64,000 nucleotides of DNA, taken from positions 31,682,001 through 31,746,000 of the forward strand of contig OZ287757.1 of assembly GCA_965649765.1 (NCBI GenBank). The letters run 5' to 3'. The notes under the pieces are model-generated. The model was not told where the DNA came from. It searched no databases and was given only the letters and a program-made list of their open reading frames with translations. The first letter of the stretch is position 1. Each line of letters begins with the position of its first letter. A program made the translations under genes and the position numbers. The DNA comes from Bispira polyomma (taxonomy: Eukaryota). Positions 1 through 64,000 of the stretch are shown here, one piece after another.

Positions 1-903
1 AATGCAGCTTATGGGGGTCAATTTAAGACCTTTTTAGCTTTCCTTCAATTTTCAGGGATTTCACATATTACTGTGCATGCCATTATAGCTTTCTTAGAAT
101 ATCTGGTTCAAAACCAGTTGTCCCCAGGTGCAATTAAAAATTACATGGCTGCACTAAGATTCAGTGCAAACAAATATCACTGGGACTTACCCCCTTTCAT
201 ATACAATTCTGTGGCACTTTTCTTGAGAAGTTTATCCCACAACTCCAACTTTAGGCCGAAACCTAAAGAAATTTTCACTATTCACCAACTATTGCAAATC
301 TCAGTTACTTGTGAGATCTTAGATGATCCTGTCCTCTTTAGAGCAATTTTTCTTGTAGCCTTTTTCGGCTTCCTACGACTATCAAACATGGCACCTCATG
401 CCAGGTCAGCTTTTGACCCTTCCAGGCATTTCCTTAGGAGGGATGTGGTTTTTGGTCATCCAGGGGCTCACATCATCATTAAATGGGCAAAAAATTTGCA
501 AAACAGAAGTGACACCCACATAGTACAAATTACACAATTAGAGAACAAGATTATTTGCCCAGTTACTGCTTTAAAAGCACTGCTTCAATCTAGAACATTA
601 AGGGGTGGGGACCCTCTCTTTGCTATCATGAGAAAACCACATGATACAATAGTGGACTCTCACGTCAGAGCAGCCTTGCAAAAAATTCTGTCACACATTG
701 GATTACAGTATAGTACACATGGCTTCCACACCTTTAGAAGGTCGGGAGCCACCTTTGCCTTCAATCACAACGTATCCCTTCAAAATATTATGTTGCATGG
801 CCTTTGGAGATCGTCAGCAGTATGGTCTTACTTACAAAAAACATCCCAGGCTGCGTCTGTCGTCCCCCTTATCTTTGCCTCTGCTATCCCTTCCGTTCTT
901 TAG
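1..903 (+). CDS. Tyrosine recombinase of retrotransposon YR-A (5' end cut by window edge)
   Basis: Open from base 1 (NAAYGGQFKTFLAFLQF...) to TAG 903. Catalytic motifs FLRLSN, KWAK, HTFRR, HGLW and VWSY are present. Homologous to 27568-28461. Confidence 0.92.
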   Translation, partial: NAAYGGQFKTFLAFLQFSGISHITVHAIIAFLEYLVQNQLSPGAIKNYMAALRFSANKYHWDLPPFIYNSVALFLRSLSHNSNFRPKPKEIFTIHQLLQISVTCEILDDPVLFRAIFLVAFFGFLRLSNMAPHARSAFDPSRHFLRRDVVFGHPGAHIIIKWAKNLQNRSDTHIVQITQLENKIICPVTALKALLQSRTLRGGDPLFAIMRKPHDTIVDSHVRAALQKILSHIGLQYSTHGFHTFRRSGATFAFNHNVSLQNIMLHGLWRSSAVWSYLQKTSQAASVVPLIFASAIPSVL

Positions 904-3554
904 TTTGGCTTGGGGCATTAAAATTTTACTTATCTTAAAAATTTTAAGCAATTTCATGGTATGTTAATGTCAATTGTAAAATATATATATATATATATGT
1001 ATGCTAACATGTAAAAAATAAATACTCAATCGAAATCTTTTATTACCTCTTCACCATCACAATAAATATATCAGAGCTGAAGGTCAAACTTGACCTTTCA
1101 CAACTCATGACCTTGTAGCTTAAAATCTTGCTTTCAACATTTGGGGACTGTGGTAATCGTGATCAAAACCTAGAGGAATAATGTATGGAACGTTTCAAGA
1201 CGTAAAAAAATGAGCCAAAAATCAGCTGCATTTTGCGACCCAAAAAACAGTAGTATTTTCAGTGAGATTAATTTGGCAATAAAATTTCCTTGATGTGTCC
1301 TTTTTCGAGGGTGCAAGACTAGAAAGCGGGGAGGGGGCTTTGGCCCACCATAAAATCTTTCCGCATTCAAATTCTCACTCCTTTCGAGTCGGGGAGTGTA
1401 TAGAGAAACAAGTTTTGAAAGCGTAGTTTAAATTTTAAAAAGTCTAACGATTTTGTTTAGTTTTATCAGTAAATTTTATATACAACAATGCCACATGTAA
1501 AACTACTCAATTGTAGCAAGTGTTTGTAAAAGCATGAGAGACCTGCTGGTCGAAATTGTACTATGTTACTGGATCTGTCTACTGAGGAAACCAGCGCGCT
1601 TCCAGATGACGACACTCTGTCCAGCTCTACAATAAACGGTGAGGTTTTAAATTCTATTCTAAAACAGCTATTGAATATGACCAAAATGCTGGAAAAAATG
1701 GATAAGAGGGTTAGAGTCATAGAAGCAGCGTTGGCAACCACCTCAAAGGATCTGGCCACTATAGGTTCTTCTAGTTTGTCTTCCGTACACTCTGGTGCCG
1801 GCCAAACAAGTAATGACTCGAGTATCATTCCTAGTGTAGATTTTCTAAAACAAAATGTTGACATACAAGCTCAGGTCAAGTTACGGCTAAGGGAACTTAA
1901 ATCATTAAATGAAAGTCTGTCAAAAGGTAAAATAAAGTCCTAACGTGGGGGGAAAAATAAAAAAAAAACGTGGGGGCAGCTCGGATGTGTTTGTGAAAAG
2001 AGTGGTCGAATGGCCTCAAAATCACGTCCTAACCGGCACGGTTTAAACCATACCTTCATACAACGACCTAACTTTGGTACAATGGGTCTGTGGGTTTACC
2101 AAGACTATACAGGAAGAAAAGAATGCGCAAAATAAAGCTGCCATGTTAGACTACATGGCAAGCCTAATGAAAATGCTCAGGATTTTTCCTGGGAAGGAGC
2201 CAAGGCTTGCCATGCAGTCGTCTTAACGAATATGGAGATGGATAGGCTAAATTAGGTGGACATTGACAAGGTTGATTGAATCCAAAGAGCACATGCCCAG
2301 AGACATATTAGCAGTGGTTCATCACATAACTCGGGAACTAAGGGCTCTGCGGCTAGTAAAACACATGCAACGAAATTGGGATCAATGTCATGTAAATTCT
2401 TTCAGGAACGTAATTGCAAGTTCTAGAGTAGTCACAAAACGAGGACAATATTATAAACACACATGTGAAACATGCGAGGGGACACACAAGACGAATGGTA
2501 GTACTATAAAAATGCAAAAAACTAAGGGGCCACTGCAAAAAAAAATCTAAAAGGGGTTAGGAAAATGTGTGACAGAATGGTGTACAATACTGTTTTCACA
2601 GATTTTTAGGTTTTTGACAAAAAAGTGATCAATAAAATGTGTCACTATTTAAAAGACAAAAAGCAGGAATCAGTTATGCAGATGCAGCCAAACAGGGGGG
2701 AAAACAAGGTGTCAAAATTTGCGAAAGAAGTAGAGGGTCGAATAAAGTCCTAATTTCAACAATGGTGTAACCGTTAAAAAGGGGGAAAATACAAATATTT
2801 TGAATGAAAAGGTTACCTCTAACTAGCGTCGCACCAGAAAAAAAGTAACACGTCCGTTTGTACATACAAATAACAATGTAAAAAGTTTAACAATACCCCC
2901 ACAGGCGGGCACACCTATTTACAATAGGTTTGACCCTCTCATGGAGGAAAAGTGTGAAAGTAATGGACAGAGCTTGCCCCCCTTGCCAACAAAAGGTGTG
3001 AAAGTGTGAAAAAGAGGGGCAGTATAATGGTTCCCACAAAGTCAAACACAATAGGTGGTAAACAAACCACAAAGGCGTACTGGGATAACAATGACCATGG
3101 TGTTCACATTGTCCCTAAGACAAGTATTATTATTAACTAAAGGTAAAAAAAAAAAAAAAAAATGATTTGTTGTCAAATGCCAAGGGGACAAAATGTTCAA
3201 AAATGGGAGGTGCAAAATGATTTCTCCTTTGGCTTTATCCCCCTTTCTGGGTTGGGCGAGGTGGTACTACAACGAAACAAAGCATGAACTTAATGTACTG
3301 GAGGGACATGCCGTATTGAGAAAGGATATGCATCATAATTATTGTGCATTGCAACTAATTGCTTCCCAATTACACGAACAAAACTGGAAGAATGTAAAGC
3401 ACCACCCCGGTGGTGGAGAGTTCAGTTCTTGGTGGACCAGTCTAATCGTCGTCATGGCTCACTGGGCGGTACTATATAAGCTGTCACTCGTCAATAATTT
3501 TACCTTTGCAAGTCCAACAAGTTTAACAGTTACACAGATCAGAGTGTTTTTATG

Positions 3555-3940
3555 GATCAGCCACAATTAAAAGGACGGCAATATTCACAAAGGGCGCACA
3601 TGTTCATATTTGTTTAGATGGTTTTAATCTACTGTTTTAGTGTTTTATAGATCAGCCACAATTAAAAGGACGGCAATATTCACAAAGGGTGTGAATGTTA
3701 CTATTTTGTTTATATGGTTTTTAACATACTGTTTTAGTGTTTTTTATAGATTAGCCACAATTAAAAGGGCGGCAATATTCACAAAGGGCACATGTTGATA
3801 TTTTGTTTGTATGTTTTCTAATCTACTGTTGTAGTATTGATATAAACACTGCAGATCAGCCACAATTAAAAGGGCGTCAATATTAACAAAGGGCGTTGAT
3901 GTTGATAAATTTGTTTTACATGTGTTTACTGTTTTTAGTA
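3555..3940 (+). repeat. Four-copy ~95-105 bp tandem repeat in the YR-C 5' leader
   Basis: Units begin gatcagccacaattaaaagg at 3555, 3650, 3749 and 3854. Confidence 0.9.
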
Positions 3941-3978
3941 TTTTGCATTATTGTACATTAACTCTCTGTGATACAAAC

Positions 3979-5028
3979 ATGCCTAAAGTCAAGGTATACG
4001 GTTGTACCAAATGTGGTACTCAGCACGCCCGTCCGGTAGGCAGCAAATGTCAGGTCGTGTTATCAGAGGAAGTAGCTATTGAAGAAATTCCATCGGATGA
4101 AGAGACTATCGACACCAGTTCGGTTGGTGCTGACAGTCTGGCCGTAGTTTCCGGGCAAATACTATCACAGTTACAGGCCATGGGCCAGTTAATGGAGAAA
4201 CTAGACAAGCGAGTTTCTGCAACCGAAACGACTCTTGCAGCCGCCAACTGTGTCGGCACTGCTAACACACAGGCTAAGTCAGATACTGCTTCCAGCACCG
4301 CTTCCACCAGTTTGAGTGGGGAGAGCACAGCGAATAGTGAAAATATTGTGGTACCAAGTGTACAGTTTCTTAAGCAGAATAACAACATTCAAAACCAAGT
4401 CGAGTTAAGACTCGCCGAGCTCAAGCAGTTAAATGAAAACTCGGTGAAAGGTAAGATTAAATCACAAAGGAGGGGAGGTGTTGACGTCATAGTAAAGTGC
4501 GTGGTGGAATGGCCTCAAAATCATGTCCTATCCGGGAACTTTAAGGCAAGACCGTCTTACGATGACTTAACTTTAAATCAGTGGGTCTGCGGATTCACAC
4601 GCATAATACAGGACAAAAAATCTCCCGAAACCAAAGAGATCATGCTCGATTACATGGCTGGATTAATGGAGGACTCCCAGGATTTTTCCTGGGAGGCCGC
4701 CAAAGCATGTCACACGGTTGTATTAACAACTATGGAGATGGATAAGCTTAATTGGAGCGACGTCGACAAACTTGACTGGCTTAGGCGGGCACACGCTCAA
4801 AGGCATGTCTCTGGCAGTGGTGGTTTACAGGGTTCACTTGCGAAAGGCGTAGGAAAAAATCAAACCTTTAGTAAGTCCACGACAGCTAATTGTAAATTTT
4901 TTCAGGATGGCTCTTGTAAATACCCATCCAGTCATAAGACAGGCACCACTTTTTTCAAGCACGTGTGTGAAACCTGGTCTGGAACTCATAAAACCACAAA
5001 CTGCAGTAAAAAAGCAGCAAAAAACTAA
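3979..5028 (+). CDS. Gag-like ORF1 of YR-C (intact)
   Basis: N-terminal CxxCxxxHxRPxGxxC knuckle, coiled coil, WPQNHV/YDDL/QWVCGF core and C-terminal Cys/His fingers. Homologous to the other gag copies. Confidence 0.88.
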   Translation: MPKVKVYGCTKCGTQHARPVGSKCQVVLSEEVAIEEIPSDEETIDTSSVGADSLAVVSGQILSQLQAMGQLMEKLDKRVSATETTLAAANCVGTANTQAKSDTASSTASTSLSGESTANSENIVVPSVQFLKQNNNIQNQVELRLAELKQLNENSVKGKIKSQRRGGVDVIVKCVVEWPQNHVLSGNFKARPSYDDLTLNQWVCGFTRIIQDKKSPETKEIMLDYMAGLMEDSQDFSWEAAKACHTVVLTTMEMDKLNWSDVDKLDWLRRAHAQRHVSGSGGLQGSLAKGVGKNQTFSKSTTANCKFFQDGSCKYPSSHKTGTTFFKHVCETWSGTHKTTNCSKKAAKN

Positions 5029-5053
5029 GGGGCCACTGCAGAAATGCAGTGGC
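5019..5053 (+). promoter_or_regulatory. Predicted -1 ribosomal frameshift signal at the gag-pol junction
   Basis: In-phase A_AAA_AAC (5019-5025), 6-nt spacer, hairpin gccactgca-GAAA-tgcagtggc (5032-5053). The -1 frame is the pol-homologous ORF 5049-5480. Confidence 0.8.
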
Positions 5054-7032
5054 TGAAAATCTGGTTTATAGTGGGCAGTTTTACAGGACTGACTTCCAGG
5101 ACTTCCATTTGTTCAGCAGACCTTTTAGTACGGATTCAGTTAGAAAACTTAAGGCCATTGCTGATGTGGTGGATCCTTGTGAAAGTATCGAGACTGAAAG
5201 CAATACAAATAATATTGAAACTGACAAATATGCGTTTGAGTTAAAACAAAAGGCAAATAAGAGGGAACTCCTGGATAAAGCAAAAAACTGTAAACCTAAT
5301 TGTGCTTGGCGTGCTCAAAACAGAGTGGCCTATGGCTTCACACCACTGTCAGACTTGGGCTGCAGGGTGTGGGACCATGGCTCAACAAATTATAGCTCTG
5401 ATATTCTTAGAATGCATAAATTACTCCGCCAGGATGGCAAACAAAACTTTAAAGGGTTGCAATTACCGGTTACTTCTTAGTTAAAACCCGAAAAGTGAGC
5501 TCAGTACCTCGAGAATTACTGGGAATGGCAGTCACCGTTACTTATTAAATATGGCTTCCCCCTGGATGTCAATCGTGACAACATTGATCAGTCGCATGAA
5601 GAAAACCATAAATCGGCAATTGACTTTCACGAACACGTGGACACCTATTTTACGGATGAGTGTAAGTTCGGAGCAATACTGGGTCCTTTTGACAAACCCC
5701 CTATAAAGAACATGCACTTCTCTCCCATGATGAACCGTGATAAGTCTAGTTCAACCAACAGAAGGGTCATTGTAGACCTCAGTTGGTCTATTGGTCGTTC
5801 TGTTAATGCAGGGGCTTCTGTGTGCGAATATCTGGGGACAGAATTTTTGTTGTCCTATCCCTCAGTTGATAATGTAACTAGGGAAGTGGCAGAGCTGGGC
5901 AGAGGTTGCCATATCTTTAAAGTCGATAAAAGTCGCGCATTTAGGCATGTGCCTATAGACCCTGGGGATGTGGATTTGCTTGGTCTTAAATGGGGGTCCT
6001 ATTATCTGGATAGATCATTACCGTTCGGATATCAGAATGGCTCCACTATTTTCCAGCAAATTTCTGACTCGGTAAGATACATCATGGCGCAGGAAGGCTA
6101 CCATATACAGGCTTATATCGACGATTATCTATGTGTGGCCCTTCCCAGCAAAATTGGGAAGATATATAACAGACTACAGGGTCTGCTGACGGAACTAGGT
6201 CTCACGGTCAGTCCTAAGAAACTTGTTCCCCCTAGTACTGAGGTCATTTGCTTAGGCATATAAGTAAACACTGAGACTTTTACAACGTCTATTCCAGCAG
6301 AGACGCTGGGGGAAATCAGAGCATTCTGTAAGCAGTGGGAGGGTAAGAGTACTCGTACTAAGAGAGAATTACAATCACTGCTAGGGTCCCTCCTTTACGT
6401 GTTGAAATGCATAAGATATTCTCGGGAATACTTCAACCGCATGTTGCAAACTTTAAGAGACAATCACAGCAAGAAACACTTCCCTATAACTAAGGATTTT
6501 AGGAGAGATCTTAAGTGGTTCCTCACGTTCATGCAGCAGTTCAATGGAGTCACTTTTTTTGCCCATAGACCAACTTATGCACAGGTAGAGCTAGATGCCT
6601 GCCTAACTGGGATGGGGGGCATCTATGATAACCAAGTATACAAACTTAACATTCCCTCAGACATGTCTCAGGATAACATAGCGTCCCGGAAGATGCTCCA
6701 TATTTTAGTGGCCTTAAGGCTTTGGGCTTCGTCCTGGAAGGGCAAACATGTACTTTTTAAGTGCGATAACCAGGCCGTTGTCAGCGTACTTACGCATGGG
6801 CGCACACAGGACCCACTTTTGGCCACCTATTCTCGAAATATCTATATGATTGCCAGTCAGTTTGACATTGATCTCAGAGTAATCCATATAATGGCAGTTA
6901 AAAACAAGGTGGCAGACTTGTTGTCCAGGTGGGACAAGACTAACGATAATCTCAAATTGCTGCATGAATGGGTGGGACCAGTAGTATGGACCCACACATG
7001 CAGACCTCTTAAAGATCGACAAAAGTATATAA
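5025..7032 (+). pseudogene. RT/RNase H (pol) of YR-C, disrupted
   Basis: YGFPLD, PFG, YIDD, LDAC, KCDN and ADLLSR motifs with in-frame stops (5478, 6261) and small indels. Confidence 0.9.
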
Positions 7033-7065
7033 TATTTAAAGATTGTTATTTATATTTTGTGTCAG

Positions 7066-7845
7066 GTTCGAGTCCAGCGGGTGCACTGCTTACCAAGTTA
7101 GCTTGTGACAGATTGCATTCAGCCTTTGCTGCGTCCACGTGGAAGGCCTACAGCAGTATGTTCAGGCTCTTTCTGGCCTTTAACATTTTCATGGACTGGC
7201 AGATAAATCAGGGGAATGCGTCCCAATTACATGCTTACTTGGAGTTCCTCAATTTTAACAGCGTCACCCCTTCCCAGATATCTAACTACTTGGCAGCTAT
7301 TAAGGCCAAGTTTTCCAATTAAAAACTGAGGTGTTCTCGGACGCCAGAATTGCCTGTTACACAAAGGCCTTATTGGTAAATAGACCTCTTAAAGTGAAAT
7401 TAAAAAGTTTATTTGACATTCCCCTGCTCTTGAACCTTATTCAGAAATGTGACTGTACATACATGGGGCAAATTTTTAAGGCTGTATATCCCACCAGTTG
7501 CTTTCTAAGACTTTCTAATCTGTGCCCACATTCGGTGGCTGCATTTTCCCCTTTGAAACATTTGGCCAGGGGGGACGTCATGTTTAAACCTGGTTATGTC
7601 ATACTGTTAATGAAATGGGCTAAAACAATGCAGAAAAGAGATTCAGTTAGGCTGCTTTTCCTTCCTGCCCTCCCAGGTTCGAGTTTATGTCCGGTTAAGG
7701 CTATCAAGGCAGCTTTGGCTCTTGCCCCCCTGGCCCTAATGCTCCCCTCTTCCAGTACAAACTACACTCCACCTGGATTCCCCTTACTGATTCACATGTT
7801 CGTAGCCATTTAAAAAACCTCCTTCACTTGTTAAAATTGCAAACT
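7066..7845 (+). pseudogene. Tyrosine recombinase of YR-C, frameshifted and C-terminally deleted
   Basis: LHSAFAAST...FLRLSNLCPHS...KWAKT homology to 27476-28461. The HxxR/Y region is missing. Confidence 0.85.
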
Positions 7846-7853
7846 TTTGTTTG

Positions 7854-8230
7854 GGGCATAAGGTAACCTTACATTTGGCTAGTACATAACGTACTCATCC
7901 AAAGTTTTATAAAATTCTAATTTAATTTCAGTGAATGATTTAATCCTTTCACTTTATATATTAAACTTAACTTCATCTAACTTTTTACTTAGTTTATGGT
8001 AACCTCTAACTCACTCTAACTTATTTTCCTATTTATGGTTACCTTAATCTTTTATTGGGCACTTTATGGTCACCTTAATTTATGGTTTCCTTAAACTAGT
8101 TTATGGTAACCTTAATTCTCTGAAAATTTATTTTACTCTATGGTTACCTTAAGTACTTACCGTGCTTTCCATGGTTACCCTAATTTATGGTGACCTCAAA
8201 TTTTTCTCCATTTTTGGTTACCTTATGCCC
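7854..8230. repeat. GGTNACC palindrome array bounded by a 15-bp inverted repeat (YR-C 3' region)
   Basis: gggcataaggtaacc (7854-7868) pairs with ggttaccttatgccc (8216-8230), with about 10 tatggtNaccttaa-like units in total. Confidence 0.85.
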
Positions 8231-11200
8231 TAGTCACTAATAAAGTATCGTACCGCAATTGTTTTTCCTGTGTTAATAAGTAAAGTCACTTACATAACTG
8301 GCCTAAGGGAAAGATTACTGGGACTGGCAGTTGGTTTTACTAATCAAGTACGGGTTCCCGTTGGATTTCAAAGTGACATTAAATCAAATGGTGATAATCA
8401 TAAGTCAGCAGCAGAATGGCCAAATTATGTTGATATTTACATGCAATGTCGATTTGGAGCAATGCTTGGCCCGTTTGCAGAACCACCTATTAAAAACCTA
8501 CACTATTCATCTCTTATGACGAGGGATAAGTCTAGCTCAGGCAATAGATGAATGATAGTCGATTTGTAAATGCAGGGGTCTCCCCCATGTCGTACTTAGG
8601 CACCGACTTTATGTTGTCATATCCTTCTATAGATGGGCTAACTCAAGAGGTCTTAAAATGTGGTAAGGATTGTCTTATATATAAGGTTGACATTAGCAGG
8701 GTGTTTCATCACGTCCCGATTGGCCCTGGTGATGTCAACTTACTGGGCCTTAAATGGAAATCCTACTTTATCGATAAATCTTTACTCTTGGCTACCAGAA
8801 CAGTTCCACTATTTTTCAGCATCTTTCGGAAGTGGTTCGGTTCAAAATGAAGTCTGAAGGTCATGTGATTCATAATTATATAGACGATGTTTTATCGATT
8901 TTGGTAGCCAGTAAGATATATAAATCATATGAGAGATTGCAAGAGTTACTCACTGAACTTGGTTTAACAGTAAGCCAAAAGAAATTGATCCCTCCAGCCA
9001 CTGAAGTGGTCTAACTAGATATCATAACACTGTCGAACTGACAACCTCCATACCTAGTGAAAATCTATAACAAATTAAACAATTATGCAACCAATGGGAC
9101 ACTGAAGTATACTGTACCAAGAGAGAACTGCAATCACTACTGGGCATGTTGTTATACATAGACAAATGCATACAATATGCACTGGTGTTCCTTAACAGGA
9201 TGTTGGAACTGTTGAGAAATAATGACAGTTAAAATCGCTTCAAAATTACCCTTGATTTTAAAAGAGATCTTAATTGGTTTCAAACATTTTCAGAACAAAA
9301 TAATGGAGTTTCTTTCTTCCAACACAAACCGGTTACTGCCCAAATTAAATTGGACGCATGTTTGACGGGTACGGGAGGAATCTATGGCAACCAGGTATAT
9401 AAGATAAAGGTACCAATCAGTATCCAGAATGACAATATAGCTTATTTAGAGATATTAAATATCTTTGTTGCTCTCAAACTGTGGTCTAAGGAATGGAGGC
9501 GTGGACATAGGGTCCTTGTCAAGTGTGATAATCAGGCAGTAGTAAGTGTATTACAGAGTGGTAAAACCAGAGACCTGGTTTTGGCATCCTACAGCAGAAA
9601 TATCCATGTTAGTCAGTCGGTTGGACATTGAGGCAAATGTCATACACATCTTGGGTAAAAAGAACACAATTGCAGATCTGTTGTCTAGATGGACGGAAAG
9701 TACAGAAAATCATGCTCTTTTGTTTCAGCTAGCTGGCAGAGTGCAGTGGGTTTCAACTCATAGGAGTACTCACTGTAAACCATAATATTTGAACAGTATA
9801 TGTTTCTTGAATGCAGACACAAAGGCAGCAGAGACAATACTAACCAAGCAAGCTATTGAGAGGCTGAAGCTAACTTTTGCTCCTTCCACCAGCAAGGCTT
9901 ACTTGTGAATGTACAAGCTGTTCTTAGCCTTTGGGGGGTCTTTATGGCCTGGCCTCCAAACAAGGTGAGTATGTTCCAGCTTTTGTCATATTTAGAATTC
10001 TTGTACATAATGCTGTCTCTGTTTCTCAAGTTTTAAACCAACTGTCTGCCATTAAGGCTCAGTGTATAATGTTTAGGGTGGATGCCATCTATGGACACCT
10101 GGGTACGTAAACATCTATAAAATGTACTGAAAATATTGTCCTTGGACCACACCGGCTTAATGTTCCACACCATCTGACGTTCAGGTGCTACATTTGCTTT
10201 CAATAACAATGTCCGGTTACAAGACATTCAGAGACATGGCACCTAGATGTCGGACTTCGTCTGGCGTTACATTACCGACTCGGCTGATGCTGGAACACAA
10301 GTGGCTGACTGTTTCAAAAGAGTACTACTCACTACTTAAGTCTTGGTGTTTGATGGACTAGCAAACAAAATTTGACAGTAAAAAGTAAAAAAGAGAACAA
10401 ATAAAAGTTAAATATACTAGTAAATAGACAGAAAACTCCAATCAATGTCTCTGGCCATAAAGTAGCCCACAGCATTTAGTAAAATGACACTAATGCTTGA
10501 AAAGGAACTTTACCTCAAAATCTTCAAAACTTTAATGCATTTTATTTAAGGTCACCCTTATCCAAATTACTCATTCCTTAAACTCAATGTAAGAGGACTT
10601 CCAACTCACTTTAAGGTCAACCTATTTTAATGTGGGGTGGCCTTTAACTCACTTTAAGGACAACCCTATTCTTTAGGGTGACCTTTAATTCAACCTAAGG
10701 TTAACCCTAAACTTTGGGTTAAAGTCACCTTATGCCCACCTTATAACTGTACATATATGAACTAGTCCTAACAGTAGTAATAAATGTTTTAACCGCACTC
10801 CCTGTCTTATCTTATTAATCTAATATCTAAACTTTCAATATTGGCTTGTTAAACTAATTGCTGATATCTGAATCCTGGGCACTGATCACCCATTATTGCA
10901 ATGACTGATAAGAAATAAAACTACAAATCTACGCAAAATAATGTGTGTTTGTTGTTATCTATCAGTAACTAGGTCAATAAACATAAACCAAAACATAACT
11001 AGAGCATTGTGAACCAGCCGATTGATAATACGCACATATGAAAAATACGCACATCTACTACACACACAAGAGAAAAATCGAAAAAAGAGACAAAACAGGA
11101 AACCGTTGATAACAATTAGTAGCACTATTACTGAGTGCATAGAGGGTCATGAACCGATAGAAACATTAAGAGAGAGCAATGAAGGTACCGGGAAGGCATT

Positions 11201-11689
11201 TGATCAGCAACCTACAATACAACATGTACAGACCAGATTCATCCAAGTATCTGGAAGAACTTTACTGAGCATACCTACAAAATTTCAAGGAATGGTCAAC
11301 CAACATTGGTAAGCAGGAGGAGCAGCAGAAGATTCCTGTTGTACAGTTTTGATTGCTTTTTTGCACGTTTTTGTTTTGTAAGTAAACATAAAATATTATT
11401 TTATGAATTTCCTTTGTTATTTGTCAAATGTTACCTTCTAAAGTGCACAACATCCAATTGTTATTATCTATCTAAAAATACATCGATGTCAATGATAAGA
11501 TGTCGCTGATAATATGTATACCCCTTATATGATACAAAAATCAACCTCTAACTTTAAATTTGAACTAAGGATGTAAACATGTCAGTGATAATGTGTCACT
11601 GATAGGATATATACACCTTACACCTATATTCTCTATCAGCAATATTTGGTATAATTTTGATGTGTTGCTAAGTTGTTTTTGTATTCAAG

Positions 11690-12025
11690 CTGAGTTCAAA
11701 TTGTGTTTGTGTTTAAGTTGTTTTTGCATTGGACTTGTGTTCAAACTGTGTTTGTGTTCAAGCTGAGTGCAAGTTGTGTTTGTGTTCAAGCTGAGTGCAA
11801 GTTGTGTTTGTGTTCAAGCTGGTTTTAAAATTGTGTTTGTGTTCCAGTTGGGGTTGTGCTGACCTTGTGTTCAAGTTGTGTTTGTGTTGGCCTTGTGTTC
11901 AAGTTGTCGTGCTGATCTTGTGTCTAAATTGTGTTGTGATGCATGTCCTAATAATGTGGAATGGCAATACCTTAAAATATTTATGGTGTTAATAACTAAA
12001 TAAAAACAACTTGATATAATAATAA
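11690..12025 (+). repeat. GT-rich ~340-bp repeat, copy 1 (copy 2 at 18769-19105)
   Basis: Shared (tgtgttcaag)n-like units and near-identical tail atgcatgtcctaat..atgtgga.tggcaataccttaaaatat...aacaacttgatataa. Confidence 0.85.
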
Positions 12026-12190
12026 TTATAACTTTATTCATCCAAAAGACACACCTAAAATATTGTATATGTGATCACACATACATGTGACATAGAATTC
12101 TAAATAGATTAAATACAATCAATGCTATTTATTACATGACAAATAACATTACATAGACATACAAATAAAAATTTGCTACTGAGGCTATAT

Positions 12191-15100
12191 TGACCAGCAA
12201 GCATACTTTAGGGGGCTGATGTGTCATTTCCAAAAACACATCTTTTGAACTATTTTTGTTACACACTCTGTCCATTATGAACTGGACACTGACCATAAGC
12301 ATTTTACACACCTCCCTCAATTAGGTTGTGTCCCCTAACATACAATCTGCCATTTTAACCCCAGCAAGACAAGGGTAAACACGAGAATAGCAAATGTGTT
12401 GAAAAAGGATTATTTTATATTTTATGAACTTGTTCAGCGTTTTTATATTGTTTTTAGTTTATGTTTGTTTTGAATATTAAATACACTTGTTCATAATACT
12501 ACCGTTATGGGACACCAGAAAGAAAACACCAGCAAGTGCTCCACAGAAGAATAAGACTACCATCGTCAAAAAATCAACCAGAGGTACTGTATCTGTCCGT
12601 TCGGATCCGGTAGTACAAAACTTAAAAATACCCCTATCTGAAGCTAGTACCAGTGGCAACCTGGACAGTCAAATGCTTGCCATTCTTCAGCATCTGGAGA
12701 CGGCCAATGTAGAAATAAACAGGCAGCTAGACCGAGTAGAGGCCAGAGGGACCCATAACTCCACACCGCTTGCGTCACCGAGTAGTCCCTACAATGACTC
12801 ATTAGCGGATCTGCGTCACCAGAATGTTCCCATTCAGACGACACACGTTCCTACTAACCCGACGATTCAACCAGTCACCAATTAACGGACATCAACGCTA
12901 CTTGGTCAAGACTACCCACGGGTGGATATTCTACACAACCTTCTTGAAATTACCGCTGCCATTAACTTGCGACTAGCAGAATATGACACTCGATATGCAC
13001 ATGACCTTGCTGAAGGTAAGACAACCACCAGACTAAAGTTGTGTAGATACAATTCTACTGATGTATGTTTAGCCGAGCCCCAGTTAAGATGGCCCAATGA
13101 GGGCTGGGTTAGAGGTACAGCCCATAAGAAAATGCAATTTGACGAGCTGTCTTTATCACAGTGGGCAGCTGGCCAGTTGGGCAACGTAGTCCAGGCAACA
13201 GAATGTATTTCAGTAATGAAATTTATGTTAAACCAGATGATCTACACCTTGAGAGACTCACACACTCTGCCCTGGCCAGCGGTTTGAACTATGTGGGGCC
13301 ATAATATGCAAGAGATAGAGGAAGGAAGACTTGACTGTTCCAATACCACACAATGGGCCCTGAATCGCCTTAGCTTATAATAACTGGCTCTGGTAAATGG
13401 CCATTCCTAGCACACCTCGTTGAATCAGTAGAAGGCCAAGGTTATCTGTAAATACTTCAACAGCGGTTCGTGTAGTCACGACGGTGATTGTAGTCAATAC
13501 AAGCATCATTACTCATATTGTTTTAAAGTGATAAACAAGGAAAATATTTACCCTGAGTTTAAATGTCTGAAAGACAACTCTTCAAACACTAAGTCTGGCA
13601 GCTAGGATGGAGGTTGACGACCAAGTACAGTTGTTAACAATGTTAATTGTAGTAGAGATATCAAAGTCGTGAATTTAAAAGTATGTAAGAATATTAAAAA
13701 CAGAAACAGCATAGTTCATGCAGTTAATTCAGGCAATAGTAAAAAGATAAATAATAGTCAAGAAAATATTGAAATTAATGTGATTACTAATGTCAACTCG
13801 CCTGTTATTGGAAAACATGACGACATTATTGCAGAGCAGGGTGAGCAAAAAAGTCATAACGTATACCAAAATGGGGGTCATTATAATTCTTATTAGTCAA
13901 ATTTGAATTACAAAAATTTCAATAATGCACCCATGTATTTTGGTACATGGAACTTAGTCTGCAAAATGTCAGTCATGAACTTTGAATATGTGACAATCAA
14001 CCAGTAGTTTATTAACATGTGGCAGATTACACAGAAATTTTAGGTTTTTACTGTGAAAGTTATAACTCATTTTCCAACAACTCCACTTATACTCCACCTG
14101 GGGTAATAGCCAGTTTTCCTTTTGGGGTTTCTTACACACTCAATACTAGAGTCAATATTGACTATAACTCAGTAAGAATGAAATCTCTTAACAAAATTCA
14201 AATTATGTATGCAAAATTGTCCCACGATAACCACAGTAGGGACCTGGAATGCCATAATTTATTTAGTCATGATTATACCACATATATGCAGCATGTTAGT
14301 GACTGTATTATTGAACAGGATGATTTAAATACTAAGAAATCGAAAATACTTTGGAAGACAAGTAAATATCAAAGTGTAAGTATGCTCGAACGTGCATCTG
14401 TCAACATAAGTGACGCCGTGATCCAGTCAGTGGGCTCAACCTCGCTCTCCGAATGTTCTCGAAAAAAATGCTTTCATTAAGGACATTTGTGATCCCAACA
14501 TAACAGTAGGTTTCATAAAACTTTCAAATAAGGAATTCCACATCACTGGACCTGACAGTGATTCAGTTACAGTTGACTCATTTAACACCATGTGCGGTAT
14601 TGCTGACACAATAAGGTCAACAGGGGTGCCCAATTACAAGCTAGAATTCCCATTACGTGTGGTTTAAACTTAGAAGCGTGGAAGAATATTATGCGTGGTC
14701 ACCATGCGCGTCGACCCAGTAGTCCAATTTGGCATAAAATGGGATGACAAATATTACCTGGATCCGGTGGTGGCGTTTCGCTGGGCCCACGGCAGTGCAG
14801 CCTTCCAGCGATGTTCTGACATAATAGCTGACCACATGAAGAAACTAGGTTACACTTTACACTGCTACATAGATGATTATCTTTGCGCATGCCCAAGGGA
14901 CGGAGCCAAGGAAGGCTTTGCTAAATTGTGTGATCTGTTAAATGACTTAGGTCTTCCTATAAACCCAGGTAAACTCCCCCCCCCCTCTACTGAGGTAACA
15001 CAATAAGCATTACCAAAGAAAAAATACAACTGATATACACAGACTGCATTGAAGCTCGTAGTATAGTCTGTCTTTCCTGTACACTGCTCCAATCAGTATG

Positions 15101-18100
15101 AGGCAAGCTCCTCTACATACATAAATGTGTGAAGCAAGCCAGGTGATTTGTAAACAGACTCCTAGCAGTATTTAGGGCTTCCCAAAATGCCAAGCGTTTT
15201 AAGGTTACTAATAACATAAAGAAAGACCTTGATTGGTTCATTCAATTTCTACCCAATTACAACAGTGTTACATATTATAATCCACAAGATATAAAAGCAG
15301 TCCATGAATTCCATCTAGACGCCTGTCTCACGGGATGGGGACTATATAGGGACAAGAAGTTTATTTTACTCCAGTATTAAATATATATGGTCAAAAATTA
15401 GCCATTACTCAGTTAGAAATGCTTAATGTAGTTATCGCTTTGAAAGTATGGGGTAAGGACTGGGAACACCATCGTGTCATTATTAACTGTGACGACATGG
15501 CAGTTGTACAGGTCGTCAAGACTGGTAAGACCAGAGATTCCTTCCTTGCTGCATGTGTTAGTATTTGGCTGCTTAGTGCCATACAAGACATAACTATACA
15601 AATCCAACACATAAGGGGTAAGGCAGATATATATATGCTGACGCGTTATTGCATATATATTTAGAGCATCCACCTAGTAAAGAAATACTACACTCTCTTA
15701 GTAATTGTACACGTAAAGTCGTGCCTATTTAATACTACAACTTAGATTCTCATAAAAAATTTCAGGTTTCACAGCAGCATCTTCATCTCAAAGCTGCCAT
15801 CCAAAGGCTACAGTCAGCACTCAGGCCATCAACTACTTCAGCATATACATCACAGTTTAAGGCTTTAGTAACGTAAACACAAAAAACGATCGCCGTTCGC
15901 CACGTTATGTGTGCTGGAGCTTCTCAGAAACTGCACAACTTTTTCTTTGAGGCCTTAAACTCGATTTATGGATAACATATTTATATTTTCATGAGTAGAA
16001 ATGAAAATTAATGACATATATTTTAATTATTTAGTAATTTATATATTTTACATATAATTTTATCAGGTATTTTGAGACGTACAATACATATAGCAGTCTG
16101 TAAAATTGTAACTAAAATGGGCAATATTTTCAAAGTACATGCTTCACAAACGTGACACAATTCATACACCAAAAAGGGATCAATACTGAAGTATTGGGCA
16201 TGACTAGAAAAAGGAAAACATCACCATTATTTTAAATGAATTCGTTTTCAATAAAAGCAAAAAACAGGTATAATTTTTGAAAAACATAAAAGTTACACTC
16301 TTCTAAACAGAAAGATGTTTTGTCTTCTTCGTTTTTACAAAATAAGGAAACATATTGAAAAATGTAAATCATTGGAAATAATATACACGTTTTTTTTTAG
16401 TTGTGTAGCATATATATTGTGTTCATATATGCTGGATCAATACTCGTATTGTGTCACAATAGAAAGGACTCTCTGCGAGATTTGTTTACAAATATGACGT
16501 TCTATCAGACATTTTAAATTGTGTGACGTAACAATACAAGAATCGCTGTATGGGTGTTTTTATAGTTTTACAGCAAAGCATTACCCGTTCAATTTGTTTG
16601 GACATATAAAATGGTTAAAAACCCTAATAAAATAGACTTTTAAAGTCGTTATAGTCGTGATATAGAGTAGAAATGGCCACTCGTAAAGTATCATACTTTA
16701 TCGCGGACGTGTTTTTGTGTTTACGTTACTAACACCTTAAGACATTCCTAGCTTTTCTGCACTATGTACAGATACAAGAAATCTCTGTTCACTTTATTTT
16801 AACGTTTATGGAATATTTAGTACAGAATAAACTCTCACCAAGAGCGGTAAAGAACAATTTAGCAGCATTGATGTTCATGACCTAAAAGTACAATATCCTT
16901 CTTGACATATTTTAACATAATGTCATTTCCCTGTTCATCAGGTGTCTTACACATAACTCCCAATTCAGGCCAACACCTAAGGGTGTATTCACAATTAAAC
17001 ACATTTTTCTCATATCACAAGCCTGTGAAATTCTACAAGACCCTATTCTATACAAATCAATCTTCTTAGTTGCTTTTTATGGCTTCTTAAGGATGTCCAA
17101 TATTGCACCACACTCCAGGGCTAAGTTTGACCCAACAAGTCACTTGCTACGACAAGATGTAATCTGTGCCCCTCCCCCCAGGTTATCAAATGGGCCAAAA
17201 ATATGCAGGATAGGTCATCATCACACATAATTCAATTTCCTGTAATTTCTGTTCCACATATGTGTCCTAGTGCTGGCCCTCACAACACTCATTAACTCGA
17301 GACACACTGGTCCTTCTGCTCCTTTATTAGCTGGTTCCACTTTGCCACACCACCCCATAATTGATTCACACATCCGATCTGTACTCAGACAAATACTACA
17401 ACACCTTGAAATTGACCCATCATTCCATGGCTTTCATATATTTTGCAGATCGGGTGCTACAGCAACTTTCAACAATAATGTATCACTCCAGAACATTATG
17501 GCACATGGTCTTTGGCGTAGTTCAGCCATATGGACATACCTCCAATTCACTTCACAAGCAGCTGCTGTAGTCTCCTCCACTGTTTCCACAATCATACCCT
17601 CTTCCCTCTAGTTGGGTTTGGGCTTATTTTAAAATTTTATTTCACAATATTTTATTAAACTCCAACCTGTCTCTGTACATATTCATTAACATGTACAGAA
17701 CAATAAAACCGCAAACAGCATCTTTTATTTTCACATTCTTTACTACTATTTCCAATAGGTAATTCCACATATCTTAACTCCCACTTACAATAGTGAACAG
17801 TGACTAGCAAGCGCACATTAGGGACTGATATGTCCGTTCCAAAAACACATCTTTAAAACTATTCTTGTTACACACTCTGTCTATCATAAACTGGACAATG
17901 ACCAATTAGCATTTAACACACCTCTCTTAATTGGCTTGTGTGTCCCCTCACAAACAATCTGCCATTTTAACCCCAGCAAGACAAGGGTAAACATGTGAAT
18001 AGCAAATCCAGCCACCCTCCCCTTCCATTTCTTGTAAGGCACTTATATCAGAAAATTATAAGGGAATGTGAGTTGATCCTGGCGGGGAGATCCGGGTCTG

Positions 18101-18712
18101 GAGCCGTCTGGTGGGGGTCCTTCCTTCCCATCTCTCGCCTGAGCATTATGCTTAGGGAGCCAGGGTGGAATAAGGGCGCTAGGAGGAGGGACTTTCCCGC
18201 TGCTAAGCGATTAGGTTTCCAGGGCCCCTAACCCCCAATCTACTCCACTGGTTTCAGCAATCATTTGAGTATACTGAAACTGTAACTTACATATTATTGC
18301 TTCAATGTACTATCAGCAAGTCAAATTGCACGACCTGGGAAAGGTCACATCTGTTGTAATATGACCTAAAGGTCATTTTTCATATGCTCTGGGCTAGTCC
18401 CTTAACGGTATTGTAGCAGTAACTATTTTAGTTCAATTGTAACATGACTACTTATATGTTGTTCTACTTATTGTAGTGATTGTACTTTCTACTTGTATGT
18501 CCGCAGTTTATGGACTTATTGCTTCTGCGTGGGCTTATTTTAAAAAAAAAATTACAATATTTTAATATACTCTAACTTGTCTTTGTACATATTCATTAAC
18601 ATGTACAGAAAAAAAACGCAAACAGCATGTTTTGTTCTCACATTCTTCACCAGTACTTCCAATGGGTAATTCTACATATCTTCACTCCACTCACAATAGG
18701 GAACTGACACTA
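12191..18712 (+). mobile_element. YR-D: decayed Ngaro-type retrotransposon with split direct repeats A1-ORFs-B1-A2-spacer-B2
   Basis: A1 12191-12395 matches A2 17801-18007; B1 17620-17806 matches B2 18531-18712. gag ~12507-13605; pol 13606-~15755 (YIDD at ~14866); YR 15766-17611. Confidence 0.88.
15861..16736. mobile_element. Non-autonomous Kolobok-like TIR element (MITE) inserted in the YR gene of YR-D
   Basis: TTAA on both sides (15857-15860 and 16737-16740). TIRs ggctttagtaacgtaaacacaaaaa and tttttgtgtttacgttactaacacc (GG...CC termini). Removing it restores QFKTFLAFL, as in YR-A. Confidence 0.88.
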
Positions 18713-18768
18713 ATTCACTTGATGTTACAACATGTTTCTCTAGACTAATTTATTACTCTGGACTAATT

Positions 18769-19105
18769 GAGTTCAAATTGTGTTTGTGTTCAAGGTTTGT
18801 TGGTTTTGACATTGTGTTCAAGTTGTGTTTGCGTTGGACTTGTGTTCAAACTGTGTTCGTGTTCAAGTTGAGTTCAAGTCGTGTTTGTCTTCAAGCTAGT
18901 TTCAAATTGTGTTCGCGTTCCAGTTGGGTTTGTGCTGACTTTGTGTTCAAGTTGTGTTCGTGTTGGCCTTGTGTTCAATTTGTCATTGTGTTGATTGTGT
19001 GTTCAAATTGGGTTATGATGCATGTCCTAATCATGTGGAGTGGCAATACCTTAAAATATCCATTGTGTTAATAACTAAATAAAACAACTTGATATAACAA
19101 TAAAA
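18769..19105 (+). repeat. GT-rich ~340-bp repeat, copy 2
   Basis: Direct repeat of 11690-12025. Confidence 0.85.
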
Positions 19106-19173
19106 ATTTCTTTACCACAATAATAACAAAGATATACCCGACTAACCAAGTATTTATATAAATCCTTTTAGGT

Positions 19174-20320
19174 CTATATCATTTGGTCCTGCCAGAGAAC
19201 AGCCCATTTTTTTGCTGGCCAACCCCTTCTGTTGCTGGCCAGTCCTGTTTGCACAATTTTCCTCTGGTGAATTCTGTAAGTCTGCATGTGTAGTCTAGGG
19301 CCCAGGTACAACACCGTATTCATTATCCTCAGCATCCGGAAGGACATCATGGACTGTAGGGTACCTCTTTTTCATGATGTTATGCAATGTAACAGTGTAA
19401 CAAACAAGAACAATGTAGCATTTTCAACTATACGCCTTACTGCGGGTAGTCTATAGTTAAATATGCTTTATGCATCTGAGAAATGTCGGGCCGAGGGTAG
19501 CATCATCATCCAAGTCTTTAAATTAAATGCATTGTCAGCAACTAGAAAATATGATACGTCACTGTCATCACCTGGTAATAGATCAGCAGCTGGCAAACCA
19601 ATGGAATCCCTTCAGATCACAGTCATTAAATACCTGGGTATATGGGTAACAACCATTACAGCAACTGCCTAAATCCACCCACAAGAAGTGGTAGTCAGCG
19701 TCTGCCAGAGCCAGCAGGATACTAGAATAAAACCCTGAATGGGGACACTTTATGGCCCCATTCTTGGTGGAAATTACATCAACTACCAAACAGTTCTGCA
19801 TTGTCTTTCTATCCATGGGTTGTGCTTGAACTTAACATCTCCCCTTTCTCTGTAGGCCTCAATGATGGCTTCACAGACCTCAAGGACGATGGTGGAAATG
19901 GCGTTATGAGCAAAGCTGTACATCAGGCTTCTGTATGAGTCCTGCAGGCTAGATAACAAAGTGTGCTGGCCAACTTCAAACCAGGTGCCAATGGCTGCCA
20001 GTACTTTTCTTCTCTATCAGGGCCCCACTCTTTCAAGAAGCTCTGTAACCAGCTCGGACTCCATAAGGACATTGTTCCTAAAGGCAGCCATATGTTTAAG
20101 CTCCAACTCATGCATGTGGCTTTCATACTAGTCTCATTGGCAACCAGGGTCAGACTCATTAGGCTCTCCTTCTAGGTATTCTTCTAACAAGCCTCCTTCC
20201 AAAGTAGTTTTTAGATAGCTGCATCATTTATCTTGTTAATATATAATTCAACTGAATGAAACCCTGCAGCAATGCAACATGAAGAGCTGGCTGTACATTT
20301 ATTGAACATTGGCATGAACA
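19174..20320 (-). pseudogene. PIF/Harbinger (HARBI1-like) DDE transposase relic
   Basis: Fragments LAPGLKLA..L.YLA, YSSILLALADADYHFLWVDLG, DDAF-like, LHN and terminal WQDQMI*. Multiple frameshifts; 5' limit approximate. Confidence 0.8.
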
Positions 20321-20769
20321 CATTGGCATCTGAATTGTTAAATAAGCCATCATTCCGAACTGCACACTTTAAAAAACCGGTTCCAGCACCGCTCCCCCAG
20401 CCGTAGACCAACTGTGGAATATCCTTATCTTGCCGTATATTGTTGTAACTGTTCTTAACCCTTACCATTTTAAACCTTCCACTACCTTGTATAACCTTAT
20501 CTCATGCATGACCATTGTGGTACCTGGATCTATCAGATATATTGTGTTCATCATCCAGCGTTTTCAACTACCCGTCCCAATATAACCTACTACAGTGGAC
20601 GTTAAATATCCCAATTCAAATTCAAACTTAGGGTCATGTGGGGGTCTGGTCATGTTTTTGAACCACCTATTGGAGCTCTGGTAGGCAGGACCCACCTCTG
20701 CTAGGCAAGTCAATGCCGTAGGCCCTGGGTTCTAACAAGAAAACAGAATAATTATATGAAAAACGTCGT

Positions 20770-23170
20770 CTTAAATATTTTTCCACAAATACAATCTATC
20801 ATTAAATTTATCTTCGATTAAATTAATTCTATGCCGCATCCTTTGTTCCTCGTATTTTCACTTGATTTCATTTTGCAAATGATAAATGTTTAATTTGTAA
20901 CTTTTCCTGGAACACAAAAATATATATTTTCTCGTCACTAGGAATATTCTGGATAATCTTTGCAAAAATTACATAAATTGCTTGTTGAAAGTTTTTTTTT
21001 ATACAAGTAGTCCCTAGTTCCTAATCTATAGTATTCTATATTGAAACCAAATATAGCTGTTGTCATTTACACTTTTAAAGCAAACTTTGTAAATGGTAGC
21101 CCAAATATCCTTAACTTGGTTTTTGGTATGCTCAGTTTTCAACATATTTTTACAGAAAATTTCAGCCAATGGTCTTTCATTTGAGAACTTTTATTGTATA
21201 TGTAGTAAAACTCTTTGCAGCCTTTTGTGGAATTGAGTAGCGGTTTTAAATGAAATGGATAGCTCAGCTTTTCGTACAACATTGGACCCTTCTTTTTATA
21301 ATTCATAATAATTGGTTTGACACTTGATTTAATTGTCAGATAATTTAAAATGTTAATCCTACAGTTGTATTTGCATTCTATTTCTTCTTTACTTGGTATA
21401 TCCTCATCCGATTATTTTATTATATCTCCAACTAGTTATATTCCATTTCTGAACCAGTCTGGCTATGATAGTGACTTTATTAAATGGATCAAAGTGTTTA
21501 ATATAGTACTATAATGAGTTTGACTGAGATAAGAGTTTTTTAATCCAGCTAATTTTCAGTGATTTTTTAAAATTAAATAAGTTACACATTTTTATGCCGC
21601 CTTGAAATTATTTAGCACATATAGTTTGTCTTTTAATTTTATCTGGCTTACCATCTCAAAGGAACTTATAAAGGAGATTATTTACAGTGCGCAGAAAATG
21701 TTCTGACCTTTCTATGGATGTAAAAAGATGAATACACTTGGATAATATATTTGTTTTTATGCCAGTTATTTTTCCCAATGGTGTTAAATATCGATAAGTC
21801 CATTTCCTAATCTCTATTTTTTTAATAATTTCTTTGGTGTTTTTGTAGTTTAATTCTTTTCTAGATTTGTGGAAAATTGTGGTCCTAATAAACTAAACTC
21901 AGAGTTACCCCAGTCCAGGATTTCTGTGACGTTTAGTTTTTCTTAAACAAGTTTTTTTTCGGCCAATCCAAATCACTTTTGTTTTTTCCTTGTTCATCTT
22001 TAAAGCAGATAGATTACCAAATACCTCTAGTGTGTTCAGAGCTGCTAGTAGAGAGTGCTGACTTCCATCGAGCATAAGAGTAGTGTCATCCACAAACAAT
22101 AATATGTGGATTCATACATATCATTTAAGATAATATTTCTGCACCTAGTAAGAACAGGTATGGTAAAATGGGATCTCCTTGTCTCAATTGAAATAGGTTC
22201 TGATAAAACACCACACTGTAATACATATGCTGTAATGTCAGTATTAAACACTTTGATCCATTTAATAAAGTCACTATCGTAGCCAAAAAATTTCAAAACA
22301 CTGAATCAAAAGCCTTTTCAATTTAATCAGCATAGGAAGACCTGGTATATTTTTAAGTTCAGTTGAGTGCAGTAAGTCAGAAATTAATCTAGTATCTTCA
22401 CTTATTGATCTGCCCTTAATAAAGCCAGTTTGAGACTGTGATATAACTGTATCCAGGGTTTTTTCAATCTTTCTGCTATGGCACCTGAAGTTAATTTGTA
22501 GATTACAGATAGCAAAGAACTGGGACGCCAAATTTTTAAATTAGTTATAGCTTTACTGCCTTTGTAAAGATACTGCCTATCTTTGGTAAACAAGTTATTA
22601 TACATTGACGGAGTGTGGTTGACAAGTGATGTTTTAAAAAGCAAGTGTTCACTGCATCACCAATGAAAAATTGCAGTTTTCTCTAAAATACTTTCAAAAA
22701 TTCTGCCGTAATACCGTCCATACCTGGGGTTTTGTTATGTGTTTTTTTTTTTTTTTCAAAACTAAAGCTTATTCTTTAACAGTAATTAGTTGGCCTAAAT
22801 CTTTGCAAGACACCTTAATAGTTTCAGTATTTTGAAAAGTTCAGCCAAGTTGATTTGATACTTATTTTGTCATCCCTACTTTTAAAGAGGTTAACATAAT
22901 ATTCACGGATGTGTGTGGCACTTCTTTTTGCTTTGTCACAAGTGAGCCATCCTTTAACATTATTTTCAAAAAGTTCAAATTATACACCGGCAGTGCATAT
23001 TTAACCTTTTCTTCGTCAATTACCTTGTTTAATAAAGTAATATATTCTAGTATTTCCAAAAGACTATTGCTAAGTTTCCGGATACCCCTTCTCTTGACAA
23101 ATTTATTTAGTATAATTTGCAATTCAACAATTGAATGATCAGATCTGTAGCTGGGCCTTATTTGACAGTT
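20770..23170 (-). pseudogene. LINE ORF2, 3' part (end of endonuclease, RT, C-terminus)
   Basis: SDHS, QTGFIKGR and FVDD motifs in ORF fragments 21905-23170. Heavily frameshifted. Confidence 0.85.
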
Positions 23171-23861
23171 TGTGGCGAGACGGGAGTACCCGGTTGGGTA
23201 TTTGTGGGTGTCTCCCGACACGGGTCTGTGGTGATTACCCCGCCCCACACCACCTATTGTAATCGTAGAAGTTCAACCCTGTCGTGGAACGGGTCGATGG
23301 ACGGTTGGTACTCTACAACCCGACCGTCCCCTTGTCAGCCTTCTGCCATTGCCTGTTTACTTAGGCCAAATCAATAAAGTATAGAACGTTATAGTCAAGT
23401 AGCTGCCACCAGGTTAAATTATGGCTTAACCAACCATTAGAAATATCTACCTTATCCCCTGATTTCCGTATTATTTAATACCTGGGGATGGCCAAACTCA
23501 TTGAACCCTTATCGGTAGCTATTCCCCCTTTGGTTCCAGACCAGACAAACTGTCACTAACCACCTGAGAATCCAAACCAGTCCAATTCTATAAGCCAGCG
23601 CCCTAGTGCTGGCGCTTTCAGTTCTGGGGTACCAGTCCTACCTTGCAACGTCTCAGTGATTGCGGCTAGTATAAAAGACAAGCTAATTCGAATTCTCCCA
23701 CCTTTTACACAATAACACGAACGAAGCAACTAGTATTTTATAACCTAGTATTTTACAACACTAGGATTCTATAGCAAATAGAGGAAATACAGTCATTTTA
23801 AACGTGTTTTAATTGAAAGTTTTTAGTCTGTTCTTGTTTTTGTAACTTTTACGTCTGTACA

Positions 23862-24880
23862 ATGCCTCCACTTGTTAATTGCTCCAAATGTTTGGGAAAG
23901 CATGCCCGTCCGGTAGGGGCGGGTTGTTTGTATACTGGGGAGGTTTCACAAGCTTCTGCCGAGGCCCTCGCCGAGGAGGAGGACACGTCTGATGCCATAG
24001 CTCTGGAAGGTAATGTGGACCAAATTAATAGTCAGATTTTGCTCCAGTTACAGTCCATGAGCAATATGATGGAAAGAATGGATCGGCGTGTCCAACTCAC
24101 GGAGGCGGCATTGGCGGGAGAACGAGCTCAAAATCAGGCTAGTACTTCTATTACCAGTAATGTCCCGCCAGTCATTGATACTGTAGTTGCTGCGAGTGCA
24201 CCCGAAAGTGTAGTGCCCACCATAGATTTCTTGAAAACTAATGCACAGATTCAGACACAGGTCGAATTGCGTTTGGCAGATCTAAAACGGTTGAATGAAG
24301 GCCCCACCCAAGGTAAATTGAAATCCCAAAGGGGGGGGGGGGGGTTGATGTTATAGTAAAACGGATAGTTGAATGGCCTCAGAATCATGTACTTACAGGC
24401 ACTGCTCGTTCTAGGCCTACATATGATGACTTGTCGATGAGTCAATGGGTGTGTGGTTTCCTGCGAATTGTGCAAGCTGAAAAGTCAGAGTCCATAAGGG
24501 AAACCATGCTTGAATACATGGCGAACCTGATGGAGGATTCGGAGGACTTTTCGTGGGAAGCTGCCAAAGCGTGCCATGCGGTAGTCCTTACCCACATGGA
24601 AATGGACAAGCTATCTTGGACACAAGTCGACAAACTCGACAGGCTCCGAAGAGCACACGCCCAGCGTCACGTCTCAAACTCTAATTCAAGTCACAGTTAC
24701 TTTGGTCGGGCCGGGGCCAGAAATAGTACCTCGGCCAGTAAGCAGGGCACAGCCAATTGTAAATTCTTCCAGGATGGCTCATGTAAATTTCCAAACAGCC
24801 ACAAAACGGGCAACACATATTTTAAGCATGTCTGTGATTCGTGTGGGGGCACACACAAAACCAGTAGTTGTAACAAAAAA
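23862..24880 (+). CDS. Gag-like ORF1 of YR-E, with one frameshift in a G14 run (24331-24344)
   Basis: ORFs 23862-24356 and 24431-24964 together align with the intact gag 3979-5028. Confidence 0.85.
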
Positions 24881-24900
24881 GTGCCCACTGCAGCAATGCA

Positions 24901-35820: not shown

Positions 35821-37623
35821 TGGACAACTTGTTAACAGGTATTGGAATGCAGGATACTTGCTATTGTATTCAGATTGTGTAATGAAGGGTCGTGTGGGGA
35901 TCTAGTCATGCTATGCGAGTCGATGCTGTAGGCCTTGGGTTCTAACCTATCCTTGAACAACTTGTGATATCATGGTTATCAATATGGGATGGAACGATAT
36001 TTGTGTTCAAATGATGACTGGGAATCGTTAACATTATCAGACAATAAAGGTAGATATTAAGGTACTGGGATAACTTTAACATGAGGTTAATTGAAACGTT
36101 GCACACCGGTTCTTATTAAAATAATATGTTGCTGTCTTTATTATCTACTGAATGCTCAGAATATATATTCAAGTGGATAATAAGCAAAATAACAGCAATT
36201 TATACTTCCATATACAGAATTTATTCCTTTTTGGAATTGTAGCCTTCACTTTAAAAAAACACAAAAGTTGTCTCTTTTATAAATCGTGTGAAATTTCTGT
36301 TCGATAACATTCATAGGCCTGCTAAGAAACATTTTGCAACCTGACCTTAAAATATGGTTACATCTAATTTCAAAAGAAATTGTCTAACTTTAAGATTATG
36401 TGGCTTTATGGTGGCCTTAATACATTAAGTGTATTACCCCAATATAACTTTATGTCTGGACTTGTAGTAATTTTACTAGTAATATTTAAGGTAGAAATTG
36501 AAATAATGGATAAGGTTACAACTAAAATTCATAAAAGTAGTAAACAATTATAGCTTTTGTAAATATTCAAAGATATTGAAGTGCAATGACTACTTAATAA
36601 TTTTAAATGCATTCTCAAAGCTAATTCACTAAGATAAATGTTCAGAAGCTATTTGTTTAAGGGTCTTTCTGTAATGTTCAGCCATCTTGGATTTAACAGG
36701 AAATCACCTAGTTCTATATTTTACAAGATATCTAAAAAAAAAAAAAGTTCAGATCTGTTTTCATTTGTAAAGAAATGTCAGGCTGTGATTTATGTTTAAT
36801 TTAATATATGATTTATAAGTAGGGCCAGCACTTCCTCCCTACTTCAATATAGTGCAAAAGGCTATAATATAACATAACAAAATTAATAGTGGCCTAACTC
36901 CACTTATGTACTGAATGGGAATATCTGAACTAAATATAACATACTCTAGTTTTCACCGATTTTAATCCTGTCTGGTTGTATGTGACCTAATGAGCACAAG
37001 AAAGTTGTAGTTATAGTCTCAGCACTTCAGTGCCCTCAGTGAATGGAATTATAACTAACACAAACATGTCAACTTTGTCAACCAGATTGTTGATCCATTA
37101 TGTTGTCTAGGGTTGCACAAAAGTTGTACCGAAAATCAATGAAAATGTATTTTTAATTTAAAAATTTAACTTTGAAGTCTATTACGGTCTGCTATTACCT
37201 TCTGCTGTGACTGCTATTAATATATTTGTTATGCTCATATATTCTAAATAAGCTCAATGCATTATCATTCTACAAACATTTATTTATTCCTGATGCATCT
37301 GTATGTGCAAAGCAATTATATTTTATTGTAGAATGTATATAGTCCGATCGACTATCAATGATAGTATATTATGAATATATATATTTATTTTAAAAATAAT
37401 TGTCTATTGCATTTGATAGCAAAAACGGACCTTACCTGTGATTTAAAATTAATGTACACCGATAATATAACAGTTATTTCTGTAATATTTACACTGAACA
37501 TTTTCTCTATTCCTAAATACAAATTTAGTTTAAAAAACAATGAATATTTTGATCATTATTAATTAAATACACAATTTGATAGTTTGATATAAATTATAAC
37601 AGCATATACAATTAGACTGTGAG

Positions 37624-37745
37624 ATGGGAGCTTTACATGTAGCTGACTATATCATCTTTGTACTTTCTATCGTGGCATCCTTTGCCGTCGGGATTTACTA
37701 TGCCTGTAGAAAGGACAAAAACCAATCCACTGAGGATTACCTTGT
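37624..37745 (+). pseudogene. Truncated duplicate of SLC5 coding exon 1
   Basis: MGALHVADYIIFVLSIVASFAVGIYYACRKDKNQSTEDYLV matches 38064-38185. Upstream sequence is also duplicated (37110... vs 37778...). Confidence 0.8.
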
Positions 37746-38063
37746 AACATCAATGTGTTTTCCACATAATTGGATTAGGTTTCAACAATGCAGTACAGAA
37801 AATCCCTGTATTTTTTTTTAATTTAAATCTTTTACTTTGAAGTCTATTACAGTCAATTATTAACGTTTGATGCGACGGCTGTTTATACTTTTAATATGCC
37901 CATATATTATACATGATCTCAGACAATTATACTTCTGCATACATTTATTAATTTCTGATACAAAAACTGGCTTTGTGTATGGTTTAAAATCTGTGTTCAC
38001 TGACAATATAACCGTTATTTCTGTAAAATATACCCTTGAGCAATTTCTGTATTGCTGAATAAG

Positions 38064-41000
38064 ATGGCAGTTTTACACATTGCTGACTATGTTATCTTTG
38101 GGCTTTCTATTGTGGCATCCTTTGCCATCGGGATTTACTATGCCTGTAGAAAGGATAAAAACAAATCAACTGAGGATTACTTGGTGGCCAGCAGGAAGAT
38201 GAATCTGATTCCTGTTGCTATATCACTCTTGGTGTCTACTTTATCTTCCATAGTCTTGCTGGGAAACGCCACTGAAATTTACTACTTCAGCTTCGGTTGG
38301 ATATTCACAATTGTGGCTTTTGTCATTGGACTCGCTGTGACTAGTTTTACGTTTGTTCCATTGTTTCATGGATTGAAGCTAACTAGTGTACATGGGGTAA
38401 GAGACTACTATATCTAACTCTACCTTTTTAACTGATTCTAAATTTAAGTGATATTTTGATAAACCTTCGCAAGTTATGTCAGAGGTTGTCATCGAGTGTT
38501 GGCTATTTTCTGCTATATTAAAGTTTTATGTAAATAGAATCTGTCAGATTACAAACCTCCTAATAAATTCATTGTCAAATACCCAGATTTCCGAAGACAA
38601 ATATAAACCTTAGACCGTTTTTCAATCTGACCAAAAAACGGTCATCTGTCAACATGAACTATGTAACTATGGCATGAAAAATGTTATTTTTGTACATATT
38701 GTATGAATAATTGTTTCTGACAGTATCTCCTCCTGAGGTACCAAACACATGGTATTGTGTACCTGTGTTGCTTCCTACAAAACATCTCCTTCTGTTTGGT
38801 CAATGGTGTTGCCATGTACACTGCTGCCATGGTAATCAATTCAAGTAAGATTTGTGTGTTATTATTGTATGATTAATCGTTTTCAATATTATAACTATAA
38901 ATATTGCAAAAAAAAGTAGACTTTCTAAGTGAGCTGGTATTGTAAAACTAATCATGGTTCTTCTTAAATGAAATTCCAAATGAATGACCTATTTTTGTGA
39001 CATCATATTTCGCGATATCTTCTTCTTCTCAAAACTAATATCACTTATAGTGTTATATTAGTTAACATATTTTTGTTACTTGCAGTTGCTGGATTTGCTA
39101 TCAGACTCTGCATGGTGGTTACTGGAGTAGTTGCAACCATATACACAACCATAGTCAGTTATGCTCACATATTATTGAGTGGTTACAATTTTGCATCTAC
39201 CATTGTTCTCATTGTAAAGTGTTAAAATTTATATGTAACTTAATAGCATTATTCCAGTCCTGATCAAAGGGTTTCACATTGGCTTAGTTGTTACAAATGT
39301 TTGGTTTACAATTAACCTTTCTTATTCAATATCAGAATGTTAGGTTCCTGAAGTAGGTCAATGGTTCACAAAACAAAAATATTCCTTTCTAGTACTAGTT
39401 TACTAACTGATCCATATGATAATTACAACAAAAACTGCAACTAAACTGAAATTAACTTAACCTTGCTTCTTGAGTGGTTAACTGATTATGTTGCACTTTA
39501 GAAGATACCTTGCTTTAATAAGGCATGTTGAAAAAAGGTATAATACAATATATAGCTAAATGTTTAGGGAGGCTACCATGCGGTTGTATGGTGTGATGTG
39601 TTCCAAGCTGCAATAATCTTCATAGGAATTATTGTGATTGATGTTCTAGTGAGTACTATATCATGCTTTTATTACTTTGACACAAAAGGCTACCTCTTGA
39701 GTATAGAATGATTTTAAAAGAAAATATTACCACATCTGTCCTAATTACTCCCTTTTAGTAAAGTATTTAATGCTAATGTTAGACCCTATAAACGGGTCAG
39801 ATTCTTTGTCTTTCATATGACTTTACCCATGCTCTCAGATATTCTACTTACAGATATTACAACACAATGTTCTCTCAAGCTTAAGAGCAAAATAAAACCT
39901 TTTAGCCTGCTCTACTATACATCAAATGTAGTATACTATTAATGGATTCTGACACAGGTAAGCAATTCATGAAATAGCATGAACAGAGGCTTAGGTACTT
40001 TTATAGTTATTTTATTCTTACAGGGCATTATGGAAGTGGGAAGCATATCAGAGATATTTCAAATCTACCAAGATCATGAAAGAATCAGTGTGAAGTAAGT
40101 AGTTCTTAGACATCTGACTTTTTTTCAATGAAACATAGACATAAAATTAAATTAAACACAAAGTATATCAATTAAATTTTGAGCTATATGTGGAGGTATA
40201 AACAGAAAATAATACTCTTTATACATTTTAAAAATGTAACACTCTATGTCCAGTTTCAGTTTCTCGCCTTTTGAAAGAAACACATTCTGGGCCTTTACTC
40301 TTGGATTTGCAATGACAATTCTAACAGTCTATGGCATTATGCAAACAGTTGCCCAGAGATACATATCCTTGAAAACACTAAAAGAAGCCAAATGGTAAAT
40401 CGAACCTATTGCCAATGTTACTAATATTGTAATATATTTTGTTATATTTTCATTTGTTGATATGACAACATTTTCAAAACTTTCGTATTGTTTTGTTCTT
40501 GTATATAATACTATGACTACATTTATCTATTTGTTTTCCTCTGAACATAAACATGTGAAATCAATTTAATTTACTTATCAGTAAAATATCATCGGACATC
40601 AGGTATCTCATAACACGCCAGTAAGGAAAATCTTACTATCCCTAAAATTCTTTAAACACATAATACATAAATGGATGTTTTATAGCCAAGGGTTGCAACA
40701 ATAACACATGTTATATTGATCAAAAAAAATATATTTTACAGCTCAATATACTACAGCATGATTCAAAGTACCTTGATTTCATGTCTGAGTTGCTTCTCGG
40801 GAATTGTTGCATTTTCTTATTATGCAAAACTTGGATGTGATCCGTTGGCTGCCAAGAAAATAATAAACCCTAACCAGGTATAAAATATATGTGCTATGAA
40901 TAATTTTAATCAATATTTATAATATTTGGTCAAGCAGAATTATTAGCTCAAAAACAATTTAACTAATTTACAATTTTTAAGAAGTTTATTGGCATGAACT

Positions 41001-44000
41001 TTTAATATTAGCCATTTTTACTGATGGGTTAATACAAATTTAAATTCAGATTTGTGATTTATTTCCATTACTTAATTTGCTTATTAGCGCAAATAGCTAA
41101 AATTATGTTAAAGTAAAATTTCTACTGATACATTAGTTTAAAGCAAGACCATAAACTCCAATATATGCCCATTTATAGTTTTATGCATACCCATCATTTA
41201 CGTTTCTCAATTTTAAATATATACTAATTTCTCACGTAACCCATTTGTGTAAAACAACTTAGATATTACATACATGTATAAAATTGTAGATGATAAGTCT
41301 CGAAAATATATTTTGAAAAAATGTACTGAATTGGATACAAATAGAGTCAACATTCTCAATATACTGAAAAGCAAAACAGCATGTTATTTTTAAATAACAG
41401 TAACTTATTGTTTGTATCAATATAATAAAAGGCATATTCTTAGACCAAGCAATGTTATGGCAGTAGATATGTGTCTTAAGCCAAAGGCTCAAATAACATA
41501 ACTTTGGCCAGGTCATGCTGCCATCGCTTACAATTTTTTTAGTTAGACTGGGTTCATTGCACATAAGCATTTGTTGCTGAGTGACTAACATATTGTTTCG
41601 GAATGCAATCAAATTCCCAGTGACAGTCTAAAGAACCTTAATGAGATTGATAAATGGTCATCCTCAAACCTTTGTCCTCAGTTAGAGAATAATAGATACT
41701 GATGCTGGTTGCTTGTACCTTGAATAAATGTAGTACTTTTATCAATTATGTACTAGTTATCTTAAATACCCAGTAGAGATCATAATAGAGTTGTTGGACA
41801 TTGTTTCTTTAGATTATACCATACTTTATCCAAGATGTACTCCACTACCCCTGTGTTAGAGGGTTATTTATGGCCTGTATTTTTTGTGCTACTTTGGCGT
41901 AAGTATATTGTACATTACACCAATATATATGCGAAACAAACATAAGAATGATGTAAGTACATTATATGTAATATAATATCACTTTGTAACCAATCTGTGT
42001 AACTTTAAGTGAAGTTACTATTCACAAATAGTGTTTGGCAAAATAAACGTAGAAGATAAGGTGGGAAAATATATCAATTGAATAAAATGACTGCTTCTCA
42101 TAGTTTTGTTTTCAACAAATACTGCACATTGAGTTGTCAGGGTATTTTACAGGAACCTGTCAAGCACACTTAATAGTATTTCTGCCTTGGTTTGGGATGA
42201 TATTCTAAAACATAAGCTGGCATTTCATAACCTGCCAGAGACAAAGAAATCATTGATTACCAAGATCATAGGTATGTTTCTTTTCATTACCCTTAACATC
42301 ATTTTCATGCCCTGTTAACATCCCAAACATAATTTTGATGATTAAAACTCAATAAGCCTTATATTAATAGTAGGTAATTGTGTTATTTTCAGTTTAGTCA
42401 CTTCAGTTTGTTAATATCATTTTATTCATTGCTTATCATATATTTTTAATCATTTATATAACTATGACTGATAAAGTATTTCTTGTAGCAACTTTTAATT
42501 CGAGAACCATGATGTCATTCCCAGAAATTGAACTGCGGACATTCTTATTATTAGATAACTTGCCTATTATACCACTGGAGATTAGAATATTTTTTTAGAT
42601 TTTTTTTGGCTAACATTTAAAAAATATGTTCGACTGGTGCACATTCAACACTTCCTGTAGTGATGGTGTGAATTTAACTATTTATTTTTTAGCATTTTGT
42701 GCTGGAATAGTTTCAACCTTGTGTGCTTTTGTGGTGTCAGAAATCGGTGGAACAGTGATAGAGGTACATCCTGCATCTGAGAGAAGCTTATTATAATTGC
42801 TTTACAAATATGTAGTGATAATAATTATAATTTTACTTAATCTTTTTACCTCTTAATCTATTTCTGGCCCGTCTGTTTGTTTAGTTATATCTTTGTCACC
42901 AGGATTACACAAAATCTACTGATTTCTGAGCATGGTCTAACCAACAATCCATTAAATTTAAGTAAATGCATTGCCAGATGTATATGATCTACTGAGGGCT
43001 CTAGCTCTAGTTTATCATAAGATTTATCATATTTTGTTGTGACAGTGTGTATATGTTTCCAACACTGTATCCATCTAGTTGCTCTCTAAACCAGAATATT
43101 ATAATTTTTGGGTTTCACATATCTTAACGGTTGATCAAACAGAAAGAAGCGGTCATAAATAGGAGATTTATCTGTAAGCAAATATAGGTAACAATATTGA
43201 TGATTATAGGCTTTAATTTTAACCATTGTCCACTGATGTTTGTCAATTGGTAGTCAACACTACATCTTACTCGCCGATACCCTGTTGGCCCACAGCTGAC
43301 ACCTCCATAATGAAATTATAATTTGTTCCACACATTTGCAACATGTTAGTGCTAGAGAATTCTATGGTAAAAATTATGATAGACCATTGGTAAATGCGGG
43401 TGTGTGCTTACCTTCTACAGTTATCTGCAACCTTTTCCGTAAAAAAATTGGTTTCATATCAACAAATATTGTTGCCCTAGTAAGAAAGAGTTAATATTTA
43501 CTGTATGTATAAATCTTAATATGGCTAATTAATTGTAGCTAATAAATATTCAGATCACATTGATTATAGGGAGTGTGTCCTTAACACCAGTGTCTATTAT
43601 GATTGTCCTCGGTGCTGTTAGTTCAAAGACATCTTGGAAGGTAAGGTTGCTTTATTGATACCTACAATTCAGAATTTATTTTGTTTAATACACCTAATTG
43701 TATTGCAAGTCAACAGGGTTTTCAAAATATTGACTCCATATTTAGATTATGTCATAACAGCCATTGACTATGGGAATTGAAAATAATGGGTCCTGTTTTA
43801 TATTGTATTTTATATATATTGAGGAACGAAGGTGGCAAACACATAATGAATGAAGGTTGTAGGCCTGGGTTCAATAGTTTATCCACTTGAGTTATACTGG
43901 GTGTTTAAAGCTGATTTTTAAACATTTCGTTTCCCAGCTCTGTGCATCATAGCATTTTAGAATACCTAATTCAACATTCAGCAAAATATTGATGAACACT

Positions 44001-45945
44001 GATGAACACAGCAAAATGCATTAATATAAATTTTCAATGTATTTCGTTCAAAGACAGCACTAATTGGAGCAGTGCTGGGAACTAGCTTAGTAATATGGAT
44101 GTTTGCTGGTCATACATTTGCTCATATACCACCTCAAATAAAGCCATTGGCAACAACCAACTGCACATATGCCATACACCAGGGCAATGCGACAACTTTG
44201 GTGGGTGGATCAAATTTTACAGAATATTTACTTGGGACCTCAGGAACCAGCTCATCTGTAAATATGTCTACCACTGGAGAAAGTAGTCTGTTGAAACGAG
44301 ACTCTACAAATGGGTATGGAGAACAGGAATTAATATCTAAATTAGCATATTTTTCTGTTGTATTAACTTTTAAAGACATTGAAAATATAAGTTAACTGAC
44401 AACAAAGCACAGTCGACGTAAGTTTGTGATGGGAAAGGAAATAGGCAATGAGTAATGAGTGAAACATAATTCAAAGTTTTGGCCATTTTATTCTCGACTA
44501 ACGTTAATATGTTTTAATAGAATTAGTTGGGTTCTACATACAATTACTACAAGAGAATAATGGGGACTAGCCCCATAACAACACAATGGCTTGTATACAG
44601 AATACATGAAGTATGAAAGACTAAAATATTGTTAAAATATTTTAAAATAGGGTGGGTTTAAGGGTGGGTTTAACCATACCTCAGACACATGCTCAGAGTG
44701 ACTGTATGTTGGGGTCTACACAGACCCTGTATCAAACACATATAAATTCTACCAGACAGCAACTCTGAGCTAACCACATTTGTTCAATCAACTCCGATCA
44801 GAGCAACTGGTACATTTTAAACATTTAGTACCCTTTTTTTTTTAAAAAAGCAATTTTAAAATGGAAAAATGTGAGATGGATACAATTTGTAAAATTCATA
44901 CAAGTTGATACTTGTCTAATTTTAGGCCTTTGATTATACAGCTAATCAAAATCATATTATAAACAAAATAATTTTGCTTGCTTCAAATATAAATATTATA
45001 CTATTAAACCTTTCCCTATCATGTTGGTCCATTATGTCCCACTCTGTACCATTTTGTGGACTATATTTGACAGTTTGAATTTGAATTATCTGTATATATG
45101 GTCACCAAGGTTGGTTGAATATATTTGAGGCGTATATGTTATTTTGTACATTTAATATTGCTGTTTTAATATAATTCAAAACCAGAAACTTTTTAATGTA
45201 GAAGTATAACAAATATTTTGAGGCTACATAGCATTATTAAGTAACTTTCTATCCATCTAAATGTTTCTATTGCTTGTTACTGTAACATAGAAAATATAGT
45301 ATGTTGATATTGTACAATATCATAGGAAATATGTTAATACTGATATAATTCTGATTGCTTTCAGAGAAAACATACTTGGCCTCTACAAAGTGTCTTTTAT
45401 GTGGTACACCCCTTCAGGATTGGTTGTTGGATTGTTATTTGGGATATTATTCTCCTTTGTGCCAGGTAAACTGTTCAAGAAATATGTTTGGCAGGTGAAT
45501 TACGGACTTACTAATATTACTGAGTAAAGGACTTAGGACTATCTAGAACCTCATATTTTTAATTGTCAATGCATCCTATCGTGAGCAATTATTTGGACAG
45601 CTCCAAAACTTTATTAATGCATTAATCTTTGTACAGTTTCTGCAAGCCTGATACAAATGGCATTATTTGTCATGAGTCATGCTGTAAGGAAAAATTATAC
45701 ACTAAAGAAAGCTTTACTTCTTTTAAATTTTATTGAATGAACTCCAATAAAGAAATCCTTTTTTTTTTTTTATTTTAGGTCTTGGCAATAAGGAAGGCAT
45801 ACGTGCTGAACTGTTGTTTCCATTTGTTGCCTACATTTTACGTAAGAAAGAATATTTCAGCCATCAAGCTAGTACAACTGGAATATATACAGCTAATACA
45901 GAGGACAGAGAGATGAGCTTGTGCAAGAATAGTGACAAGCTTTAA
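38064..45945 (+). CDS. SLC5 sodium/solute symporter family protein (SMCT/SLC5A8/12, NIS-like), 14 exons, 613 aa
   Basis: GT-AG exons in consistent phase: 38064-38396, 38724-38844, 39086-39153, 39568-39648, 40024-40094, 40254-40394, 40742-40877, 41813-41898, 42153-42271, 42693-42763, 43554-43640, 44054-44313, 45365-45465, 45779-45945 (1842 nt). Motifs EDYLVASRKM, GG..AVVW.DVFQ, RNTFW, QRY, GCDPL, NQIIPYF and YKVSFMWY. Confidence 0.9.
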
Positions 45946-47399
45946 CATTATTGGTTTCTGTCTTCTTGATCAAGTTCCAACTACAATCTTGGAAAATGGT
46001 TCCGAAAGAAAAAAATAGTTATTAGTTTATAAAGCAATTGTCTTACTTTATTCTACATTTTATGTAATAAATGAGTTCTAAGTAAAAAAGGCTTTTTAAA
46101 TATTTTAGCATCGACAATGTAAGTTCTAGAAAGTATTAATATCAACTCAAGTATACATTATTACAGGGCATTCGGGTCTTACATTTCTTAATAAACTAAA
46201 TTGAATCACTTTTCATACTTTTAAGGACACTTGTAAATTGTAATTTGGTTTTAACCATTTATGCTGAAGTATATTTTTGGATGCCGGGAATGATTTAAAA
46301 GCCTATTCAGTCAGACTGAAGTGTGCAAAACCTTCTATGTTTGCAAATAAAGTAGAGATGCGATGAGTTGAATAAAAATATGAGTTGCAGTTTCTAGAAT
46401 TTAGCCACAGACAAGTGCTCATGTAATAAATGTGTGTCTTAGAATGTCCAAGGTTATTGTTTCATTACACCAAATGCACTCATGAAAACAGCCTGGCAAA
46501 AATGAGAACATGAAAATGTTTCCTACATTTTCAAACATAATTGATTAGCATAGGCATGTCAGAGCCAACGGCTAACAATGAAAGTTTGGATCAACAGTGG
46601 GCAGAATAATAGCACTTTAATATACTCAGGCAGCTTTCTTGATCCTAAATTAATATAGTGATCCCCCATTGGAGGCCTCCAGTGTCCTCCATTGATGACA
46701 TGGGATAAACCTGACTCTATTTAACGCTGTGTTAAAGTTGATCCTAGTAGATAAATAAAAGTGTTCATACGGGCAACAATAAGGATATTTCTTTACTAAG
46801 TTAAATATCTGTCATGTAAAGACTTGTTTGCCATTTGATTTCCAGCAATGAAGCCAGATTTGTCAGTGATGGAATTGGATACATAATATAAAACAACAAG
46901 TTAAAAACTATAATGACGAACCAGTTGGATCTGGCATGCCTTGTATAGCAAAATAGAATAGAAATTGTTATTATAAATGTTCTTCCAACACTAACTCTGA
47001 GAAGTTATACATATATTGGTAGGGGAAAAAATCAGTCACACAAGTCAGGATTGAGAAAAAAATATATATAGATACTAATACCTTCTGGAACCTTACTTGG
47101 ATTAGAACGTTTCTAGGAAAATAACTCCCACCAATCCGATTACACAAAGTTTCAATTAACAGAAAGATAAACAGAAAATCAGATATTGTCTTTGTATTCT
47201 GCTTAGGGTAGAAAAATTTTCTCATAAAAAAAGTTCCAGTTAATTTAAAACTATTTCTAGAGTCATGTTTCTTCAGTAGATCGTACTGATGTCTCTCCAT
47301 ACACAAAAAAAATTACACAGACTTGCTATTTACTATCGACTTTTGTTGAAAATCCATGTGACCACTTTCAAAGCCGTTGTTTCTCAACAGCCCTCCCAC

Positions 47400-47600
47400 T
47401 TCGCTGCTCGCTTTCTCTTCAGCAAACTTTAAGAGTGGAAAGAGACTCTCTGTTTCCTACGTCAAACCTACCCAGAGGGCTTGATTTTGAGCTTTCTCTG
47501 TTGCTGATCCTATTTTATGGAATAGTCTCCTAGTTGAGCTTAGATCGTTGGAAACACTTTCTAGGTTTTGACAATATGTCAACAGTTGGCTCTGACATGA
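47400..47600 (+). mobile_element. 3' fragment of an L2/CR1-type LINE ORF2
   Basis: Translates to AFSVA.PILWNSL..ELRS..TLS.F, typical of the L2/CR1 ORF2 C-terminus. Confidence 0.55.
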
Positions 47601-49689
47601 TAAACAATTATCTTTGTACATGTAGGAACCAGTTTCATGATCTCATTTTTGCCAGGCTGTTTCGATGAGAGTACTTATTGTAATAAAACACAGCCGAATG
47701 AAATGCGTTTGAGGTCAAGGTCATAAGATGATAGTTTGACCTTGTGTGTGAGGTTTTGAAAGGTAAGAGGTCAGATGCAGTTTGGGATATTTATTTATAA
47801 ATCTTTAGTTCATAAATGTTTAGCTTCTATGTACAAGTATACAGAAAATTTTAGATAAGAACTAAAATTTTAACATGCCAAAGCCAAACTAAAATTTGGA
47901 AAAGACGATAGAAGCAAAAGTGGTGGGGATGATAGAAGAAGGGTGAGAGGTATTTTTTTTTTTAAATAAGTCCACACTGCATCTGACTTCCAGCACCCAT
48001 GTTTTTGTATGTGCTGGAGTGTTATGTTTGAATTGAAAGCTAAGGAGGCGTCAGAGCGCCTGAAACAGTAAAAAACCAGTGAAGTGGCAAGTAAGGAAGT
48101 GTCTGAAATTATATATAACTGTCAAGGGTAAATAAGTCAATTGGGACGTCATACAAGATGAAGTTGCTCATAATAATATTTTTTACATAATCAGCATGAT
48201 GCACTGATTCATATCACCGAGATAACGCATCTGCAATTATATTGTCTTTACCTGGAATATGACTGATATTTAAGTCAATATTTTTGGTAGCACAGATTTG
48301 CCATATATTACAGAGGCATAGTCCGAGATAATCATCTCTAGTTTTAGAAGACTGCACAACAGCCACCACAGCCATGTTGTCAGATTGTATCTTAAGTTTT
48401 TTGTTTTCCCATTCATGGCCCCATAGCTTTAAGGCTATTAAAACACTGACCATTTCAAAATGCACAATAGAAAAATTGTCAGTCATGAAGGAAGGGAGAG
48501 CAACCTTGAATACTTTGTCATCTGAAATGCCTCCTATGCCTGATAAGCAGGCGTCAACCTGTAATAAAATGTCATTATCTTGGTTTAAGTAACTGTACTT
48601 GCAAGTACCATTTAACTGCTTTAGAAAACACAGGAACCACTGTAAGTCTTTATGAAATTCACCGTTTAGAACTTTACGACTTGTAGACTGACTTATTGGG
48701 GTTAATAGGAAGACCTAAGTCTGTTAGTATCTGTTGTAAAGTTTCGTAGGCTACGGTGGCCTTATCTTCGTGTTCTATGAGCAAAAAATCGTCTATATAA
48801 TTCATAACTGTGAAACCTTTTTGTTTCATGATGTAAGTAACACAATCTGAGGTCATCATAAAAGCAGCAGTGCCATGAGTGAGACCAAAAGTCAGACTTA
48901 AGTCAATAAAGAACTGCTCTTTCCATATATAACCCAGCTTCAAATAGTCATAAGGATCTATTCTTAGGTTCCTAAATGCGTGCGCAACGTCCACCTTTGC
49001 TAAGGTCGCCTTAGGTCCTATGTCCATAATTTTGTGAGTTATTTGGTCAATAGTGGGTAATTTCAAAGTGAAGTCGATTGTGTCGTACTTGGACTTAACG
49101 GTACAGTCATTTACAGAGTAACCTGCTGGGTGGGAAAGATTTAATATAAGACGGCGCTTTGTCAGTGTCTATAGGCACAGTCAAAAGTGGAGAGCAGTGT
49201 ATATCAGGATGAAGGTCAGAATTAACTGAGCCCACTAGAGTACCTCGTTCAAGTTCTGTGACAAAATATCTGTCCACAGCTTCTGGGAAAATTTTTGCTG
49301 AGTAATGGTTCTTAACATTTTTAACTGTCAGTCTATCTCTATCATACAATGAAATTGGAAAACCAAATTCAATATATTGTAATATGATGTTGTCAGGATA
49401 ATCTGTCAGGTATTTCTTCCAATTTTCCACTTTGAGGGTACTCTTAAGTGGTATCCTGGCTTGTTTATAGTTGGGAAATCCAGAGTGCTTAACAATGTCT
49501 GCAATCTCAATGAGTTTGTCATAAGAATTTATAAGAACTGGTTGTCTGTCTGGACCCACAAATTTAAAACTGTTCTGTCTGTGTGGTATGAAGCCACAAG
49601 TTCTGTCTCTAGAAATAAGAAAGGATTCATGTGTGACATTGTCCACATTAGTATCTGATGATTGAAGTGGTAAGATGTCATTAATCATG

Positions 49690-49945
49690 ACGTCTTCATT
49701 ATGTACAAATGTAGGTTTTTAAATAATGGAACCTTCATTGTGCACTAATATAGGTTTTTGTATCATAGAAGTTTCATTATGCACTAATGTAGGTTTCTGA
49801 ATCACAGAAGTATCATGGTGCACTAATATAGGTTTTTGAATCCTAGAAGTTTCACTATGCACTAATATAGGATTTTGAATCCTAGAAGTTTCATTATGCG
49901 CTAATATGGGTTTTTGACTCATAACCTTGTCATTATGCACTAGTG
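49690..49945 (-). repeat. 39-bp coding tandem repeat (~6 copies, KPILVHNETSxIQ) in the YR-F pol N-terminal extension
   Basis: 13-aa periodicity in ORF 49719-49940. Confidence 0.85.
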
Positions 49946-50693
49946 CATTACCTTAATTAAGTGGATGCTCAGGGGGTAAGTGAGCTTGATGGTTACAATC
50001 TGAATTGCTCTGGTGTTGAAAATTTGATTTGCAAATCTTGTCAATGATATCTGTATAATAGAAAGTTTGTCCAATTTTTGTGTGTGTATGTGCCACATTG
50101 TGTTTTGCACGGTGTTTTGACTGATTTGGTTGAGTGTGATTCAGTGTCGTAGCACAAGTGCTGTGCACATAGGATAATGGCCATATGTGATCCAGAGTAT
50201 AGGAGGTTTGTTGTAAGTACCACATATTTAAGTCATAAGTCCATTTGTATACACCTGAAATACCTGACTCATCATGACAAACGATATAGCAATAAGTTAG
50301 ACAATCAGACGTAAAATTACTGTTGCTAACATAAACGTCTACTGTATGAAAAACAGCTGATGGTTTTTGACCATTATTATCACACTGAACAGAGTTCATA
50401 ACGTTCAATTTAACAGGCAAGTCTTGCCAGCATAAGTCATTAAAGGAAACACTGCCAGGTAATGCTTGAGATGTCTTACTGGCATCAATATGACTCAATT
50501 GAGCAATTGACTCATTGAGTTGACAACTAAAATTATTTATGAAATCATTCTTAAAACTGTTATTATTTTTACAAATTTGCTTATTAGTATCACTAGTTAA
50601 ACCACAACTTCCTGGCAGCACACAACGGTTAATAAAGACATCAGAAGTGAACTTAAGGTGAGTAGCTGTGGTGTCTGTTGGCAGTCCGCGTCC

Positions 50694-51901
50694 CTATTGA
50701 GGGGCGTTCACGGGCACATTTGGGCGGCCGTGTAACTTGAAGCATTTTGACTCGGGGTGTGGGTTCAATCTCTTGTTGAGTCGGAAACAGTTGGCACAGA
50801 TATGTCGAAATGTAATGTTATTGCCCTCATGATCTTTCTGGTGTTGGCAGTCATTTTTTTGGTAACGTCTGCAAGGCATTTCATTTTTGTTTGAAGATGA
50901 AGCAGACAACGAACTGGTCGAAGGTGTGGTAGTACTGGATATGAGGGCTTGAGAATAAGAAAGCCGATTCATATTCCATTTTGTGTCATTGGTCCAACTC
51001 AAATGACCCTCTTCAATATTATGCATATTGCTGGCATATGCACCACGAGCAATCTCCCAGGAGATGTTGGAGGCATCTTTGAGGGTGTCTGCTAGTTGGG
51101 AGAGCATGGCTCGTGAAATATCAGGATTCTTAGCCTCAAGAATATTTTGGATCTGGCCAGCAGCGAACTGTGAGACTGACAATTCATCAAAAGAGACACA
51201 CTTTTTGTTAATACCAGATAAGCAAGCCTCGTTCGGCCACCGCTTCATGGGGTCAGATACACATAACTCAGATCTATTATAGCGCCCAGATTTTCGCTTG
51301 GTAGTGAGCTTACCTTGAATGCTCTCATCTGTGGCCCAGGTTTCATATCTTGCTAGTCGTTGGGAGACCTCATTCTGTATGAGAGACGACTGCTTCAGAA
51401 CTTCGGGAGTCGGGAGAATGGTATCTTTGAAAACTCGTTGAGTGGCTTTGTGGTCATACCGGCTCTGTGAACTAGTGAGGTGACGTGAGGGAGAATCTGT
51501 AGCGAGAGGATGTGTCGCGAACGCGCTGGCAGTGTGATTGCTCTGACTGTCATAAAGACCTACCGAAGTGTGAGGATCTCGGGGTGCGTTATGAGGAAGT
51601 ACACGGTTGGTCTCCAACTTTCCAGATTTGAGATCTGAGACGTCTTCTTGTAGCTTGGAAACTGTAGATAACAGGGTTTCCATCATATTCTGCTGTGTGG
51701 AGTATGCCTCACGATAGAATTTTTTACTGCTAACTTGGCCACTTACATCAGAAATACTGCTTTGATCATCACTGTTAAAGGCTCATCATCTCTTGTGTCT
51801 GTGGTTCGTTTGCAGCGATTTCCTACTGGTCGTGTGTGAAAGATTTCACATCTAGTACATGAAGCTGTTTCAATAGAGTTTTTTTTTTTACCTCTACCCA
51901 T
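50694..51901 (-). CDS. Gag-like ORF1 of YR-F (330 aa open; 5' part disrupted)
   Basis: KSGRYN...WPNE...FDELS core and C-terminal Cys/His fingers. Confidence 0.8.
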
Positions 51902-52117
51902 TTTTAAGTAATATCCACACAAATTAGCTTAAAAGATGCACAATATTATCCTCTGTGTGAAACTTGTTGTAATATTGTAAAATAATAAACACTTAAGCAG
52001 GCAATTGGATTTTTAGTGATAATGTATAAAAATTTCCAATATGGTCGCTGAAAGCTTAAGATTTTTGATGTTGTTAGTTTGATTTCTGACTTAATAATGA
52101 GCTTATCCTAGAAAGGG

Positions 52118-52336
52118 CGCCAAAGTGCTGGGGAGAGTAAGAAAGATTTGTTTTCTGACTTATCAGTGAGAGTATAAGAAATGCGAGAAACGCCGAGGAG
52201 AGTGGAGGCTGTCTTATCTGAATGCACCGCCAAAGCGCTGGGGAGAGTAAGAAGGATTTGTCTTCTGACTTATCAGTGAGAGTATAGGAAAGGCGGGAAA
52301 CGCCGAGGAGAGTGGAGGCGGTGTTATCTGAATGCA
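52118..52336. repeat. Two-copy 110-bp tandem repeat in the YR-F 5' leader
   Basis: cgccaaag.gctggggagagtaagaa...ttatctgaatgca starts at 52118 and at 52228. Confidence 0.9.
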
Positions 52337-55300
52337 GCGTTGGGGTGAGGAGTGACTGTGATAAGCAAGTAGTTTGAAAATAGAACTACAGTAAAGTATA
52401 GCATTTCCACGGCTGACTAGCCATGCTACTTCGTGGCAGTGACAAAGAATAACCTTGGACTTTACTCAAAGTGACGGCATCAGATATTTGTTTTCCAGAT
52501 GGACAGGTACATTGTATAGAGGTTTCAATTGACATGAAAATGAGTTTTATCTTTCTCATGTTGCCCACATGAGGATGTGACTCATTTTGGATGGGGAAAT
52601 ACAGGACAATGCTTTCTTGTATTTGACGGTAACCCTTCTTTTGGTAGATTTTTTCATCACCTTTAACTGTAAGTTCACACTAGCCAATAATTTAGTTACA
52701 GAATTAATGTATTCATTGTAACCAATATATATGAATTTCTAAAGTAGACAAAAAATAAATTGTTAATTTTTTGTATTCTTATTCCATGCTCTACTAACAT
52801 GTAACAATTTTGTTGCATATCAATGACAATATGTTAGACTACCTCACGGTTTTACTCGACAGTTTGCTACAGTATGTGACACTATGTCACAACTCGTGGC
52901 AGAAATAGAACTGTATATAGCATATCATCATATCTATCACATGTTTATTGTAGTAGTATAATGCATCATGTTCACTTAGTTTCATTTCATTGTGATAAGT
53001 ATCAGTACATGTCTGATTAGTGTCAGTACGTTTTGCTTCTTTGGTAATGTATTAGAAGAGAACGATTTGTTTTAAAACGGGATTGGTAGCTGTTGCTAGG
53101 TTTCACTCAACAAAACTCTTTATATGGGGCTGCCATTATGCAAATGATCCCCGTTGTTTAATGGTAGGATGTTGTGATGATCAGAAGGTCCCTGGATCTA
53201 TTACTACTACCAGCCGCTAGTTTCATCTGGTGGAATAGCATTCTTGGGAAAGATTTGAACACAGTTCGCCTCATTGCCCATTAGGAAGTCAATTTGAATT
53301 TAGTCTTTTGGGATGAAATGTCATGTGGCCACAAAAACTTAGCCATCTTATTCAATGAAATTTAAGTAATTATTTTTTAAAATAATTGATAAAATTGCTG
53401 GGTGTACTGCAGTGTTTTCCAAGATATTGTGACACCAAATCAAGATGAAAATTGTTGAAGAACACCTTCACCTATACAGCTTCAAAAATGATATGTCCCA
53501 GGCTCACATACTGTGCTATAGTGTGACGAGATTTGGCCAATGTGTCACTTACACAAAACAGGATGAGATGTCAATAAGGCGAAACAAACCACGTGCTGTT
53601 ACAGAGTGTTGCTGATGAAAAGCATATGCAAACTAAACCCAAAATATAGGAGAAACCCCACTAGAGCTCCTATTTTTGAAGATTTTAAAACTTTCATGAC
53701 GAAGCTGGATTAGAATGTTATTAGGACAATAACTCCAACCAATCTGTATATACCAGGTAAACCCAACGGGGCTAGTGAGGTCAGTGCTGACCCTAAATTC
53801 TTTTAATAAAACTATTCTGGTTATGCTTGCTGACCTCTAATAGTGATTGGATGGCAGTTGGCCTCCTTCTCTCTCAATTTCCCGCCAAAACCTATAAACC
53901 TCATTTCAAATTTTCAAGAATTTCAAGAATTTGTGAAGGGCACAACGCCATCTTAAAAATTTTGGAATTATTTTTACCTTTGTTTTGATATTTTTACATA
54001 ATTCTTTCATTGTGTCCATTAGCAAGGATTTATACATCATCGAGTTTTACGTTGTAGTCAACGGATGAATACTAACTGGACCTGATTGAAAGCTTGCAGG
54101 CACTAGACTGGAGTTATTTGTCAAACAGCTTTGACATATGCGAATTTTGCTCTTTTTTAGGGCTACGGTTAAGGGCTGTTTTTTTCTTTGGCTTGAAATT
54201 CACCAATATATATATTTTCTAAATAACATAACCTCAACTCAAGATCTGCATATACCAAAGTATTTGTCTGTGTATTTTGTAGAGATGGCACCTAGAGTGA
54301 ACTACGACTGTCGGCCGTGTAAAAGTAGTCACAAAAAGCTCATTAATGACAATTGTCTATTATTCAACAAACTGAAACTAATGAGTATGGCAGCAATGGA
54401 AACGCGGGTAGAACAGACTGAAAATAGACATAATATTGCTAGTACTTCTGGTACAAATTCTGTGGCTCCCGTTGATTTACCTTGTACAGCCATGTTTGGT
54501 CAGCCTTCAGCTGCTAGTTTTTCTAGTACACATACCATGGCTCCTGCTCCTGTTGGTTTACCTGCTACAGCCACGTTTCATCATCACACAGTCCCAGTGA
54601 CGACTCCAGCAGCGACTGTCCAGACAACGACTAGCCACTCTGGAAATAGATGACACACTGGTTTCGTCCATTAACACTCAGAAGACATCTAATTACTTAC
54701 AGCAAGCAGTGGATTCCAGGCTACGTGTCCTTGCAGGACTTAGTGATAAAGGTAATTTCAAATCTCAAAGAGGTAGAGCCGAAACGGTCTGGGTTAAATG
54801 TCAGGTGGCCTGGCCACAAATTCTTGGGGGTACCACAAAGGCTCTTACAACTTATGATAGTCTTTCCATGGCGCAGTGGGTATCTGGTTTTTGTGCCATA
54901 GTTAGAGATGAAACCAATGTTGACAAAAAAACGCTATGCTAGATTATGCCCAAGACTTAATGAAAGACTGTACTGATTTTTCCTGGGCGGCTGCTAAAAG
55001 CAGCCACGCATTTTATGCTTTATCGCATGGAAGAAGGAAAAGTTTCGTGGGACGAAACAACTAAAATTGATCAAATCAGAAGGGCTCATGCCCAAAAAGT
55101 AGTCAATGCTTCAGGTTATTCCACTTTTCACAGTTTGAATAGACAAAAAAGTAATGAAAAGGGATTTCCCTGTAGATTTCCAAAAGGATTGTGTCCTCAC
55201 AAAATAGATCATGAAACAAAAGGGCAAATGAATTTGCACATCTGTGCCACTTGTTTTATGTTTGGTAAAAATTTCTCACATGCCTCCAAGGATTGTCATA

Positions 55301-56470
55301 GAAACAAAACTAGTAAACTCAGTGAACAAATAGTGTACAGCAGTGCCCAAACTTTATAGACAAGATTCTAGCTATGGCACATGTAAAAGATTATAACAAA
55401 TATTCCACTGGTAAATAATGCCAATGTTAAAAACCTGGGTAGCGACAACTGGAGGGCTGACTGGGCCGGATTTAGTAAGAAATCATATGCTGATGTGGTG
55501 AAACAGAACTGTGGTATTGTAAACAAAACACAACAGAAATTATGAAAAAGTTTCAAACTCAGGCCAAAAACGCCCCCCATTTGTCGCTCACATGTATATA
55601 AAAGTGTGTCTAAAAATGTTTAAAGAAATAATGTTAATAGTTGCAGAATTTCAAAGGGGAGAGTATTTGTGTCACAATCACACAACCCGACCTAGGTAAA
55701 ACGTCAATACTCCGAGGTAGCCATTGAAAACAATAAGCAAATTAACACCTCCAGCATCAAGGAGAATGGTGTCGACAATCTCAAACAAAAGTTGGGGTCG
55801 TGTAGCCCTGAACAATGATGGCATTGATAATGTCCCAAATTATCAATTAGGGGACAAGTACAAGCTACAATTACAGTTCAAAAGGAAACATAGGAAGGTG
55901 GTCGCTAAAGCAGGACGCAATCCTTTGTTTCAGAAATGGAACAATCAAAACAAAGAAATATTTGGCTTCATTCCGTTAGGAGACTTAAAATTGCCAGAGG
56001 TCCACACCTAGGTGACCCTTTGGACATACCTAAATTAGTCAAAAAGGGAAATTGTCCTCACTTTTTAGGTACCCAGTACCAGTAGTCTCGCATCTTAATG
56101 TGAATGAATGGGAAAAATTACTAAATAATTATTGGGACACCCAATTGATTCATTTCACAAATTCGTTTTTCCCTTAGTCTTCGACAGGACCTGCCCCTTA
56201 GAAAATAAAGGTGAATCATAGCTCAGCTACCCAATTTCAGAAAGATGTGATAGCATATTTCAAAGAAGAGAAAGAATTTGGAGCTATCATTTGCCTATTT
56301 AAAAAAAACATTATCTGACTTACATGTGTTACCACTCATGACTCCAAACCTGATGCTAAGAATAGTAGAGTCATTATCGACGTAAGTTGCCCACAAGGGC
56401 ATGCAGTTAACTCAGCATTTGATAGAGACCAGTACCTTGAAACCCCCTTTATATTAACACTCCCTACTGT

Positions 56471-59400
56471 AGAAGGATTTGCGTACTAAAGTAGCACACC
56501 CAAGTCAGTCTTAGGGAAAGCTTAAACATTTAATTAGTTACATTTGGCCTAGTTGGCCTAATTCTTACAATACAGAGTAAAAAATATAGGCAGACAGAAA
56601 AGGTGACCTTGCCAGTACACCACCTCCAAAGCAAGGCTTAAAATAGCCAAAACTTTCCTATGCATGGTTTGGGCCTGAGTTGTTCAAGCACATGGTGGCT
56701 GTCTGCCTCTTTGTGATTTTAAATACTCCCCACATGTGGGCTGATAGTCAGTTGTAAAGTAGAAGCTGAATGGGGCTGAGTGCCATATTGGAAGGGACTT
56801 CTGTTTGCTTGACTAAAAAGGAAATCCAATTTTACTAATTTGATACTTCTTTTCTGAAATAAATTTCAAGTCAAGCCAGCAAAAGTCCGCCAGGTTATTA
56901 TTCTTGCAGGATGGGCCAGAAACCAGTTTTAACAAAAACAACCAGAAACAATAATAAGAGTACTGCAGAAAGGAGTGAAATTGTGAATGAGTCTGATAAA
57001 AATAGTTTACCGATAAATGGTGCCGTGGGAGGTACTACAGAGACAAATGACAAATTATCTGAGTTACAAAATAAATCTGTGTCAGACAAGCTTGATGAAC
57101 TGTTATCAGTAGTGAAAGTTATGGGGTCGCAGATTAAGTACCAGGACGAGCGCTTACGTCGGCAAGAGGACAGAGTCAGTTTGCAAAACATTTCCACTGT
57201 GCCATCTGCCCAAAGCTTGCCTAAAGCTACGGGTCAGAAGACGGACGCTAGAGAAGGTGAGGAAAAGAGCAATCCCAAGCTGCCTTCGTTTGAAGTCCTA
57301 GAGAGCGACTCCCACATACAGGCTAAAGTTCACAAGCGGCTGCAGCAGTACGACGGTGCATCATACCTGGAGAGTAAAGGTAAAAATGTTACTACCTTAA
57401 ATCTGGTCGCTTCCGAGCGGGTATACACAAAGTAAAAGTTCAAGTTAATTGGCCCCAAGATTATTGTACAGTGGCACATGCACATAAGCAGCCCACCTAT
57501 GATGATATGTCTCCCATTCAATGGGCATAGGCCTACTTTGTTGTGCACTTGAGGAAGGTAACCTTCAATACAGGCAAGTAATGTTTAGTTATTATCACAG
57601 TCTAATGCAGGACGCAGTGGAATTAGGGGTTGAAACTGCTAAAAGCACAGAAACCAGGGTTTGTTCGCTTTTTAATAAAGCATCTTGTGAGCTAGAGAAA
57701 GATCATATTACAAAGGAGGCTAAGTACGAGCATTATTGCACTTACTGCTATAAGGAATCACGTGGCAAGAAACATGACCACCCAGCGTGTAAATTCGTGC
57801 ACATGAAGAATGATAATAAGGACACAAATAAGGACACAAAGAAGGAACAGCGAGTTTAACCCATCAAGGTGTAAAGTGCTTACTGGCTATAACGGTGTAA
57901 GTTTTACAAATGCTTATAACCTAAAAAGCAACGACACTTGTGAAGTTGGTACTAATGTGCATGAAGGTAATAATAATAATACATATAAAAGCAACAGGTA
58001 CACTCGACCTGATACAGAAACTGATATATTGAAATTTAATAATAAAAAACGTGTTCAGCTTAATCCTGCAGCTGAAATATTTATTCCAAACACAGATGGT
58101 GTAATTAATATTGGGTTACAGCTTAATGATATTAATATTAATGCTTATACCTATTCATGTATTAGTACTAACAATATCAATTTCACCCGAGGTTTGCACG
58201 CTGTTGATAATGATTTAGTTGATACTTGGCTACAGCTTACTAACCAAAGTATTAATGTCTGTGCCTATTCATGTATCAATAATGGTGATCACGAGTCAAG
58301 ATATATGTCATATAAGGACAGTACAAGTAATTTTGCACACAAGAATAATGACAGCAAAAATGTTGGTAGTGAATCAGATATTAGTAGTGGCGATAATGTC
58401 TTTACAATAAGTAACAGCTATGTTGAATTAAACAGAAAAGCTTGGTGTACAAAAGCTGAAAATAGCATGTGTAATAATAAAACCATAATGAGTACTAGTG
58501 GCCATACACAAAGTAGGGCTTATAGCTCTCTCACAAACAATATTAGTAATAGTATTGAAAATAGTATGGGCAATGTTTACAAATACAATGGTGGCAGAGA
58601 AACCATAAGGTCCTTATTGGTCTACTGCATGTGTTATCTTGCACATAACGCAATAACTCAGTGCTGGATGTATACCGCGGCTTGCAACTCTAATGGGAGT
58701 CATATGCCTTGCTCAATACTTGATTCATCACTGAAGGATTATCAAGGACCATATGGCTCTCCAATCAAATGTGAAATCTGTTTAAGGACTAAGTGGTTTA
58801 ACTGTAATGATTGTATACGGGAAATTGACAGTCTTGCAAATAGCAGCTTGCATAACGTCCCCAAAACATACAATGGTACAACTACAGATATGCTTGTAAT
58901 GGAAAGTAACGGGTTCAAGCAATTTAATTATAGTGAAACATATAAGGGATTGAATACTTATACACGGGGAATGGATGGCTTTACAAAGTACAGTAAGTGT
59001 CATAATGTCCTCACAGTGTCTAATAATTCAAATGTATGTACATGTGTTACTAAAATACACCCACTTATAGGGGCAAATTGTAGTAACTGTCACAATGGTA
59101 TAAAACATACATGGGGAATGGATGGCTTTACAGAATGTGGTAAATATCATAATGTCCTCAATGTGTATGAGGATTTATATACAGACGTACGTGTAACAGA
59201 CCAAGATTGTTTCACAGAACTAAATTCTAATGAAAGTTATAATGTTTTCATCATAAGTAATAGTGATCATAACGTCCACCCAGTGTATAATGATGCTACT
59301 GATGGGATGCACGTGCATAATGAGCTCCTATGCAATAGTGGTATTCATAATAGCACAATGGGTAAATATAACAGTGGTTCATATATTGCTAAACACGTGA

Positions 59401-62400
59401 AGCAAACAGCTAATGACCATAATGGCCTCAGCCTTAGCTTTACTCAAAGGAATATACTTTGCAGCTACAATAACACAGAACCTATTGGTTCATTTTATCA
59501 AGATCTTTTTAGTTATAATTATAACTATTTTAACAATAATGATGTATAATGTAATAATACTATGTATTATCTCCAAGATAATAACTTTACTGAAATACAT
59601 AGGAGAACATTCAGTTCATGTGAAGATAGTAATAACATAGATGCAAATGTAAATAATAGTATTATATGTGAGGACTCTGTATACGCGTATTTTAGTACTA
59701 GTTATAACAGTAAGAGTAACTGTCATATTAGTAGTTTTTATAATACATTTGAATGTATATTTTAAACTAAACTCAATGATTCTTTCACATGCAACATAGA
59801 TAAATGATACTAATGTTGTATATGAACTTGGTCACGAATCATACATGTACCAATCACTGGAAAAAATGGAACACGTAAGTACACAAGACAGTGTTCCTTC
59901 AATTAGTTTTAGTAAAACTTTGTTTACTTGTAACAGTAACATGCTACTTGTGTAAAATCAACATACAAATCAAAACAATTTTAAGAATAACATTACAGGT
60001 ACACCAATTGCTCATAGTAGCCCAGAAAGGGAATTCATTTGCAGTTATAATACTGATGAACCAGAAATAATGGTTGAGCCCAGGGACTTTGGATTTATTC
60101 TCCATGTTCCTTCTCCTATTGTCCTAAAGTTACCTGTTAGTACTATACCATTCTCCCCAACAATAGAATGGTTAAATAAATTCATAATACAGTTAGACAT
60201 AGGCGTGTTCCTAATTATCAAGGGGCTAGGGTTACAGTTCCTTCAGGACTAAACATTCCTGCTTGGAGAAATATGCTTAAAGGTTATGAACTAGAAATAC
60301 TTGGGGAATATGTGCAATTTGGTTTTCCCTTAAATATCGATTATGATATATTTTTATTTAATTCAACCATAACTAATCCTAAGTCTGCGTTATGCAATCC
60401 CAAAGGTGTTGATGATTATTTTCAAGTGGAGGTCAAACATAGGGCCATGATTGGCCCTATAGAAGGTAAGCCATTTGAAAAATTTCATTTTTCCCCCTTA
60501 ATGGCTCGTCCTAAACCTGATGGGGGTACCCGTGATATAGTAGACCTCTCATGGCCAATTGGGCAGGGAGTAAACAGTTGTGTTTCTAAAAACGTATACG
60601 ATGGTATTCCATTTACTCTTAAGTACCCAACCATAGATCAGGTGGTACAACAAATTTAAAAAGTTGGATCAACAGCCTTACTATACAAAATCAATTTGTC
60701 TAGAGCTTTTAGGAATTTAAGGATTGATGCTTATGATTATCCTGTGTTCGGTTTGAAGTGGCAGAATAGTACATATATTGATATAGGTTTGCCTTGCCAG
60801 CTCTGCACTGACGCAGTAACCTTAACGTTACGTCAACGTAACGTGTGGATTATGAACTTTTTCGATGATTATATTGGGGTTCCCCCCCTCATTTAGCAAA
60901 TTCACAATATCTCTCTCTAAAAAAATCTATTGGAGCAATTAGGGCTCCCTATTAAAGGTAAAAAGTGACAGCCTCCAGCTGCTCCAATAAATTACCTAGG
61001 CATCAATCATAATGCCAGTACAGGCAAACTAACTATTCCTATCCAGAAATTGCAGGAAGTAAAAGAAATATGCAAAAAATGGTGTACTCAAACTACTGCA
61101 ACAAGAAATCAGTTGCAAAAATAACAGGAAAGCTATTATATATTCATAGATGCGTACAGCCTGCACGTATATTTATCAATCGTATTTTACAAGTATTGTG
61201 CTCTGCTCCTACCAGGGGTGCTATAGTTTTACCAGAAATGTTTTTTAAAGCTTATCTTGATTTAATAAATTTTTAGAAGTGTTTAATGTGGTAGTTGAAA
61301 TACACACTGAAACTACTACGCAGTTTGAAGCTTATGTAGATGCCTCCTTAGAAAAAGTTGGCGAGTACTGGAATGGTCAAGTTTTTAGTACAGATATATC
61401 TTTATCAGTTAAAAATTGTACATCTATAGTGCACTTTGAGGCTTCAAATATTTTATTGGCTTTGAAAATTTGGTCTAGAGAATGGCAAAACAGTAAAGTT
61501 ACAATTTGGTGTGACAACCTGACTGTTGTGCATGTGTTTACTTCCAAAAAAGCTAAGGATCCTTGGCTAATGGCCTGCTTGCGAACTGCATGGTATTACG
61601 TGGCTGCTCATAATATAGAGCTCCAAGTAAAGCATATACCAGGAGTGGATAATGTCTATGTGGATATATTATCCAGATGGCATGTATATCAGGATGTCAA
61701 CATATCTACAGTTAAATTTCTTAAAGATTAATATCAATGGATCGAAACAAATGGTGATATGTTATTACCAAATTTCTTTATTTAGAAATAACAATATAAA
61801 TTAATAAACTCAGAATGTCCTCAGGCATGTCTGAAGGACATGCATGAATAGAATAGAATAATGTATTTCAGGACAATCACAAGCTGCAGTGTTAGAACGT
61901 CAAGCCTGGGAGCGTATTCTGTCAGCCACGAGGCCCAGGACTAGGAAGTCCTATGATGCCACTTTCAAGCTGTTCATCGCCTTCATGGTTTCAATGCACC
62001 TCACGATCCCCCACTGCTCAAGAACAATCCTGTGTATGTTGAGTACCTGATCCAGCAAGGCCTTTGTGTTGCCTCTGTTAGTAACCAAATGTCTATTTTG
62101 TCAAATCATTTTGGATTGTATAATTGGCCTAAGTATAGTCTTACTTGCAGACGTGTGCAAATGTTGATTAAATCAGTAAGAATTAATGCCCCGGTCAAAC
62201 CTTAAGTAAAGAGTGACTATCCAACTGGTTAAAAAGCTTATTAATGCTACACAACCTTTGGCTAATGCTGAGACTTATATTGCACTATTTCTCAGTGCGT
62301 TTTTCTGATTTTTTAGGCTGGCTTCGTTAGTACCCAACTCAATAAAAGAATTTGACAGGACACGCTTTCCTACTAGAGGAGACCTGATATGGGGTTCTCC

Positions 62401-63302
62401 TGGCATTCATATTTTTATGACTTGCGCAAAAAATATGCAAGTTTCTGGACAATACCAAGTTGTGCAATTACCTTTGTTATCTGATAACCTTATATGTCCA
62501 GTTAAAGCGATTAGAAATATGTGTAAGAAATTTCCGGCTAGTGAAGAATCGCCCCTATTTTTGATTCAAACAAAAACAGGTGTGGTACCACTTACAGCTC
62601 ATCGAGCACGTTCTTTCATGAAATTAGTAATTACACAAATTGGACTTTCTCCTAAGGCTTTTGAATTCCATGCCTTTCGTAGAAGTGCCGCCTCCTTGGC
62701 GTTCGATAATAATATAGACCTACAAAATATAAAAGCACATGGCAATTGGAGAAGTGAAGCAGTTTGGACATATTTAAGTTCCACTCCAAAAGCTTCCTAC
62801 CACCTTTCAAAAATTATTATCCTAAAATCCTACAGCCTATTTGGGGTTTGGCCCTTTCTAAATTTTAATTTAGTCGATACTTAAGTTTTAGTATCAACAG
62901 ATTTTTCTAACTTATGGTTAAACATAGCTAAACACCATAGGTAACGGTATGCCTGAGTAGCTATTAAATGTATTTATATATCACTACACGTGTAAGCTAG
63001 AATGCTCTAGAAACCAGTACAGGTAACTGAGCTAAATGCTTCCCAGCTATGATGTAATATAGTTGTTAGTAGATGTTATATTATAACCAGTAGATAATAG
63101 TGTTAACAAGCAGTTAATGGCAGTTATTGTAACAGAAAATTAACAGTAACAGTTAATGATGTTAACAATTGAAAACTGCAATGTTAGCAGTACTAACAAG
63201 TTGATGTGAATAGAAGGGTACAGATTTATGTTATAAATAAACTCCAAATATGTTTTATACTTGTTTTATACTTGTTGTTATCATTGGCTTCTTTCCCATA
63301 AG
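56471..63302 (+). mobile_element. YR-H: decayed YR retrotransposon nested in the RT of YR-G
   Basis: ACTGT at both junctions (56466-56470 and 63303-63307); excision restores LPTVNDIT in frame. gag 56911-57859, pol to ~61780, YR 61872-~62830 (HAFRR, HGNW, VWTY), AATAAA ~63236. Confidence 0.87.
57810..59549 (+). CDS. Asn/Ser/Cys-rich N-terminal extension of YR-H pol (579 codons open)
   Basis: Lies between gag and the RT homology and contains internal duplications (e.g. GMDGFT...HNVL twice). No recognisable domain. Confidence 0.5.
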   Translation: MIIRTQIRTQRRNSEFNPSRCKVLTGYNGVSFTNAYNLKSNDTCEVGTNVHEGNNNNTYKSNRYTRPDTETDILKFNNKKRVQLNPAAEIFIPNTDGVINIGLQLNDININAYTYSCISTNNINFTRGLHAVDNDLVDTWLQLTNQSINVCAYSCINNGDHESRYMSYKDSTSNFAHKNNDSKNVGSESDISSGDNVFTISNSYVELNRKAWCTKAENSMCNNKTIMSTSGHTQSRAYSSLTNNISNSIENSMGNVYKYNGGRETIRSLLVYCMCYLAHNAITQCWMYTAACNSNGSHMPCSILDSSLKDYQGPYGSPIKCEICLRTKWFNCNDCIREIDSLANSSLHNVPKTYNGTTTDMLVMESNGFKQFNYSETYKGLNTYTRGMDGFTKYSKCHNVLTVSNNSNVCTCVTKIHPLIGANCSNCHNGIKHTWGMDGFTECGKYHNVLNVYEDLYTDVRVTDQDCFTELNSNESYNVFIISNSDHNVHPVYNDATDGMHVHNELLCNSGIHNSTMGKYNSGSYIAKHVKQTANDHNGLSLSFTQRNILCSYNNTEPIGSFYQDLFSYNYNYFNNNDV

Positions 63303-64000
63303 ACTGTCAATGACATTACTCGAAATGTAGCAAAAGTAGGCAAGGGTGCGCTATTGTATAAACTAGATATTAGCTGTGTATTTAAGCATGTCAAAATTGA
63401 TCCAGCTGATTACCATTTACTAGGTTTACGACTCAATGACTATTACATTGACACGTGCCTGCCATTTGGCTATCGCCACAGCAGCGCCATCTTTCAAAGA
63501 CTTAGTGACGCGATTCTGTTCATCATGATGTCACAGGGTCATGATGTCATAAATTATATCCAGACGTAATTGGATACAGTCTTCCTTCAAAAATCTTTGA
63601 CTTATTTGAAAAATTGAAAGATGTATTTGCTAAATTAAGCTTTGCAATCAGCAAGAAAAAAGTTGTCGCCCCTAGTACCAAAGTAGTGTACCTAGGTGTT
63701 TTAGTCAATACTGAAGACTTCACTGTCTCCATTCCCAATAAAAAATAAAACAGATATGTCAGACATTGGTGAGCAAGACATGCTGTACTAAAAGACAGCT
63801 TTAATCATTACTTGGGTTGTTGTTATACATGTCTCAATGTGTAAAAACCTCACAAGCTTACTTAAACAGAATGCTGGGTACTCTGAGAGGTTCTCAAAAT
63901 GCTCAAGAAATTAAACTAGACATCACCTTTCACCTTTTTCTTTGCAACTTCTAGGTGCTTGTTGTAACAATCAAATTTTACTACAGAAATTCCTTTCGGT

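Follow-up and report, generated by a model that had tools for sequence, protein, structure and literature searches.

A candidate programmed −1 frameshift signal at the gag/pol junction of Ngaro-type retroelements in the genome of Bispira polyomma

Tyrosine-recombinase retroelements in the window

The stretch of DNA analysed here (the window; 64 kb in length, within a 1.04-Gb assembly of Bispira polyomma) contains the remains of approximately ten tyrosine-recombinase (YR) retroelements. Several of these lie end to end across positions 1–64000, which insertion into each other's repeats may explain. The ORFs of the elements follow the Ngaro order, i.e., Gag-like, reverse transcriptase (RT)/RNase H and tyrosine recombinase. 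In Pfam searches with the pol of sibling copies (copy E and locus L151), RT scored above the cut-off and RNase H weakly, below the cut-off, while the third ORF matched phage-integrase families, with the YR catalytic domain falling below the cut-off and the YR SAM-like domain just above it. Gag had no Pfam match above the cut-off, no protease domain was found in the Pfam search of the element ORFs, and Pfam gave no match to a methyltransferase after RNase H, with pol ending approximately 40 residues past that domain. Split direct repeats (A1...B1 A2 B2) were found in 5 of 20 10-kb loci (L151, L152, L160, L164 and L167) and are known from those sibling loci, not from the window copy itself; the gap between A2 and B2 in the repeat-bearing loci is 0.6 to 0.9 kb. 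In L151, the stretch of approximately 0.7 kb between A2 and B2 (6865–7590) holds no ORF of more than 70 codons.

A DIRS1-like assignment was rejected, as the terminal repeats are direct rather than inverted and a methyltransferase domain is absent. PAT-like elements combine split direct repeats with a DIRS1-like, methyltransferase-bearing pol; compared by description, the elements studied here fit in their split direct repeats and have no methyltransferase. Set against published descriptions of Ngaro elements, of which excerpts were used (PMC9210276, PMC3783388 and PMC3266345), ORF order, repeats and the absent methyltransferase fit a Ngaro-type host. Likenesses are the gag, RT/RNase H and YR ORFs, the split direct repeats of the form A...B A B and the lack of a methyltransferase. 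Unlike in Ngaro, approximately 0.7 kb parts A2 from B2, and a hydrolase ORF is absent here. The route of pol translation is nowhere stated in the excerpts of these three papers.

The gag/pol junction of copy C and its relatives in the window

One of the elements, copy C, has a gag-like ORF at 3979–5028 on the forward strand (ATG at 3979, TAA at 5026–5028), which encodes 349 residues with a C-terminal Cys/His motif and ends in K-N-stop. The seven bases before the stop form the slippery heptamer A AAA AAC (5019–5025, forward strand), in the X_XXY_YYZ phase with gag. The 6-nt spacer that follows (5026–5031), with the gag stop inside it, leads to a candidate stimulatory hairpin (5032–5053) of nine perfect pairs, 5032–5040 with 5045–5053, around a loop at 5041–5044; a G-U pair between 5031 and 5054 could lengthen it. 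The computed fold of 5026–5085 has −22 kcal/mol with a z of −3.65, and 1 of 200 shuffles was equally good. Pol (RT and RNase H, domains inferred from copy E and L151) lies in the −1 frame at 5010–6989 of the same strand and is broken in this copy. A TAA at 5007–5009 closes the −1 frame upstream, and the frame is then open over 5010–5477, with pol homology from 5220 and a gag/pol overlap of 19 nt. Any shift is therefore confined to 5010–5025. A preliminary description of this DNA had proposed the heptamer directly before the gag stop, the 6-nt spacer with its perfect stem and the −1 entry into pol, and for all of these its coordinates hold.

Copy C itself is decayed: a 480-nt gap relative to L002 follows position 5137, and stops interrupt pol at 5478, 5496 and 6261, so that full pol cannot come from this copy. 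Rfam gave no match in 4900–5200. AAAAAAC occurs 37 times in the window, and 0.9% of random positions are followed by a helix of at least 9 bp in the same geometry; one chance site is thus expected approximately a third of the time. A lone heptamer with a 9-bp helix is within chance, and what carries the argument is where the site lies and how well it is conserved.

Three other window copies can be compared with copy C. Copy B shares its heptamer (2516–2522), stop and 5′ arm (2529–2537), found at 2516–2537 of the forward strand as previously proposed; the 3′ arm of copy B is lost and its fold has a z of −1.1. In copy E, the hairpin (24884–24905, forward strand; seen in the sequence and in the fold) carries the terminal C-G swap that had been reported, and pol is an ORF of 859 codons with Pfam support at 24874–27453 (forward strand), −1 relative to gag. 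Heptamer and stop are deleted from copy E, and its siblings carry 15 additional bases there. In the H copy of the window (55333 region; L086), a deletion has removed the heptamer, the stop and the 5′ arm.

Conservation of the heptamer in the genome

In sets collected by DNA similarity, 25/30 C loci (an alignment read by eye), 26/30 E loci and 24/25 H loci have the heptamer at the junction, each set being the best 25 to 30 of approximately 40 listed matches; the E-family count bears out the deletion that had been suspected in copy E. Another two sets were assembled without regard to the heptamer. A DNA pattern for the zinc finger had 91 matches in all, and the 40 outside the earlier sets were examined: 34 of these have the heptamer, 20 with it in phase directly before the stop, and in most of the other loci the phase is broken by adjacent indels or an upstream stop intervenes. 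A foreign Gag protein gave 103 matches, of which 60 were examined; this set, chosen by Gag similarity, has an in-phase heptamer in 52/60 loci, a one-base variant in 4 and none in 4, with a small bias from the terminal K-N-E contained in the Gag protein queries. Since copies and clusters are related, these counts are not independent and carry no formal p-value.

Four near-identical, full-length loci (L151–L154; 99.6–99.7%) have an intact gag, an 840-codon pol and a 333-codon YR ORF, with pol in the −1 frame overlapping gag by 16 nt at the heptamer. Young copies are also where the preliminary description had proposed to look for a failure of heptamer, stem and frame offset to be conserved; we looked there, and L151–L154 are intact. 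By contrast with the heptamer and spacer, which are kept, the position of the gag stop varies: it stands 0, 1 or 7–8 codons past the heptamer, giving K-N-stop, K-N-E-stop or a stop inside the stem. This free stop position argues against stop-coupled reinitiation.

In the copies of one subfamily (L112, L132, L133, L138, L142 and L145), the gag stop lies two codons upstream of the heptamer, and in most of them a second slippery-like A-run, in frame with pol, abuts the early stop; these copies may have a tandem shift site or represent a non-autonomous branch. The junctions of three unrelated copies (L126, L263 and L051) are broken by a short low-complexity T-rich stretch. Two of these insertions start alike, and a small insertion element is possibly involved.

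The downstream structure

When grouped by their flanks, 155 heptamer-bearing junctions form 33 clusters (17 multi-copy clusters and 16 singletons). A stem that starts 4–9 nt past the heptamer is present in 16/17 multi-copy clusters, with at most 1 of 20 shuffles matching it. Among the singletons, 8/16 stems beat all 20 shuffles, and most of the others look decayed. The spacer measures 5–9 nt in 27/33 cluster representatives, and several cluster stems are unrelated in sequence to the stem of copy C. In one group of 8 copies (L211–L216, L228 and L229), the hairpin appears to be replaced by two crossing helices of approximately −11 and −13 kcal/mol, located 8 nt past the heptamer, which makes this a candidate pseudoknot-like structure as judged by computed folding.

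The 20 alignable stems show 14 two-sided changes, compared with 6.6 after shuffling (0 of 500) and 0–2 when slid. The pair next to the terminal one is G-C in 11 stems, C-G in 9 and broken in 0, which is better covariation than that of the terminal pair and may be a single event. The terminal G-C/C-G swap had been offered as compensatory evidence, for which it is weak, the pair being unpaired in 8/20 rows. The GNRA loop, proposed as a retained feature, is a minority form: loop sequence varies between copies, and GNRA occurs in only 40/96 copies with the CACTGC/GCAGTG core. On these loop counts and broken pairs, both were dropped as arguments for a signal. Seven of ten stem pairs (columns 18–24) are never broken, and six of these are invariant; the invariant pairs are uninformative on pairing and also fit conservation of an H-C-x-x-A-V peptide encoded by the −1 frame. 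A 9-bp hairpin would be a modest stimulator, and the shift rate may consequently be low.

Reading frames around the junction and the start of pol

In 13/17 clusters, a stop closes the −1 frame somewhere in the 8 codons that precede the heptamer. In the 12 codons from the heptamer, a stop is met in the −1 frame of 1/17 clusters, compared with 8/17 for the +1 frame. From the heptamer to the end of the locus (497–546 codons), the −1 frame is unbroken in 6/30 E and 11/25 H loci, and in the best C copy it is open for 409 codons. The earlier observation that pol has no conserved AUG extends to the genome, as the position of the first Met differs between families (approximately codon 38 in E, 41 in P, 115–131 in H and 279–295 in three C copies). 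Upstream of that first Met, pN/pS in the −1 frame is below 1 in 8/9 pairs, the other having 1.23, and in 7/9 neither of the other two frames has a lower value; the pairs were picked by hand, chiefly among copies whose −1 frame stays open over a long distance, and this selection partly explains the absent stops.

These data bear on whether pol starts at an AUG of its own, via termination-reinitiation at the gag stop or via internal initiation. An AUG within codons 1–15 of the −1 frame is present in only 3/33 clusters, and in intact C copies none occurs until the conserved pol core has begun. Such an AUG does overlap the gag stop in two clusters (L261 and the five-copy L232 group), and a Met near codon 38–41 is common to the E and P families; however, the codons before the first Met already look coding in the −1 frame, and the gag stop is free to move. 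Taken together, a separate start for pol appears very unlikely, and programmed −1 frameshifting remains the preferred reading. The overlap of the gag stop by an AUG in the pol frame takes the form AUGA in L231, L232, L235, L237, L266 and L261. Three foreign pol proteins also begin with it, and it could represent a secondary reinitiation route.

Splicing and the recombinase ORF

Copy C has tyrosine recombinase homology, broken, at 7044–7803 of the forward strand. On the same strand, we infer a candidate phase-1 splice donor in mid gag (4448–4457, cut after 4450) and a candidate U-rich phase-1 acceptor before the YR ORF (7046–7066, cut after 7065). Copy E has a phase-matched counterpart, with a candidate donor at 24312/24313 and a candidate acceptor at 27475/27476. 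In the 29 loci examined, the U-rich phase-1 acceptor occurs at one position before YR in 25 of the 26 with a YR match. A donor-like site in mid gag is present in 14/18 −1-type loci, with phase 1 in 8, and in 7/7 loci of family G; where the donor is not in phase 1, indels probably shift the count, and one site lies elsewhere. The donor/acceptor pair is conserved across the C, E, H, P and G families, suggesting that the recombinase is probably made by splicing, as a half-Gag–YR fusion.

This donor also provides the main rival to frameshifting. Pol could come from a spliced RNA in which the phase-1 mid-gag donor is joined to a phase-1 YAG within the stem's 3′ arm, yielding a half-Gag–Pol. An in-phase YAG stands 31 nt past the heptamer start in 14/17 clusters, two of them with a different stem sequence, and its junction would fuse the conserved donor to pol in frame, in elements that appear to use the same donor when splicing for YR. 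As an acceptor, however, the YAG differs from that of the recombinase: the pyrimidine fraction before it is 0.30–0.45, compared with 0.55–0.80 (U-rich) at the YR acceptor, and it lies inside the stem in most families. Moreover, an in-phase YAG is absent from the 88 nt covered in two intact clusters, one of 8 and one of 5 copies, which yet keep the heptamer and structure; a third cluster without an in-phase YAG is decayed. Splicing would, in addition, need neither ten open −1 codons before the YAG nor an in-phase heptamer. We consider it unlikely that pol is reached by splicing, and favour programmed −1 frameshifting. An acceptor-like site near 5116 was rejected as a candidate, being in the wrong phase for the gag donor and with its AG missing in most E copies.

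Gag/pol junctions of sister clades

Other families in this genome have different junctions. In family G (L061–L085; window 50694–50696, minus strand), a UAG-GG in frame with pol is present at the gag end in 25/25 loci and frame 0 is open into the pol core in 5 loci, making the UAG a candidate for type III readthrough. Family F (L171–L190; window 13603–13605), which is related to G by the Gag tree, has an in-frame UAG at the gag end in 20/20 loci. In family I (L191–L210; window 57854–57860), gag ends in GUU-UAA-(C/G); the window copy has a 580-codon ORF in the +1 frame, and this frame is open for 161–514 codons in 5 of the 8 distinct junctions among the 20 loci. The junctions of G, F and I are candidate recoding sites, and the ORFs downstream in F and I are putative pol. 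Parallels are found in the portions used of PMC3542737: gammaretroviruses and Tombusviridae have type III UAG readthrough, with UAG-G in frame also in clades G and F, and closteroviruses have a +1 shift at GUU_stop_C, with clade I having GUU UAA C and a long ORF in +1.

Gag homologues from other assemblies

Beyond this genome, the evidence is at the protein level only. The 120 Gag homologues examined come from other assemblies and share no more than 64% identity with the loci here. A zinc finger and a short tail are present in 83 of the 120, of which 59 end in K-N-x, with x mostly E or D (K-N-(E/D)-stop), and 1 ends in K-N; the remainder have K-N 3–8 residues from the end (11) or differ (12). 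The hairpin sequence appears in translation in 16/120 foreign Gags, in frame 0 in ten and in +1 in six, and 5/120 foreign pol homologues begin with its −1 reading. Among 150 more distant Gag representatives, 71 have the finger and a short tail, and 32 end in K-N or K-N-x. No relative turned up when viral and metagenome contigs were scanned with the Gag alignment. The restriction to one YR lineage that had been suggested does not stand, as the signal spans Gags approximately 45% identical in this genome as well as foreign proteins.

In a midpoint-rooted Gag tree of 24 rows, from which 4 short rows were excluded, one branch (90/86) has on one side the −1 families together with most of the foreign proteins that end in K-N, and the UAG families are grouped separately (100/99). 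Gag clades with other junction types lack the terminal K-N. This absence counts against a reading in which the hairpin serves packaging or replication and the heptamer is kept merely because Gag ends in K-N. The six invariant stem pairs would agree with another job for the hairpin, and K-N could be a protein constraint; however, from gag codon use, these exact seven bases are expected for approximately 0.065 (6.5%) of K-N pairs, and unrelated stems hold the same 4–9 nt distance. In addition, pol would be left without a translation route. We judge this explanation highly improbable, and favour programmed −1 frameshifting.

Discussion

The anatomy of the junction matches a eukaryotic −1 signal at all points, which favours programmed −1 frameshifting; these Ngaro-type elements very probably use it to produce a Gag-Pol that is itself probably uncleaved. 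On the unspliced RNA, most ribosomes would terminate at the end of Gag. A smaller fraction, delayed by the stem 5–9 nt downstream, would slip one base back on A AAA AAC through tandem slippage of tRNA-Lys and tRNA-Asn. Once shifted, these ribosomes would read on into pol, and a Gag-RT-RNase H fusion would result in a fixed proportion. As no protease was detected, the fusion would probably stay whole, and would carry RT into the Gag particle.

The −1 signals of retroviruses, totiviruses and animal LTR retrotransposons are alike in their in-phase X_XXY_YYZ, 5–9 nt spacer and 3′ stem-loop or pseudoknot, and in having pol in the −1 frame at the gag end, open from the shift site. By contrast, the overlap here is 16–22 nt, the gag stop usually lies within the spacer, and the host element is without LTRs, integrase or a detected protease. 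The gag-pro signal of MMTV has a pseudoknot, whereas most families here have a simple stem-loop. The HTLV-2 gag-pro signal, with its simple stem-loop, is a closer match. Transcriptional slippage seems unlikely for a run of six A's with a spaced stem, and was set aside. According to the portions used of PMC3542737 and PMC5009743, such anatomy drives −1 slippage in eukaryotes, and A_AAA_AAC ranks among the most shifty heptamers on mammalian ribosomes. A 2003 survey, cited in the portion used of PMC5009743, found pol in the −1 frame in 28/51 animal LTR retroelements.

The mechanism is thus textbook, and its presence in these elements is apparently new, with a prior report possible. We found no report of programmed frameshifting in DIRS-order elements in the literature searched, which comprised portions of PMC8547959, PMC3783388, PMC6681497, PMC3266345, PMC9210276, PMC7192593, PMC12477816, PMC5009743 and PMC3542737; some central literature and the Repbase notes lay outside this search.

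More tentatively, and with rather less than even confidence, we suggest that one transcript could yield three products, with Gag as the default, recoding adding an uncleaved Gag-Pol and splicing a half-Gag–recombinase, and that the recoding module may have been exchanged between clades in one genome (−1 with hairpin or pseudoknot, UAG, and +1 at GUU-UAA-C). If true, this would be a complete expression programme of Ngaro-type elements, undescribed so far.

For frameshift biology, dozens of natural variants with one slippery site and differing stimulators would provide a panel. For annotation, the −1 offset between gag and pol in these elements would be read as programmed and not as decay. If frameshifting is indeed used, it would explain how protease-less retrotransposons obtain RT from an ORF without a conserved start codon, and it predicts that their Gag-Pol is uncleaved.
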